From: Verrucomicrobiota bacterium
GTDB lineage: Bacteria; Verrucomicrobiota; Verrucomicrobiia; Verrucomicrobiales; DEV007
Assembly: GCA_045046875.1 (NCBI GenBank)
Contig: JASFYY010000037.1
Span: forward strand, 96,509 to 160,508
Direction: 5' to 3'
DNA length: 64,000 nt
Part shown: positions 1 through 64,000 of the stretch, in pieces
Layout of the letters: every line of letters starts with the position of its first letter
How positions within the stretch are numbered: position 1 is the first letter of the stretch
Notes under the pieces: generated by a model
Seen by the model: only the letters and a program-made list of their open reading frames with translations
Told to the model about the DNA's origin: nothing
The model's database searches: none
Program-made: the position numbers and the translations under genes

Positions 1-1
1 C

Positions 2-3000
2 GCAGTCATTCAAGACCGTATCAAAATTCCGGCCAGTTCGAAAAAACCCAGCGCCCGCTTACTCGAATCGCTGGAAAACGCCCTCCATCTCGGCAAAGGA
101 AAAATCACCGTTTTCCTAGGCAGCGAATCCAAATATTCAGACAACACACACGCAGCGACTCATTTTTCCACTCACTGGCATTGCGCCCCCTGCGACCTCG
201 ACCTTCAAGCACCCAGCCCCAACCTTTTCACCTTCAACAATCCACTCGGTGCCTGTCCTGAATGCCGGGGTTTTGGCCGGGTGATCGGCATTGATCTCGA
301 GCGAGCGCTGCCCGACCCTTCTCTCAGTATTCGCGAAGGCGTCGTCAAAGCTTTCCAGGGTGAACGCCATCAAGAGTGCCAGGATGACCTCGAGCGTTAT
401 GCCAAAGTCCGCGACCTCGACCTCGATACCCCCTTCGAGGATCTATCCGCCAAAGACCAAAAATGGGTCCTGCAAGGCGACCGCCCCGGCGAGGCCGAAA
501 AAGCATGGGAAGAAAGTTCATGGTACGGCGTGCGGGGATTTTTCGACTGGCTGGAATCCCGCACCTATCGCATGCACGTGCGCGTCTTCCTCAGCCGCTT
601 CCGCTCCTATACTCAATGCCAAAAGTGCGACGGCACCCGCCTGCAAGCCGCCGCGCTCAACTACCGGGTCAACCAAAAGACGCTGCCGGAAATCTGGCAA
701 CTCCCGATCAGCGAAGCGCTCACGTTTTTCCACAACCTCTCCCTGCCCGAAAATGACAGCACCGCCGAGATGCTGCATGCCGAAGTCTGCAATCGCCTGC
801 GCTACCTCGAACACGTCGGGCTCTCCTACCTCAATCTCGATCGCCCCACCCGCACCCTGTCCGGCGGCGAAACCGAACGCGTCAGCCTCACCACCTGCCT
901 CGGAGCCTCACTCACCAGCACCCTCTTTGTGCTCGACGAACCGACCGTCGGCCTGCACCCGCGCGACACCGACCGCCTGATCGACGTCATGCATGACCTG
1001 CGTGACAAAGGCAATACCCTCGCCGTGGTCGAACACGACGAGGCCGTCATCCGTGCCGCCGATCACCTCATCGACATCGGCCCCGGACGCGGAGAAGATG
1101 GCGGCGAACTGATCTTCACCGGAGCGCCCGACAAACTAGCTCAATCTAACAAAAAATCCCTGACCGCCGCTTACCTCACTGGGAAAAAAACCATCCCTAT
1201 TCCAAAAAAACGCCGTGCGATCAAAAAGCGCCAGCAAATCAAAATCCTTGGCGCCCGTCAGCACAATCTGCAAAAAATCGACGTCGAGATTCCGCTGCAC
1301 CTCTTCACCTGCGTCACCGGCGTTTCCGGTTCGGGCAAATCCACGCTCATCCACAGCGTGCTCTACGAAAACTTACAGAAAAAACTCGGGCACTCTTCCG
1401 CCAGCGAAACCGGACGCTGCAAGGGCATCCGCGGCCATCAGCACATCGACGAAGTGATCATGGTCGATCAAGCCCCGCTCGCCCGCACCCCACGTTCAAC
1501 GCCCGCCGTTTATACCGGCGTCTTTGAACTCGTCCGCAAGCTTTTCACCGACACCCCCAAAGCCAAAGATCGCCAACTGACACCTGGTTATTTCTCCTTC
1601 AACTCCGGCGCCGGACGCTGCGAACGCTGCTGGGGCAACGGCTTCGAAAAAATCGAAATGCAATTCCTCAGTGACCTCTACGTCACCTGCCCGGAATGTG
1701 AAGGCAGTCGCTACACCCCCGAAGCGCTGGAATACCAACTCAATGGGAAAAATATCACCCAGGTTCTCAACTTCACCGTCACTCAAGCGATCCAGTTTTT
1801 CTTCGCCCTCGGAGAGTCTCAAACGAAAGCGGAAACGAGCCCAAAGGCTAACAACAAACGCAAACGCCCTGATCGTCGGCCTGGACAAATCGTCGCCCGC
1901 CTGCAAACGCTGGCCGACGTCGGCCTGGGATACCTACGCCTCGGCCAGGCTCTCAACACCCTCTCCGGCGGCGAATCCCAACGCCTCAAACTTGTCGGCC
2001 ATTTACTGGAATCGCAGAGCCAACAGAAAAAACAAGGCAAGCAGCCCAACGCCCTGCTCATCTTTGATGAACCCACCACCGGCCTGCATTTTGATGACAT
2101 CGCCATGCTGCTGAAAGTCTTCGATCGGCTGGTCGAATCCGGCAACACCGTGCTGGTCATCGAGCACCATCTCGAAGTCATCAAGTGCGCTGATCACATC
2201 ATCGACCTCGGCCCGGAAGCCGGCAGCGAAGGCGGCACCCTGGTCGCCACCGGAACCCCGGAACATATCGCCAGCGTCCCCCAATCATTCACCGGACGCT
2301 ACCTAGCTCCCTTGCTCGACCAGGAAATGCAGCCCGCACTGAAAGTCGCGGAAAAACCACCTGTTTACAAAGTAGCCAAAGAAAAAGAAAAACATTTCAT
2401 CCAGCTGCACGGAGCCCGCGAACACAACCTCAAAAATATCGACCTCGACCTACCGCGCGATCAATTAGTCGTGATCACTGGCCTCAGTGGATCAGGGAAA
2501 TCAACGCTCGCTTTTGATATCATTTTCGCCGAAGGCCAGCGCCGCTTCCTCGACTCCATGTCGGCTTACGCCCGCCAGTTTGTCGAACAACTCGAACGCC
2601 CCGACATCGATCACATCACTGGCCTGCCACCCACCGTCGCCATCGAACAACGCATCTCACGCGGAGGCGGAAAATCCACTGTCGCCACCGTCACCGAGGT
2701 TTACCACTTTCTGCGCCTGCTGTTTGCCAAAACCGGCATCCAGCATTCACCCGACAGTGGCAAAGCGGTCACTAAGCAATCCGTCACCGCCATCCTCACC
2801 CGCATTCGTAAAAGACTGTGCCAAGGCAAAGTCACCATCCTCGCTCCCGTGATCAAAGCCCGCAAAGGTTTCCACACCGACGTTGCCCTCTGGGCTGAGC
2901 GCAAAAGTTACCACACCCTGCTCGTCGATGGCACTCTGATGCCCGTCAAAGGTTTCCAAAAACTCGAACGTTTCAAAGAGCACACCATCGATGTCGTGAT

Positions 3001-5044
3001 CGACGAAGTGTCGAAAAAAACCTCCCCCGCCCAATTGCGATCCGTGATCGAAGACGCTCTTCGTATCGGCAAAAACACCGCGCATTTCCGTGACCACAAA
3101 GGCGGGATGCACATCGTCTCCACCACCCTCAGCGATCCCGACACCGGACGCTCTTTCGAGGAGCCTGACCCGCGCATGTTCTCATTCAACTCCCCTCACG
3201 GCTACTGTCCCAAGTGCCGTGGTTACGGGATCGTGCCAAAAAAACAAGCCGACCAATATGTCGATCCCAATGCGGAGTCCGTGCTCGAATCCGAAATCCG
3301 GGAAGAATCCCGACGCTCAAAAGCCGACGCCACCGAGTTCGAAACCTGCTCGGATTGTCAGGGAGGACGCCTCAACGAAGTTTCTCTGCATGTCAAAATC
3401 CAAGGCCACAGCATCAGCGACATCACCGCCCTCTCCGTCGCCGACGCCCAACAGCTTTTTGCCTCGCTCAAATTCAAAGGACAAGCAGCCATCATCGCCC
3501 GCGATATTCTGCCTGAGATCAGTCAACGCCTGCACTTCATGGCCGAAGTGGGGCTCAGCTACCTGCAACTCAACCGCTCCGCCAATACCCTCTCCGGCGG
3601 CGAGTCCCAACGCATCCGCCTCGCCTCCCAACTCGGATCCAATCTGCGTGGCGTGCTCTACATCCTCGACGAGCCCACCATCGGTCTGCACCCACGTGAC
3701 AACCAACGCCTGCTCGACACCCTCACCGCCCTGCGTGACAAAGGCAATTCACTGCTGGTAGTCGAACACGACGAAGAAACCTTGCGCCGCGCCGACCACG
3801 TCATCGACCTCGGCCCCGCTGCCGGACAGTTTGGCGGCGAAGTGGTCTTTTCCGGCCCCGCTCAACAGCTTACCAAAAAACGCCTCAGCGCAGCTGAGAA
3901 AAAAGCCCTGGCTCAATCACCCACCGCCATCGCCCTGCAAAACCCGGATCAGCACCCGCTGTCCGGCTCACGCAGAAAACTGCCAGCCCTGAACAAACAA
4001 GACGCCTGGATCAAAATCAAAAACGCCAGCCGCCACAACCTGTGCAACTTAAATGCCCAAATCCCCATCCAACGACTCACCGTTGTCAGTGGAATTTCCG
4101 GATCAGGTAAATCCACGCTCATCCGCGGCATTCTCCTGCCCGCGGTCAAAAATGAACTCGACAAAAAAAGCAAACAGAAGAACAAATACCTCAAATCCAT
4201 CAGCGGCGTAAACGACAACATCACCGCCGTTTACGAAGTTGATCAATCCCCCATCGGCAAAACCTCGCGATCCACTCCGGCAACCTACGTCAAACTTTTC
4301 GACCACATCCGTAAACTTTTTGCCCAACTACCCGACTCCCGTGCGCGCGGCTACACCGCCAGTCGTTTTTCATTTAATACCGAAGGCGGACGCTGCGAAG
4401 CTTGCAAAGGCAATGGACGCATCAAACTCGAAATGAGTTTCCTGCCCACCAGTTACATCCCCTGCGAAGAATGCCAGCAGGCCCGTTACAATGCCGCCAC
4501 CCTCGAAGTCGAATACAACGGCAAAAACATCGGCGAAGTCATGAACCTGAGCATCGAGCAGGCGACTGACTTCTTCTCCGGCCATCCCAACATCCACCGC
4601 ACCCTGCAACTGATGTGCGATACCGGACTCGGTTACCTCACCCTCGGCCAACCCAGCCCCAGCCTCTCCGGCGGTGAAGCCCAACGCATCAAACTCGTCG
4701 CCCAACTCACCCGAGGCATCAACCGCTCCGAAACCGCCCGCCTAAAATCCGCCACCGGCAAACACGGCGTGCGCAATCTCTACGTCATCGAAGAGCCCTC
4801 CATCGGCCTGCACATGGCCGACGTCACCCAGTTGATCAAACTGCTGCACCGCCTGGTTGATGACGGCCACACCGTCATCGTCATCGAGCACAACCTCGAC
4901 ATCATCGCTGAAGCCGATTACATCATCGACCTCGGCCCCGAGGCCGGCCCTCACGGTGGACAGATCGTCGCCTCCGGCACTCCTGAAAAAGTGGTGCAAA
5001 ACAAAAACTCCCGCACCGCTCCTTTTCTGCGCGCTTTAATCTAG
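2..5044 (+). CDS. uvrA: Excinuclease ABC subunit A, double-length (tandem-fused) form; 5' end lies upstream of the window
   Basis: Frame is open from base 2 (…FTFNNPLGACPECRGFG…). Three Walker A motifs lie in the window (GVSGSGKS, GLSGSGKS, GISGSGKS), with four LSGGE signatures, CxxC zinc fingers and a second UvrA N-terminus (IQLHGAREHNLKNID) mid-protein. Confidence 0.95.
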   Translation, partial: AVIQDRIKIPASSKKPSARLLESLENALHLGKGKITVFLGSESKYSDNTHAATHFSTHWHCAPCDLDLQAPSPNLFTFNNPLGACPECRGFGRVIGIDLERALPDPSLSIREGVVKAFQGERHQECQDDLERYAKVRDLDLDTPFEDLSAKDQKWVLQGDRPGEAEKAWEESSWYGVRGFFDWLESRTYRMHVRVFLSRFRSYTQCQKCDGTRLQAAALNYRVNQKTLPEIWQLPISEALTFFHNLSLPENDSTAEMLHAEVCNRLRYLEHVGLSYLNLDRPTRTLSGGETERVSLTTCLGASLTSTLFVLDEPTVGLHPRDTDRLIDVMHDLRDKGNTLAVVEHDEAVIRAADHLIDIGPGRGEDGGELIFTGAPDKLAQSNKKSLTAAYLTGKKTIPIPKKRRAIKKRQQIKILGARQHNLQKIDVEIPLHLFTCVTGVSGSGKSTLIHSVLYENLQKKLGHSSASETGRCKGIRGHQHIDEVIMVDQAPLARTPRSTPAVYTGVFELVRKLFTDTPKAKDRQLTPGYFSFNSGAGRCERCWGNGFEKIEMQFLSDLYVTCPECEGSRYTPEALEYQLNGKNITQVLNFTVTQAIQFFFALGESQTKAETSPKANNKRKRPDRRPGQIVARLQTLADVGLGYLRLGQALNTLSGGESQRLKLVGHLLESQSQQKKQGKQPNALLIFDEPTTGLHFDDIAMLLKVFDRLVESGNTVLVIEHHLEVIKCADHIIDLGPEAGSEGGTLVATGTPEHIASVPQSFTGRYLAPLLDQEMQPALKVAEKPPVYKVAKEKEKHFIQLHGAREHNLKNIDLDLPRDQLVVITGLSGSGKSTLAFDIIFAEGQRRFLDSMSAYARQFVEQLERPDIDHITGLPPTVAIEQRISRGGGKSTVATVTEVYHFLRLLFAKTGIQHSPDSGKAVTKQSVTAILTRIRKRLCQGKVTILAPVIKARKGFHTDVALWAERKSYHTLLVDGTLMPVKGFQKLERFKEHTIDVVIDEVSKKTSPAQLRSVIEDALRIGKNTAHFRDHKGGMHIVSTTLSDPDTGRSFEEPDPRMFSFNSPHGYCPKCRGYGIVPKKQADQYVDPNAESVLESEIREESRRSKADATEFETCSDCQGGRLNEVSLHVKIQGHSISDITALSVADAQQLFASLKFKGQAAIIARDILPEISQRLHFMAEVGLSYLQLNRSANTLSGGESQRIRLASQLGSNLRGVLYILDEPTIGLHPRDNQRLLDTLTALRDKGNSLLVVEHDEETLRRADHVIDLGPAAGQFGGEVVFSGPAQQLTKKRLSAAEKKALAQSPTAIALQNPDQHPLSGSRRKLPALNKQDAWIKIKNASRHNLCNLNAQIPIQRLTVVSGISGSGKSTLIRGILLPAVKNELDKKSKQKNKYLKSISGVNDNITAVYEVDQSPIGKTSRSTPATYVKLFDHIRKLFAQLPDSRARGYTASRFSFNTEGGRCEACKGNGRIKLEMSFLPTSYIPCEECQQARYNAATLEVEYNGKNIGEVMNLSIEQATDFFSGHPNIHRTLQLMCDTGLGYLTLGQPSPSLSGGEAQRIKLVAQLTRGINRSETARLKSATGKHGVRNLYVIEEPSIGLHMADVTQLIKLLHRLVDDGHTVIVIEHNLDIIAEADYIIDLGPEAGPHGGQIVASGTPEKVVQNKNSRTAPFLRALI

Positions 5045-5054
5045 CCAGCCCCCA

Positions 5055-6683
5055 ATGAAAACGATCACCGCTACCGCTGCTTTGTTGTTTGCCCTATTGT
5101 TCCCCTTATCCGCTACAGATGAGGATAACGATGGAGTCACCTGGTTAGTCGAATACGATGGCCAATCACTGCCGAATGAAACCACTTGGGAAAAGAGCGG
5201 CCAATTGAACGCAACAATCACCGATGGAACCCTGCATCTCGAAGATGGCCCTGCGGCGGCAGGTAATTACCGCGCCTCTTGGAAAGCCGCTCCGGATCAG
5301 GAAATTGTGGTCGAGGCTAAAGTGGAAATGGGGGCGATGACAGGCTGGAAAAAAGGCGCAAGCTCCAAGGCCTTGTGGCCCTGGCGCGACGGAGCTCCAG
5401 TAGGTCTGCTGATCAGCGATGGACGCCATCAGGAAGGGCTGGTTTTTTACCCGGTGCAAACTACGAGTTTCACAGATCGTTTCATTCCAATGGATACCAC
5501 AAATCGATTCCATACCTACCGGCTCGTCATCCGTGGAACCAACATGAGCATATCGGTCGACGGCGTGAAAAAAGTTACCGGCCAAAATGCTTTTTGGAAA
5601 CCCGCCAGTTCACCTCAAGCCTTCATTCAGTTCGGGTCAACGGCTAAGGTAGCAAGCGGCGATGCTCATTGGGCATCAATCAGGTTGGGGGTGCGCAAGC
5701 CTAAAACTCAACCAGAAAAAAATCTCCTCAAAATCACGATCAGTGAATCATGGGAAATCCCACGCGATGACGCGCACCAAACCCGCCCTTATCTCTATGA
5801 CCTGGGACAAAACTTGCTGCTCATGAGCGTAGCTCAGGGGTCCGACGCCTTCTACGAACATTATGGCCTGCTGAAATCTACAGATGCCGGGAAATCCTGG
5901 TCACCGATCGAAGGACTTGATAAAAAATCAACCACCCCGCTGCCTGTTTTGCGCCGACCCGATGGCAGCATTCGCGCCATGTCCCGCTGGACCTGGTTGC
6001 TGAAGGATGGATCTGTTCAGGGTAAAACCTTTCACCTCGATGCGCGGGCAAACACCTTCAGCATGAGCGACAATACGATCATATTGCCTGCAAAATACAC
6101 TAACGAAATCGAGGGAGATAAATTGGTCGTCGAACGTCACATCTGGAACGATGAAGATGGAGCCATGACGATGGTGGTATGGAGCCGCAAAGCCGTGCCT
6201 ATTTCCGACGGCAGAATGAGCACCGAACGCATGTCTCATCTGGTGAAAAGCAGCGATGATGGTAAAACCTGGAACTACGTGTCAACCATCGGCCCCGGAG
6301 GTGAGCCTGCAGTTGCGAGGCTCACAGCAACCGAGTTGACCGCCGTCATTCGGGGAGCAAGAACATCGCAAATGACCCAAACTTTCTCCCACGATGGTGG
6401 AGCCACCTGGGACAAACCTATTGCGCTGGAAGTCGGCAGAGTCGCTCCCGATCTCGTATTCATGAGTAATGGCGTGCTCGCCTGCAGTTACGGACGCCCC
6501 GCCTCCTGCATCATGTTCAGTATCGATGGAGGAAAAACCTGGTGCTCGCATCGTGTCGTATCAGACTCGGTGGGTTTCAACTACTGTTCCATTCGTGAGA
6601 TCAGTCCGGGCCGCCTGTTACTCGTCCATGACGCTCCGAAAATGAATGCCGTTTATATCGACGTTCAACGCTTGGATCAATGA
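5055..6683 (+). CDS. Secreted BNR/Asp-box beta-propeller protein (sialidase-like) with N-terminal lectin-like domain
   Basis: Signal peptide; four Asp-boxes (STDAGKSW, SSDDGKTW, SHDGGATW, SIDGGKTW). Confidence 0.75.
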   Translation: MKTITATAALLFALLFPLSATDEDNDGVTWLVEYDGQSLPNETTWEKSGQLNATITDGTLHLEDGPAAAGNYRASWKAAPDQEIVVEAKVEMGAMTGWKKGASSKALWPWRDGAPVGLLISDGRHQEGLVFYPVQTTSFTDRFIPMDTTNRFHTYRLVIRGTNMSISVDGVKKVTGQNAFWKPASSPQAFIQFGSTAKVASGDAHWASIRLGVRKPKTQPEKNLLKITISESWEIPRDDAHQTRPYLYDLGQNLLLMSVAQGSDAFYEHYGLLKSTDAGKSWSPIEGLDKKSTTPLPVLRRPDGSIRAMSRWTWLLKDGSVQGKTFHLDARANTFSMSDNTIILPAKYTNEIEGDKLVVERHIWNDEDGAMTMVVWSRKAVPISDGRMSTERMSHLVKSSDDGKTWNYVSTIGPGGEPAVARLTATELTAVIRGARTSQMTQTFSHDGGATWDKPIALEVGRVAPDLVFMSNGVLACSYGRPASCIMFSIDGGKTWCSHRVVSDSVGFNYCSIREISPGRLLLVHDAPKMNAVYIDVQRLDQ

Positions 6684-6701
6684 TCAGAGAACTCCAAAGC
6701 T

Positions 6702-8192
6702 TCACTGCACCGGTGCAGCAAGGTAAGACGCCCGTGACAGCACCTTGAACCAGCTCGGCTTTTCTTCCACATCCGCCTCTGTCATCAAGCGTGAGTTGGC
6801 GAAGTCCTTTTTAAACATTTGTTCAACATCGGATACGAATTTTTCATCAACAACCAGAGCCGTCACTTCGAAATTGAGCCGGAACGAACGGTTATCGAAA
6901 TTGGCAGTTCCCACACCCGCAAGGTGATCATCGACCAGGAATACTTTTTCATGCAAAAAACCAGGCTCGTAGCGATAAATTTCGATACCCGATTTGATCA
7001 GCTCCCCCACAAAAGCATAAGCGGAAAAATAAACCATTTTGCTGTCAGGTTTTTCAGGAATGATGACTCTAACGTCCACTCCTCGCAACTCGGCCAGATG
7101 CAACGCCGCCATCACCCCCTCATCGGGCACAAAATAGGGACTGGCAATCCAGATCCGCTCGTGAGCGGAATGAATGGCCTGTTGATACATAAGGCTACAG
7201 CTCTCCAAACGGTCAGCGGGACCCGTCGGCAGAATAAGCACGCTTGCATTGCCCTCTTTGGCAGCGGTTAACTTCCAAGGCAGGTCAAGTTTTTCATTCT
7301 GCGCCCAACGCCAATCTTCAACAAAGGATAACTGCAGTTGCAAGGCTGATGGGCCTATAATCTTCATGTGAGTATCCCTCCAATCGGGAAACTTTATCCC
7401 CTTGCCAACGTACTCGTCCCCCACATTATGTCCGCCCACCCAACCCATCCTACCATCCACCACCACAATTTTTCGGTGATTACGAAAATTCAGCTGAAAA
7501 CGATTTCCACCTCCTTGGGTCGAATGAAAAGGACTCACCACTACACCGGCTTCTCGCAACCCTTTGACATACCCATCGATCTTACGCGTGCCGATTTCAT
7601 CATAAAGAAACCAGACCTTCACCCCCTGCTTTGCTCTGGCAATCAGGTGTTCCTTTAGCTTGCGCCCCAAGTCATCATCCCTGACAATATAAAACTGTAC
7701 CAGAATGTATTCCTCGGCCTCATCAATCCCCTTCAATATACTGTCAAAAGTCGCTTCCCCGTCGATCAATAATTCAACCGCATTCTGGTCAAAATAAGGA
7801 AGTTGCGCCAAACGTTCCATCGCTCGCCCACCGCCGTGTTTGCCATCAAGCACTCTGACATAAGGCTGCATCCTCTGTCGGATTTTTTCCAACTCATCCT
7901 CGGATTTAAGGGCCAATTGCTGGCGCAAAGTCACATAGCCTTGAAATTTATTACGCCCAAAAACCCAATAAGCCGGCACAGCAACCAGCGGCATCGTATT
8001 TAACGAAACAATCCAGGCGATAGCTCCCTGGGAAGTTCGGGTACTCATCAAAGCATGAAAAGATGAAATGACTCCCAGCGCATGAGCACATAACAATGCT
8101 AGAGCCATTTTTCGACTGCGAAGCCCCTGTGGTTTCTTGAAACTTTTCTCTATATCAAAATCGCTCCCTATTCGACTATGTTTTTCTGGCAT
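6702..8192 (-). CDS. cls: Cardiolipin synthase
   Basis: N-terminal TM hairpin, two HKD motifs (HRKIVVVD, HEKVFLVD), SPYFVPD, GTANFDNRSF; exact start uncertain. Confidence 0.92.
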   Translation of the reverse strand: MPEKHSRIGSDFDIEKSFKKPQGLRSRKMALALLCAHALGVISSFHALMSTRTSQGAIAWIVSLNTMPLVAVPAYWVFGRNKFQGYVTLRQQLALKSEDELEKIRQRMQPYVRVLDGKHGGGRAMERLAQLPYFDQNAVELLIDGEATFDSILKGIDEAEEYILVQFYIVRDDDLGRKLKEHLIARAKQGVKVWFLYDEIGTRKIDGYVKGLREAGVVVSPFHSTQGGGNRFQLNFRNHRKIVVVDGRMGWVGGHNVGDEYVGKGIKFPDWRDTHMKIIGPSALQLQLSFVEDWRWAQNEKLDLPWKLTAAKEGNASVLILPTGPADRLESCSLMYQQAIHSAHERIWIASPYFVPDEGVMAALHLAELRGVDVRVIIPEKPDSKMVYFSAYAFVGELIKSGIEIYRYEPGFLHEKVFLVDDHLAGVGTANFDNRSFRLNFEVTALVVDEKFVSDVEQMFKKDFANSRLMTEADVEEKPSWFKVLSRASYLAAPVQ

Positions 8193-8206
8193 TCTCTCAA
8201 TATAAT

Positions 8207-9313
8207 CTACTTCAGTTTATTGCTTACCTCGATGATGGGCTGCTCACTGTCTGTGGTAATAAATTTAATTTTTTTGGCATCGAGATCAAACTTATTGAGA
8301 TCCACCATCCGGATACTTTGATCCTCATAGGTCTTATAATAATACCTCAAATTCTTTGTATCACGAGCGGAGGTGAACATTGTGTAATCAGAGTGGACCA
8401 CTCCATCGTGCGTGGTACGAGCAGCACCTACTGGAATATCGAAGTTGTTAAGAATGTGAAACACTTGCTTGATGCCACTTTGCGCATCCTTTTCAGGGAT
8501 CGCGGAAGCAGAGAACGCAACTGCCCGAACAAATCGTGACGGCGGCGTAAAATCCCCCGGAATCCCCAACATACCATTACCTTGCCCTAATGATGAAATC
8601 TTCAAATCTTTGAAAAGCTTAAGCGTAGGCCTACTCTCGGCACTGAGCCCCAAATAATTGCGCAGATTAGTAAGATGCCAATCGAAAGAAGGTGAGTTTG
8701 ACATGGCTCCTGTCGGATTGTCATAGAGCTTGAGTCTTCCGTCGACAGGTTCAATCACCATACTCTTACCACTGGTATCCGAAACGATGAAATGAAACGG
8801 TTGAACTCCTGAAGGGAAGCCTGGTGTCTGGGCAATCCCGGAAATCGCAACCTCATTGTTTTCAATTGCTTTGCGTACTTCAGCTACTGTCGCAAACTGA
8901 GAAATCATCCACTGGGTAAAGTCCGAGGACGAGAGAGACACTTTTATATTCTCCTTTGTCGTCACAGAATACTTGGCAAAACCGGGAAAATAAAAACTGC
9001 CCACAGTGAGTCCTTTTTCATTAATTCCATCGAGGATGACTTCGTAACCAGCAATCATGACGCCGACAGACGCATATTTGGTTTTCCACCGCATGCCTGG
9101 CCCCATTGAGGTTTTCCCAGTAAACTCATATCCGCGTGGCACCACCATGCAGGATGTATCCATAAAAATTCCGAACTCCAGAGTACGGCCACTGACATAC
9201 ACGCCGTCTTTAGTCTGGATTTGAATACCTGTGCAAGCATCAATTGGAACTAGACTAACAAAAGTCACAATAGCTGTCAGCAGAGCGCACTTGTGATGAA
9301 GTGATATTTTCAT
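8207..9313 (-). CDS. Choloylglycine hydrolase / penicillin V acylase family Ntn-hydrolase, secreted
   Basis: Signal peptide ending IDA|CTG exposes the catalytic N-terminal Cys; GRTLE, DGINEKGL, SNSP, PGDFTPPSRFVR motifs. Confidence 0.9.
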   Translation of the reverse strand: MKISLHHKCALLTAIVTFVSLVPIDACTGIQIQTKDGVYVSGRTLEFGIFMDTSCMVVPRGYEFTGKTSMGPGMRWKTKYASVGVMIAGYEVILDGINEKGLTVGSFYFPGFAKYSVTTKENIKVSLSSSDFTQWMISQFATVAEVRKAIENNEVAISGIAQTPGFPSGVQPFHFIVSDTSGKSMVIEPVDGRLKLYDNPTGAMSNSPSFDWHLTNLRNYLGLSAESRPTLKLFKDLKISSLGQGNGMLGIPGDFTPPSRFVRAVAFSASAIPEKDAQSGIKQVFHILNNFDIPVGAARTTHDGVVHSDYTMFTSARDTKNLRYYYKTYEDQSIRMVDLNKFDLDAKKIKFITTDSEQPIIEVSNKLK

Positions 9314-9555
9314 AATATGTTTTTTTGCAAAGTTTTAGCGCGAATAGTCACTTGATCAAAAACAGCCTTCATTCGCCGCGACTTCGGTTCATGACTTAAT
9401 TTATTGCCTCCCAGACAATCAACAAGCCCATCCAAATACCCCTCCTTCTCCCACATTGACCTCCCTAATGTCAATCCTCATTTATCCAATTACGAAACAA
9501 TCAACCCCGTCCCCAAATCCCGCAACTCTCCCCACTGCGCCCCACGCACCTTCCT

Positions 9556-9580
9556 ATAAGTGGAGTCAGACCCCACTTAT
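9556..9580. repeat. REP-like palindrome (GGGGTCTGACCCC family); may act as terminator for the GNAT operon
   Basis: ATAAGTGGAGTC-A-GACCCCACTTAT with one mismatch; related copy at 37031-37053. Confidence 0.6.
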
Positions 9581-9588
9581 TTATTTTT

Positions 9589-10476
9589 TTAGCCGAGCTC
9601 AAATGTCGTGATCCCGTAAATGTTGCTCCACGGCAGCTGTGAGGCTTTTGCAGAAGACTCACCATAATACATTCGGGCGCAGCCAAATATTTCTTTCATG
9701 TCGCTTTGCTGCGCTAATTTCATGGCTGAGGCGTTTACTTCCGGCACATCGAGAATCAATGGTTGTCCAGCGGCACGATCCCCCAAAGCGGCAAAAAGCT
9801 GGGTAGCCAATTTTTCGTTATCGGCAAACAATGGTCCGATTTTAAAACCTTCAGCGCACTCTCTTACCACCCCGGAAGCCACCAACTTCCCTTCATCCAA
9901 GATCCCCAGCGCCCGGCCGGATTCGGGCTGAATCCATGAACGAAGGAAGCGCTCACGATCGAAACCAAAATGGCGACGATCATAGTCCGCTACCATTGCA
10001 AAAGGCAGCTCACCCAAGTCCACACAACCTTGCGACACTGCTGTTTTTGCTTTCACCCTTCTTCCTACACCTTGCATTCTCAAATTGCGATGAGCAAACA
10101 CAAAGCCACCCTTGGCATACCAATCCTGCATATCAAAAACCCCGTCCATCGCAATCGAGGCACCTGGGGCAAGACGAGCCAACAAGGCGTCCCGGCGATG
10201 AAACCACAAACGCGTTCCGATCCCCTTGCCACGCAAATCCGCGCGTACGATGAAAAAACCCATGAAGCCAAATTGCCCCCCATAGGAAACCACTGAGCCC
10301 GCAGCAACCACTTCCCCATCAAGCTCAACTCCGAGATAACCATTCGGATCTGTTTGCCAAAAAATATCGCCGTCGTGCAACCCTGGATTCCACCCTTCTG
10401 CTCCTGCCCACTTCATAACCTGCTCAAACTCAGCCCTTACCAAGGGGCGTATCTTCAACACATCCAAATCCATCAC
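9589..10476 (-). CDS. GNAT family N-acetyltransferase (two-domain, YitH-like)
   Basis: Acetyl-CoA motif LRGKGIG; EGWNPG, KIGPLFAD and C-terminal GITTFELG. Confidence 0.85.
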   Translation of the reverse strand: MMDLDVLKIRPLVRAEFEQVMKWAGAEGWNPGLHDGDIFWQTDPNGYLGVELDGEVVAAGSVVSYGGQFGFMGFFIVRADLRGKGIGTRLWFHRRDALLARLAPGASIAMDGVFDMQDWYAKGGFVFAHRNLRMQGVGRRVKAKTAVSQGCVDLGELPFAMVADYDRRHFGFDRERFLRSWIQPESGRALGILDEGKLVASGVVRECAEGFKIGPLFADNEKLATQLFAALGDRAAGQPLILDVPEVNASAMKLAQQSDMKEIFGCARMYYGESSAKASQLPWSNIYGITTFELG

Positions 10477-11838
10477 TTATTGTTTTTTCTTAGTTTTACC
10501 AATACGTGGTCGCTGAGCCGGGTTGGGCATCTTATCCAAAACCACTTTCAACCGCTGCCTTGCATTTTTGACATCCCCCGTCACATCCTCGGCGTTCACC
10601 CCCGCTTTTTCCAACTCATCCGCATTCACATCATAAAAACGCCCATCAGCGTAAAGTTTATACTGTTGATCCCGCGCAAACCTCGCTTTAACAAATTTTC
10701 CCCAACGCGGATCATAATGACAAAACACCCAATTCCGCGGATTTCCTTTTTCCCCCAGCACTTGTGGCAAAAAACTACGCCCATCCAATTCGGACTCCCC
10801 ACTGACGTCCACTCCGGCGATCTCTGCAAAAGTTTGATAAATATCCGTAAAATCCACCAAATCCTCACACATCACACCCGATGTCTTTCCTTTCCAATAC
10901 ACGATCAATGGAACATGAGTGCCCGCATTGGGTGTCGTGCCTTTCCCTCCCTGGTAATCCCTGCCATCTACCAACTTCGTGATTATGCTTGGATGGGTAC
11001 CATTGTCGCCGGTAAAAATCACCACCGTATTCTCAAGAACACCAACTTCATCCAATTTGTCCACCAACTGCCCGACGATTTTGTCGGCATACTCGACCAT
11101 TTCCTTAAAGTGACGTTTATTCCTTTTCATCCGATTCTCGGGATTTTTCCACTCAGGTGAATCCGGGGTCGGCACAAAAGGGTCATGGGTGAGCACCATG
11201 GGGTAATAGACCAAAAAAGGTTCATCCTTTTTCCTCTCAATAAAATCCAAAAGGTAGTCCCTAAAAATATCCGGCCCATATTGCCCATTCAGCTTTTGGG
11301 CAGGTTCACCATTGCGCTCGATCAACGGGTCAGCAAAACGCTCTCCTTCTTTTGTCCGCAGCTCAGTCAACTGCCACAGACACCATTCATCAAAACCGAA
11401 TGCCCGGGGTCGGCGATGATTCTTACGCAAGCTCGCCGGATACTGCTGAGGATAAGACAAGCCGTTCAACTGCCACTTGCCAGCAATCGCTGTTGCGTAT
11501 CCTGCCTGCTTCACAAGCTGTGCAAATGTTCGCTCACCGTTACGCAACAAGCCAAACTCTTCGTAATTGCGAAAATTATACTTGCCCGTCATGATCTGCA
11601 CCCTCGATGGCGTGCATAAAGGCGTTGAAAAACAATGCGTGAATCGCACCCCTTCCTTTGCCAAACGATCTAAATTCGGCGTTTGGTAATCCTTACTGCC
11701 ATTGCATCCCAAACATTCATAACCCATATCATCGGCCATGATCAGCACGATGTTCGGTTTGCCTCCGGCAAAAGTCACGCAACACCCTGCCAGCAGGATG
11801 AGGAAAACGATTCCAGTTTTATTCCAATCAATGCCCAT
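10477..11838 (-). CDS. Secreted arylsulfatase (formylglycine-dependent)
   Basis: KPNIVLIMADD, CTPSR, GKWQL, GDNG. Start reassigned to ATG 11838 (signal peptide; 11-bp overlap with upstream gene). Confidence 0.92.
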   Translation of the reverse strand: MGIDWNKTGIVFLILLAGCCVTFAGGKPNIVLIMADDMGYECLGCNGSKDYQTPNLDRLAKEGVRFTHCFSTPLCTPSRVQIMTGKYNFRNYEEFGLLRNGERTFAQLVKQAGYATAIAGKWQLNGLSYPQQYPASLRKNHRRPRAFGFDEWCLWQLTELRTKEGERFADPLIERNGEPAQKLNGQYGPDIFRDYLLDFIERKKDEPFLVYYPMVLTHDPFVPTPDSPEWKNPENRMKRNKRHFKEMVEYADKIVGQLVDKLDEVGVLENTVVIFTGDNGTHPSIITKLVDGRDYQGGKGTTPNAGTHVPLIVYWKGKTSGVMCEDLVDFTDIYQTFAEIAGVDVSGESELDGRSFLPQVLGEKGNPRNWVFCHYDPRWGKFVKARFARDQQYKLYADGRFYDVNADELEKAGVNAEDVTGDVKNARQRLKVVLDKMPNPAQRPRIGKTKKKQ

Positions 11839-12190
11839 TGTCCGACTCCTTGACATTGGGCCAAATGAACAAGCCCCCCCACCCGGCCAGAAACAATAAT
11901 CCCCCAAGTGGAGTGATCGCTCCCAACCACAGAATATTCGTCAGCGACAGAGCATACAAGCTGCCAGAAAAAACCAACACCCCCATCAAAAAACAAAATG
12001 CTACTTTCGACCGGGTCGGTGCCACATAAGCTAGGACCCAAATAGCCAGAGCATGGATCAAATGATAAAACACCGCCGTCTGCCAAGTCGACAACCTATC
12101 ATTCTCCGTCAGAATCCCCTCCAACCCGTGAGCGCCGAAAGCCCCCAGACCGATACCTAAAAGCATCAAAAGCGCTCCCGTTCGTTTCAT
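11828..12190 (-). CDS. DUF423/YgdD family small membrane protein
   Basis: GAFGAHGL, WQTAVFYHLIH, FSGSLY, GAITPLGG; start set at MKRTG. Confidence 0.88.
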   Translation of the reverse strand: MKRTGALLMLLGIGLGAFGAHGLEGILTENDRLSTWQTAVFYHLIHALAIWVLAYVAPTRSKVAFCFLMGVLVFSGSLYALSLTNILWLGAITPLGGLLFLAGWGGLFIWPNVKESDNGH

Positions 12191-12284
12191 GATTGTCCCC
12201 TCATTGTTTTTCATCTTCATCGCGATTTTAATGTTTTTTGAATCATTACGCAACTTTTGTGTGTTAATGTCGTTTCATCCACAG

Positions 12285-12734
12285 ATGAACACTCCTGAAG
12301 AACAAGATCCAAGCTGGCAATTGTTATTAAAATCCAAGCCCAAGCAAGCCAATCCGGCATTTGTTCGCGATGTCGTGCGGGAAGTGCGCAAGCTTGAAGC
12401 CGATGCTCCGAACAGCACATGGAGTCTATTTCTTTCCTGGCTCAAGCGCCCGGCCATTGCACTGCCTGTAGCCGTCGGAGCCACCGCGGCCATATTCGCG
12501 TCACTCACTCTGCTCCCAAGTTCCTCCTCTACCACAAACTCAACCGCCGCTATGATCGCGAGCGCCGACACCCTGCTCCCTGCCGATCAAATTCCAAGCA
12601 GTGCCCTCATCGAATCGAACATCACCGAAGATATCGAACAGATCGACTACATCGACGAACTCGTCACGACCGCCGACCCTGCCGACCTCGATGACGATGC
12701 CCTGGCCAGCCTTTTTGCCAGCACATCCTTCTGA
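12285..12734 (+). CDS. Hypothetical single-TM protein with acidic C-terminus
   Basis: C-rich third positions typical of + strand genes here; one hydrophobic segment; start chosen to avoid overlapping DUF423. Confidence 0.65.
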   Translation: MNTPEEQDPSWQLLLKSKPKQANPAFVRDVVREVRKLEADAPNSTWSLFLSWLKRPAIALPVAVGATAAIFASLTLLPSSSSTTNSTAAMIASADTLLPADQIPSSALIESNITEDIEQIDYIDELVTTADPADLDDDALASLFASTSF

Positions 12735-12766
12735 GCTGCTACAACCACCGGCTCTACGACACTGGC

Positions 12767-13369
12767 TTAAAACCGCACATCAAGCTGCAGCGCCGCTGCC
12801 AATTCTTCAGCGTATTGCTCCCGCGAAATCTCAATGCAGCCAAACTGCACCAGATGCGGATTGCTCCACTGGGTATCAAGCAGCACAAAACCCCGCTCCT
12901 TCAGGTGATTCACCAAATGCACCAAAGCCACTTTTGATGCATCTGTCCGCTGAGTGAACATCGATTCGCCAAAAAAAGCCCCGCCAATGGCCACCCCATA
13001 CAACCCTCCCACCAAGCTCCCTTGATACCAACTCTCTACGCTGTGAGCCCAGCCCGAATCGAACAAACGGCTGTAGCTCGCTCGAATACCGGCGCTGATC
13101 CAGGTTTCTTCCCGATCCGCACAGTTCTGAATAACCGCAGGGAATGCCGTGTCCATCCGGATCTCATATTCATTTTTTTTCAGCGCCCGTTTCAAGCCAC
13201 GAGGAACGTGGAAATCATCTAAGGGAATCACCCCACGGGGGTCGGGCGCATACCAATCAATCTGTTCCCGGCCCGATTCATCCACATCAGCCATAGGAAA
13301 CACACCCATCTGATACGCGCGCAGTAGCGTATCGGCATCAATTTCTCCGCTCATTTTATTAACCATCAC
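12767..13369 (-). CDS. aat: Leucyl/phenylalanyl-tRNA--protein transferase
   Basis: AYQMGVFPM, AHSVESW, GGLYGV, FFGESMF, DASKVAL, LLDTQ. Confidence 0.95.
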   Translation of the reverse strand: MMVNKMSGEIDADTLLRAYQMGVFPMADVDESGREQIDWYAPDPRGVIPLDDFHVPRGLKRALKKNEYEIRMDTAFPAVIQNCADREETWISAGIRASYSRLFDSGWAHSVESWYQGSLVGGLYGVAIGGAFFGESMFTQRTDASKVALVHLVNHLKERGFVLLDTQWSNPHLVQFGCIEISREQYAEELAAALQLDVRF

Positions 13370-13448
13370 CTGACTGCTAAGTCTTGAATTCTTATTGGCA
13401 AGCTCTTCATTCTAGGCCACAATAGGAACGCTTATCAAAGTAAATAAG

Positions 13449-13937
13449 ATGCAAAAAGCCATTTATCCAGGAAGTTTCGATCCCCTGCACAACGGACACC
13501 TCGACGTCATCGGTCGAGCCGCCCGCCTATGTGACTCGGTCGTCGTAGCCGTTGCCGCGAATGCCTCGAAAAACGCCCTGCTCTCCACCGCTGAACGCAT
13601 TGATATCATTAAAAACGCCACCGCCCACCTACCGGAAGTCTCAGTAACAGAGTTCGAAGGCCTGCTGGTTGATTTTGTCATCGAACAAAAAGCCGACTGC
13701 ATCATCCGCGGATTGCGTGCTATATCAGACTTTGAATATGAATTCCAAATGGCGCTGATGAACCGCCAACTGCGCTCCACGGTCGAAACCATCTTTTTGA
13801 TGCCCAGCCAGGAGCACATCTACCTCAGCTCGCGCATTATCAAAGAAATTGCAGCCACCGGCAACGATGTGCGCGATTTCATCTCCGAAAAAGCCGCCCT
13901 CGCGGTTGAAAAAAAACTGGCTCTCAAAAAAATATAA
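13449..13937 (+). CDS. coaD: Phosphopantetheine adenylyltransferase
   Basis: YPGSFDPLHNGH, IRGLRAISDFEYE, SSRIIKE. Confidence 0.97.
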   Translation: MQKAIYPGSFDPLHNGHLDVIGRAARLCDSVVVAVAANASKNALLSTAERIDIIKNATAHLPEVSVTEFEGLLVDFVIEQKADCIIRGLRAISDFEYEFQMALMNRQLRSTVETIFLMPSQEHIYLSSRIIKEIAATGNDVRDFISEKAALAVEKKLALKKI

Positions 13938-13941
13938 CACG

Positions 13942-14433
13942 ATGATTATTCGATTGGGTGACCTCAAAAGCGATCAAGCGACCTTGGAAGGTGTGCTGGA
14001 CTCCGATATTTTCCAGATAGATACGGATGGCGACGTTCGCTCCATCGGACCGATCAGCTGCGAACTTCACACCGCGATCAGCGGTGATCACCTCATCGTT
14101 GATGGAAAACTCACCGTCCCCACCCAACTTCGCTGCGTCAACTGCCTCGAAGATTTCTCCTACCAACACGATTTTAACGACTACCACGCAGAAATTAAAA
14201 TAGAAGACAACAACATGCTCGACCTGACAGAGCACATCCGCGACGATATTTTATTAGAAATCCCCCAATACCCTCATTGCACCACCGGCAGTATTCCTGA
14301 TCGAGTTTGCCCCATGACCGGCCCCTTTTCCTTTGAAAAACAAGGTACGCAGCCTCCCTCAGAGGGCACTGAAGAAAAATCTCCTGCTGATATTTGGGCT
14401 GCTTTGGAAGATTTAGACACCAAAGACTCTTAA
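13942..14433 (+). CDS. yceD: YceD/DUF177 family protein
   Basis: CVNCL, LDLTEHIRDDILL, C-terminal WAALEDL; canonical position before rpmF. Confidence 0.85.
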   Translation: MIIRLGDLKSDQATLEGVLDSDIFQIDTDGDVRSIGPISCELHTAISGDHLIVDGKLTVPTQLRCVNCLEDFSYQHDFNDYHAEIKIEDNNMLDLTEHIRDDILLEIPQYPHCTTGSIPDRVCPMTGPFSFEKQGTQPPSEGTEEKSPADIWAALEDLDTKDS

Positions 14434-14449
14434 GAACGCTTAAGTCCCC

Positions 14450-14477
14450 TTGACAAAGTTATTTTTTGACCGTTAAT
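14450..14477 (+). promoter_or_regulatory. Putative sigma70 promoter for rpmF
   Basis: Perfect TTGACA at 14450; weak -10 GTTAAT at 14472; AAGGA RBS before ATG 14500. Confidence 0.4.
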
Positions 14478-14499
14478 CCCACACCAACCAAGGATAGAT

Positions 14500-14682
14500 A
14501 TGGCAGTCCCAAAACGTAGAACTTCGAAAATGAAAAAACGCCTTCGCCGCAGCGGTCAGCGCTGGCGTATGGCTAAACTGAAAACTTGTCCGGAATGCGA
14601 TAGTGCAGTCCGTTCACATACGGCTTGCCCTTCTTGCGGCTACTACCGTGACCGTCAGGTTTTGACAATCGACACTTTCTAG
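14500..14682 (+). CDS. rpmF: 50S ribosomal protein L32 (zinc-binding CxxC form)
   Basis: MAVPKRRTSK; CPEC…CPSCGYY. Confidence 0.97.
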   Translation: MAVPKRRTSKMKKRLRRSGQRWRMAKLKTCPECDSAVRSHTACPSCGYYRDRQVLTIDTF

Positions 14683-14725
14683 TTGCTCGCCAATCATGGG
14701 GCGGCTTCCCATCTGAACAATAATC

Positions 14726-14756
14726 AGGGGCCACCTATTGCGGGTGGCTCTTTTAT
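14726..14756 (+). terminator. Intrinsic terminator after rpmF
   Basis: GGGCCACCT-attgc-GGGTGGCTC stem (G-U pairs) followed by TTTT. Confidence 0.65.
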
Positions 14757-14838
14757 TTCAAATCCGAAGCCAACACCGCCTGTCGATTGGAACGCTACAA
14801 ATCCGCTATTTTCACCACCCACATCCTCCTGAACCAAC

Positions 14839-15846
14839 ATGAAAATTGCTGTTGATGCTATGGGAGGAGACAAAGCTCCTCAATCGGTGGTCGCCGGAGC
14901 CAGGGAAGCTCTATCAGAACTGCCCTTCATCGAGCGACTCTTCCTCGCCGGTGACGAAAACAGCATCAAAGCCGAAATGGATCGGCAGCAATTCAGCCAC
15001 CGCAAAATAGAAATCGTGCACGCACCCGAAACGGTCGGCATGGAGGAAGAAGCAGTGAAATCTGTTCGCCGCAAAAAAAAATCGTCGATCAGTATTGCCG
15101 TGGACCTGATAAAAAACGGTGACTGCGAAGCCGTCGTCAGTGCAGGAAATACCGGAGCCGCCGTGGCGGCCACCACCATCAAACTGCGCACCTTGCCAGG
15201 AGTCGAACGTGCCGGCATCGCCTCTGCCCTGCCCAATGAAAACGGCCCCTGCAACATCATCGACGCAGGTGCCAATGTCGATGCCAAACCCAGCCATTTG
15301 TTGCAATACGCCATCATGGGCAGTGTTTACGCAGAACATGTGCAAGGAAAAAAGAATCCTGTCGTCGGATTGATGTCAGTAGGAGAAGAAGACAGTAAAG
15401 GAAACAGTTTCACCAAAGAAGTATTCACCCTTTTGAAAGACTCCCCGCTTAATTTCAAAGGCAATATCGAAGGCCACGACCTGTTCGAGTCCGCCATCGA
15501 TGTGGTGGTTTGCGACGGATTCATCGGCAACGTCGTGCTCAAAAGCTGCGAAGCCACTGCCAAGGTGATGTTCAAATGGCTCAAGACCGAGCTCAACATG
15601 TCCCCTTTTAGGCAAATGGGGGCACTGATGGCCAAAGGCGCGTTCATCGCTACCTTGGAGCGAGGAAATTACGAAAATTATGGTGGCAGCCCACTTCTCG
15701 GAGTAAATGGCACCTGCATCATTGCTCATGGCTCCAGTTCTCCTCTGGCGATCAAAAATGCCATTCGGGTCGCAGCGGAATCCGTAAGGCATGAAGTGAA
15801 CCCTCATATCGAAGAAAAAATTAATAAATACGGACTGATCGGATGA
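14839..15846 (+). CDS. plsX: Phosphate acyltransferase PlsX
   Basis: IAVDAMGGD, VSAGNTGA, VCDGFIGNVVLK, HGSS. Confidence 0.97.
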   Translation: MKIAVDAMGGDKAPQSVVAGAREALSELPFIERLFLAGDENSIKAEMDRQQFSHRKIEIVHAPETVGMEEEAVKSVRRKKKSSISIAVDLIKNGDCEAVVSAGNTGAAVAATTIKLRTLPGVERAGIASALPNENGPCNIIDAGANVDAKPSHLLQYAIMGSVYAEHVQGKKNPVVGLMSVGEEDSKGNSFTKEVFTLLKDSPLNFKGNIEGHDLFESAIDVVVCDGFIGNVVLKSCEATAKVMFKWLKTELNMSPFRQMGALMAKGAFIATLERGNYENYGGSPLLGVNGTCIIAHGSSSPLAIKNAIRVAAESVRHEVNPHIEEKINKYGLIG

Positions 15847-16862
15847 CAAACAAGGAAGCCTCAAACGAAAGTTTACGTGCCGTTCGGATCGCGGGCACCG
15901 GTAGTTATGTGCCGGAAAAAATCCTCAGCAATCAGGACTTGGAGAAAATAGTCGACACCTCGGATGAATGGATCACTTCCCGCACTGGCATCAAAGCGCG
16001 CCGCATTGCCGCCGAAGGTGAATTCACCAGCCATCTGGCCACTCATGCTGCCCGGCGGGCCATGCAGCAAGCCGACCTGCAAAGTGAAGACATTGACCTG
16101 ATCATTGTTGCCACCATCACCCCGGATACCCTGACCCCGGCCACCGCCTGTTACGTTCAGCAAGCACTCGGCGCTCATCGTGCTGTCGCTTTTGACATTT
16201 CCGCTGCCTGTTCAGGTTTCCTTTACGCCCTTGAGTTTGCCCGCGTTGCGATTGCCGGCGGCACTTTTAACAACGCCCTCATCATTGGCGCGGAGAAACT
16301 CAGTGCCTTTGTCAACTGGACTGACCGCAATACCTGCGTACTCTTCGGGGACGGCGCCGGAGCAGCCGTGCTCACTCCCTGCAACGATGAGGAAAAAACT
16401 GGCCGCATCCTCTCTACCCATCTGGGCACGGACGGCAAACAAACCGAAATCCTCAATATTCCCGGAGGCGGATCCGCCTGCCCCATCACTCTGGAAAATG
16501 CCGAACAGCATCTGGCTGCACTGTCGATGCAGGGTCGCGAAGTTTTTAAAGCTGCGGTCAACGCTATGCGTCGAGCATCAGAAACAGCTATCGAAAAAGC
16601 CGGGCTGAGTACTGACGACATCAACCTCGTCATCCCCCACCAGGCCAATCTGCGCATCATCGACGCCATCACCGACCGTCTCAAAATTGGTAAAGAGCGA
16701 GTATTCATCAACCTCGATAAATATGGCAATACCTCCGCCGCCGCCGTTGCCATCGCCCTCGACGAAGCTACTCGCAATGGAGCAGTGCAACCCGGCGACC
16801 GTATTTTACTGGTTGCTTTTGGCGCAGGCCTCACTTGGGCCAGTGCTGTTATTGAGTGGTAA
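15843..16862 (+). CDS. fabH: 3-oxoacyl-ACP synthase III
   Basis: AACSGF, LFGDGAGA, PHQAN, YGNTSAA, FGAGLTW. Confidence 0.97.
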   Translation: MTNKEASNESLRAVRIAGTGSYVPEKILSNQDLEKIVDTSDEWITSRTGIKARRIAAEGEFTSHLATHAARRAMQQADLQSEDIDLIIVATITPDTLTPATACYVQQALGAHRAVAFDISAACSGFLYALEFARVAIAGGTFNNALIIGAEKLSAFVNWTDRNTCVLFGDGAGAAVLTPCNDEEKTGRILSTHLGTDGKQTEILNIPGGGSACPITLENAEQHLAALSMQGREVFKAAVNAMRRASETAIEKAGLSTDDINLVIPHQANLRIIDAITDRLKIGKERVFINLDKYGNTSAAAVAIALDEATRNGAVQPGDRILLVAFGAGLTWASAVIEW

Positions 16863-16867
16863 CTGAC

Positions 16868-17680
16868 ATGTTAATCGATACCCACGCCCATCTGGCCAGC
16901 CAACAATTGTGCGACGATCTTCCCGCAGTGATCAAGCGGGCAAATGCAGCAGGGGTCACCCGCATCATCAGCATCGGCACCGATCTGGAGGATAGTCAGC
17001 AAAACATCAAAATTGCCGAACAATTTGACCAGGTTTACGCCACTGTCGGCATCCACCCGACATCGGTTCACGAAATCACGCAGGACGACTGGCTGCAGCA
17101 AATCCGAACCTGGCTCGAACATCCAAAAGTTCTCGCCATCGGAGAAATCGGACTCGACTATTTTCACCCTCCGCGGGACGGCTCGTCACCGGCCACCTGG
17201 CGGGAACTGCAAAAAAAGTTTTTTATCGCCCAACTAGATTTGGCAGCCGAGTTACAGCTCCCGGTCGTGATCCACCAACGTGATAAAAACGGTGAAAGTG
17301 AATGCCGCGACGACCTGCTCAAAATCATCAGTGATTATCAAGGCCGGGTCCAAGCTGTCTTTCATTGTTTCATCGGCTCCTTGCAACAAGCACAGCCGTT
17401 TCTAGACCAAGGGCACCTGGTCTCATTCACCGGCATCGCCACCTTTTCCAGCGCCAAAGAATTGCAAAGCTGCACCGCCCAAATTCCACAGGGACAATTC
17501 ATGGTCGAAACCGATGCCCCTTATCTGTCCCCCAATCCTTTCCGAGGCAAACGCTGCGAACCCGCTTATACCCGCCACACAGCAGAACACATCGCTACAG
17601 CAAGAGGGATTTCCCTGGAGCAACTAGCCTCTTTTACCAGCCAAACCGCAGAAAAATTCTTTGCTCTATCGGAAATATAA
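16868..17680 (+). CDS. tatD: TatD family hydrolase/DNase
   Basis: IDTHAH, GIHP, IGEIGLDY, FHCF, ETDAPYL. Confidence 0.93.
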   Translation: MLIDTHAHLASQQLCDDLPAVIKRANAAGVTRIISIGTDLEDSQQNIKIAEQFDQVYATVGIHPTSVHEITQDDWLQQIRTWLEHPKVLAIGEIGLDYFHPPRDGSSPATWRELQKKFFIAQLDLAAELQLPVVIHQRDKNGESECRDDLLKIISDYQGRVQAVFHCFIGSLQQAQPFLDQGHLVSFTGIATFSSAKELQSCTAQIPQGQFMVETDAPYLSPNPFRGKRCEPAYTRHTAEHIATARGISLEQLASFTSQTAEKFFALSEI

Positions 17681-17753
17681 AATATTGTTTGATAAATAGC
17701 TGGGCGCCACTACATTCTCCCCCCGCTCCCTTCAGTCTTCCCCCCATTTCATC

Positions 17754-17939
17754 ATGTTTTCCGTCCGCAACAGCTTTTTTCGTGAGAAAAAATTCTCATC
17801 CTCCGTGTTTGGTAATACTCTCCGGCGCAGAGAGGGAGATACGCTGACAGACAACAACGCCCTGTTCATTGCCCACCAAATGCGCAAGCAGGAGGAGCAG
17901 CGCAAAAAACGTAAATCCGGTCACCACACCGAGCGTTAA
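17754..17939 (+). CDS. Possible small basic protein (61 aa)
   Basis: Fills the gap between tatD and the convergent FecR gene; no recognisable family. Confidence 0.3.
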   Translation: MFSVRNSFFREKKFSSSVFGNTLRRREGDTLTDNNALFIAHQMRKQEEQRKKRKSGHHTER

Positions 17940-18006
17940 GATCCAGGCGCTACCAAGCGAGGAGCAAATCTTCTTGGATCAAGCACTACGCACCATCTGG
18001 CTGCTC

Positions 18007-19542
18007 TCACTCCGCTAGTCGCAGTTTCAACGTCGGCGGCGCAGCACTGGGGTGACGTTTGCTGGCAAAAGCGTGTACCAGTCCACTGCCGCGACGAATC
18101 TCCCCCGTCCGGCGCACCACCAGAAAAGTTGCCAAGCCATCATTATTGTTTTCTTGCCGTAAAAAATTCACCAAGGCATCCCCTTCCACTCCGACCTCTC
18201 CGCTATAAACCCCCTGGGGAATGAAAAAAGACCCCAATTCAATCGCCTCATCCAAATCAGCACTACCGCCGGTATGATTATTTGCCGGAGCATTCTGCCA
18301 GGTGATCTGATCACGTTGCCAAAGGTCATCGCGCACCCCATACACCACAAACTCTGCATCCGGCACAAAAGAAGCGTAACCAAAATTACTGGGTTCAACT
18401 GCCAACTTCAATTGCGCCCGTAACAGATCCCCGGAAGATAACAGGGCATCAAGATCAAAGCGCAGATAAACTTTTCTGGTATAACCAATGCCCGCATCAA
18501 ACACCTCGGAATTTTTCACCAACAACAACTGCTCCGATGTGTGTATATCAGAATCCGTAGCCTGGACATAAACATCTTCTCCCCGTCCATCAGCAGTGGT
18601 GATCACCACTTGCTTGCCCACCGCCGATGTATCCTCCACCAAAATCCTGCCATCCCCCCCCACTAATTCGAGTGGAGCTCTCTCCATGGTTTCAAACATT
18701 TCACCACTCACCCGTGACCCGTTCCCCGTAATCAAGCGCTGCACCTTGCCGCTATTTTTCTGCTCGACGTCCACAATCCCATCAAATACCACGACATTGG
18801 TTTGCCCGCCCTGCTCCCCCACATGCACCCCGAACTCAGTGCCGTGATCCACCAGTTTGGCGTTGTCCGTTTCAACCGTAAAACCCTGCGCGGGTTCAGG
18901 CACCTTTGCCACCACCGTGCCTCGATACAATCGACACAGCATCGGAGAAATCAGTTCAATATCGACCGGCGCCTCCAAAGTAAGCTCCACCCCGGAAGCA
19001 AACTTCAATCGAGCCAAACCCTGCTGCAAACGCAAACGCCCAGCCTGCAGTTGCGCCCCTTCCTCTGTAGGCAAAACCCCACCTTGCCAGGCGCAATTAG
19101 CAGATTTCACTAAGGTAGCCACAATCGGCTGCGAAGATTTTTTCTCGGCAAAGCCCCAGCCCAGCAACACCCCTCCGACCAACACCGCTGCTGCCGCCGC
19201 CATTTTACGCCAAGCCCATGGCCCTATCACCAGCTTCCCTTTTGCCCGTTCTATGTCCGCATCATCGCCAAGCCTTCCTTGCAAATGCCCTCCCCCATTC
19301 TCCTCCTCCAAGCCGGCGATCAAAGAATTAAGCGCAAGAGCCTCACTTTCCCCTGCATGCTGCCAGTACAAACCCGCGTGCTGATGCATGTATTCCACGT
19401 AGAGCTTGCGCATCCGCCCATCAGTCACCACCAGCTCCTCCAGCCGTTTCAGTTGTTCGCCATTCAGTTCCTCGCTGAGCATTTTTTCGCACAGTTCAAA
19501 AAGCTCCTCCTTCACCGCTACCTTTTGCTCATCACTCATCAT
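18007..19542 (-). CDS. FecR-domain anti-sigma factor with C-terminal DNRLRE/CBM96-like domain
   Basis: N-terminal helical anti-sigma, TM, FecR core (GFTVET…VDHGTEFGV…VFDGIV); C-terminal RKVYLRFDL, ITWQNAP, FASK…PTL. Confidence 0.85.
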   Translation of the reverse strand: MMSDEQKVAVKEELFELCEKMLSEELNGEQLKRLEELVVTDGRMRKLYVEYMHQHAGLYWQHAGESEALALNSLIAGLEEENGGGHLQGRLGDDADIERAKGKLVIGPWAWRKMAAAAAVLVGGVLLGWGFAEKKSSQPIVATLVKSANCAWQGGVLPTEEGAQLQAGRLRLQQGLARLKFASGVELTLEAPVDIELISPMLCRLYRGTVVAKVPEPAQGFTVETDNAKLVDHGTEFGVHVGEQGGQTNVVVFDGIVDVEQKNSGKVQRLITGNGSRVSGEMFETMERAPLELVGGDGRILVEDTSAVGKQVVITTADGRGEDVYVQATDSDIHTSEQLLLVKNSEVFDAGIGYTRKVYLRFDLDALLSSGDLLRAQLKLAVEPSNFGYASFVPDAEFVVYGVRDDLWQRDQITWQNAPANNHTGGSADLDEAIELGSFFIPQGVYSGEVGVEGDALVNFLRQENNNDGLATFLVVRRTGEIRRGSGLVHAFASKRHPSAAPPTLKLRLAE

Positions 19543-20078
19543 GCCATTTCCCCATCCTCTAAATTTTTATCCAGCTGCAAACTCACACAAGCATGCAACG
19601 ACTTCCGAATCCGGCTCAGCACCCGATACACCGCCCCACTCGTTCTACCCACCGCTTCCGCAATCGCTTCGATCGATTCCCCCCCTTCGTAACGCAAGTT
19701 GACAATGCGCTGATGCTCAGGATCCAACTTGGCCACACAAGATGCCAGACTTTGATAACGAGCCTCCAAATGGCTTTCATCATCTTTCAATTCTTCAGCC
19801 ACCAGTTCAACAAAACGGTCACTGAAACAAAGTCGATCCCTTTGTTTGCGCTTGCGATAAGCCAACACTTGATAAAAAGCTACCTTCCTCGCCCACGCAC
19901 CAAAATTAGTGCCCAGTTTAAAATCCCCGAAATGCCGCCACATCACCACTTTGGCCTCTTGCAGAATATCATCCGCATCCGACGCCTGGGGAGCCATGGA
20001 CATCACATACAAATACAATCCGCGCTCATGCTCGGACAACAAACGGATAAAAGCTTCAGTATCTGGGGAATCAGGCAT
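19539..20078 (-). CDS. ECF sigma-70 factor
   Basis: DADDILQE, FGAWARKVA, region-4 HTH; 4-bp overlap with the FecR gene. Confidence 0.92.
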   Translation of the reverse strand: MPDSPDTEAFIRLLSEHERGLYLYVMSMAPQASDADDILQEAKVVMWRHFGDFKLGTNFGAWARKVAFYQVLAYRKRKQRDRLCFSDRFVELVAEELKDDESHLEARYQSLASCVAKLDPEHQRIVNLRYEGGESIEAIAEAVGRTSGAVYRVLSRIRKSLHACVSLQLDKNLEDGEMA

Positions 20079-20214
20079 TACAACAATGGGGCTACTCAAC
20101 ACTCTCTCCAACTATAAAGCCGGTATCGCCTTTCTTGGACAGTAAAAATACAACTTCTCCCAATTTTGTTTCCCACAAGCCCATCTTTCCTGTAAGTTGC
20201 CACTATAAAACCAC

Positions 20215-20697
20215 ATGAAGCACTTATCCTTACTTTTCCCCATTCCTTCCCAACTAGCCTGGATTGCGATCATTTCAATGCTCGCACTATCCTCTTGCAA
20301 AACCACCATCACCTCCAGCCCTAGTAATCTGGCTTCAACTTCAACTGAAAAAAAACGACCGATTAAAAAAAGGGCTAAAAAACTCTTTCAAAAAAAACCC
20401 GGGGATGCCAGAGCGGACTTTCAAAGAGACCAGAAAGCCGGGCGTTTAAAACTCAAGCAATATGGTGCCCCCTCCGAAGTCACCCCCTATTATAATCAAA
20501 TCCTTAAAGATGACCTTGGCATCAAAACCGAAGTGATCGCTGACGGAGTCATCGACACCGCCCTGCTACGCTACGCCAAAGAATACAACGCCTTGATGAC
20601 GATGGAAATCGAGCGCAAATACGGCCCTGGCATTCTCCAAAAAGCCTATTACCGCGCCCGGGTCATGGAGCAACAAGTTCGGCAAAGCAATAGGTAA
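20215..20697 (+). CDS. Hypothetical lipoprotein
   Basis: Hydrophobic leader with lipobox LSSC. Confidence 0.65.
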   Translation: MKHLSLLFPIPSQLAWIAIISMLALSSCKTTITSSPSNLASTSTEKKRPIKKRAKKLFQKKPGDARADFQRDQKAGRLKLKQYGAPSEVTPYYNQILKDDLGIKTEVIADGVIDTALLRYAKEYNALMTMEIERKYGPGILQKAYYRARVMEQQVRQSNR

Positions 20698-20743
20698 ACG
20701 CAAACCCTCACCCTTACTTACTAAGTAAAAACTCCTCAGCTCG

Positions 20744-22114
20744 ATGATCGCCAGTCTCATCGTGCTGGCAGTTGCTCTGCCAGCTAGCGTTTATTTCATT
20801 TTCTCCAAGCGTCTGGCCCGGTCAAAAGACTGGGCAGCCACCGTTACCCCACTGGCCTCCATCATCGGTAGCGGCTTTTTAGTCTGCGCCCCACTTTTAG
20901 CTGATGACATAGGTTATTATGCTGTTTTTGGCATGGCGGCCCTCCTGCTATTGGCCTACGCAATCGGTTCAGCCTTGCGCTTTAATATTCGCCATACCGA
21001 AAAGCTATTAGAGCAGCCCCCCTCATCCAGTGCCCCCCCCCAAAGCATTCAAGCACAAAACCCACCTCAAAGGTCGGCAAAAGAATCAGCAAAAAAACCC
21101 TCGGAACACAGCCTCTTCATTGGCCACTCCTGGCGAGCGCTCCTGATTCCCCACCCTTTCTCCGATGGCTTACTTCGAAAGACAGAAACCCTTTCCCATG
21201 CGGTGCTCATCATCGCCTACCTGATCTCGGTCACCTACTACCTCCAATTGCTAGCAGTTTTTAGCCTCAGAGCTTTCACCCCAAACCCCGACGAAACTCT
21301 AACATCCATTATAACAACGGTTATCCTCACAAGTATCACTGCAATCGGTTTCACCAAAGGACTTGAAATGCTCGAACGAATCGAACATTACGTGGTCGGT
21401 TTGAAACTAGCTATGATCACCGCCTTGATTGCAGGTCTGCTCTGGCATAATGGCTGGTTAGCCTCCATTGGCGATTGGCATCTGCCCTCCATGCCCGAAG
21501 GTCACCCGCCCTGGCGAACCGCCCGGTTCCTGATGGGCATGCTGATTGTCGTTCAAGGTTTCGAAACCTCCCTCTTTCTCGGTTCGCGTCATTCCCCCGA
21601 GCAACGCATAAGAACCATGCGGCGCGCACAGATCATCTCTGCCATTATCTATATAGCCTTCCTGGCAAGCGCCACCGTTCTGTTTGACGCCATAGGCGGC
21701 TCCTCGTCATCTGAAGTCACCGCCGTGATCGATATGGCAAAAATCGTCTCCCCGGTTCTCCCTATATTATTAATCGTGATGTCGCTGAGCAGTCAGTTTT
21801 CTGCAGCAGTAGCAGACGATGCCGGTTGTGGCGGGCTCATCGAAACCATGAGCCGCAAAAAAATACCCTCACGTTACGCTTACCTTTTCATCGGAGTATT
21901 GACCATCGCCCTGACCTGGATCACCAACGTCACCGAAATTATCAGTTTGGCGTCACGTGCTTTTGCTGTTTTTTACGCCCTGCAATGCCTGGTGGCAACC
22001 ATTGCAGCCTATAAAGCCCCCGCAGTCACCTACCGCAAAGTCCGCATCGCCTTTTACCTCCTACTATCACTGATCTGCGCAACGGTTGCCCTATTGGGAA
22101 TTCCAGCAGAATAA
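20744..22114 (+). CDS. APC-superfamily membrane transporter
   Basis: About 12 TM segments; TPLASIIGSG (TM1) and VQGFE (TM6) motifs. Confidence 0.8.
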   Translation: MIASLIVLAVALPASVYFIFSKRLARSKDWAATVTPLASIIGSGFLVCAPLLADDIGYYAVFGMAALLLLAYAIGSALRFNIRHTEKLLEQPPSSSAPPQSIQAQNPPQRSAKESAKKPSEHSLFIGHSWRALLIPHPFSDGLLRKTETLSHAVLIIAYLISVTYYLQLLAVFSLRAFTPNPDETLTSIITTVILTSITAIGFTKGLEMLERIEHYVVGLKLAMITALIAGLLWHNGWLASIGDWHLPSMPEGHPPWRTARFLMGMLIVVQGFETSLFLGSRHSPEQRIRTMRRAQIISAIIYIAFLASATVLFDAIGGSSSSEVTAVIDMAKIVSPVLPILLIVMSLSSQFSAAVADDAGCGGLIETMSRKKIPSRYAYLFIGVLTIALTWITNVTEIISLASRAFAVFYALQCLVATIAAYKAPAVTYRKVRIAFYLLLSLICATVALLGIPAE

Positions 22115-22230
22115 AAACGCCTATCTTACTGACGTCATCGCGTATCCACAAAGCTTTCGTTTTTGTAACAATCTAAGCAAGCCGTGTCATAGTTTGACAG
22201 AACAACCAAGACCCTTTTTAGTCACAACGC

Positions 22231-25200
22231 ATGAAAAAATCCAATCCTCACCCCTTTCCCTCCATTGTTAAAATAGGTTTTGCCTTCAGTTTGTTATTTG
22301 CCTTTGCCTGCAACAGTCAAGCCGAGCTGAGTTTCAAAAAAGACGACCACATCGTTCTCATCGGCAATACCCTGCCCGACCGCTTTCAGCACGTCGGGTG
22401 GCTGGAAACGCTGCTGCAAGATGCGAACCCCGATCTACAACTCGTATTCCGCAACCAGGCCGTCTCCGGTGATACCGTGAGTAAAAGACCTCGCAGTAAA
22501 GGTTTCAAGCCTGTCGATGACTACCTCACTCACAGCAAAGCCGACATCATTTTCACTTTTTTTGGTTACAACGAATCTTTTGCTGGAGACAAAGGAATCG
22601 ATAAGTTCAAAAAAGACCTCGTCAGCATGGTGGGAAAATACCGTAAGCTGAAACCCAACGGTAAGTCTGCCCCCCGCATTGTTCTATTCAGCCCGATTGC
22701 CCACGAAAACCTCAACAACCCCAACCTGCCCGATGGAAAATCCAATAACGAGCGTTTGGCCAAATACACCGCAGCGATCAAAGAGGTAGCCGCACAACAG
22801 AAAACCGGTTTTGTCGATCTCTTTTCCAGCTCACAAACCCTTTATGGCGCAGCAAAAAAACCCCTCACCATCAACGGCATTCACCTCACTGAAGAAGGCA
22901 ACCGCCAACTCGCTGAAGTCATTGCCAAACAGCTCACTGGGAAAACGCTGGCCGCCACCGATAAACTCGAAGCCCTGCGCCAGGGAGTGATCGACAAAAA
23001 CTGGCACTGGTTCAACCGCTTCCGCGCCACCGACGGCAATGATGTCTGGGGCAGTCGCTCAACCCTTAAATTCTACAACGACCAAAGCAACGGTACCGTA
23101 CTGATGCACGAGCTCACCATGCTCGACGTCATGACCGCCAACCGTGACGTTCGAGTGCATGCCCTCTCCCGAGGCAGCGACATCGCCGTAGTGGACAGCA
23201 ATGTCCCCAAACCGGTTAAAGTGATTTCAAACATCGGCGGCGGCAGCAAAAGCTCCAATGCGATGAAAGAAGGTACCCTGAATTACCTCAGCGGTGAAGA
23301 AGGCGTCGCCAAACTCAAAGTGCCCAAAAATTTCAAAGTCAATCTGTTTGCCGATGAAAAAATGTTCCCTGAATTGGCCAATCCGGTGCAAATGCAAGTT
23401 GATGGCAAAGGCCGCCTGTGGGTTGCCGCTTGGAACACCTACCCCAAATGGGAACCGATGAAAAAAATGGATGACAGCATCCTCATTCTTAGCGACGAAG
23501 ACCACGACGGCGTTGCCGACAAAGTGACCACCTTCGCCAATGTCCACAACCCACTAGGTTTTGAATTCTGGAATGGGGGAATCCTGGTGACCCGCCAACC
23601 CGACATCCTTTTCTTGAAAGACACCGACGGTGATGACGTCGCCGATGTCAAAATCCGTTACCTCAACGGCATTGGCTCAGCCGACACCCATCACACTGCC
23701 AACAACCTGGTCATGGGACCTGATGGCGCCATCTACTGGCAAAGCGGTATCTTCATGCACAATAACATCGAGCACCCCTGGGGCCCCTCTCTCAGCACCG
23801 GATCCTCTGCGACTTATCGCTTTGATCCACGCCAATACACCATCAGTCACCACGCCACCAATAGCCCCAACCCGCATGGCACCTCCTTCGATTACTGGGG
23901 TTATCACTACGCCAATGACGGCACCGGCGGCCGTGCCTACCAAGTTCGCCCCGAGGGCAAAGGATTCAAAATGTTTCCTCTCTTGGACAAAGAAGTGCGT
24001 CCGGTCGCCGCCGACCAAATCATATCCAGTCAGAACTTTCCCGACGAAATGCAAGGCGACTTCCTGATCTGTAATACCATCGGATTCCTCGGCATCAAAC
24101 AATACAAACTCAATCTGGACGGTGGAGTCGAACGCAGCCGCACCGAAGGTAAGGGCGACAAAAAGAAAACGGTTAAATGGACAAGCAAACTCGGCGAAGC
24201 CTGGGGTGTTCCTTCCGGCAGCGAGTTGATCACCCACAGCATTGATCCCAAAACCGGAGAGAAAAAAGAAACCCGTAATATTGGTTTCCTGATCAGTGAA
24301 GACAAAAACTTCCGCCCCACCGACGCCGTCTTCGGCGAAGATGGAGCCCTTTACGTTTCTGACTGGCAAAATGTCATCATCGGACATATGCAGCACAATA
24401 TCCGCGACCCCAATCGCGATCACAAACACGGCCGTATTTACCGGGTCGTTAATCAAGACAAACCGCTGCAAAAGCCTGTCAAAATCGATGGGGCTTCACT
24501 GCCCGAGTTGATGACCAATCTTGAACATCCGGTTAACGGAGTCCGTCACCGCACCCGGGTTGAACTCAGCGAACGTCCCAGCAAGGATGTGATCGAGGCA
24601 TGCCAAAAATGGATGAAAAAGTTCGACCCGAAAAAGAAAGCAGACGCACATCACTTGCTTGAAGCTCTGTGGGTGCATCAGCAGCACAACGTGCGCAATA
24701 CCAAGCTTCTCGGACAAGTGCTGGTTTCACCCGAACCTCATGCCCGTGTCGCGGCGAACACCGTGCAGCACTACTGGTACAACGTAGATCTCACCAACAC
24801 CTCGGGCGAGAAATTCGAGACTCACAAAGAGAGCAAGCTGCCCAAAGGAATCATCTCCGACAGCGCTGACCTCACCGTGGTGCAAATCAATACCGTGGTG
24901 GAAAAAATGCGTTACGACGTAAAAGAGTTCACCGTAAAGTCGGGCAAAAAGATCAAACTGACCTTTACCAATCCTGACTTCATGCCGCACAACCTGATGA
25001 TCACCCTGCCAAAAAGCGCTGAAGAAGTGGCCTTGGCAGCAATGGCCATGGGCGCTGAAGGCTTCACCAAAGGCTTCCACCCCGATAGCCCGAAAATCCT
25101 CTGGGCAACCAAGATGCTCGATAATGGACAGGATGCCGTGTTAGAATTCACCGCCCCGGATAAACCCGGCGACTACGAGTTTGTCTGCACCTTCCCCGGT

Positions 25201-25242
25201 CACTACATGCTAATGCGCGGCATCATGAGGGTGGTGAAATAA
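22231..25242 (+). CDS. PVC-type secreted multidomain protein: SGNH-like + dehydrogenase-like beta-propeller + HEAT + cupredoxin
   Basis: Signal peptide; FFGYNES…NGIH (SGNH-like); FRPTD…DGALYVSDW…GRIYR propeller; C-terminal MPHN…[12 protein letters not shown] type-1 Cu site. Confidence 0.82.
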
Positions 25243-25267
25243 TAATAAGGTTTGCTTCTTGATATTC

Positions 25268-25310
25268 AGAGGGACGTGGATTGACTGCAATCCACGTCCC
25301 TCTTTTTTTT
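25268..25310 (+). terminator. Intrinsic terminator
   Basis: Perfect 16-bp stem AGAGGGACGTGGATTG/CAATCCACGTCCCTCT, 4-nt loop, T tract. Confidence 0.9.
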
Positions 25311-25423
25311 CTTAAAGCCGAGCTTACCACTCCACCGCTCTCGGCCCAGAGAGCTCCATTCCGACAGCCTCGCTGAAAGCCTCTTGCAGCCCAAGCTGAC
25401 TGGCTTATGGTTCTTTCAACCCC

Positions 25424-26431
25424 ATGAAAAAATTACTCCCCCTCATTGTTTCTGTTTGGCTATTATCCTTAATAGGCTCCCCCGCAGCACCCCTCGTTTA
25501 TGAAGGCTCCACTGGTCCCGGCAAGGACAAACACATCGTTTTCATCGCCAACGACCACAACTACCGTTCGCAGGAATCCCTGACCGCTCTCGCCCGCATC
25601 CTCGCCAAACACCATGGCTTCAAATGCACGGTGCTCTTTGGAATAGATCCCAAAACCGGCATCATTCTACCTGGAGAGTCCAACATCCCGGCAATGGAGA
25701 ATCTGAAGACCGCCGACCTGCTAGTGCTTTTTGCCCGATTTCAAAACCTGCCCCAAGCTCAGATGCAGCACTTTGTGGACTACTTGGATCGCGCAGGCCC
25801 CATCGTCGCACTACGAACATCCACTCATGCATTCAAAATCCCCCAGGATGCCCCCTTTGCCAAATACTCATACGACTATCCAAAAAAGGATTACCTTGGA
25901 GGTTTTGGGCGTCAGGTTTTAGGAGAAACTTGGAACGGCCACCATGGAAAAAACAATCAACAAAGCACCCGACTTCCCCTCATAGAAGAAAAATCCAACC
26001 ATCCTATACTCCGTGGGGTCAAAGACATGTGGGTGCCGTCAGGGGGATATTTCACCGCCCCCACCGAGGACTGCAAAATCCTAGCCATGGCACAGCCCCT
26101 GAATGGCATGCAAGCCGATTCCAAAGTGGCGAGTGAACTGAAAGCCGCACCGGGCGCTTGGACCCGAACTTATCAAGGCAAAAATAAAACACACGGACGC
26201 ACTTTTACCAGCACCTACGGTGCCTCCGATGATATTCTGAACGAGGGCTACCGCCGCATGCTGATCAACGCCTGCTTCTGGGCCGCCGGCTTGGAAGAAA
26301 AAATTCAAGCCAAAGCCGACATCAGCTTAGTAGGCCCCTATCACCCCACCTGGCTCAACGCAGCCGATCCTCACTTCGCAAAACCGGAAACTCTCAGCAG
26401 TTGGGACAGCCCTATTGGATCGTTGAAATAA
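25424..26431 (+). CDS. ThuA-like (class I glutamine amidotransferase-like fold) secreted protein
   Basis: Signal peptide; LRTSTHAF, HPILRGV, AWTR, RRMLINACFWA. Confidence 0.78.
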   Translation: MKKLLPLIVSVWLLSLIGSPAAPLVYEGSTGPGKDKHIVFIANDHNYRSQESLTALARILAKHHGFKCTVLFGIDPKTGIILPGESNIPAMENLKTADLLVLFARFQNLPQAQMQHFVDYLDRAGPIVALRTSTHAFKIPQDAPFAKYSYDYPKKDYLGGFGRQVLGETWNGHHGKNNQQSTRLPLIEEKSNHPILRGVKDMWVPSGGYFTAPTEDCKILAMAQPLNGMQADSKVASELKAAPGAWTRTYQGKNKTHGRTFTSTYGASDDILNEGYRRMLINACFWAAGLEEKIQAKADISLVGPYHPTWLNAADPHFAKPETLSSWDSPIGSLK

Positions 26432-26440
26432 CAAAAAAAC

Positions 26441-27088
26441 TCACTCCACTCTTCCCTGCACCAACTTCCCGTCCTCAAGAAAAAACTCCTTATCGGCAAT
26501 CAAGTCGGCCTCCCGCCGACTATGGGTGATATGCAATGCGGTGATCCCATGCTCCTTCACCACCGAACGGATCAACTCAACCATGCCTTCATGAGTCTCT
26601 TCATCAAGAGCGCTCAGCGGTTCATCGAGACAAATAATCTTCGGCCGCACCGCCAGGGCCCGGCCCAAAGCCACCCGTTGACGTTCGCCTCCACTCAGGC
26701 CAAAAGGCTTGCGCTCTAAAATATCTTCGATCCCCAATTCTTCAGCCAGTTCCGGCACTCGTTGCTCGATTTCCTTTTTTCCCCAGCCCTGAACCTTTGG
26801 ACCAAAAGCCAATTGTTGGCGCACCGTCATCGTCGCAAACAAAGCCCCATCCTGCGGCACAAAACCAATGCCACGCTCCCCCGCCCGCAGCCGGGTCACA
26901 TCCCGGCCCATCAAAGTGATTCGACCGCTCACCACTTCTTTCAAACCACAGATAGCTTCCAATATCGTCGTTTTGCCACATCCGGTTTTCCCCATCAACA
27001 CCCCGTGCTCCCCCGTAGGCACTTCAAAAGAAATGCCATCGATGCAAAAGTCCCCCGCTCTGACGGAAAGCTGTTCAACTGAAATCAT
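26441..27088 (-). CDS. ABC transporter ATPase, ModC/CysA-like (no C-terminal TOBE domain)
   Basis: GKTGCGKT, LSGGERQR, LDEP, ITH. Confidence 0.88.
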   Translation of the reverse strand: MISVEQLSVRAGDFCIDGISFEVPTGEHGVLMGKTGCGKTTILEAICGLKEVVSGRITLMGRDVTRLRAGERGIGFVPQDGALFATMTVRQQLAFGPKVQGWGKKEIEQRVPELAEELGIEDILERKPFGLSGGERQRVALGRALAVRPKIICLDEPLSALDEETHEGMVELIRSVVKEHGITALHITHSRREADLIADKEFFLEDGKLVQGRVE

Positions 27089-27091
27089 TTT

Positions 27092-27988
27092 TTATAATAC
27101 AAATTTTTTCCTGCTCTCCCGGCCCCACATTCTGACCGCAATCAATACCACCACCGCGATCGACACCATCATCAGCGATACAATCACCGCACCTTCCAAG
27201 TTACCAATACTGATCTCCAGGAATACTGAAGAAGACAACACTTCGGTGCGCCCTCGTATGGTTCCCGCAAAAACCAGAATCGGACCAAACTCTCCCATCG
27301 CCCGGGTCCAAGCCAATGTACCTGCCGTTGAAACCCCCCGCCAAGCTTCCGGCACCACCACCCGAATAAAAGCCTGCGCCCGGTTGCAGCCCAAAGTCAA
27401 CGCCACCTGCTCGGCACGCGGACTGATCTGATCAAAGGTATTGCGCATCGTGCGAACCGCAAAAGCTGCCGCCACGGTAAACTGGGCAAGAATCACCGCA
27501 GGCACCTTATAAGTGATACCGGCATCCATGCCTTCCGGCATGAAGGGACCAAAAATCTTGCCGAACATTTCTTCAAAACTCGGCCCGTCTATTCCCAGCC
27601 ATTCCCATGGCGGCATCTTGTTGAACAAAATCAGCAAACTCAAACCCACCACCAAGGGCGGCAACACAATCGGAATATCCAGCACCGCATCAATCAGAGC
27701 CTTGCCACGGAAATCATAACGCGACAGCAAATAGCCAATCGGCAAAGCCACCATAACCGACAACAGCGCGGTCACCGTGCAGGTGAACAAAGTCAACTTC
27801 ACCGAACTCTGAATATACTCATCTGCTAGAATCGCTTTAAATTCCTCCCAGCCCACATTGCTCACCGAATAAAACACATCCGCCATCAGCATCCCGCCGA
27901 TCAACAGCAGATACATCACGGCAATGCCGATCATTGCCGCAAAAAACGGAACATCCGAGCGGACTTTAACTGGTGAGTGATCCGCCAC
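27092..27988 (-). CDS. Molybdate/tungstate-type ABC permease (ModB-like)
   Basis: DIPIVLPPLVVG, EAA loop, RAMGEFG. Confidence 0.88.
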   Translation of the reverse strand: MADHSPVKVRSDVPFFAAMIGIAVMYLLLIGGMLMADVFYSVSNVGWEEFKAILADEYIQSSVKLTLFTCTVTALLSVMVALPIGYLLSRYDFRGKALIDAVLDIPIVLPPLVVGLSLLILFNKMPPWEWLGIDGPSFEEMFGKIFGPFMPEGMDAGITYKVPAVILAQFTVAAAFAVRTMRNTFDQISPRAEQVALTLGCNRAQAFIRVVVPEAWRGVSTAGTLAWTRAMGEFGPILVFAGTIRGRTEVLSSSVFLEISIGNLEGAVIVSLMMVSIAVVVLIAVRMWGRESRKKFVL

Positions 27989-27991
27989 AGT

Positions 27992-29524
27992 TTATTGCTC
28001 TTTTTTGCCCTCTTCTTCTTTCCCCAGTTCCCAGCGAAAACCATGTTTCATGAATTTCTTCTTACCCTGAACCGACACCGCTGCGGTGAAAAAGCGATCG
28101 AGCAAATAGCGGTGTTTTGAATTTTTAGCCACCGCATACGGTTGATGGGCAATCGCATTGGGACGATCAATACCCACAATTTCATAATCATCCACCGTCG
28201 ATTGACTGGCCATTGCGTTGCTCTTATAAACAATCACCGCATCCAAGGAGCCCGTCTTAACCTGATTGACCAAAAAATCCCCGGTGGGCGAATCCATTTT
28301 GATATTGCCCGAATCCACCACCTTTTGATACAAACCCTCTTCTTCCAACAGATACTTGGTCAGGAAACCCAAGGCCGATTTCTGCGGATGGGCAAAACCC
28401 AAACGAATCCCTTCTTTTGATAAATCCGTCAGTTTGAGAATCCCTTTAGGATTGCCCTTTTCGGTAAGAATCACCATCTCATTAGCTGAAACCAAAGTGG
28501 ATTCTAGAAAACGGTCTGCCACCATTTGCATAAACTTTACGTCGCAGGAAAAATAAGCGTCGGGTTTTTCTCCGGCTTTCATTTGCGAGACCAATACCCC
28601 ACAACCATTGAACACCGGCGTGATCGTCACCCCTTCACGTTTCTCAAAGGATTTGATAGTATCCTGAATCGCCGGACGCAACATCGCACCGCTGAACAAT
28701 AAAATATCAGGCTTCAGCGCCCACTCGTCCCCATCAACCACGTCATATCCTTCTTTCTTGAATACCGGCAAACCCTTGTCTTTGGCGCTCAAATAACGAC
28801 AGAACCTCAAAGCCTCCGTCGGTTGCTTGGAAGCCGTCAAAACCCCAATTGTGATATTTTTCCTCTCAACATCAAACTCCGGCAGATTGACAAAATCAAT
28901 TTCATCATACTGGTGAGTCAACGCGTCCCAGCAAATCACCACATCCACCGTGCCCAGTTTCAAGGCATTCGCCAATTCGTTCACTGTCGGCAACAAAACC
29001 GTTGGTTTTACATCTTTCCAAATACCATGTTTACTAAGAACCTTTTTGGTGAACTTGCCCACCGACGCCGCATCCGGGTTGGCAATGCCTATTTTTAAAT
29101 CTTTACGCGTCAAATCCGCCAGTTTGCTCAATCCTTTGGGATTACCCTTGGGCACTCCGAAACCCGCGCGCATGAAAGCCACCGGCATGGTTTCTTCCAG
29201 CAATTTTTTACCCTTGGCGATATCCGTGTAACTCGAATCGGCTGCCAGGTAAATATCGCCCGGCGCGATCTCCAAACTGCTCAACAAGGTTCCCGAACCG
29301 CCATATTGCAGTTGCACTTTCACCCCGTATTCTTCTTCATATTTTTTTGCTACCTCGACCACTGGAGCCTTTATCCCCGCTGCGCAAAACATCACCAGGG
29401 TCTTGTCCTTGCCACCTCCGCCACCACAAGCCACTAGCAAAAAAACGGACAACAAAACCACCGCAGCCTGGGTAAAGGGTTGCAGCAAATACAAAAAAGA
29501 ATTCTTAATTAAATGCATCATCAC
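27992..29524 (-). CDS. ModA-like substrate-binding lipoprotein with two tandem SBP modules
   Basis: Lipobox LVAC; duplicated motifs (KGNPKGL / KGNPKGI, YGGSG / FNGCG, DIYLAAD / DAYFSCD). Confidence 0.85.
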   Translation of the reverse strand: MMMHLIKNSFLYLLQPFTQAAVVLLSVFLLVACGGGGGKDKTLVMFCAAGIKAPVVEVAKKYEEEYGVKVQLQYGGSGTLLSSLEIAPGDIYLAADSSYTDIAKGKKLLEETMPVAFMRAGFGVPKGNPKGLSKLADLTRKDLKIGIANPDAASVGKFTKKVLSKHGIWKDVKPTVLLPTVNELANALKLGTVDVVICWDALTHQYDEIDFVNLPEFDVERKNITIGVLTASKQPTEALRFCRYLSAKDKGLPVFKKEGYDVVDGDEWALKPDILLFSGAMLRPAIQDTIKSFEKREGVTITPVFNGCGVLVSQMKAGEKPDAYFSCDVKFMQMVADRFLESTLVSANEMVILTEKGNPKGILKLTDLSKEGIRLGFAHPQKSALGFLTKYLLEEEGLYQKVVDSGNIKMDSPTGDFLVNQVKTGSLDAVIVYKSNAMASQSTVDDYEIVGIDRPNAIAHQPYAVAKNSKHRYLLDRFFTAAVSVQGKKKFMKHGFRWELGKEEEGKKEQ

Positions 29525-30276
29525 AATTTTTTACAAATTTCACAATCAGGGTTTCGCGCGATTTTCACCTTTTGCAGTTTCATCGTCAAAGTATCAAAAT
29601 AAATCAAGCGGTTCAAGTTTACCCCTGACAAGCCCGCAATCAACTTAATCCCTTCCATCGCACCAATGTTGGCGATCAAGGCCGACACCGCACCGATCAC
29701 CGGAAAACGACGTTTCCAATGAGCAGGCACTTCCGGATACAGACAAGCCAGGCAAGCGGTTTCACCTGGCACAATGGGAATCACTTGCCCCTCCATATTG
29801 AACATCGCACAATCAATCAGCGGCTTCTGCTGCAACACACACTCCCGATTCATCAAAAAACGCTCTTCGAATAAAGGCGCTGCATCAAAAACGATGTCCG
29901 CCCGCTCTACCAAATCCACTGCATTGTCCTCGGTAAAATTTTCCGCCACCGTTTCAATTTCAATATGGGGATTAAATTGACGCAGGGTCTCAGCCGCTGC
30001 ATCCACCCGGTTTTTACCCAAATAATCATGCCGCATCAATATCTGACGATTCAAATCATCCGGACGTAAATGACCGCCATGCACCAAAATCAATTTTCCA
30101 ATGCCTGCCGCCGCCAGAGACAAGGCCAATGGCCCACCCAGACCTCCTATTCTAGAAACCAGCGCCGTGCTGTTTCGCAATTTCACCTGCCCTTGTTCTC
30201 CCAAGCCAGGCACATTCAATTGCCATTCATAAATCGCCCGATCACGATCCGATAATTCATTCTCAATTTCTTCCAT
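29521..30276 (-). CDS. HesA/MoeB/ThiF family E1-like adenylyltransferase
   Basis: IGGLG, DLNRQ, CLAC and C-terminal CEIC zinc motifs. Confidence 0.9.
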   Translation of the reverse strand: MEEIENELSDRDRAIYEWQLNVPGLGEQGQVKLRNSTALVSRIGGLGGPLALSLAAAGIGKLILVHGGHLRPDDLNRQILMRHDYLGKNRVDAAAETLRQFNPHIEIETVAENFTEDNAVDLVERADIVFDAAPLFEERFLMNRECVLQQKPLIDCAMFNMEGQVIPIVPGETACLACLYPEVPAHWKRRFPVIGAVSALIANIGAMEGIKLIAGLSGVNLNRLIYFDTLTMKLQKVKIARNPDCEICKKL

Positions 30277-30306
30277 TGTTCTCGAATGACTCAGAATTTC
30301 TAATTC

Positions 30307-30588
30307 TTAACCTCCTGCGATCGGTGTCATCAGCATCAACACCTTCACTCCCTCCAGAGACAAATTTCCTTTATCCCCCGCCGCCTGTTCACCATCCAAG
30401 ACCACCAGCAAAGTCGATCGAATACGCCCCTCCCCATCAAAAACCAGTTCACCAAATTTTTCACCATACACCTCCAGGCGTCCCTTTAACACATCCGCCA
30501 CAGAATCCCCTTCAGCGACCTCAACCGCCTCCTCCGATGCTCCCACCACCGAGGCCAACTGGCCTGTGTAATCGATGGTTAAAGTCAT
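30307..30588 (-). CDS. MoaD/ThiS ubiquitin-like sulfur carrier
   Basis: 93 aa ending in PIAGG. Confidence 0.9.
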   Translation of the reverse strand: MTLTIDYTGQLASVVGASEEAVEVAEGDSVADVLKGRLEVYGEKFGELVFDGEGRIRSTLLVVLDGEQAAGDKGNLSLEGVKVLMLMTPIAGG

Positions 30589-31310
30589 CCTTCCTGCCCC
30601 TCCTTTTTCTCACCTTGTTGATCTGAAGAAATCATTTTACCTCCATCCAAATGCATCGCCGATTTCGCCGCGGCCTTGGCTCGGTCATCATGAGTCACCA
30701 TGATCACCGCTCCACCGTCATCAGCAAAGTCCGCCAAATGTTGCAGTATGATTTCCGAATTTTCCGGGTCGAGATTTCCTGTCGGTTCATCAGCCAATAC
30801 CAACTCTGGAGAATGTAATAATGCTCGGGCCAAGGCCACCCGTTGCTGTTCGCCGATACTCAATTTGGACGGCACATGATGCAGCCGGTGACCGATATTA
30901 AATTTCTCTAACAATTCGCGGGCTCGATCCCCGTTTGATTCACCGCCGGACGATCTGTTCGCCAGATCTCCTATCAATACATTATCCAACACATTGAGGT
31001 AGGGGATCAAATGAAACTGCTGGAAAACAAAACCCACGTGTTCGGCACGAAAAGCAGCCTGCCCCTCAGCTTTTAATTCATAAGGGTTTTTCCCCGCGAT
31101 TTCGATCACCCCCTCATCCGGAGATAACAAAGCTCCCGTCATCAATAACAAAGTCGATTTTCCGCAGCCACTCGGCCCATGCAAAGCGACAAAATCTCCC
31201 GCACAAATCTCAAAAGAAACGTCATTGACCGCATGTACCTCCTCCTCGGTGGTCACAAACCTTTTATGCAAGCCTTCTGCTTTTACGGCTATTGGTTGAT
31301 TATCAGTCAT
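30585..31310 (-). CDS. ABC ATPase, LolD/MacB-type
   Basis: GPSGCGKSTLL, VGFVFQQFHL, LSIGEQQR, ADEPTGNLD, VTHD. Confidence 0.92.
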   Translation of the reverse strand: MTDNQPIAVKAEGLHKRFVTTEEEVHAVNDVSFEICAGDFVALHGPSGCGKSTLLLMTGALLSPDEGVIEIAGKNPYELKAEGQAAFRAEHVGFVFQQFHLIPYLNVLDNVLIGDLANRSSGGESNGDRARELLEKFNIGHRLHHVPSKLSIGEQQRVALARALLHSPELVLADEPTGNLDPENSEIILQHLADFADDGGAVIMVTHDDRAKAAAKSAMHLDGGKMISSDQQGEKKEGQEG

Positions 31311-32583
31311 AGCGTAACACGTCTGCTGGATCTTTTTGAGCTGCCATTAATGAAGGCAACCAGGCGGACACCGCCGCCAAAACGGGAGCCGCGAGCAAAA
31401 GCCATGCACACTCGCTCACGCTGATCACCTCGGCCAAAGTGATGCCATGGAAAAAACGTTCCTTCAGCAAAGGATAAATCACGGCAAAAAACACCGCCCC
31501 CAGCGAAGCCCCCAACAAACCCGCCACCACCGCTCTGGAAAGAAAAGCCGTCAGAATAATTTTCGAACTCACCCCGATCGCTCGCAACACCCCGATCTCC
31601 GTCACCCGCTCACGCACATTCATAAACGCCAACATCGCAATCCAAGCCATCGCAAACAACAATACGATCGGCAGTAAAACACCCGCAAACCGTTCCCGCT
31701 CTGCACTCGCCTGTTTGCGGTGCTGCTTGGCCGTGGCAATTTGCTTTTGCGCCGTTGCTTTGGCCTTGGTCCGGGATTCCGCACGAGCCAAAGCCGTGCT
31801 TCCGGTTTCGGTGATTTGGGTGTTTGGCAAAATCTGCATCAACTCAGCCCGAATCTCTCCCAGGCGATCCAGCGTCGCGCAGTTGCATTCGAGCGCCTGG
31901 ATCGCATTGATCAGTCCCTTTTTACCTAACAACTCCTGACACTCAGTGAGGTTCATCCAAATCGTGATATCATCCTTACTGCCTCTTTCTGGATAAGCTT
32001 TGCTCAACTTGAACGACTTACCCTTGAACATCAACTCATCGCCCGGCTTCAAGCCCAAACTGCGGTGCAGTTCATAACCGAGCACCAACTCTCCTTTTTT
32101 CACCGGATCGATCAACGGTGATTTAGGGTCCCGATGCGCCAACGGCACTTCGCCGCGCACTCCGATCAAAATCACATTACGCTTTTTTTCCGGCCACTCC
32201 AGCTTCTGGGTCAGGCTGGGAAGCAAATGATTGACCGTCACAATTTTTGAGTTCGCTAGGATCGTCGCATACTCTTCAGGCATCGTCTTGGACGCATAAC
32301 CCTGGTCATAGACTTCACTCATATCCTGATCCTTGGGGAAAATGTAGATATTAAAACCCAGCCCCTTCATCGTTTTGCGGATATCATCCTCCAACTGCTT
32401 CATCTCCTTCTCAGTATCCGCTTCCATCTTGGCGATGAGCTCATCCGAGTTCAATTCGAAAGATCGCATCGCCGCTAAAGTTGCCAGCACACACACAACC
32501 GCCAACGCCGCGCCCAGCAAAGCGAGAAAAAAGTTCGTCTTGCGGTGAAAAATTTCCCGCAGTACCAATCGACTCAAATTCAT
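31303..32583 (-). CDS. FtsX/MacB/LolC-type ABC permease
   Basis: TM1, large periplasmic domain, then ERVTEIGVLRAIG and three further TMs. Confidence 0.88.
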   Translation of the reverse strand: MNLSRLVLREIFHRKTNFFLALLGAALAVVCVLATLAAMRSFELNSDELIAKMEADTEKEMKQLEDDIRKTMKGLGFNIYIFPKDQDMSEVYDQGYASKTMPEEYATILANSKIVTVNHLLPSLTQKLEWPEKKRNVILIGVRGEVPLAHRDPKSPLIDPVKKGELVLGYELHRSLGLKPGDELMFKGKSFKLSKAYPERGSKDDITIWMNLTECQELLGKKGLINAIQALECNCATLDRLGEIRAELMQILPNTQITETGSTALARAESRTKAKATAQKQIATAKQHRKQASAERERFAGVLLPIVLLFAMAWIAMLAFMNVRERVTEIGVLRAIGVSSKIILTAFLSRAVVAGLLGASLGAVFFAVIYPLLKERFFHGITLAEVISVSECAWLLLAAPVLAAVSAWLPSLMAAQKDPADVLRYD

Positions 32584-32584
32584 A

Positions 32585-33883
32585 TCAGTCGGCGTTCTTT
32601 TTGAGCATTACCGTTCCCGCACCGATCACCACGATCACTACACCGACAATCAATATCAAGGGCATCAACGGCATCCCTTGTTGTTCCGCTTGCTCGGCAT
32701 TTTGCTCAGAGGATTCGCCTGCTGTTCCGCCTTCAGCCTCTTGGCCGTCTTCACCTGCTTGACTACCCGCGCTTCCCCCGTCCTCAGCATCAGCCGCCTG
32801 CTCAGTCGTCACTTCCCCCAACACCGTCGCTCCGCCTTGCGGCGCTGCTGCAGCGTGACTGCCTTCCATCGAATGACTGCCCTTGTTTTTTGCCATCAAA
32901 GCCGCCGTGCCTTCCAAAGGTGGTAGCATTTTATCAATGATCACCTGACTGCCCTCCATCGCCGCGTCCCAATCCATTGCCACCAGCAAATCAATGCCCG
33001 GGTTCTGATCCTTCACCTCACAGGAACAAGCCCCCGTCAGATAAGCCGAATGCTCAATGACATTATCGTAATTAAGCCCCAGCCCGATCAAAGGCTCCAA
33101 AATCCGCCCACGACCAAAAACCGGAAACGCCATGGGTTCTTTGGAATACTCACCCAAGTCATCCTCCAGATTCAGCAACATCTGCAAAAACACTTCCTCC
33201 TCCACATCAAGCCGCGAGATCCTCAACACGGAAAAACCAATTTTCAGCGGCACATCCGATTGCAAAATATTCGCTTCATCCCCGGGACGCATCTCTTTCT
33301 GTTTCTCAGTATCATTTTTTCCCACCACTCCGTCAGGCAAAGTCAGTTTTTTCGAGGCTTTGGCAGCATGCTCAATCAAAGCCTTTTCCGCAGCATCATC
33401 CTTTTTAGGGTCGCCACTTTCCACTAACAACCATGTAGCCGACTCGCCAGTTAAAATCCGCTTGACCAATTCTTTCCGCAATGGCGATTGCACTATCTTA
33501 CCAGCGTTCTCTATCGTCGCGTCCCCGCTCCAAATAGGCTTGGTCAAAAAACCACGCATTTTGCCCGGATAAAAAAGATCCAACCGAGCCACACTGCTGT
33601 TATTCTCTCCTTCAGCATCCACCTTGACCGTTATATTGGCAGGAAAATCCTGATCGAGTGCGGCATCGCGCAAAGCTTTTAACGCCGCCTCTTCCGCAGG
33701 TTTCAACCCACCTTGAGCCGGCACACAAATCAACTCGTAAGCATCCGCCGGCCAGCGCTCCAAGGCATAGCGGAAAACCGGAACCTGACAGGCCAACAAA
33801 ATTCCCCCGGCGGTTAAGCTCAAAAGCAAAACCAGAGTGAAAAGCCTCTGGGGTGGAGTGATTGAACGGGGGGATATCTTCAT
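32585..33883 (-). CDS. Uncharacterised exported protein with Cys motifs and C-terminal membrane anchor
   Basis: Signal peptide then CQVPVFRYALERW; GACSCEVK; low-complexity linker; C-terminal TM followed by KK. Confidence 0.75.
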   Translation of the reverse strand: MKISPRSITPPQRLFTLVLLLSLTAGGILLACQVPVFRYALERWPADAYELICVPAQGGLKPAEEAALKALRDAALDQDFPANITVKVDAEGENNSSVARLDLFYPGKMRGFLTKPIWSGDATIENAGKIVQSPLRKELVKRILTGESATWLLVESGDPKKDDAAEKALIEHAAKASKKLTLPDGVVGKNDTEKQKEMRPGDEANILQSDVPLKIGFSVLRISRLDVEEEVFLQMLLNLEDDLGEYSKEPMAFPVFGRGRILEPLIGLGLNYDNVIEHSAYLTGACSCEVKDQNPGIDLLVAMDWDAAMEGSQVIIDKMLPPLEGTAALMAKNKGSHSMEGSHAAAAPQGGATVLGEVTTEQAADAEDGGSAGSQAGEDGQEAEGGTAGESSEQNAEQAEQQGMPLMPLILIVGVVIVVIGAGTVMLKKNAD

Positions 33884-34179
33884 AACAAACGCTGCGTGCT
33901 AATCTGACACCCTACCGGCTCAAGTTCAAGCGCACTTTGCAGAGAAATCTGACGCGTTCCTCCCAGTGAACCTTACTCGATTTTTCACCCAACTTCACAC
34001 CTTTCACTGAAAGAACTAACTATGCGAGGCCGCGATCGCTCTATCGATGTCCAAATCCCCCCTCCACCCACACTCGAGTGAGAACAGTGAAAATTAAAAA
34101 AAATCTATTTTTACTCACACTACATGACAAAAATATTCCAACCACAACCGGAATGCAGTGTAGATAGACGGAGTCAAAT

Positions 34180-34263
34180 TGCACTGATTATCACTGATAG
34201 AGAGGAAGCAGTAAGTTGAGAAAATATTATAACATCAGTGTTTCCTAGTGCCCATCAGTGGTT
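34180..34263. repeat. Imperfect inverted repeat (CACTGAT/ATCAGTG REP-like family)
   Basis: GCACTGATTATCACTGAT … ATCAGTGTTTCCTAGTGCCCATCAGTGG in an AT-rich intergenic gap. Confidence 0.45.
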
Positions 34264-34312
34264 AAATCCTTCAATTTTAAAAAATGTAGTATGCTTTTTT
34301 CTACATCACCCC

Positions 34313-35887
34313 TCACTTCGGGAAAATAGGAGTGAAATTCCACAACTGATTCAACAAACCCTTCGGCTGAGCCACCGCATCCTGTAGTTTCCCCTTGTAG
34401 ATCACCCGAATCACATAACCCAAATCCCGTTCAGGCTGAACCGCCCCCCCTTCCATCCGCGGCGGCAAATCATACAAAAACTCCATCACCTCAGCCTGCT
34501 CAATCGTCCAGTCAGGCAGAATCGAGATCCAATTCACATCCGGCGCCCCCGATTGGATCAAATGAACCCTCTCCGCATCCGCCAGATCAAAAAAGAACAC
34601 TTGGATCTCCACTTGGGAGGGGTCTATTTTTTCGCCTTCCTTTTTCTTTGTGACCTTCTCCTTTTCCTTGTCCTCCTCTTCACTACCACTTTTTTTGCCG
34701 CCTAGTTTCGCCCTCCTGCGCTCAATCGGCAAAACCAGACGCAGACGCCGTGTCTCCTTTTTCTCCCGCGCCGCCTCGCCTCCCTCCAAATCAATTTGCA
34801 GCGACAAATCCACTTCTCCAACCTGCAACAGCGCCTGACTGCTTTTTTCCTGGCTTTCACGCCTTTTGATCTCCGCCTCAATGAATTCCACATAACGTTT
34901 CACCCCCTCGGCCACCAACTTGGCGACCTTGGCCACATCCAACTCACGCCCCAACTCAAGCTGGATCACCGGATAGTGCGCCGCCTGCAGTGCCCGACTG
35001 CGACCAAAACGAATACCCGCATCCTTTGCCCCGGCACCCGCGACAATCTGCCCTTGAATCAGGGTCGCCAACGCCAGGTTCTCCGCATCAAACAAATTAC
35101 CCGCATAAACCGTCTGCTCACCTTTCGAAATCGAATTACCCACATGCACCGGCGCCCCCGCCGAAGCAAGGATCACCGAACGCACCTCGTCTTTGGACAA
35201 CCCCTTCGCCCCAGCCACCACCCGTAACATCAGCGAGCCTCCCACCCCTCCGGAATGGCGTTCTTTCATCGCCACCGGTTGTCCCGGCAATGTCACTCCC
35301 CACGGCCCCGACGCCGTTCCCACTCGCACCTGCACATTTTCGATCCGCAAATGCTCACGCAACAGCTCGATCAATACATCCGCATTGGCCACTCCTTCTC
35401 CCGAAGCATTTTCAATCAAAATATGCCTTACCGAACTCGGCTGCATGTGACTGGTCGGTCTGAAAATCAAATCCATCACCCCGCGCAGATCCGCTACCGA
35501 AACAATCGCCGTCCTGCCCTTGCCCTCAATCGGATACTGCAATTCATAGCGCAGCCCGTTGATTTTAAACTCCCGGCTGCCCAATTTCGCTTTCAGTACC
35601 ACCGCAGAGCTATACAGCAAAACCTGCCCGCTACGCACTTCCGTTTTACGAAAACCGTACATCTTGGCCACGTTCTCCACCGTCACATAAGGCCGGTAGT
35701 GCCTCATCACCACCCCCCACTTCGCCGTTTGATCCGCCCCCTGCGCCAGAACCGCCGCCCAACAGAAAATCAGCAGCCCTAAAAGGCCGCTTTTACGCAG
35801 GCCCAAACCAGGCCTGACACTCTTTTGGATTTCATCAAATCGAATCATCAAAGTCCATTCTACGCAGAACTTGCCTAGAACACACAA
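34313..35887 (-). CDS. Exported protein with degenerate N-acetylmuramoyl-L-alanine amidase (Amidase_3-like) domain and extra C-terminal domain
   Basis: Spacing resembles Amidase_3 (GNLFDAENLALATLIQ, DAGIRFGR, PVIQLELG) but Zn-ligand His residues are absent; true start probably downstream of 35887. Confidence 0.55.
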   Translation of the reverse strand: MCVLGKFCVEWTLMIRFDEIQKSVRPGLGLRKSGLLGLLIFCWAAVLAQGADQTAKWGVVMRHYRPYVTVENVAKMYGFRKTEVRSGQVLLYSSAVVLKAKLGSREFKINGLRYELQYPIEGKGRTAIVSVADLRGVMDLIFRPTSHMQPSSVRHILIENASGEGVANADVLIELLREHLRIENVQVRVGTASGPWGVTLPGQPVAMKERHSGGVGGSLMLRVVAGAKGLSKDEVRSVILASAGAPVHVGNSISKGEQTVYAGNLFDAENLALATLIQGQIVAGAGAKDAGIRFGRSRALQAAHYPVIQLELGRELDVAKVAKLVAEGVKRYVEFIEAEIKRRESQEKSSQALLQVGEVDLSLQIDLEGGEAAREKKETRRLRLVLPIERRRAKLGGKKSGSEEEDKEKEKVTKKKEGEKIDPSQVEIQVFFFDLADAERVHLIQSGAPDVNWISILPDWTIEQAEVMEFLYDLPPRMEGGAVQPERDLGYVIRVIYKGKLQDAVAQPKGLLNQLWNFTPIFPK

Positions 35888-35890
35888 TTA

Positions 35891-36988
35891 ATGCAAGAAA
35901 ATCCTAGACTAGCCCCTTGCTCCTTAGTAGCATTCCGCGTGAAAAACATCACCGAAATGCTCAAAGCCAATCGCTCGGATGACCTTGCTCAACAGCAGGC
36001 CGTCGTTACCGAGCTGTTTCCCGCCGAGCTGCTGGGTGATGACCTGGCGGGGATCGAAACCGCCATCGCCGATCAGGCTGAAGCTTTCGACCCTGCCGTT
36101 GCGCCGTATATTTCCTACATCTGCAATACCAAAGGCAAACGCATCCGTCCGGTGCTGACCTTTTTATCCGGGGGAGCCACCGGCGGCAATACCGAAGCTC
36201 ACACCAAGCTCGCCACTACTTTAGAGCTGATCCACATGGCCACCCTCGTCCATGACGACATCATCGACGAAGCCGAAATCCGTCGCCAGGCCCCCACTGC
36301 CAACGCCAAATGGGGAGCATCGCTCAGCGTTTTGCTTGGAGACAGCCTATTTGCGCAAGCCCTGCTGCTTTCCACCGAATTTAACGACGCTTCCATCGGT
36401 CGCTCCATCGCCCAGTCCACCAAGGACGTCTGCACCGGAGAGATCATCCAGACCCAACGCCGCTTTGACTTCCAACTTTCCCGCGAAGATTATTTCGAAA
36501 TCATCCGCTTGAAAACCGCCGCCCTTTTTGCCTCCGCGATGGAACTCGGAGCAAGGCTCAATAATCAAAGTGAAGCCGTGCAAGAGCAATTGCGTGATTA
36601 CGGCATGAAAATCGGCACCGCTTATCAGATTTACGACGACTGCCTCGACCTCACCGGGGACGAGGCCACTGTGGGCAAAACCCTGCGCACCGACCTCAAC
36701 AAAGGCAAGCTCACCTTACCTATTCTCAACCTGATCGATCAAGCCTCATCCGCACAACGAGCCAAGCTCAACAAATTGCTGATCCAAAAAGAAGCCATCG
36801 ACATCTCCACCCTAGGCAGCATCGCCGACTACGAAGGCTCAATCGAGTCCGCCGTGCAAACCGCCAAAGATCTCGTCAACGAAGCCCGCGAGTGCCTCGA
36901 ATGCCTTGAAGACAACGACTACACCGACGCCCTCGGCCAAATCACCCTCTACCTCGACGGCCTGCTCGACAGCTGCTGCGAAGGCTGA
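35891..36988 (+). CDS. Polyprenyl diphosphate synthase (IspB/HepT-like)
   Basis: GKRIRP, LVHDDIID (FARM), YQIYDDCLD (SARM); start uncertain. Confidence 0.92.
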   Translation: MQENPRLAPCSLVAFRVKNITEMLKANRSDDLAQQQAVVTELFPAELLGDDLAGIETAIADQAEAFDPAVAPYISYICNTKGKRIRPVLTFLSGGATGGNTEAHTKLATTLELIHMATLVHDDIIDEAEIRRQAPTANAKWGASLSVLLGDSLFAQALLLSTEFNDASIGRSIAQSTKDVCTGEIIQTQRRFDFQLSREDYFEIIRLKTAALFASAMELGARLNNQSEAVQEQLRDYGMKIGTAYQIYDDCLDLTGDEATVGKTLRTDLNKGKLTLPILNLIDQASSAQRAKLNKLLIQKEAIDISTLGSIADYEGSIESAVQTAKDLVNEARECLECLEDNDYTDALGQITLYLDGLLDSCCEG

Positions 36989-37030
36989 AACGCCCCCCGC
37001 CACCCCCAAATCGTAAAACAAGAACAAATT

Positions 37031-37053
37031 TAAATGGGGTCTGACCTCATTTA
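37031..37053. repeat. REP-like palindrome (GGGGTCTGACCCC family)
   Basis: TAAATGGGGTC-T-GACCTCATTTA. Confidence 0.6.
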
Positions 37054-37124
37054 CTTCATTTAAATCCTTGTGCCTCCCACAATTCAACCCGCCGCCCGAC
37101 ACAAGAATAATACTTCAATAGGCC

Positions 37125-37164
37125 TGACCCATTCTATGCCGACTTGACCCATTCTATGCCGACT
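37125..37164 (+). repeat. Perfect 20-bp tandem duplication
   Basis: TGACCCATTCTATGCCGACT x2. Confidence 0.9.
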
Positions 37165-37278
37165 CCGTTGATACCGTCCCAATCCTTTCTTATCTTATCC
37201 GCGCCCATCCCACGAAATCCTCGGTAAAAAAAACTCAAGCTCGGAACTAATCGTTTAATTCGCCTTTATCAGCGGTTC

Positions 37279-39510
37279 TCATTTCCCCCGCACATCGAGC
37301 TCCTCAAAGCCCAGTAGCCTGAACACCTGCTGCTCTCCCACCCGGAAATCATCCGCTCCCGGATCCTTTAAGCTCGGATCCAGCACCATACTGCCACGCT
37401 CCACCCCCCGTGCCCTCTGCTCGCGCAAAAATTCCTCCGCCCAATTTTTATCCGCGGAGTTGAAATACAAGTTATAATCCGATTGGCACGAACTCAAAGA
37501 AGCCGGCGCTTGCACTCGTCCTCCACGCTTCCAGCCCTTTTGATGTTCATACAAAATCACCTGCCCCGCCTCCCGCGATACAAATATATTGCGCTGCACC
37601 CGTGATCCTTTCACCGGCGCCCCGCTGAAAACCAGATATCCCCGCTGATGAATCACCGGCTTCCCCTCCGGAGTCCCCGATCTCAAATCATAAATGATAT
37701 TATTGAGAATATCATTTCTCCCTTTGCTTATAATCCCCTCCCCACACACCCGAGCGATCACATTTTTTTCGATCACCACCCCATGCTGGTCATCATCACA
37801 GCGAATCGCCGCATTCATATTCGCCGTTATCACATCATGAATAAAATTATGCCTTACCCGGTTGCCCTTACCCGTGCCTGACACATAAATCGCATTACCG
37901 TCCCCCATCACTTCCATGCAATGCGAAATATCATTGTAGGCAATCATATTAAAACGCCCATGCATCAACGGCTCTCGCTTCAACCAACTGCGTTCCTCAC
38001 CCTCCAGTAACAAATTCAACTCATCCCAGCGCACTGTGCGACTCGACTCCTTACGCCCTTCTCGATCCAGTTGAGTCCGTCCGCTCACCACGATCGCCGT
38101 ATAGGGCACATGATGAATCCGATTTCGCACGACCTGGTTCATCCCGCTTTGCCAAATGAAAATCGCCGGAGAATGTTTCCATACGCGCCCAATATGATGC
38201 ATTTCATTATCAGCAATCACATTAGCCTTATTAACGTCCTTCATCCCCAATCCATAACCCGCCATCAACACCCCCACCCCTCCAAGTTGGGAAAACTCAC
38301 AGCGCCTTACTTCATTACGCTGACAGTGCAAATCCAAGCGAATCCCAGCCGCTCCACTGTCCACAAAACGACACTGGGTAAAGCTGCAATCCTCCGCACC
38401 TCGCAGACGAACCATCGCCGAAGCTTGATCATGCATTTCCCAATCATGCTGCAAGCCCCTACCGGACTTACTCGCACCCCAGGCAAAAGCATTGGTCTGG
38501 GTAAAAGCCAAACGATGAAAACTCAATCCCTTCACCGGTCGGTCCCGTAAGTCCGTCTCATCAACTTCCCCCTCAATCAGTATCAACTGCGTCACCCGCC
38601 CCGCCATCACCTGCTTGCCCGGCTTCCCCCCTTCTATCGGCCACAAATACAGCTTCCCTTTTTTCACATCGTGAACCCATTCACCAGGTTCATCCAACAC
38701 CGCCAACACATTCTCCACCCACAAACTTCCCTCAGGAAAATAAGCGGCAGGCGGCGGCACCATTGCATAGGTCGCCGGCTCTCTCGTTTTGATCAATCCG
38801 CTTTCACCATCCACACTCTCCACCGACAGCCGATTCATAACCCATGGGTATTTGGGCACCAACTCGATCTCAGCCCCAGCAAGATTCCCCAGCTTGTTCA
38901 CCCAAGCCTTAGACAAATACAAATGCCGCTGATCAATCGCCCGCCGAAAACGATACGGCACATCAGCGGGAGGTTTGGCCAATGACTGCATCCCCTCACT
39001 GCGCGCTCGAGGCAGCATTTCCCTTCCATCAAACAGGGTCCGTATCTGCACCCATCCCTGCGGCACATCCATCTGCCAGACATTCGCCATCTCACTCTGC
39101 CTCCATTCCCCCGGCAAGGGACTTGCCCCACTCAACACGGCATTCTCTCCTGGATAACTCGCATACACCACCCGCGATCCGGCGCCTGCACTGTCTTGTA
39201 GAGAAAATACCACCGTTCTCTCCATGTGATAAGTCCCCCCACGCAGCCACACCCGGATTTCTTTCCCCTGGCCTCTGTTCACCTGCCGCACCGCATCTCT
39301 AGCCCGCTGCAAAGTAGCAAAAGGAGCCGACTCACTGCCCGCCTGCTGATCATCACCATTCACCGCAACAAAAAACTCCACCTTCTCTGCTGCCGATACC
39401 TGCCACCCGACGCCCATCATCAGGCAGCCACCGAGCAGACTCAAAAAACATCTCCCCCCTTTTCGCCCCCCCTGGCCGATCTCTTTAAACCATGAAACCA
39501 TATCCGTCAC
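37279..39510 (-). CDS. Secreted right-handed parallel beta-helix protein (GH141-like glycoside hydrolase)
   Basis: FFVAVNGDD…PFATLQRARDAVR, LRGGTY, LDEPGEW, beta-helix repeats, DGNAIY. Confidence 0.78.
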   Translation of the reverse strand: MTDMVSWFKEIGQGGRKGGRCFLSLLGGCLMMGVGWQVSAAEKVEFFVAVNGDDQQAGSESAPFATLQRARDAVRQVNRGQGKEIRVWLRGGTYHMERTVVFSLQDSAGAGSRVVYASYPGENAVLSGASPLPGEWRQSEMANVWQMDVPQGWVQIRTLFDGREMLPRARSEGMQSLAKPPADVPYRFRRAIDQRHLYLSKAWVNKLGNLAGAEIELVPKYPWVMNRLSVESVDGESGLIKTREPATYAMVPPPAAYFPEGSLWVENVLAVLDEPGEWVHDVKKGKLYLWPIEGGKPGKQVMAGRVTQLILIEGEVDETDLRDRPVKGLSFHRLAFTQTNAFAWGASKSGRGLQHDWEMHDQASAMVRLRGAEDCSFTQCRFVDSGAAGIRLDLHCQRNEVRRCEFSQLGGVGVLMAGYGLGMKDVNKANVIADNEMHHIGRVWKHSPAIFIWQSGMNQVVRNRIHHVPYTAIVVSGRTQLDREGRKESSRTVRWDELNLLLEGEERSWLKREPLMHGRFNMIAYNDISHCMEVMGDGNAIYVSGTGKGNRVRHNFIHDVITANMNAAIRCDDDQHGVVIEKNVIARVCGEGIISKGRNDILNNIIYDLRSGTPEGKPVIHQRGYLVFSGAPVKGSRVQRNIFVSREAGQVILYEHQKGWKRGGRVQAPASLSSCQSDYNLYFNSADKNWAEEFLREQRARGVERGSMVLDPSLKDPGADDFRVGEQQVFRLLGFEELDVRGK

Positions 39511-39562
39511 AATAAGCTAAACTCATTGCCGATCAGCCAAAAAAATGCCACCTTGCCCCATT

Positions 39563-40528
39563 ATGAAATCCACCCCTCAAGAATCCAACCTTTCAGCCCT
39601 CGGCCGCCGCGACCTTTTACTCTCAGCCGGAGCCATCGTCGGTGGCCTGGCCTGCGCCACAGCTCCCAGCCTACAGGCACAAAAAAAGCCTTCCACCAAG
39701 CCCTTCACCTATTGCCTCAATACCAGCACCATTCGTGGGCAGGAACTCACTATCGAAGAGGAAATTGACGTCGCCGCCAAAGCTGGTTATGACGCCATCG
39801 AACCCTGGTTCCGCAAAATCAATCCCTACATTGAAAAAGGCGGCTCACTGAAAGATCTGCGCAAACGCATCGACGATCACGGCCTGCAAGTGCCCAGCTC
39901 AATCGGGTTTGCCAAATGGATCGTCGACGACGACAAAGTTCGCGCCGCCGGCCTCGAAGAAGCCAAACGCGACATGGACACCATCGCCCAACTCGGCGGC
40001 ACACGTCTCGCAGCTCCTCCCGTGGGCGCCACCAAAGAAGCCGGCCTCGACTTACACCGTGCCGGCGAGCGCTACCGCGCCCTGTTGGAACTCGGTGACA
40101 AAATGGGTATCGTGCCCCAGGTCGAAGTCTGGGGATTTTCCAAAAACCTCTACCGCCTGTGTGACTCCGCATCCGTCGCCATCGCCGCCGACCACCCCAA
40201 AGCCTGCGTGCTCAGTGACGTTTACCATCTCTATAAAGGCGGCTCAGCCTTCGAAGGCTTGCGCCAACTCGGCCCTCAATGCCTGCAAGTCATCCACATG
40301 AATGACTACCCCGATATCCCACGTAATAAAATCGGCGATGCCGACCGGGTCTTCACCGGCGACGGCATCGCCCCTCTCGGCCAGGTCTTTGATATCTTCT
40401 CCGCCGTCGGCGCCCACCCTGTACTCTCCCTCGAACTTTTCAACCGTGACTACTGGAAAATGGACGCCTACAAATGCGCCAAAATGGGACTCGACAAATT
40501 AAAAGCCAGCGTAGCCAAATACACTTAA
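39563..40528 (+). CDS. Tat-exported sugar phosphate isomerase/epimerase (AP endonuclease 2 TIM barrel)
   Basis: GRRDLL Tat motif; AGYDAIEPW, DVYH, IHMND, SLELF. Confidence 0.88.
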   Translation: MKSTPQESNLSALGRRDLLLSAGAIVGGLACATAPSLQAQKKPSTKPFTYCLNTSTIRGQELTIEEEIDVAAKAGYDAIEPWFRKINPYIEKGGSLKDLRKRIDDHGLQVPSSIGFAKWIVDDDKVRAAGLEEAKRDMDTIAQLGGTRLAAPPVGATKEAGLDLHRAGERYRALLELGDKMGIVPQVEVWGFSKNLYRLCDSASVAIAADHPKACVLSDVYHLYKGGSAFEGLRQLGPQCLQVIHMNDYPDIPRNKIGDADRVFTGDGIAPLGQVFDIFSAVGAHPVLSLELFNRDYWKMDAYKCAKMGLDKLKASVAKYT

Positions 40529-40535
40529 TTAGTCC

Positions 40536-41684
40536 TCACACCCTCGGCGTGATCCGTCTCTTAGCGATCCCCTGAAACCTCGCTTTGCCAGAGATATCTC
40601 CCTGGCGAAAAATATTAAGCAAAATCCCTATCCCCGCCATCACCGCCATCAAAGCCGATCCGCCATAAGAAATAAACGGCAAGGGCAAACCTGTGTTAGG
40701 CAGAACCGAAGTCGTCACCCCGATATTCACCACCGCCTGCAAACTGATAAAACTCACAATGCCAACTCCCAGCATCGTGCCAAAACGATCACGTGCGTGA
40801 AAGGCAATGGTCAGCCCCGCCACAGAGATCAATAAAAAAGCAAACACCACCGCCAAGGTCACCCTCAAACCCAGCTCCTCCCCGATCATCGGAAAAATAA
40901 AATCCGTATGAGCAAAAGGCATGTACAACATCTTTAATCTGCCCGACCCCAGCCCCATACCTTCCACGCCCCCCGAACCCAAAGCCATCAAAGCCATCCA
41001 CTGCTGCAAGCCCACCCCCGAGCGATGCAAGTCCGGATGTAAAAAGGCCGTCAATCGTTCCATTTTATCCGGACGCTCTAAAACCATCAAAGTGAATGCT
41101 CCTACCGCAAGCGCACTGCTCATCGCCAGGTATTTCCAATCCGTCCCCCCCACAAACATCAACACAAAAACCACCGCAGAAAGAATCACCGTGGTTCCCA
41201 AATCCACCTCGAATAAAACCAAAGCCACCATCAGGCCCGAGATCAATCCCGGGAACAACAGCCCGGATCTGAACGGTTTGCCCTCATCAAAATAACGCGC
41301 AAACCAGTGCGCCATTACCACCACCATCGCCAGTTTTGCCAACTCGGAAGGCTGCAAGCTGAACACCCCGGCGATATTGATCCAACGACTTTCACCATTA
41401 AGCGTCTGCCCGACTCCCGGCACAAAACACAAGGCCAGCAACAGAATGCAAATCCCATAAATCAACCACACCATCTTCTGCAACAGATGATAATCAATGT
41501 TAGCCATCATCATGCAGACCATGCCACCAAGAACCACCCACACCAGCTGGCGCTTGACATCGTAATAGACATCCTCACTGGGCACATCGATACCAAACAC
41601 ACTCGTGCTCACTAACATAACGACGCCGACCCCCAGCAGAAAAACCACCGCAGCCATCATCACCTGTGCACTCCACTTAGTCAT
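40536..41684 (-). CDS. ftsW: SEDS peptidoglycan glycosyltransferase FtsW
   Basis: RWI…QPSELAK, HTDFIF, GEELG, LPFISYGGS; dcw context. Confidence 0.93.
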   Translation of the reverse strand: MTKWSAQVMMAAVVFLLGVGVVMLVSTSVFGIDVPSEDVYYDVKRQLVWVVLGGMVCMMMANIDYHLLQKMVWLIYGICILLLALCFVPGVGQTLNGESRWINIAGVFSLQPSELAKLAMVVVMAHWFARYFDEGKPFRSGLLFPGLISGLMVALVLFEVDLGTTVILSAVVFVLMFVGGTDWKYLAMSSALAVGAFTLMVLERPDKMERLTAFLHPDLHRSGVGLQQWMALMALGSGGVEGMGLGSGRLKMLYMPFAHTDFIFPMIGEELGLRVTLAVVFAFLLISVAGLTIAFHARDRFGTMLGVGIVSFISLQAVVNIGVTTSVLPNTGLPLPFISYGGSALMAVMAGIGILLNIFRQGDISGKARFQGIAKRRITPRV

Positions 41685-41741
41685 GATATCGTTATTTTCT
41701 TGAGTGAAAAAAGCCCCTTCGAAAGCAGCTTGAACAGATGC

Positions 41742-42662
41742 CTATTTAGCAGAAATTTTCAAGACCTGTCCCACTTGCAACAACTCAGGTCTGTCCAATT
41801 TGTTCAATGACATCAAGGTAGAATAACCAACCCCGGTCTTGCGGGCAATCGAATACAAATTATCACCCGATTTCACCGTGTAAGTCCCCCCCTTGTTCGA
41901 CGAAGGAACCGTATTTTTCTTTTTCACCACTACAGGTTTGGCCACGATTGCCTTCACCGGCTTACTTACCTTGGCTACATGTCCCACTTTGGGAGCCGTC
42001 TTTGTCGCTGAACTCCCGACCGGCTTTGCCTTCAGCACTTGTTTAGGCGCAGCAAAGTTATCCTTATTCACCGCATCCTTGCCATTGCCCACAACTAAAT
42101 CCTTTTTCTCAGGAACTGTCAGCCATTTGCCCGCGTAAAGTTTGTCCCCCGTATGCAGATCATTCAAACGCCTCAACTCAGCCACACTCACCCCCTGGTC
42201 ACGGGCGATACTCACCAAAGTCTCCCCATCGGAAACCCGGTAAACCGACATGCCCTGACGCGATGGGTCCGCTACGATCACAGGATTCCTGCGCTCCACT
42301 TTCAACGGCTCTTTCACCGCCTGTTTGACCGGAGCGGCATTAACTGATACCGCCAATTCCTTGGCTGCTGATTTTTTCGATTTTTCATCCAGCTGTTTGT
42401 CATCGATCCCACTGGTATCGGTTATAGCCGCTGGTGACGAAGCTTTTTCGATCATTTTGAACGCTAGAATTCCACCCACTGCAACCAAATGCAAAATCAA
42501 AACAATGGTGAAAACCCGGGTCAACTTCACTTCGGCTCCATCGAGGTACCATTCGGGTTCATCGCTCACATGCGCCGGCAAGCGCTGGGTTCCTTTAAAC
42601 AAAGATCCCATCAGTCCGCGACTTGTTGATCCTCCTCTTTTTCTTCTCTTTGTTTTTTTCAT
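41742..42662 (-). CDS. Membrane-anchored protein with two LysM domains
   Basis: TM; YRVSDGETLVSIA and YTVKSGDNLYSIA LysM repeats. Confidence 0.9.
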   Translation of the reverse strand: MKKTKRRKRGGSTSRGLMGSLFKGTQRLPAHVSDEPEWYLDGAEVKLTRVFTIVLILHLVAVGGILAFKMIEKASSPAAITDTSGIDDKQLDEKSKKSAAKELAVSVNAAPVKQAVKEPLKVERRNPVIVADPSRQGMSVYRVSDGETLVSIARDQGVSVAELRRLNDLHTGDKLYAGKWLTVPEKKDLVVGNGKDAVNKDNFAAPKQVLKAKPVGSSATKTAPKVGHVAKVSKPVKAIVAKPVVVKKKNTVPSSNKGGTYTVKSGDNLYSIARKTGVGYSTLMSLNKLDRPELLQVGQVLKISAK

Positions 42663-43996
42663 ACTTGTTCTCCTATTTGGGGTTTGATCTGTTTGACAAA
42701 ATCCTTAAAACACTCACCGCGCTCAACGTAACCACTGAACATATCGAAGGACGAAGTACCCGGCGAAAACAGCACCACCTGCCCGCTTTTTGCTGCTTTA
42801 AAAGCACTCTCAACTGCCTGCTGCAGAGAATCTGCTTTTTGACAAGGCACCCGGTCTTGCCACACAGCTAAGATCGAATCCGCCACTTCTCCAATAGCCA
42901 AGACCTGATCCACATGAGCCGTGACCCGCTCCGTGATCTCGCTATAATCCAAGCCCTTGTTCTTGCCTCCTACAATCAGCACCACTTTTTCATCCTGACC
43001 ACGCAACGAGCTCTCCAAAGCATGCAAATTGGTCGCCTTGGAGTCATTGACAAAAACCACCCCGTCGATTTCAGCCACCTTTTCACAGCGGTGGGCCGGC
43101 GCTTCATATTCCAACAAAGCGTCGTTCATATCCTCAAAAGCAATGCCCAGAGCATGCGCTGCCGCCATCGCCGCCATCATATTTTCAGCATTGTGACGCC
43201 CGTGCAATTTGCCCGACGTAAAATCCACCAGCGCCTTGCCGTGATAAAAAATTTCCCCCGCCTCATAAGTAAAGTCCGCCTGCGCACCAAAAGCGCTGAA
43301 ACGAACCGTCTGCGCGACAATCCCCTCCGGCACATCTTCCGCATTCACAATAGCCGTATCATGCGGGTTTTGATTTTCAAAAATCCGCAACTTGGCCCGA
43401 CGGTATTCATCCAGCGAGTGGTAACGATCCATGTGATCCGGAGCAAAATTCATCCACACACTCACCTGCGGACAAAAACGATCGATCTCTTCCAATTGAA
43501 AAGAGCTGACCTCCAATACCACCACATCCCAGGCATCCTCCAAAGCCACCTCCGAATAAGCCTTGCCATAATTACCCGCTGCCACCGCCCGCTTGCCATT
43601 TGCATTCAACAGATGCGTTAGCAGCTCAGTGGTAGTGGTCTTGCCGTTGGTTCCCGTGATCGCCACCACCGGACGCTCGTCGCGTTGAAACGCAAACTCG
43701 ATTTCACTGATCATCGACGCCCCCGTTGCGAGGAAACTTTTCACCAAGTCCGTCTCCCGGTCAATGCCCGGACTCACCACAATCAAATCAACATCCTCAG
43801 GTGCCTTCAAAGCCTCCGAGCCACAACACATTTCAATACCAACCACTCGCAAATCCTCTCGAGTATCAAAAAAACGCTCCGCCTCGGCAGTGTCAAAAAT
43901 ACATACCAAAGCCCCGCCGGCCAAAGCCAGACGTGCGGCGGCGATGCCACTCGCACCCCCTCCCAACACAGCTATTTTTTTGCCTTGGTCTTTCAT
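42659..43996 (-). CDS. murD: UDP-MurNAc-L-Ala--D-Glu ligase
   Basis: VVSPG, GTNGKTTT, EVSSFQL, DHMDRY, NDSKATN. Confidence 0.97.
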   Translation of the reverse strand: MKDQGKKIAVLGGGASGIAAARLALAGGALVCIFDTAEAERFFDTREDLRVVGIEMCCGSEALKAPEDVDLIVVSPGIDRETDLVKSFLATGASMISEIEFAFQRDERPVVAITGTNGKTTTTELLTHLLNANGKRAVAAGNYGKAYSEVALEDAWDVVVLEVSSFQLEEIDRFCPQVSVWMNFAPDHMDRYHSLDEYRRAKLRIFENQNPHDTAIVNAEDVPEGIVAQTVRFSAFGAQADFTYEAGEIFYHGKALVDFTSGKLHGRHNAENMMAAMAAAHALGIAFEDMNDALLEYEAPAHRCEKVAEIDGVVFVNDSKATNLHALESSLRGQDEKVVLIVGGKNKGLDYSEITERVTAHVDQVLAIGEVADSILAVWQDRVPCQKADSLQQAVESAFKAAKSGQVVLFSPGTSSFDMFSGYVERGECFKDFVKQIKPQIGEQV

Positions 43997-43997
43997 T

Positions 43998-45098
43998 TTA
44001 ACGAATCTTCAAAGTCATCAAACCCAACAATGCAAACATGATCGAAATAATCCAAAACCGAGCGATCACTTTACTCTCCTTCCACCCCATCAGCTCAAAG
44101 TGATGATGAATCGGAGCCATCCTGAAAATACGCTTGCCGGTGAGCTTGAAGCTCAACACCTGCAAAATGACCGATACCGCTTCCAATACAAACACCCCGC
44201 CTACGATCACCAACAAAATTTCCTGCTTGGCACAAATCGCGATCATCGCCAGCAAACCTCCAATCGCCAGTGAACCGGTATCCCCCATGAAAACTTGCGC
44301 CGGGTGGCAGTTGAACCACATAAAACCCAGACCCGCGCCCACCATCGCCGCACAAATAATCGTCAACTCACCCACCAGAGCCTGATGCGGCAACAGCAAA
44401 TAATTCGCCGCCACGGCATGCCCGGTCACATAAGTGAACAACGCATATGCCATCGCCGATGACAGCATGCAACCTGTCGCCAAACCATCCAGACCATCCG
44501 TCAAATTCACCGCATTGGAACTCCCAATAATAACCACCGCCATGAACAAATAAGCGAACCAGCCCATATCATTGATCACCGGTTCTTTGAAAAACGGTAC
44601 ATACAGTTGTTTCATGTGCTCCGCCGTCTCAGGATGCACCGAGAGGAAATGAATCGCAGCCACCGCTACCAAAAACTGCACCAACAGCTTCACTTTGCCA
44701 TGCACCCCCTCTGACGTTTTTTTGGTGACTTTCAAATAATCATCGACAAAACCCAAAGTTCCCAAAGCAGCACCGACAAACAGCACCGCCCAGATCATCG
44801 GATTATCGAGCCGCGCCCACAACAAAGTCGAAACAATCACCGACCCAATCAGCAACACCCCTCCCATCGTTGGTGTGCCCCCCTTGCCACCGTGCAATTC
44901 CGCCAATTTATGCACCTCGCTGGCTTGACGGATGGGTTGACCTGCTTTCAAAGAGATCAGTTTCAAAATCACCCGGTTTCCCAACAACAGGCACAACAGA
45001 AAAGCCAGCATACAAGCTCCCGCTACACGGAAAGTCTGCGACTCAAAAAGCCTCAGCGCCGAGAAATGCTCACTCCATTCATGCAAATAATACAACAT
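43998..45098 (-). CDS. mraY: Phospho-MurNAc-pentapeptide transferase
   Basis: TPTMGG, NAVNLTDGLDGL, FMGDTG, APIHHHFE. Confidence 0.97.
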   Translation of the reverse strand: MLYYLHEWSEHFSALRLFESQTFRVAGACMLAFLLCLLLGNRVILKLISLKAGQPIRQASEVHKLAELHGGKGGTPTMGGVLLIGSVIVSTLLWARLDNPMIWAVLFVGAALGTLGFVDDYLKVTKKTSEGVHGKVKLLVQFLVAVAAIHFLSVHPETAEHMKQLYVPFFKEPVINDMGWFAYLFMAVVIIGSSNAVNLTDGLDGLATGCMLSSAMAYALFTYVTGHAVAANYLLLPHQALVGELTIICAAMVGAGLGFMWFNCHPAQVFMGDTGSLAIGGLLAMIAICAKQEILLVIVGGVFVLEAVSVILQVLSFKLTGKRIFRMAPIHHHFELMGWKESKVIARFWIISIMFALLGLMTLKIR

Positions 45099-45105
45099 CC
45101 GTTTT

Positions 45106-46473
45106 TCAGTCGTTTAAAATTTTGATCACTTTTTCCATTCCCGCAGAACGGCTGCCTTTAACCAACAAAAGATCGCCCGCACTCAGGTTCTGCTGCAAAA
45201 ACAGCCCGGCCTGGTCACAATCCGCAAATTTCTTCACCTCCACTTTTCCCTCCAGCGACTCAGCCATCAAAGCAGGCAAATCCCCCACCGTCACCAACAA
45301 CACAACCCCTGCCCGCGCCACCTCCTTCGCCAAAGCACGGTGCTCACTCTCCGCATGCTCACCCAGTTCCGCCATCACCCCCAGGGCCGCACAACGCCGT
45401 CCCTCACACGGCAAAGTTGCCAGAGTTTGCAAGGCCGCCACCATCGAATCCGGATTGGCATTATAACTGTCGTCCAAAACTTCAACGCCATTTATCTGCC
45501 GTTGCTGCAATCGCCCACCCGTCAATTTTGCATCAGCAAGCCCTGTGGCAACATCCGACCAATCCACTGCCATCACCCTGGCCACCGCAGCAGCCAACAA
45601 AGCATTCACCACCATGTGACGCCCGGGCACATCAATCTGCACATCACAGCATTTGCCATCGCCATCGACGATCTCAAATCGAGTGCCACTTGCCGTTTCA
45701 ACTAAATTCTCAGCACGCAAGTCACCACAAGCGATTCCCACCGTCATCAGCGTCGCTCGACTACGTGCGGCAATGCTTGGGGTAAAAGCATCGGCCTCCG
45801 GCATGATCAAAAACCCATGCCCGGGCAAACTCTCCGCCAGCATGCCCTTCTCTTCAGCGATCGCTTCCCTCGATTTCATGTGCTCCAAATGAGCCACCCC
45901 CACGTTAGTGATCACTCCGATATCCGGCCCGGCGATCTGCGCCAACAGCTCGATTTCACCTGGATGACTCATCCCCATTTCCCACACCCCTACCCGGTCA
46001 GCGGCTGCCGTCGACAACACCGTCAACGGCAGGCCAATGTGATTATTCAAATTCCCCGCAGTCGAGCTGACCTCATGGACTTGCTGCAAAATCGACTTGA
46101 TAAAATCCTTGGTGCTGGTTTTCCCATTGCTACCCGTCACCCCCACCACTTGAAAATCACTCAAACTCTGACGATACTTCCTCGCCCATTGCTGCAGCGC
46201 CACCAGCGTATCCTTGACATGAATCACTGCTCCCGCCAGCTGCTCAGTATCAGCCGTCAACTGACTCATCAGAACTCCACTCGCTCCGTTCTGCTGCGCC
46301 TGCACCACAAAGTCATGCCCTTCAAAACTCTCCCCCGTCAAAGCCACGTAAAGATCCCCCGACGCCAACGCACGCGTATCCTTGGAAACCCCTGTCACCA
46401 AATCAGCAGGCCGCCCCTGAATCAAAATCCCGCCGCACATTGCCGCGATGTCACCTAAGGACAAAGGTCTCAT
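45106..46473 (-). CDS. murF: UDP-MurNAc-tripeptide--D-Ala-D-Ala ligase
   Basis: GSNGKTSTK, NNHIGLP, DDSYNANP, VKGSR. Confidence 0.96.
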   Translation of the reverse strand: MRPLSLGDIAAMCGGILIQGRPADLVTGVSKDTRALASGDLYVALTGESFEGHDFVVQAQQNGASGVLMSQLTADTEQLAGAVIHVKDTLVALQQWARKYRQSLSDFQVVGVTGSNGKTSTKDFIKSILQQVHEVSSTAGNLNNHIGLPLTVLSTAAADRVGVWEMGMSHPGEIELLAQIAGPDIGVITNVGVAHLEHMKSREAIAEEKGMLAESLPGHGFLIMPEADAFTPSIAARSRATLMTVGIACGDLRAENLVETASGTRFEIVDGDGKCCDVQIDVPGRHMVVNALLAAAVARVMAVDWSDVATGLADAKLTGGRLQQRQINGVEVLDDSYNANPDSMVAALQTLATLPCEGRRCAALGVMAELGEHAESEHRALAKEVARAGVVLLVTVGDLPALMAESLEGKVEVKKFADCDQAGLFLQQNLSAGDLLLVKGSRSAGMEKVIKILND

Positions 46474-48062
46474 TCTCCATCCCTCCTCTCTTCATCAAAC
46501 TTTCCGCTCTCGAACTCTTCTTCCGCCAGACGCTCCTCTTCCAAACGCTCCTGCTCGATTTCCTCCGCGCGCTCCTCCACCGTTGCCGCAATGTAGTTCC
46601 GCGCCATCTTCCTATCATCAAAGTCATGCCTCACCCCGTCGATTTCCTGATAGTCCTCGTGTCCCTTGCCCGCGATCAAAACAATATCCCGCGCTCCAGC
46701 CATATCAATAGCCGCACGAATCGCCTTGCGCCGGTCGACGATCACCTGATGCCGTCCTCGCTTCATTCCCGCCACCACCTGCTCAATGATATCTTCCGGA
46801 TTCTCACTGCGCGGATTGTCCGAAGTGACAATAGCCAGATCGCTCAACTCCGCCACCGCTTGCCCCATCTTGGGCCGCTTGTCACGATCACGATCCCCAC
46901 CGCAGCCAAACACCGTAATGATACGCTCAGGCTGCAAGTCCTTCAAAGTAAGCAAAGCCTTCTCGATCGCATCCGGAGTGTGTGCGTAGTCCACATACAC
47001 CCGGAAATTCGTCTGCCGACCGCCCACCGATTCCAAACGTCCGGGGATCTGCGGTGCATTGGCTAGATTGGCAACCGCCTCGCGAAGATTTAAATTCAAA
47101 CCCTGGGCGGCCGCCAGAGCCGCCAGAGTATTATAAACATTAAAACTGCCAATCAAAGGTGTGCGCACCAACATCGAGCGCCCCTTCATCTCCAGTTGAA
47201 AAACCGTGCCATCCAGATTGGAGCGAATATTCGAAGCTCGAAAATCACAAGCCGCCCCCATTCCATAAGTAATCACTTCCAACTTGGGGAAACCGATATC
47301 CACCAGGCGTTTGCCAAAACTGTCGTCAGCATTCACCACCATCACCGCTTGCTCACCCGGCAAATTCGAACGCCGCTGCTGGCTCATCAAATCAAACAAA
47401 GCCTTTTTCGCCTTGAAGTAGGATTCCATGTCACCATGATAATCCATGTGATCCTGGCTTAGATTAGTGAACACCCCCACCGCATAACGCACCCCGTCCA
47501 CCCGGTGTTGAACCAAACCATGCGACGAAACTTCCATCACCGCTCCGCGACACTGCTCTTCCATCATCTGCGCCAACAAGCTCTGAATCTCCACCGATTC
47601 CGGTGTGGTATGCGAAGCCGTCAACCACTGCACCCCCGTCTCCACCCCGGTCGTGCCAATCAATCCACAACGACGCCAGACACTCTTCATCAAGTGATGC
47701 AATAAATAAGCCGTGGTGGTTTTGCCGTTGGTTCCGGTGATCCCAACCACGGACAGATCTGCCGAAGGCTCTCCGTAAAACACATCCGCTGCCAAAGCCA
47801 TCGCCACCCGCCCATCCTGCACCTGCACCCACGGCACCACCGCATCCGGTGGAGGTGGATCCTCTGCCATCACCGCCACCGCTCCCGCTGCGATCGCTTT
47901 GTCGATATACAAATGCCCGTCCACATCCTCACCCCTTAAAGCCACAAACAACTGCCCGGCACCAACCTTACGGGAATCATAAGCAATCCCTGTGATATCC
48001 GTTTCCAGCACACCACTGGTGCTCTTGACAAACAAATCTTCTATTAATTCCTTAAGCTGCAT
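46470..48062 (-). CDS. murE: UDP-MurNAc-dipeptide--DAP ligase
   Basis: GTNGKTT, MEVSSH, DYAHTPD, DNPR (meso-DAP specificity), GKGHE. Confidence 0.97.
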   Translation of the reverse strand: MQLKELIEDLFVKSTSGVLETDITGIAYDSRKVGAGQLFVALRGEDVDGHLYIDKAIAAGAVAVMAEDPPPPDAVVPWVQVQDGRVAMALAADVFYGEPSADLSVVGITGTNGKTTTAYLLHHLMKSVWRRCGLIGTTGVETGVQWLTASHTTPESVEIQSLLAQMMEEQCRGAVMEVSSHGLVQHRVDGVRYAVGVFTNLSQDHMDYHGDMESYFKAKKALFDLMSQQRRSNLPGEQAVMVVNADDSFGKRLVDIGFPKLEVITYGMGAACDFRASNIRSNLDGTVFQLEMKGRSMLVRTPLIGSFNVYNTLAALAAAQGLNLNLREAVANLANAPQIPGRLESVGGRQTNFRVYVDYAHTPDAIEKALLTLKDLQPERIITVFGCGGDRDRDKRPKMGQAVAELSDLAIVTSDNPRSENPEDIIEQVVAGMKRGRHQVIVDRRKAIRAAIDMAGARDIVLIAGKGHEDYQEIDGVRHDFDDRKMARNYIAATVEERAEEIEQERLEEERLAEEEFESGKFDEERRDGE

Positions 48063-48073
48063 CTTTCTAAAAT

Positions 48074-49924
48074 TTATTCCCCTTTTGTATCAGACGACAC
48101 CAAGTCGGTCTTAGTCATCGTTGGAGGGATATTCAAATAAGTCACCGTCTCCTTCGCCAATTTGGCAAAAATCGGAGCCGCAATCGTTCCACCATAAAGT
48201 TTGATCCCGGTAGCGTGGGGGTCATCGACCATCACCAAAGCCGTGAATTGTGGATTCTCAGCTGGCAAAAATCCCATGAACGAAACCACATACTGCCCCG
48301 GCAGATAGCCCTTGCCCCCGGGAGCCGCTTTACGTGCCGTGCCCGTTTTTCCCCCCACCGAATAACCTTCCACCTTGGCTCTTCTGGCCGTGCCCTTGTC
48401 CGAGACCACTTTCACCATCGCATCCCTCATCTGCTGAGCTGTTTTTTCACTGATCACCCGCCTCAACACCTGGGGCTTGAACTCCTCAACCGTGCGCCCG
48501 TTGTGATCCTTTATCCTCCTGACCAGCATCGGTTTCATCAACTCGCCGCCATTGGCCACCACCCCCAATGCCGTCGCCATCTGTATCGGAGTGACTCCTA
48601 CCTCGTAACCACGCGACATACTGGCAAACGAAGGCCGGCTCCATCTCTCCGGAGGAAAAATACGCCCGGAAATCTCTCCGGTTAAAGTGATTTCAGTCTT
48701 TCTCCCAAAACCATATTTCTGCATATATTCAAAAAATGATTTTTTGCCCACCATTCTCGCAATTTTGTAAATCGCAATATTGCTCGACTTCATAAACGAA
48801 TCCTCAACACTCATCGTCCCGTAAGGGTGGTGATCATTGACCTGCAAACCTCCGCTATTATAAGACCCCCATTCGCAATGAATCGGCGTATGCGGGCTCA
48901 CCACTCTTTTCTCCAACGCCGCCGATAGAGCGACCATTTTAAAGGTCGACCCCGGTTCATACATGTCAGAAATAGCGATATTCTTACGTTGGCCCTCACG
49001 CGTGCTCAGATCAAAATGAGGACGGCTCGCCATCGCCAATACCGCTCCGCTGAACGGATCCATGATCACTGCTGTCATTTTTTCCGGAGTGTATAACTTC
49101 CACGCCTCCTCCACCACTTGCTCCAAACGTGTCTGCAAACCCATGTCAATCGTCAACTCGACATCCAAACCATTGCGTGGTTCCACCGTTTCACGGCGAA
49201 ATGCCAGGATCTCCCGCCCGCGACGGTCACGCTCGATATTACGATAACCGTCCTCGCCCTTCATCTGGTCATCAAAAGCCTTTTCCAGCCCTTCTTTCCC
49301 ATCCCCCTTCTCATTCACATAACCAATGACATGAGTCAGCACATGGGGGCTCGGATAAAAACGGCGTGAACTTGTTTTAAAATAAATCCCGCCCACTCTC
49401 TCACTTGTCATAACGTCAGCAATGCGCTGACGCTCATCTTCCTCCAAGCCCTTCAACAAGATCACCTCCCCTTGCTCTTTCGACCGCAACAATTGGCTCA
49501 TTTCTCTCCGCGATATCCCCAAAGGATCCGCCATCACCGAAACCAAACGCTGCAGGTACTTCTCCGTGACCTGCTCCGGAGAATACTTTTTCCGTAAGGC
49601 CCGTGGCCCCATCCCCTCCGCTTTGGCGATCCCCATGATCCCGGTGGTGTGGGAACGCAAATGGTAAGCGTCGGCATACAAAGTGTAAACCGTCTGGCTG
49701 CGTGCCAGCAATTCCCCATTGCGATCCGTGATCACTCCACGCGAAGCCGGCAATTTCTGTTGGCGCACATAAGCGCGTTCGGCGATTTCCGAATAGTGCT
49801 TGTGCTGAACCATCTGCACATACACCAGACGAAACGACAACACACTGAACAACACCGTCATGCCCGCACACACCAGAGCCATTCTGGTTCGCAATCCGGA
49901 GCTATTTGTTGTTGTAGTTTTCAC
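48074..49924 (-). CDS. ftsI: Class B penicillin-binding protein (FtsI)
   Basis: STFK (SxxK), SSN (SxN), KTG; dcw position. Confidence 0.92.
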   Translation of the reverse strand: MKTTTTNSSGLRTRMALVCAGMTVLFSVLSFRLVYVQMVQHKHYSEIAERAYVRQQKLPASRGVITDRNGELLARSQTVYTLYADAYHLRSHTTGIMGIAKAEGMGPRALRKKYSPEQVTEKYLQRLVSVMADPLGISRREMSQLLRSKEQGEVILLKGLEEDERQRIADVMTSERVGGIYFKTSSRRFYPSPHVLTHVIGYVNEKGDGKEGLEKAFDDQMKGEDGYRNIERDRRGREILAFRRETVEPRNGLDVELTIDMGLQTRLEQVVEEAWKLYTPEKMTAVIMDPFSGAVLAMASRPHFDLSTREGQRKNIAISDMYEPGSTFKMVALSAALEKRVVSPHTPIHCEWGSYNSGGLQVNDHHPYGTMSVEDSFMKSSNIAIYKIARMVGKKSFFEYMQKYGFGRKTEITLTGEISGRIFPPERWSRPSFASMSRGYEVGVTPIQMATALGVVANGGELMKPMLVRRIKDHNGRTVEEFKPQVLRRVISEKTAQQMRDAMVKVVSDKGTARRAKVEGYSVGGKTGTARKAAPGGKGYLPGQYVVSFMGFLPAENPQFTALVMVDDPHATGIKLYGGTIAAPIFAKLAKETVTYLNIPPTMTKTDLVSSDTKGE

Positions 49925-49951
49925 TTAATAATTAGTATAACACCCTGGCAG

Positions 49952-50293
49952 TCAGCGATTAGCCGCCATTGATGAAACCTTAACCTTCTCCCCCAGACGC
50001 AAAGCAACCACCTGGTTGGATTCGATCTCCCGCAACTCACTGTCATGGCGATACAACTCACGGGCCAACTCATTGCGATCCATCAATGCCGCGATCCTCA
50101 ACTCCAACAACTCAATCTCACGATCCTTGTTGCGAATCACATTTTCGTAGTTCTGAATCTCATCCCCTTTCGCCACATGGCGATTGCGGATGTAAACAAA
50201 AGACGCTCCCAAAGCTCCGAAAACAGCGAGTAAAAATACCCAGCGAACCATCGAAGCTATCTGCAGACTGTTCTGATATTGATTATTTTGCAT
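49952..50293 (-). CDS. ftsL: FtsL-like cell division protein
   Basis: Single TM plus coiled coil, located between rsmH and ftsI. Confidence 0.65.
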   Translation of the reverse strand: MQNNQYQNSLQIASMVRWVFLLAVFGALGASFVYIRNRHVAKGDEIQNYENVIRNKDREIELLELRIAALMDRNELARELYRHDSELREIESNQVVALRLGEKVKVSSMAANR

Positions 50294-51416
50294 ATCTATT
50301 CTTGTTCTGTTTTGTCACACCTTCACTTCCCAGACGAACCGCAGCCCGCAACTTGGCACTGCGCGATCGCGCATTGCACTCCAGTTCATACGCCCCCGGC
50401 ACATAGGGTTTTTTCATCGGCAACGAAAAAAAACATTGAGGATTCACCTTCGGCTCCGGCCACTCCGGACGATCCAGCATCGCCAGACTGTGCTGACGTA
50501 AAAAGCGCTTCACCATCCGGTCCTCCAAAGAGTGAAACGAAATAATCGCCAAGCGCCCGCCCGGCTTGAGACAAACTATCGTTTTTTCCAAAGCCCGTTG
50601 CAAATGGCCCAACTCATCATTCACCGCGATGCGTAAAGCCTGGAATACCTTGGTCGCCGGATGACGCTTACCGCGCCTCGGAATCACCGACTCCACCAAG
50701 GCTGCCAGTTGTCCCGTCGTCTCGATCCGCGTTTCTTCACGCGCCTTCACAATCGCCCGCACCACCGCCCGCGCCGAACGCTCCTCGCCATACTCCCAAA
50801 AAATACGCCGCAGCTCGGCCTCGTCCTCCTCGTTCACCATCTGCTCAGCCGTCAAATCCGCCGTGGTATCCATCCGCATGTCCAGCGGCCCCTGCTTGGC
50901 AAACGAAAAACCCCGCGCGCCGTCATCCACATGTTTCGACGAAATCCCCAAATCGAGAATAATGCCATCCACCCCATTTGCCTCCCCCGCCTCAGCCAGC
51001 AAACGATCCATCTGATCATAGTTGCCATGATAAGCGCGAAACTGATCCCCATAAGCCGCCAAACGCTCGCGCGCGTACACCAAAGCCGCCGGATCGCGAT
51101 CACAGGCAATCACCCGTGCTCCCGCCTGCAACAAGCGCTCACTGTGCCCTCCACCCCCCAAGGTGCCATCAAAAATAACATCCCCCTCATTCACCGCCAA
51201 AACCTGCAACGACTCATCCGCCAGCACCGACACATGATAAGTCTCCGCCCGAGCCCCTCCCGCAGAAACCTGCCCTGCACGGCCTCCTCGCGCGTGCTCA
51301 CCCCCGCCCATCTCTCCCGTCACATTGCGCCCCCCTGCTTTCAGGCCAAAACCATCCAGAGAACGAACCGCAGATCGGCCGCCTTTTCCAAGATCAGACT
51401 GGATTGAAAAAACCAT
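50283..51416 (-). CDS. rsmH: 16S rRNA m4C1402 methyltransferase
   Basis: HVSVL, DGTLGGGGHS, DLGISS, PLDMRMD, FHSLEDR, SRSAKLR; start uncertain (Gly-rich leader). Confidence 0.95.
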   Translation of the reverse strand: MVFSIQSDLGKGGRSAVRSLDGFGLKAGGRNVTGEMGGGEHARGGRAGQVSAGGARAETYHVSVLADESLQVLAVNEGDVIFDGTLGGGGHSERLLQAGARVIACDRDPAALVYARERLAAYGDQFRAYHGNYDQMDRLLAEAGEANGVDGIILDLGISSKHVDDGARGFSFAKQGPLDMRMDTTADLTAEQMVNEEDEAELRRIFWEYGEERSARAVVRAIVKAREETRIETTGQLAALVESVIPRRGKRHPATKVFQALRIAVNDELGHLQRALEKTIVCLKPGGRLAIISFHSLEDRMVKRFLRQHSLAMLDRPEWPEPKVNPQCFFSLPMKKPYVPGAYELECNARSRSAKLRAAVRLGSEGVTKQNKNRYAK

Positions 51417-51625
51417 CGATGTATCAACGACTTAGCATCCGTTAATTCGTTTTATCAGAAAAAAACAGAGCATATTTGAATTTCCATAATTAGTTAAAGC
51501 ACAACGGGGCATATTATAATCTCCATACTCCTTTATAAGCAAGCCCAAAAACTAAAGAAACCTTAATAATTTCTCACTGACACACGGAAAAACCAATCCC
51601 TCCCGTCAGCTCCGTCAGGGCAACA

Positions 51626-51710
51626 GGCCCAAGGGGCCGACGCTATGTCAGCCCAGGGCATCGCCCTGGGAACTTGCAGTTTGAACCTCTTAGTCCCACG
51701 GGACGGCCCT
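51626..51710. repeat. Cluster of GC-rich REP-like hairpins
   Basis: GGCCC-aag-GGGCC, CCCAGGGC-atc-GCCCTGGG, GTCCC-ac-GGGAC. Confidence 0.6.
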
Positions 51711-51825
51711 ATCCATCGCAAAATGTAACCGCGCCCCTTACAAACAATTCACCTCAAAGCAAAACCGATTGCCCCGGATTTGCTTAATCTGGATTAGCCC
51801 TCCTTATCGTCGCGGCGATTTATCC

Positions 51826-52680
51826 TCAGCGAACACCAGCCGGCGGCGATTCGCGATTCCCTTTCCCCTGCTCAATACGCTCCAACAAGCCTTTCACCTC
51901 GGGATCCGCCTCAATCATCGCTTTGCTCATCTCCTCCCGAATCCGATGAAACATCTGCACCCGCTTTTTACGCAACTCCTCGCCCTGCTTGAGCAAAACC
52001 TTCAGCTTTTCATTCACTTTCTGAAATTTGTCCGACTGCATCGCCTTTTCCCTGGCCGCCTGCAGACGTTTTCTCTCCTCCTCGGAAAAATCCCCGGGCA
52101 ACGCCCTGAAACCTGCCGGAGCCAGCCCACTTCCACCTCCCCCTACACCGCGATGATGCGACTTCGGCGGAGCAAAAGTTGACCCCATTTCCTCCCGTTC
52201 CCCCTTAAGCTTGCCAGGACGCCCCCCGCGTCCATCAGCTTTCGCCCCCGGCGGACGCCCCGGTCCGATATCCCCTTTCCCTTTGCTCTTACTGCGGCCA
52301 TGCATTCTAGCCACCAGCGATGCCACTCGTGGATCCTCTTTTTTCACCGCATTATTAATCGCCTGCCGAAAAGCATCCGTCGCCCGCTGCACCTCATCCC
52401 TGGCCTGCATCACCTCCGGATTTTCCCACACCGCCTGCAACGCCTTTCTCATCGCCTCCCGATCTTCCACCGACAAATCCGCCAAAGGTGGTCGCCCCGC
52501 ATGATCCTTTTTCCTCCCAGGCATCTCAACACGCCCCGATCCCTCCCCTTTAGCCTCATCTTCCCGCCCCGCCGTCACCGGCTCGGCCAAAACCACCCCC
52601 GCCAAGGGTAAAAAACCACCTAGGCAAACCGCCACCACCAAACCCTTATTTATGAATTCCTTCTTCATCTTTATTATCAT
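51826..52680 (-). CDS. Hypothetical exported alpha-helical protein
   Basis: Signal peptide; two related charged helical segments (…AVKKEDPRV / AMIEADPEV) separated by a G/P/R-rich linker. Confidence 0.7.
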   Translation of the reverse strand: MIIKMKKEFINKGLVVAVCLGGFLPLAGVVLAEPVTAGREDEAKGEGSGRVEMPGRKKDHAGRPPLADLSVEDREAMRKALQAVWENPEVMQARDEVQRATDAFRQAINNAVKKEDPRVASLVARMHGRSKSKGKGDIGPGRPPGAKADGRGGRPGKLKGEREEMGSTFAPPKSHHRGVGGGGSGLAPAGFRALPGDFSEEERKRLQAAREKAMQSDKFQKVNEKLKVLLKQGEELRKKRVQMFHRIREEMSKAMIEADPEVKGLLERIEQGKGNRESPPAGVR

Positions 52681-52975
52681 CCACGTTCTCTAACCGTATT
52701 CCCAGCAGCACCCATCCCTTCCACCACCCAGAATATAATCAATCAAAACCCAGCGCAGCAAAAAAGTTGCATTCCTCTCAAAAAAAACTCCAAGCCAAGC
52801 TCAAATCCCCCTCCGCAGCCCCCCATCCACACAACAACAAAATTGTATGAGGCCTGACCCTTTCCGTTGTTTTGCCTCAACCCCACTTTTCTTCTCAAAA
52901 AATGTAACCTTCTTTCCGTCCCCTTCGTCATCCATTAACGAGCCCGCTTTCCTGCCCTGCTCGTATCCATTCACC

Positions 52976-54682
52976 ATGACTTCTCCAGATTCTCCACCGC
53001 CAGCCCACCCGCAGCTTCCGCATCCCACCTCCAGCGCCCGCATCAGAGCCATCAACCTCTTCATCGTCGGCTTGCTCACCTTCAGCCTATCCTGGTTGAT
53101 CTGGGATCGCACCAACATCAGCCCGTCTTCCCCCAGCTCTGATCCCACTCCATCTACCAAAAAAACGCCTACCTCCCCCGCCTTCCAAACATCCGTAGAT
53201 AAAATCGACCAGGCTTTTGAAAAAAGCTGGCGACAGGCAAAAATCCCCCCCGTTGCGACCGCCTCACCGCTCACCATCGCCCGACGCCTCTCCCTCGCCC
53301 TGACCGGAACCATTCCCTCACTCGAAGAAATCCGCACCCTTGAGCAGCAGCCCGTAGCAGATCAAGTGCAAATTCATCTGTCAAAAATCTTCCAGGATCA
53401 ACGCTGGTCGGACTACGTCTCCGAACGATTTGCCCGCTCATACGTGGGAACCATAGAAGGCCCCTTCCTCGTTTATCGTCGCCGCCGGATGGTTGACTGG
53501 CTCAGTGAGCAGCTATTCGCCAACCGTCACTACGACCAACTGGTGCGGCAACTGATCACCGCAAAAGGCATCTGGACCAGTAAACCCGAAGTCAATTTTG
53601 TCACCGTGACGATTGATCCCAACAACGATGAAAAAGGCCCCAGCGAAGCCAAACTGGCCGCCCGGGTATCACGCGCTTTTTTAGGCATCCGCATCGACTG
53701 CATGGAATGCCACAACGACAAATTCGGCGATCGCTGGAAACAAAGGGACTTCCACCAGCTTGCCGCGTTTTTTGGCGAAGCCGAAATGTCCCTGACCGGC
53801 GTCCGTGACAACCATGACAACACCTACCAATACCGCTTCCGCGGGAAAAAAGAAGCCCAGCCAGTAGATGCCGTTGCCCCCTTCAGTCCCGACCTGATGC
53901 CTGCATCAGGATCACCTCGCCATCGACTCGCCCAGTGGGTCACCCACAAAAAAAACCGCCCCTTTGCCCGCAGCACCGTTAACCGCATCTGGGCCATCCT
54001 GTTCAACAAACCCCTGGTCGAACCCATCGACAACATTCCCCTCGACGGCCCCTGGCCGGAAGCGATGGAGATCCTGACCGATGAACTCATCTCCCACGAT
54101 TTCGACCTGCAACAACTGATCCGCGTCATCACCGCCAGCAAAGCCTTTCAACTCGACTCCCGCTCCAGCGACCCCAACCACCCCATAAGCAAAAAACATG
54201 AAGAACATTGGGCCGCCTTTCCACTCACCCGCATGCGCCCGGAACAAGTAGCACGCTCGGTCATCCAAGCCGCATCCCTCACCACCATCGACGCTCACTC
54301 CCATGTCATCCAACGCCTGATGCGTTTCATCCAACAGTCCAATTTTGTCAAACGCTACGGAGATCCCGGCGAAGATGAGTTTGCCGAGTTGGGCGGCACC
54401 ATCCCCCAACGCCTACTACTGATGAATGGCGAACTGGTTCGTAAACGCACCGGAGAAAACCCCTTCTTGAACGCCAGCACCCGAATTGGCATACTCACCG
54501 CCGACAACCAGAAAGCTGTCGAAATATCCTACCTCTCCATCTTCACCCGCCTTCCAGAAAAAAACGAAAAATCTTACTTCACCGAACTTCTCGCTACCCT
54601 GAAAAACAAAAACCGCTCCCAAGCCATGGAAGATCTATTCTGGGTCCTCATCAATTCCACCGAATTCTCATGGAACCACTAA
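52976..54682 (+). CDS. DUF1549/DUF1553 (PSCyt2/PSD1) domain protein
   Basis: RRLSLALTGTIP, FLGIRIDCMECH, VNRIW, DLFWVLINSTEF; start set at MTSPD. Confidence 0.88.
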   Translation: MTSPDSPPPAHPQLPHPTSSARIRAINLFIVGLLTFSLSWLIWDRTNISPSSPSSDPTPSTKKTPTSPAFQTSVDKIDQAFEKSWRQAKIPPVATASPLTIARRLSLALTGTIPSLEEIRTLEQQPVADQVQIHLSKIFQDQRWSDYVSERFARSYVGTIEGPFLVYRRRRMVDWLSEQLFANRHYDQLVRQLITAKGIWTSKPEVNFVTVTIDPNNDEKGPSEAKLAARVSRAFLGIRIDCMECHNDKFGDRWKQRDFHQLAAFFGEAEMSLTGVRDNHDNTYQYRFRGKKEAQPVDAVAPFSPDLMPASGSPRHRLAQWVTHKKNRPFARSTVNRIWAILFNKPLVEPIDNIPLDGPWPEAMEILTDELISHDFDLQQLIRVITASKAFQLDSRSSDPNHPISKKHEEHWAAFPLTRMRPEQVARSVIQAASLTTIDAHSHVIQRLMRFIQQSNFVKRYGDPGEDEFAELGGTIPQRLLLMNGELVRKRTGENPFLNASTRIGILTADNQKAVEISYLSIFTRLPEKNEKSYFTELLATLKNKNRSQAMEDLFWVLINSTEFSWNH

Positions 54683-54728
54683 TAACGGCCGCGACCCTAA
54701 GTAACTCCCCAGCTAACTTTACAGCACC

Positions 54729-55997
54729 ATGAATAGAAGAAACTTCCTCAACAGCTCCGCCACAGGACTAGCCGCCTTTTCCTGGATGACCCCTATGGCA
54801 GACTTACTCGCGGCCAACACACAAAACCCTCGAAACAAAAAACAAGGCGCCCGGCCAAAATCAGTCATCCTGCTCTGGCTCGCTGGTGGCCCCAGCCAAC
54901 TGGAAACCTTCGACCCCCACCCCGATTCCGCTACCTCCTTCGGCAGTCAAGCCATCTCCACCACGGTCAAAGGCCTGCAACTCGGCGCAGGATTGGAACA
55001 AACGGCCGAAGTCATGCAGGACGTCACCCTACTGCGCTCCGTCATCAGTAAAGAAGGTGATCATGAACGGGCTTCTTACAACATCAAAACCGGCTACAGA
55101 CCTAACCCGACCGTTATCCACCCATCCATAGGCGCGATCCTCTGCCACCAACTCCCCCAGCCTAAAATGGAGATCCCCACCCATATCTCTATCCTGCCCA
55201 ATCAATGGCCCGCCCGTGGCGGTTACATGGGAGCCAAGTTTGACGCCTTTCAAATGGGAGACCCCCGACAAGCCGTGCCCGACGTGAACTCCTACGCCAA
55301 CGAACAACGCCAGACTCAGCGCAAAAAAGGACTCTCCATCGTCGAGAGCACCTTCCTCAAAGGACGCATGGCTCAACTCGATTCACAAAAAACCTTTCAC
55401 CGCCAAAGCATGGCCAACGCCCGCCGCCTAATGGCCTCCGATCAGCTCAAAGCCTTTGACGTCAGCGAAGCGCCCAAAGAAGAACGCCTCGCATACGGTG
55501 ACACCCGCTTCGGACGTGCTTGTTTTGCCGCCGTCCGTCTGGTCGAGGCAGGCGTGCGCTGCATCGAAGTCACCCTCACCGGATGGGATACCCATGTTAA
55601 TAACCACGAAAACCAGGGCAAACGAATCAAAACCCTAGACCCCGCATTCGCCGCCCTGATCAAAGACCTCAAACGCCGGGAATTACTCGATGATACCATC
55701 GTCTTATGCGGTGGGGAATTCGGACGCACCCCCCAGCTCAACGGCGTAGAAGGCCGTGATCACTGGCCAAAAGGATTCAGCATGGCCATCGCCGGCGGTG
55801 GTTTTTCCGGTGGTCGCACTATCGGAGCCACCGACCCTAGCGGAGAAAAAGAAAGCCCCGTCAATCCCGTCCGCGTGCAAGACATCCACGCCACCATCCA
55901 GCACAAAATGGGCCTCGACTTCGAACAAGAACTGATCACCCCCGTCGGCCGCCCCATCGCCCTCAGCGAAGGCAATCTCATTCAAGAACTGTTATAG
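54729..55997 (+). CDS. DUF1501 family protein, Tat-exported
   Basis: MNRRNFL; LWLAGGPSQLETFDP, GWDTH, GEFGRTP, GRDHW. Confidence 0.92.
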   Translation: MNRRNFLNSSATGLAAFSWMTPMADLLAANTQNPRNKKQGARPKSVILLWLAGGPSQLETFDPHPDSATSFGSQAISTTVKGLQLGAGLEQTAEVMQDVTLLRSVISKEGDHERASYNIKTGYRPNPTVIHPSIGAILCHQLPQPKMEIPTHISILPNQWPARGGYMGAKFDAFQMGDPRQAVPDVNSYANEQRQTQRKKGLSIVESTFLKGRMAQLDSQKTFHRQSMANARRLMASDQLKAFDVSEAPKEERLAYGDTRFGRACFAAVRLVEAGVRCIEVTLTGWDTHVNNHENQGKRIKTLDPAFAALIKDLKRRELLDDTIVLCGGEFGRTPQLNGVEGRDHWPKGFSMAIAGGGFSGGRTIGATDPSGEKESPVNPVRVQDIHATIQHKMGLDFEQELITPVGRPIALSEGNLIQELL

Positions 55998-56059
55998 ATA
56001 GGCTCTAGCTATTTTTTTCATGAACTCTAAGCTTACAAAAAGAATCCAAGCTTACAGTC

Positions 56060-57070
56060 ATGACCTTATCCAAACTCTTCAGCCCAGTCACCGCACTTAT
56101 CGCCATCAGCCCCCTCTTGCTACTGCCTCACGCCGCCCGTAGCCAGGCCGTAGACAAAAACGGCATCGAAAGAAGCCCTGAGGAAATCAAAAAAGCCATC
56201 AGCGTCGTCGAGCAAAGACTCGAACGCCAACAAAGCCGCGTCTCCGACCTTCGCGCTGAACTGATCCGCCTCGACGGTCGTATCGAAAAAGAAGTCGACC
56301 AAATCGTCAAAGCACTTGAAAAAGTCGGCGACTCCAAAGACTCCCGCACCCGTGTCGCACAAACCAAAGGCGAAGTCATCGAAGGCCTGAAAAAAAGCAT
56401 CGGCATCTATCAACAAAAACGCTCCCAGATTCGGGCGCATCTAGTCAAACTCCGCTCCGGAATGGAAAAATCCGAACTCGAAGGCGATATGAAAAAATTT
56501 GATCAAATGTCGGAAAAACGCATCGAGCAAATCATGGAACTTTCCAAAACCCTGACCACCCACAAAGATTACAAAAAATACAACACCTACGTCTCCTCAA
56601 GCAATGACTGGGGGTGGGGATGGGGAACCGTTCAAGAAAAAAACGAAGACTACACCCAAAACAAACGAGTCACTAACATCACCGACAAAGAACGCAAAGA
56701 GGTGGTCGCGGCTTTACAAAAAAGCATCGCTGATCTAGGCACCCAGAACCGGGCTTTGAAAGCGCGTCTTGACTCCTCCAACTTCGCCAACCAGAAAGAT
56801 CTGATCCAGGAAGACATCGAGAGAAACCAACAAGTCATAGGCCGGCGCGAAGCCCAGCTCGAAAACATGTTAACTGCTCCCGCTCCCACCACCACCGCCA
56901 TCAGTCGCAGCGCCGCCCATCAAATGCAGCTCATGATCCGCGACATCGCCGACGACCTGAAACGTGACTTCGACACCCTCTTCCGCCGCTATTCCGAATT
57001 TGTAAAAGAACGTGCCCAAAGCAACGCCTTGATAGAACAGCTGGCCGATTTGAAAAAAATGCTCAACTAA
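56060..57070 (+). CDS. Secreted coiled-coil protein (paralog A)
   Basis: Signal peptide, heptad-rich; shares motifs with 57114-58100. Confidence 0.8.
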   Translation: MTLSKLFSPVTALIAISPLLLLPHAARSQAVDKNGIERSPEEIKKAISVVEQRLERQQSRVSDLRAELIRLDGRIEKEVDQIVKALEKVGDSKDSRTRVAQTKGEVIEGLKKSIGIYQQKRSQIRAHLVKLRSGMEKSELEGDMKKFDQMSEKRIEQIMELSKTLTTHKDYKKYNTYVSSSNDWGWGWGTVQEKNEDYTQNKRVTNITDKERKEVVAALQKSIADLGTQNRALKARLDSSNFANQKDLIQEDIERNQQVIGRREAQLENMLTAPAPTTTAISRSAAHQMQLMIRDIADDLKRDFDTLFRRYSEFVKERAQSNALIEQLADLKKMLN

Positions 57071-57113
57071 ACGGACTGCCCCCACCGCACCCCACACCTC
57101 ACTCTGGCAAAAA

Positions 57114-58100
57114 ATGAAACTACCTACCTTACTGATCACCGTAGTCGCCGGCTTCAGCCTGAACACGGCCACCTCACTAGGTCAGGACAGCAGCAAACCC
57201 GACCCAGCAACGGTCAAAGAAGCCATCGACATCGTCAAAACCCGACTCGAACGCCAAATGCGACGAGTCTCCGATCTGAGCGCAGAGATCATCCGCCTCG
57301 ATACCCGCATCGAACGGGAAATCGCCTACATCGTAAGTGATCTCAGCCAGGTAGGAGACTCCCGTGACTCCCGCACCGAAGTCGCCAAGCTCAAAGAAAA
57401 AGTTACCGCAGGTCTCAAACGCAGCATCGAAAAATACCAGCGGATGCGCGCGCAAGTGAACCTCGAATTGCAAAACACCCAAGCCGGTCAAACCCGGCAG
57501 GACTTAAAACAAGACCTCAAGCAGTTTGATACGCGCATTGCCAATCGGGTAGATCAAATCGTCAGCATCAGTCAATCCCTCACCACCCAAAAAGACTTCC
57601 AGGCCTACAACGACTACTTGAGGGATACCCGCTACGACCGCACCCACCACAGCGAAATCAATCGCCTGAAAAGCATGGAAAAAACCCAGAACAAACGAGT
57701 CACCCAAGTCACCGACAAACAACGCAAGGACACCATCGATGCGCTCAAACGTAGCATCGCCAGCCTGGAAAACCAAAATAAAGCGCTCGCCTCCCAACTG
57801 AATTCCATCCAATACGCTAAGCAGTCAGACATCATTCAGGAAGATATCGACCGCAACCGCCAAGCCATCATGAACCGGGACGCACAAATCAGCACGCTGC
57901 AAACTTATCAACAGAGCTTCACCATCGAGATCAGCCGGCGAGCTGCCAAAGAAAAAGAAAACCTCATCCGCGACGCCGCCACCTCCCTGAAGCGCGACGT
58001 CGACACTCTCTTCCGCTACTACACCGAGTTCCAAAAAGAGCGCAAACAACAAAACGGCCTGATGCAACAATCACAAGCCCTGCAAGCCCTACTCCCGTAA
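57114..58100 (+). CDS. Secreted coiled-coil protein (paralog B)
   Basis: Shared with paralog A: RLERQ.RVSDL, VGDS.DSRT, TQNKRVT, IQEDI.RN, LKRD.DTLFR. Confidence 0.8.
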   Translation: MKLPTLLITVVAGFSLNTATSLGQDSSKPDPATVKEAIDIVKTRLERQMRRVSDLSAEIIRLDTRIEREIAYIVSDLSQVGDSRDSRTEVAKLKEKVTAGLKRSIEKYQRMRAQVNLELQNTQAGQTRQDLKQDLKQFDTRIANRVDQIVSISQSLTTQKDFQAYNDYLRDTRYDRTHHSEINRLKSMEKTQNKRVTQVTDKQRKDTIDALKRSIASLENQNKALASQLNSIQYAKQSDIIQEDIDRNRQAIMNRDAQISTLQTYQQSFTIEISRRAAKEKENLIRDAATSLKRDVDTLFRYYTEFQKERKQQNGLMQQSQALQALLP

Positions 58101-58139
58101 AAACAAATCCCCAAATTTGCTATTACCATCCCACCACAA

Positions 58140-58445
58140 CGTGGCACGGATCGCTAGCCGAGCTGTAGCCTTCAAGTCGAAGGCAGTGCAATTTGCCGTG
58201 GCGCGGATTGGTAATTTGCCTTCGGGTAGTTTCCTTTGGACGCTACGCTCAACCCTGCTGGTTGCCTGTCTTGCTTCGCTGCGGCTGGCTCTCTCCTTTC
58301 AGTCGAGTGCGGATCCCCAACCCCACGCAAATACCATTACGTCCCACACCTCCTCCTCCCCATCGTGGCGCGGATTGGCAATCCGGCGGATCCCCCAAAC
58401 CACCCCAAACCCCACGCAATACCATTACGTCCCACACCGCCCCTC
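58140..58445 (+). repeat. Composite repeat R1 (core 58213-58317, plus an 'empty' REP copy at about 58364-58395)
   Basis: Core AATTTGCCTTCGGG…CTCCTTTCAGTCGAGTGCGGATCC is near-identical in R2-R4. Confidence 0.92.
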
Positions 58446-58477
58446 ACCTCCCCACTTCATTCTTCAGAATTCCTTGT

Positions 58478-59326
58478 TCAATTATTGCCTTCGAGTCGTA
58501 TTCTCCGACTGTCTCGCAGACTCAGCTCAACATTCCCCACCTCAACCCGATATTTCACCCCTGACCTGTGTTTTTGCTGCGCATTGTCCAAAAGTAGACG
58601 CACCCGCGTCGTTCCACTCGACGAATCTGTCACCGGACTGACAAAAGCGACTTCAGCGCTGCCCGCCTCGTCCCCCACCATCGCTCTCACCGCCACCTTC
58701 TGCCCCACTTTCAGACTTCCTACCATCTCCGCATCCACATAAATCACCAGGATCAACTGATCCAGACGCACCACCGTCATCACCAGATCCGATCCTCCGC
58801 CGACCGCCTCCGCTTCATCACGAAAAGTGCGCTCCACCACCCCATTGATCGGACTGATCAAAGTCCGCCGCTCAATCTGCACCTGGATCTGACCCACCTT
58901 CAAGCCATTCTCCTCCGCCTGCACCTCCGCCTCCATCAGGTCGGCTTCAGTGATCTCCACCTCCGCCTTGGCCCGGAACAACTCATCCGCATTCACCCCG
59001 CCTCCCTCTGAAATGCGTTCCAGTTCCGCCAAACGACGACGCTTGGTGCTCAACCTCGCCCGCGCCGCCTTTTGCTCCGCATCGCTTTTCGCCCGCAGTT
59101 GAGCGATTTTCAGCGAAACCTCCAAAATACGATTATCGAGCTTGGCCAACACCTGCCCTTTTTTTACCGTCTCCCCCTCCTTCACCGCCAGTTCCGCGAT
59201 CACCCCCGCCTCGGGGAAAGTCAAATCCACCTTCTCAACCGGCTCAGTCACCCCGATCACCTCACCACCTACCAAGCTCAACCCGGTCAACCAAAGCACC
59301 CCACAACTAACAATAAAAAACTTCAT
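58478..59326 (-). CDS. RND/ABC efflux periplasmic adaptor (membrane fusion protein), standalone
   Basis: GVIAELAVKEGETVKKGQVLAKLD, ISPINGVV, VSPVTDSSSGT; start set at MKFFIV. Confidence 0.88.
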   Translation of the reverse strand: MKFFIVSCGVLWLTGLSLVGGEVIGVTEPVEKVDLTFPEAGVIAELAVKEGETVKKGQVLAKLDNRILEVSLKIAQLRAKSDAEQKAARARLSTKRRRLAELERISEGGGVNADELFRAKAEVEITEADLMEAEVQAEENGLKVGQIQVQIERRTLISPINGVVERTFRDEAEAVGGGSDLVMTVVRLDQLILVIYVDAEMVGSLKVGQKVAVRAMVGDEAGSAEVAFVSPVTDSSSGTTRVRLLLDNAQQKHRSGVKYRVEVGNVELSLRDSRRIRLEGNN

Positions 59327-59399
59327 ATTCCTAAAAACAATTATCCCCCCCACTGTCCCAAACTGCAATAGGAAAAGCTCTCCCTACCCGCACAATACC

Positions 59400-59765
59400 A
59401 TTTACTTGTCCTCCACAGCCTGTCAGGCGATGGAGGATCCCACACTCAGCCCCTCCCCATCGTGGCATGGATGGCTTGTCCTCCATAGCCCCTAGGGCGA
59501 AGGCGGGGCAATTTGCCTTCGGGTAGCTTCCTTTGGACGCTACGCTCAACCCTGCAGGTTGCCTGCCTTGCTTCGCTGCGGCTGGCTCTCTCCTTTCAGT
59601 CGAGTGCGGATCCCCCAAAACCACCCCAAGACCCGCGCAATGCCATTACGCCCCACATCCACCAAAGCCCACCAGGCGACGGAGAATCATCCATCCCCCC
59701 CTCAAATCCCTTCCCATTCGTGTTGATTCGTGTCCATTGGTGGTTCCCCATCTCAAATCCCCCCC
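59400..59765 (+). repeat. Composite repeat R2 (core 59510-59614)
   Basis: About 250 bp shared with R3; 3' part shared with R4. Confidence 0.92.
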
Positions 59766-59769
59766 TCAT

Positions 59770-59807
59770 TTGACTCCACCTTCACCATGTATTACAATGT
59801 TTTACAT
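59770..59807 (+). promoter_or_regulatory. sigma70 promoter with overlapping palindromic operator for the AbrB-Doc TA; leaderless mRNA likely
   Basis: TTGACT(59770)-17 bp-TACAAT(59793); TGTATTACA and TGTTTTACA palindromes; ATG at 59806 with no RBS. Confidence 0.7.
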
Positions 59808-60036
59808 GACGAAGACTGTTACTAAAATTGGCAATTCCAAAGGCATTATTCTTGATTCAGCCTTGTTAGAGCTTGTCCATTGGAAGGAAGGCGACCAGTT
59901 GTCAGTAACGATGCACGACGGAGGCAGCATCACTTTTACTCCGCTAAAAGCATCTATAAAACCCGAGCAAGCCGCCGCATTGACGGATTCGATTATATCG
60001 AGCAATGATGAATTGTTCAGCAGACTTGCAAAATAA
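59806..60036 (+). CDS. AbrB/MazE-type antitoxin
   Basis: VTKIGNSKGIILD…WKEGDQL swapped-hairpin motif; TAATG overlap with toxin. Confidence 0.9.
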   Translation: MTKTVTKIGNSKGIILDSALLELVHWKEGDQLSVTMHDGGSITFTPLKASIKPEQAAALTDSIISSNDELFSRLAK

Positions 60037-60437
60037 TGCCTGCCCCCAAACACTTGAGTGTCGCTGCAGTCAAACAGATCCACTCAAGAGTGATCCATGC
60101 CCATGGCGGTGATGATGGATTGAGAGACGAAGGCCTACTGGAAAGTGCAATCGCCGCTCCACAGGCTACTTTTGCAGGTGAGGACATCATGGCCGACCAC
60201 ATTGAAATAGCGGCAGCCTACCTTTTCTACTTATGCAACAACCATCCTTTTGTTGATGGAAACAAACGCACCGCACTCGCTGCCTGCCTTGTTTTTCTCG
60301 TTTCCAATGAAGTTTTATCAGAGCAAACCGTATCTGCCTTGGATATTGATACCTGGGAAAGGCTAATCCTCAATGTTGCTTGCTCCAAAATTGACCGTGG
60401 GGAAACGACTAAAAAACTTCGTGACCTGCTAAAATAA
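60036..60437 (+). CDS. doc: Death-on-curing (Doc) family toxin
   Basis: GLRDEGLLESA; HPFVDGNKRTA Doc-type Fic motif. Confidence 0.92.
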   Translation: MPAPKHLSVAAVKQIHSRVIHAHGGDDGLRDEGLLESAIAAPQATFAGEDIMADHIEIAAAYLFYLCNNHPFVDGNKRTALAACLVFLVSNEVLSEQTVSALDIDTWERLILNVACSKIDRGETTKKLRDLLK

Positions 60438-60454
60438 ATCTGCCCCCCTCCCCC

Positions 60455-60735
60455 ACGCAATACCAAATACCATTAGCTTGCCCGCCAAAGTCTGTCAGGC
60501 GACGGAGGATTCCACATCACCCCCCTCCCCATCGTGGCATGGATTGCTTGCCGCGCCATAGCCCCTAGGGCGAAAAGGGGGGCAATTTGCCTTCGGGTAG
60601 TTGTCCTTTGGACGCTACGCTCAACCCTGCAGGTTGCCTGTCTTGCTTCGCTGCGGCTGGCTCTCTCCTTTCAGTCGAGTGTGGATCCCCCCAAACCACC
60701 CCAAGACCCGCGCAATGCCATTACGCCCCACGCCC
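60455..60735 (+). repeat. Composite repeat R3 (core 60584-60689)
   Basis: Direct repeat of R2. Confidence 0.92.
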
Positions 60736-60739
60736 CCGA

Positions 60740-60767
60740 TTGACAAAAACGCCACCTGTGGTAAATT
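60740..60767 (+). promoter_or_regulatory. sigma70 promoter for the RHH-VapC TA; leaderless mRNA likely
   Basis: TTGACA(60740)-16 bp-TAAATT(60762) with extended TGn; ATG at 60773. Confidence 0.62.
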
Positions 60768-60772
60768 ACCCC

Positions 60773-61024
60773 ATGATAAAAGCGCACGTGCAAATACCCG
60801 ACGAACTTTACCGCGCCGCAAAAAAAGTAGCCGCAAGTAAAGAGTGGTCCTTTGCTGAAATAACAAGAAGAGGTCTGGAGTATATGACGAGCGTCAATCA
60901 AGTGCCCGCTACTCAGAGTGATTGGGCGTTGCCACTGGTAAAAGTAAAAGGGGGTAGACCCGTCAGTGAAAAAGCGCTCGAAGAAGCAAAAAACGCAGAG
61001 CGGGATGCCTCATTCCTGATTTGA
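60773..61024 (+). CDS. Ribbon-helix-helix antitoxin (VapB-like)
   Basis: AHVQIPDELYRAAK…SFAEITRRGLE RHH pattern, upstream of a PIN toxin. Confidence 0.82.
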   Translation: MIKAHVQIPDELYRAAKKVAASKEWSFAEITRRGLEYMTSVNQVPATQSDWALPLVKVKGGRPVSEKALEEAKNAERDASFLI

Positions 61025-61046
61025 GAAGCTCCAACAAACAACACCG

Positions 61047-61487
61047 ATGCTGAGCATTGATACCAATATCCTTTTCTATGCCATGGTTGAAAACAGCCAA
61101 TTTCACGAAAGTGCGCGGTATTTTTTGAATCAACATGCCAGAGACACTGAAATGGCGATGTCCGAACTCGTATTGGTAGAATTATACAATCTGCTACGCA
61201 ATGACAAACTGACCGGCAGAAAAACAAGCGCCAGCGAAGCCGCGCAGTGGATACAGCAGATACGCTCGAACCGCGCATGGAGCTTAATCGAAAATGCCCC
61301 CATCATGGAAGAAGTCTGGAACATAGCAGCTCAAGCCCCCTTTGCCCGTCGCCGCATTTTCGACGTCCGCCTCGCTCTGACCCTCCACCATCATGGAGTC
61401 ACCCATTTTGCCACTGCCAATACCAAGGATTTTCAAGGCTGCGGATTCGAAAAAGTTTGGAACCCGTTGAAAAACAAAAATCCCTAA
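61047..61487 (+). CDS. vapC: VapC PIN-domain ribonuclease toxin
   Basis: IDTNIL, E in LVEL, FDVRLA, TANTKDF: conserved acidic PIN residues. Confidence 0.92.
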   Translation: MLSIDTNILFYAMVENSQFHESARYFLNQHARDTEMAMSELVLVELYNLLRNDKLTGRKTSASEAAQWIQQIRSNRAWSLIENAPIMEEVWNIAAQAPFARRRIFDVRLALTLHHHGVTHFATANTKDFQGCGFEKVWNPLKNKNP

Positions 61488-61514
61488 TCCCCAGGAAAAC
61501 TCAAATGGGCAGGA

Positions 61515-61860
61515 CTGCTTGTCCTCCTGTGGCACAAATTACTAGCCGAGCTGTAGCCCAAGGCGAAGGCGGGGCAATTTGCCGTGGCGCGGATTGGCAA
61601 TTTTCCTTCGGGTAGCTTCCTTTGGACGCTACGCTCAACCCTGCAGGTTGCCTGTCTTGCTTCGCTGCGGCTGGCTCTCTCTCCCGCGAATGCGGGATCG
61701 AGTGCGGATCCCTCATACCCCCCCCAAGACCATTACGCCCCACATCCCTCCCTCAAATCCCCTCCCATTCGTGTTGATTAGTGTAAATTTGCCTTCGGAC
61801 AGTAAGCTCCGGCTGTCTCCTTTTAGTCGGCTGTGGTTCCCCATCTCAAATTTCTCATTT
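61515..61860 (+). repeat. Composite repeat R4 (core 61599-61712, plus mini-core 61786-61832)
   Basis: Upstream part matches R1; terminal hairpin replaced by CCCGCGAATGCGGG. Confidence 0.9.
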
Positions 61861-61891
61861 TAAATCTCAATTGATTACGAAGGCCTTGCTT

Positions 61892-62104
61892 TTGACAAAA
61901 ACAACTCATATTCGATAATGGAAATCGCTACGCAGCAGGAGTAATACCATCAAAACATAATTATTATTCCTCAAAATAAGCGTATTTTAATATTTTTTCC
62001 TCAAAAAAACGGATTATCCTACGATTTATCCTTTACTAAAGCTTAAGCGATAATGTAATATTTTTTTCATACATTTCGCTTTTTTTAATAATTTTTCCTC
62101 AAAA
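61892..62104 (+). promoter_or_regulatory. Putative fic promoter plus AT-rich ~30-bp periodic repeat array
   Basis: TTGACA(61892)-16 bp-GATAAT(61914); TTCCTCAAAA at 61967, 61997 and 62095. Confidence 0.5.
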
Positions 62105-62118
62105 ATAAAGGTTTTTCC

Positions 62119-63603
62119 ATGAAGCAACTCGGTTACACATGGCTGATCTCCCACTATAAGCTCAAGGTTCGCCCTCTGTTGCACAGTTCATTCATAGGAA
62201 CACGGCAGGCCATCAGAGAGTGTGCGGACGGCACTTTGGAGGAACACTACGTCAGCCGCTACGACCCCGGAGACGATCCACTCGACCATATTGTGTTCGC
62301 GCTAAAATACGACGAGCTGGATCTTGACATCATGGCTAAGGTTTTTCAGAAGATTTCTCCGGAGAAAGTGGCTGAATTTGTGGCTCGGACTCCGACTGGA
62401 AAGTTTGCTAAGCAAATCGGATTCTGGTTCGAAATGCTGACCAGCCAGGAAGTTCCGCTACAGGGAAAACTTATCGGCAACTACACTCCCTTGCTGGACC
62501 CGCAACGCTATGTCGTTGCTTCAGGGCCGGTTCGAAATCCACGGTGGCGAATATTGAATAACGCTATCGGTGATCGACGTTTCATGCCAATCATTCGACG
62601 AACAAAGGCGATTCGCTCTATTGAGGAAACTGATTGGGAGGGACTCATCTCGGAAACCATAAGCCCTTTCTCCGATGCAGTGCTCAATCGCGCTCTGTCA
62701 TACCTCTATTTCAAGGAAACCAAATCCTCGTTCGCCATAGAACGAGAAGCACTAGGCACAAATAGAACCGAGAAGTTCGTCACCCTCCTTCATCGCGCCG
62801 GAACAGAAAATAAACCACTCAGTGAAGGGTCTCTCACTGAACTTCAGAACGACATCATGGATGCGCGTTACCAAGAGAGTGGTTATCGAACCATTCAGAA
62901 CTACGTCGGCGAAACCACGGTTAACTTCCGCGAGATAATCTATCTGATTGGCTCCCCGCCCGGCTTCCTTCGAGATATTATGGAAGGCTTGGAAGGATAT
63001 TTTACCGCGAGTGCGGGGGTTCACCCCATTTTGCGCGCCGCAGCGATCTCGTTTCCGTTTGTCTTTATTCATCCATTCGAGGATGGCAACGGACGCATCC
63101 ACCGATACATCATCCACGACGTCATGGCCAGAGGCGGAATCGGCGGCAAGGGGCTTGTCATCCCTGTGTCAGCCGAAATCTTGGCAGACATGAGAGCCTA
63201 CGACACCTGTTTGGAACAATTCTCCAAACCTTTACTCTCGGTAGCCGAATACGACCTCAACACCAAAAGTGAGATGACAGTCGAGAACCCAGCTATGATC
63301 GAGGGGTTCTACCGTTACCCGGACGTAACGCAACAGGTTGAGTATCTAGCTAAAATGATAGAACTTGCGATCCAAGAAAGCCTTCCCAATGAGTTCCGCT
63401 TCCTCGAAAATCTCGACCAAGCCCGTCAAACAATACGAGAGATTGTGGACATGCCAGACAGGAAACGGGAATCCCTGCTTATGCGGCTACATCGTAATAA
63501 GGGTAGGCTTGCCAGTAAACGTCGTGAAAGTGAGTTCAAAGAGCTCACAAACGAAGAAATCCAGAAGATTGAGCAAGCGTTTCAAGAAGCGTTCAAAGAT
63601 TAA
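62119..63603 (+). CDS. Fic family protein (large, ~490 aa type)
   Basis: Canonical HPFEDGNGRIHR motif; ETKSSFAIE; C-terminal IVDMPD helical domain. Confidence 0.92.
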   Translation: MKQLGYTWLISHYKLKVRPLLHSSFIGTRQAIRECADGTLEEHYVSRYDPGDDPLDHIVFALKYDELDLDIMAKVFQKISPEKVAEFVARTPTGKFAKQIGFWFEMLTSQEVPLQGKLIGNYTPLLDPQRYVVASGPVRNPRWRILNNAIGDRRFMPIIRRTKAIRSIEETDWEGLISETISPFSDAVLNRALSYLYFKETKSSFAIEREALGTNRTEKFVTLLHRAGTENKPLSEGSLTELQNDIMDARYQESGYRTIQNYVGETTVNFREIIYLIGSPPGFLRDIMEGLEGYFTASAGVHPILRAAAISFPFVFIHPFEDGNGRIHRYIIHDVMARGGIGGKGLVIPVSAEILADMRAYDTCLEQFSKPLLSVAEYDLNTKSEMTVENPAMIEGFYRYPDVTQQVEYLAKMIELAIQESLPNEFRFLENLDQARQTIREIVDMPDRKRESLLMRLHRNKGRLASKRRESEFKELTNEEIQKIEQAFQEAFKD

Positions 63604-63720
63604 ACATCCACCCTCACACTTCACACTTCAAACTTCCCCCTCATCTCATTTTCTCACCCCTAACTAAAACCATCTTCATCCTGCCCGTCCATGCCAGTCC
63701 CCCATCATTTCTTACCTTCC

Positions 63721-63830
63721 TTTGCCTTCGGGTTATTTCCTTTGGACGCTTCGCTCAACCCTTCAGCTTGCCTGTCTTCTCCCGCAGACGCGTGATACGG
63801 CTGGCGGGCTCCTTACCGTCGGTTGCTCTT
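63721..63830 (+). repeat. Diverged core repeat R5
   Basis: TTTGCCTTCGGGT…TCCTTTGGACGCTTCGCTCAACCC…TTGCCTGTCTT…CTCCTTACCGTCG. Confidence 0.85.
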
Positions 63831-63881
63831 CTCTGTATTCCTTCGTAGCTTCTCAAAAACAACTTGTCAAGAATTGTTGCC

Positions 63882-63909
63882 TGACCCCATTTTCGTGACC
63901 CCATTTTCG
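63882..63909 (+). repeat. 14-bp tandem duplication of a REP half-site
   Basis: TGACCCCATTTTCG x2. Confidence 0.85.
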
Positions 63910-63910
63910 G

Positions 63911-63947
63911 GTAATTTGCCTCGTGGCGCGGATTGGCAATCCGCGGA
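63911..63947 (+). repeat. R6: core 5' end plus intact REP palindrome
   Basis: GTAATTTGCCT followed by GTGGCGCGGATTGGCAATCCGCG. Confidence 0.75.
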
Positions 63948-64000
63948 TCGCCCGCTCGCCCGCTCGCCCGCTCGCCCGCTCGCCCGCTCGCCCGCTCGCC
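63948..64000 (+). repeat. 8-bp tandem repeat (TCGCCCGC)n, at least 6.6 copies, running off the window end
   Basis: Read directly from the sequence. Confidence 0.95.

Follow-up and report, generated by a model that had tools for sequence, protein, structure and literature searches.

The question raised by this locus is whether a core that splits a short palindrome at some places, and is missing from the same palindrome at others, is a mobile element and what kind of site it occupies. The window, the whole stretch of 64,000 nt of a Verrucomicrobiota contig that was analyzed, contains both states. The filled form reads GTGGCGCGGATTGG[T/C]AAT, a core of 93 to 102 nt, and GCGGATCC, and is found at 58198 and 61584. 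In copy R1, the arm GTGGCGCGGATTGGTAAT (58198-58215) is followed by the core TTGCCTTCGG...CAGTCGAGT (58216-58308) and then by GCGGATCCCC (58309-58318). Copy R4 is arranged in the same way, with the arm at 61584-61601, the core at 61602-61703, and the right part from 61704. Uninterrupted hairpins are GTGGCGCGGATTGGCAATCCGGCGGATCCCCC at 58365-58395 and GTGGCGCGGATTGGCAATCCGCGGATC at 63923-63949. These filled (58198 and 61584) and empty (58365 and 63923) pairs carry the strings quoted for them in the original prediction, and the tail CCCCACGCAA(A)TACCATTACGTCCCACACC, described there as shared, is indeed common to the filled (58322-58352) and empty (58409-58438) copies in R1. MAFFT alignment A2 brings 3 filled and 5 empty REP copies into register; apart from T/C in GG[T/C]AAT, its first 18 columns and the GCGGATC do not vary. 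A chance origin of the core and palindrome repeats is excluded, with 3 matches of a 38-nt core seed in the window against 0.00 expected (100 shuffles) and 3 matches of the 20-nt palindrome at up to 3 mismatches against 0.01 expected. The features of the region are as follows.

58141-58197, + strand: REP-type unit, GTGGCACGGAT, a 34-nt hairpin insert (T3 variant), and GCAAT, then TTGCC (C37:154649); in the relative G005, its orthologue is the REP that comes first after the upstream gene
58198-58215, + strand: REP left arm and loop GTGGCGCGGATTGGTAAT of R1, the copy flagged as filled
58216-58308, + strand: long core L of R1, 93 nt, an S element TTGCCTTCGGGTAGTTTCCT ... CTCTCTCCTTTCAGTCGAGT with a nested inner module
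58236-58286, + strand: inner module I, 51 nt, TTGGACGC...GCGGCT, with hairpin CAACC-loop-GGTTG; contigs of related strains join 58235 to 58287 with CC between
58309-58352, + strand: REP right remnant GCGGATCCCC and C-rich tail with a second hairpin (CGCAA.TACCATTACG)
58365-58438, + strand: intact empty REP hairpin and tail
58485-58528, + strand: S element of the heptamer-context subtype; absent from metagenome contig X1 (joint 58443 to 58529) and from G005
59462-59512, + strand: REP left arm GTGGCATGGATGG ... GCAAT of copy R2, split by a T hairpin at 59475-59507 (C37:155970)
59513-59605, + strand: long core L of R2, then GCGGATCCCCC
59730-59749, + strand: empty decamer-type site GTGTCCAT-TG-GTGGTTCCCC, the counterpart of the filled site at 61789
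60534-60586, + strand: REP left arm of copy R3, split by a T hairpin (C37:157042)
60587-60680, + strand: long core L of R3
61584-61601, + strand: REP left arm GTGGCGCGGATTGGCAAT of copy R4
61602-61703, + strand: long core L of R4, the S loop replaced by the mini hairpin CCCGCGAATGCGGG (61683-61696)
61789-61832, + strand: plain 44-nt S in a decamer-type site, GTGTAAAT-S-GTGGTTCCCC
63722-63824, + strand: divergent L-like copy R5
63923-63949, + strand: intact REP palindrome GCGCGGATTGGCAATCCGCG, 0 mismatches, GTGG tag; the contig ends 51 nt past it, in an octamer repeat

R2 (59462-59616) and R3 (60534-60691) are likewise REP-hosted at the position seen in R1 and R4, with the left REP arm itself split by a hairpin of 33 to 35 nt, T, so that all four long cores lie at one site. 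T represents a second hairpin family of ∼33 nt. Alignment A2 displays three states of the REP site in one register: empty, with a short S, and with L. At least 8 host-by-insert combinations share this nucleotide position: L, S2, S3, S4, or S1-like inserts are found in REP variants whose arm reads GCGGAT, ATGGAT, or CCGGAT and which may or may not contain the T hairpin. The empty and filled junctions differ by CC (63923 type) or CCG (58365 type), and the relation between the two is therefore not a clean insertion. The observation that the core interrupts the palindrome is otherwise confirmed. No target duplication is visible in the REP context of A2, in agreement with the original prediction.

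The interrupted palindrome is a GTGG-tagged REP-type hairpin. The intact form, GCGGATTGGCAATCCGC, is a short imperfect palindrome with a stem of 6 to 7 bp, as in the REP class, and the tag GTGG stands 5' of the stem in 36/36 intact copies found with a search pattern that allowed G or T at the first tag base. Opitutus terrae, also a verrucomicrobium, is reported to have GTGG in place of GTAG in the majority of its REPs (PMC3733652). All 36 intact hairpins read GG[CT]AAT-CCG, their stems are perfect, and the outer base pair covaries as G-C, A-T, or C-G. Variable endpoints of the empty forms, the sign of random deletion that would have refuted the original prediction, are thus not seen. A genome-wide tally gives 36 intact hairpins; S or L alone interrupts 6 others, T together with S or L interrupts 8, and T alone interrupts 1. 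Intact copies stand against about 17 filled ones, and the ∼53 copies counted as intact plus interrupted are below the number of >100 that is often quoted for REPs in the available part of PMC2817692. In this draft genome of 163 contigs with 94.7% completeness, no RAYT gene flanked by the GTGG REP was found; among the 15 matches to PF01797, none lies near a REP copy, the nearest being 12 kb away, on C141.

The core is not the single element that was first assumed. It is a member of a family, S; a 51-nt inner module is nested in it and, in R4, a 14-nt hairpin as well. L is the form of S enlarged by this nesting. The basic S unit of ∼44 nt (range, 44 to 52 nt) consists of the head TTGCCTTCGGGTAGTTTCCT, the hairpin CCGGCTG-loop-CGGCT, and a fixed 3' end, GGCT or GAGT. 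Inner module I replaces the CC found after TTTCCT in short S copies. Nested inserts occupy internal positions of S: some lie in the loop, following GGCTGT, and others follow TTTCCT on the 5' side of the stem. One S lies inside another at C37:55804/55832. Among 56 copies inspected, the ends TTGCC... and ...GGCT/GAGT are not inverted repeats, the terminal feature of a MITE, and the left flank ends in AT in 43. Loose pattern searches were too noisy for counting (4609 matches filtered to 256; 323 matches), and stricter patterns were used.

Three kinds of sites host S: the 3' arm of the GTGG REP (GGCAAT-CC-GCGGAT), arrays of ATCCGYG decamers, and positions between TCAAAT heptamer units. The REP-arm and decamer hosts have the motif (A/C)AT-CC-GYGG in common, in which S keeps one fixed register. 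The subtype of S goes with its host, with a GGCT-CAAAT tail in heptamer, GGCT-GYG in decamer, and GAGT-GCGG in REP contexts. ATCCGYG-type decamer arrays and arrays of TCAAAT heptamers hold the majority of copies, which makes the REP arm just one of the hosts. The description of the core as a mobile mini-element targeting REP arms was therefore too narrow as to the target; its mobility is supported by dispersal, by copy numbers of 0 to 76, and by presence or absence at orthologous sites. Copies in the decamer context have GYG on both sides, the left and right triplets matching in ∼11/17 copies by reading of the alignment, which is near chance. GYG was rejected as a target-site duplication on account of this partial matching and because it is part of the host repeat. 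Most REP-hosted S or L copies belong to larger composite units whose full lengths are nearly identical (C35, C77, and C128 twice), so most of them are not independent insertions.

The S family is restricted to one genus, with ∼50 copies in this genome and 0 to 76 among its congeners. At up to 3 mismatches, the S head has 49 matches in this genome (G000), 37 in G005, 76 in G003, 8 in G001, 3 in G002, and 0 in G004, compared to 0 to 2 matches per genome for a reversed-pattern control and 0 in 35 genomes searched outside the genus. The relative G005, whose flanking genes are 93 to 97% identical to those of G000, allows a comparison at orthologous sites; all genomes compared are metagenome bins, and the indels between them stand without outgroup polarity. 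S, T, and nested additions are present or absent at such sites as discrete blocks, in support of a mobile core. Where L stands in the window, the first REP after the upstream gene in G005 reads GCAAT-CC-GCAGATCC. Of 10 G005 loci that were aligned, 5 (L045, L048, L052, L053, and L054) have S in G005 only, and C83 (two extra copies), C94:16302, and C38:734 have S in G000 only. At one REP site, nested growth is seen, with a plain S in G005 and 77 nt in place of CCAGCTGTT in G000. In the G005 orthologue of 58365-58438, the loop holds a T hairpin of 33 nt and the tail hairpin a T-like one of the same length; the G005 orthologue of 61789-61832 has ∼29 extra nt in the S loop. Metagenome contig X1 is without S at 58485-58528; the contigs used represent related strains only; their joints are informative, their depth and absences are not, and many of the joints may come from paralogous copies. 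Among the sequencing runs listed for the sequence, none was of RNA, and the best DNA runs had shares of at most 0.23. The indel at C94:16302 measures 52 nt, with 25 nt of identical flank on each side between G000 and G005. In two of the cleanest orthologous indels, some adjoining host bases move together with S. Among the cleanest indels, the bases that move in this way are 3 to 8 in number, host-like, and of variable sequence (CTAAT, CAT, and TTAAAT), and 3- to 4-nt repeats lie at the borders. GTGC or GCG microhomology bounds the indels at C94:16302 and C38:734.

The reading preferred here, at a probability of roughly 0.55, is that the core is a noncoding, nonautonomous member of a discrete insertional mini-element family, S. 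Copies of S would arise by insertion at the DNA level, tied to single-stranded DNA at the replication fork. A HUH/Y1 enzyme acting in trans would be the likely agent, and the hairpins would serve as its recognition feature. Such an enzyme-mediated route, taken by itself, is doubtful. The genome contains 15 matches to PF01797 (Y1_Tnp) over the family cutoff, and in the multicopy Y1 family, the gene lies on the G-rich strand in 12/13 copies. Y1 candidates include a 350-aa protein, one copy of which is on C50, and two RAYT-like proteins (C48 and C77). The TTGCC strand of S is the locally C-rich strand at 34/43 loci (25/34 contigs; P = 0.009), an orientation bias linked to replication as in PATEs. 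The orientation of the Y1 genes is the replication-linked strand bias described for IS200/IS605 in the available parts of PMC6006769 and PMC5027513. The S-less decamer arrays have the same bias (108/141 loci; 63/79 contigs), so the strand bias of S may come from its host repeats, and its value as proof of single-strand transposition is weakened accordingly. The flanks of 11 Y1 genes are without S-like ends and no autonomous element bearing such ends came to light, and none of the 15 PF01797 matches adjoins S, T, or a REP. The number of Y1 genes tracks S loosely over six genomes, with 8 Y1 matches and 0 S copies in G004. Insertion by IS200/IS605 elements is footprint-free, whereas the filled sites lack the CC of the empty ones. 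The variable host-like bases and the short border repeats of the indels suit slippage or template switching better than a fixed-end transposase.

This last point leads to the reading that dispenses with dedicated transposition, which is possible and clearly less probable than the preferred one. In this view, modular repeats draw on S, T, and the inner modules as alternative segments, which spread by slippage, microhomology-mediated template switching, or gene conversion, and the filled and empty forms are exchangeable alleles. BIME linkers and pneumococcal BOX modules offer a comparison. The host bases that travel with S in two of the cleanest indels make microhomology exchange a live alternative to transposition, and the orthologous indels consist of S plus part of a decamer unit with the microhomology at their borders. 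S always occupies the same register of the host unit, its subtypes go with the host type, composite units of REP, T, and S recur whole, and a target duplication cannot be demonstrated. The decamer arrays also evolve in concert; at C94:19004, all units are GCG in G000 and GTG in G005. Against exchange, S occurs at sites nearly devoid of repeat homology, such as L048, where the empty site in G000 reads AATAATT/TCAAATC. Nested inserts lie at unrelated internal positions, and copy numbers range from 0 to 76 among congeners that all have host-type repeats. RecA-type conversion needs more homology than the 3 to 10 nt found in the flanks, which are too short for it.

Two further explanations are much weaker. 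The core could be a structured RNA gene or mRNA element (small RNA, terminator, or stabilizer) with variable expansion segments, maintained by selection on its transcript and duplicated together with the toxin-antitoxin cassettes that it separates, which is improbable. The inner hairpin, C(A/G)ACC-loop-GGT(T/C)G, is conserved in 92.9% of cells, with 2 double changes from A-U to G-C among 14 copies from four genomes, and the covariation score of 0.134, compared to 0.092 ± 0.015 for shuffled alignments, is reached by 8/500 shuffles; palindromes under selection at the DNA level covary as well, however. By inspection, the S stem uses G·T pairs possible on one strand only. The genes on either side of S are convergent in 17 cases and divergent in 6. 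Its orientation is nevertheless indifferent to the genes (10 same and 13 opposite in codirectional spacers) and follows the replication-linked skew, the copies differ by whole inserted blocks, and the predicted fold is ordinary on the + strand (z = −0.72) and moderate on the − strand (z = −2.2). An Rfam scan of 57000-64000 with E values up to 1 gave only snoZ188 (E = 0.91; 21.6 bits against a 50-bit gathering score), located elsewhere. Least probable of all, at a very small chance, is a filled ancestor from which the empty hairpins arose by deletion of the core. Hairpin-forming inserts are deletion-prone, and some orthologous differences, being without outgroup polarity, could be losses. Such deletions would have to yield the single junction, the perfect stem, and the covarying outer base pair of the 36 intact hairpins, and core deletion cannot rebuild the stem because the filled form lacks the CC of the 3' arm. 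The empty copies are also the commoner ones, and two further host contexts hold S.

The closest analogue of S is the small dispersed repeats (SDRs) of the Nostocaceae. The SDRs of Elhai et al. (2008) reportedly measure 21 to 27 nt, are embedded in tandem heptamers, and have nested copies, their mobility being inferred from related genomes. Both systems are gene-less, far below MITE size, and inserted at one exact point within short host repeats or palindromes, and S shares with SDRs the fixed position, the self-nesting, and the presence or absence between relatives. S (44 to 52 nt) and T (∼30 to 33 nt) differ from SDRs in unit size, and the sequences are given as unrelated, the families being compared by description only. 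In the available portions of two reports, SDR5 sits between the 3rd and 4th nucleotides of HIP1, and no SDR-like repeat is said to have turned up beyond the Nostocaceae (PMC4390886, PMC5861425). The hosts here are instead the GTGG REP and ATCCGYG decamers, in the phylum Verrucomicrobiota, and the filled sites are without CC.

Other known systems are more distant. The gene-less PATEs are derivatives of the IS200/IS605 family. S resembles this group in the lack of inverted terminal repeats and of a demonstrable target duplication, in hairpins that may act as end signals, and in an orientation tied to the replication strands, and Y1 transposase genes exist in this genome. It differs in that no ends are common to S and any Y1 gene copy examined, its 5' boundary seems loose, filled sites lack a dinucleotide, and the strand bias is common to the host arrays. 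The fixed 4- to 5-nt footprint-free target of a PATE is also not found, as the bases before AT vary and travel with S and CC is missing. The host hairpin resembles the REP class as a short imperfect palindrome with a 5' tetranucleotide tag, repeated in intergenic DNA though in fewer copies than often quoted, whereas the S/L core is neither a REP nor a REP doublet. To our knowledge, BIME linkers have not been described as independently gained and lost nested modules. REPs, BIMEs, and REPINs are linked with RAYT (TnpA-REP) Y1 enzymes in the available parts of PMC3116915, PMC2817692, and PMC3333891, and the combination of REPs with linkers into mosaics, as well as REPs inside other palindromes, is reported in that of PMC3733652. 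Insertion sequences that target REPs, treated in the available part of Tobes and Pareja 2006 (PMC1525189), likewise land in a REP at a defined position. Those elements carry transposase genes, whereas the insert here is gene-less and measures 44 to 102 nt, with REPs as just one of three host contexts. Toxin-antitoxin cassettes alternating with repeats prompted an integron reading; the repeats are dispersed over many contigs. Integron arrays have intI, attI, and attC sites with RYYYAAC ... GTTRRRY core sites at cassette borders; the inner module contains GCTCAAC, but by eye, its far end has no GTTRRRY partner. A limited literature search on Verrucomicrobia repeats and REP targets gave no description of the S family.

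Tiny gene-less modules that are nested in a fixed hairpin spot and come and go between relatives are a rarely described kind of mobile repeat. A bolder and tentative proposal is that the modules S (∼44 nt), T (∼33 nt), the inner 51-nt module, and the 14-nt hairpin form a self-nesting hierarchy in a hydrothermal-vent-associated genus. They may be placed into fixed REP and tandem-repeat registers by an undescribed fork-coupled mechanism that swaps a dinucleotide and leaves no target duplication, and could represent a second independent origin of very small mobile repeats, which the literature has so far documented for the Nostocaceae alone. How elements far below MITE size move has been an open question since the cyanobacterial description, and a second system in an unrelated phylum would give comparative leverage. 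The many orthologous filled and empty sites, the nesting levels, the strand asymmetry, and the candidate HUH enzymes could make this question testable. The modules create most of the length variation of intergenic spacers and flank variable toxin-antitoxin cassettes, so they have to be reckoned with when these metagenome-derived genomes are assembled, binned, or used for strain typing. The GC skew of the genome is extreme, at about 0.2, which makes strand-specific steps readable.

The original prediction took the core of the filled repeats for a mobile mini-element that targets REP arms. That interpretation is partly supported: the core belongs to a nested family of discrete modules that are gained and lost, and REP arms are one of several hosts. 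All strings quoted in that prediction are present in the window at the positions it gave.

Features of the window (strand where assigned)
58198-58215: GTGGCGCGGATTGGTAAT, start of filled copy R1
58216-58308: 93-nt core of R1, followed by GCGGATCCCC
58365-58395 and 63923-63949: empty (uninterrupted) hairpin
58478-59368, minus strand: HlyD-type adaptor gene
59405-59437, 59475-59507 and 60547-60581: T or T-like modules
59806-61484: cassette region (another in locus L021, 9114-9850)
60036-60434: Fic/Doc gene, preceded by a 76-aa ORF
61047-61484: PIN gene, preceded by an 83-aa ORF
61584-61703: filled copy R4, laid out as R1
within 58.1-64 kb: gene of a 494-aa Fic protein

A C-rich tail with CGCAA.TACCATTACG lies 3' of filled and empty copies alike. 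A MAFFT alignment that combines the window with contig C6 and the close relative G005 places three filled and five empty copies in a single register. Matches number three for the core seed (0.00 expected) and three for the palindrome (0.01 expected), and a chance origin of their recurrence is excluded. A stretch of 23 nt (GTGGCGCGGATTGG[TC]AATTT[GT]CC) is present in R1 and R4 and absent from the filled copies R2 and R3. Because of the orthology with G005, the unit at 58141 is an equally good candidate for the host of the R1 core. The junction GGYAATTTGCC(TC)GTGGCGCGGATTGG, an S-head fragment followed at once by a fresh REP, recurs in the window at 58190-58215, 61575-61601 and 63910-63935, at C6:35073 and in L021 at about 8010; duplication, a truncated S and a recombination scar are candidate origins. 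The tandem octamer CTCGCCCG occupies 63950-64000 up to the contig end and may be the reason that the assembly stops there.

The core is built from the S family, defined by the 20-nt head TTGCCTTCGGGTAGTTTCCT, with 56 copies in the window's genome (G000) after filtering, including a few spurious ones. A plain S of ∼44 nt, such as 61789-61832, consists of the head, CCGGCTG, a variable loop and CGGCT. The long cores (L) of the window consist of the short form seen at C6:30295 and a further 51 nt; in the alignment, this block (TTGGACGC...GCGGCT, 58236-58286) replaces the CC of the short form after TTTCCT. One metagenome contig has exactly the short form, joining 58235 to 58287 with CC between them. 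R4 contains in addition CCCGCGAATGCGGG where the S loop would be. The inner module is found in four genomes of the genus; across 14 copies, two double changes from A-U to G-C are seen in its hairpin, C(A/G)ACC-loop-GGT(T/C)G. With up to three mismatches, the S head occurs 49 times in G000, 37 in G005, 76 in G003, 8 in G001, 3 in G002 (73% complete) and 0 in G004 (91% complete), and is absent from all 35 genomes searched that belong to other genera. Likewise, the flagged stretch of 133 nt matches five of 41 genomes, which all belong to one genus. A further hairpin family, T (∼33 nt, beginning with CTTGTCC), interrupts the REP loop, with GGATTG on one side and GCAAT on the other, in R2, R3 and other copies, and its relatives occur both within decamer arrays and at the tail hairpin. 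T and T-like modules of 30 to 35 nt (CTTGTCC... or CTTGACCGCCGTAGCC...) number 58 genome-wide by a strict pattern, and in decamer arrays they are inserted precisely, as CA|[T]|TCCGCG.

The host GTGG-[C/A]-NCGGATTGGCAATCCGN is a REP-type hairpin of the GTAG/GTGG class, in which the outermost base pair of the stem covaries (G-C, A-T or C-G). Most REPs of Opitutus terrae, also a verrucomicrobium, are described as having a GTGG instead of a GTAG tag (PMC3733652). A regular expression for the left arm gives 164 matches across G000: 36 intact, 7 with a TTGCC-type sequence directly 3', 16 assigned to loop-insert classes (by eye, 9 genuine and 7 unrelated coding sequence) and 105 unrelated. The junction GG[CT]AAT-CCG is present in 36/36 intact REPs. 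Six of the seven TTGCC-followed REPs carry an S or L element, and the seventh (C6:35073) has just TTGCCTC before a new REP. All four states are found in this genome, with part of the "copies" belonging to larger composite repeats: no insert (36), S or L without T (6, and one more on C131 missed by the expression), T only (1) and T together with S or L (8, plus C87 and C95, likewise missed). A REP-hairpin subfamily, GTGGAACGGATTGGCAATCCGTTTTCTT followed by a T-run, looks like an intrinsic terminator; it occurs genome-wide, e.g., at C41:23845, C108:6174 and C142:4774-5151, and on C142 five copies stand in tandem at a period of ∼94 nt.

The majority of S copies lie outside REPs. Many reside in arrays of tandem 10-nt units (type cTTATCCGCG-cNCATCCGCG-aAATCCGCGGTTaaa), as ...GYG-NNNAT-[S]-GYG..., and further copies are flanked by TCAAAT heptamers (...CAAAT-[S]-TCAAAT). 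The REP 3' arm CAATCCGCGGAT is similar to a decamer unit. Tandem 10-nt arrays of the kind TTATCCGCG, TTATCAGTG or ATTCGTG, ending in GGTT, are found at 141 loci (177 matches) genome-wide, e.g., at 59716-59749 in the window.

Orthologous sites, with flanking genes 93 to 97% identical between G000 and G005, show the modules present or absent; each of these unpolarised indels may be a gain or a loss. At the L position of the window, the REP of G005 is filled with T and its right arm (GCAAT-CC-GCAGATCC) is intact; the counterpart of the unit empty at 58365 bears T in its loop and a T-like hairpin in its tail. The S at 58485 is absent from G005, and the orthologue of that at 61789 has ∼29 nt more in the loop. 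The 37 G005 matches (reversed-pattern control, 0) form 30 S-bearing loci, 10 of which are aligned to G000; S is absent from G000 at five (L045, L048, L052, L053 and L054) and common to both genomes or uninformative at the other five (L033, L035, L047, L058 and L059). G000 has two more S copies on C83, a 52-nt block at C94:16302 with 25 nt identical on either flank, and CAT-[S]-GCG at C38:734. At the C146 locus, the REP of G005 holds a plain S, and 77 nt in G000 replace CCAGCTGTT.

Among REP hosts and decamer hosts alike, filled sites lack two bases that empty ones have. The missing bases are CC in REPs (AAT-CC-GCGG), in decamers (AAT-CC-TCG in G005 versus CAT-[S]-GCG in G000) and in the step from S to L (CCT-CC-GGCT). 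The 3' end of S is fixed as GGCT or GAGT. The bases 5' of TTGCC end in AT in 43/56 copies and are otherwise variable (CTAAT, CCCAT, CAT or TTAAAT); in the cleanest orthologous cases they are included in the indel, which is bounded by GTGC or GCG. Both a mobile unit with a loose 5' boundary and the gain or loss of whole S-bearing units in arrays through slippage or template switching fit these junctions.

In their behaviour the inserts resemble the small dispersed repeats of Nostocaceae, which reportedly sit at one set position of their host repeat, reside in heptamer arrays and nest within themselves, with mobility inferred from related genomes, as is the case here. Judged by size and sequence, they are not members of those families. 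A paper citing the work on small dispersed repeats (PMC4390886 or PMC5861425) states that similar repeats were not found outside Nostocaceae. The inserts do not fall under the definition of MITEs because inverted ends are absent, and they depart from the footprint-free, fixed-target rule of IS200/IS605 elements. Rfam gives no match. On the plus strand, the fold of the L core is no better than those of shuffled sequences (z = -0.72); on the minus strand it is moderately better (z = -2.2). By crude ORF calls, S is oriented independently of the genes around it (in co-directional spacers, the same direction in 10 cases and the opposite in 13), and S is commoner in convergent (17) than in divergent (6) spacers.

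The GC skew is unusually strong, with a median absolute value of ∼0.2 around elements and -0.12 to -0.32 in every 10-kb bin of the window's contig; long ORFs are split almost evenly (1122/2089 on the G-rich strand, 967 on the other). The TTGCC strand of S is the C-rich strand at 34/43 loci (25/34 contigs, p = 0.009), and T-like elements lie on it at 44/50 loci (32/36 contigs). The same holds for intact REPs at 18/27 loci (not significant by contig) and, for their own C-rich strand, S-less decamer arrays at 108/141 (63/79 contigs, p about 1e-7). Since host arrays share the bias, it does not single out S. The pattern suggests that single-stranded DNA at the fork has a part in the whole repeat system. 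A multicopy Y1-transposase-like family (∼350 aa, HUH motif) has its gene on the G-rich strand in 12/13 copies, opposite to S; such a bias is expected for single-strand transposons (PMC6006769 and PMC5027513).

This family occurs on C1, C2, C8, C18, C29, C43, C50, C55, C63, C85, C88, C109 and C141, with 5 to 44 copies in relatives, counting fragments. Its conserved upstream motif begins with TTTTAA-GGGGAGGATCCCC, and similarity stops at the stop codon. The repeat TTGTCAAGAATTGTTGCCTGACCCC (63863-63892 in the window) is found on >15 contigs, and inverted copies flank a single RAYT-like Y1 gene at C48:77480-78640; the two are likely a REP-RAYT pair unrelated to the flagged hairpin. A second RAYT-like gene, at C77:21574-24819 (L022), has on both sides direct copies of a ∼90-nt repeat, which includes a hairpin tagged GTAG (GTAGGAAAACCCGCGCTCC when read on the other strand).

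The window ends its contig in a genome of 5.59 Mb (163 contigs, 51% G+C). Every genome compared is a metagenome bin; the relatives, retrieved with a window protein, are Verrucomicrobiota/Verrucomicrobiales. From 58.1 to 64 kb, small genes alternate with composite repeats. The Fic/Doc and PIN genes with their small ORFs form toxin-antitoxin-like cassettes, each flanked by ∼270-nt composite repeats with a mutual identity of 91%. Both cassettes are absent from the orthologous locus of G005, which instead has a Zeta-toxin cassette in a different spacer. One metagenome contig joins 60446 to 61752.
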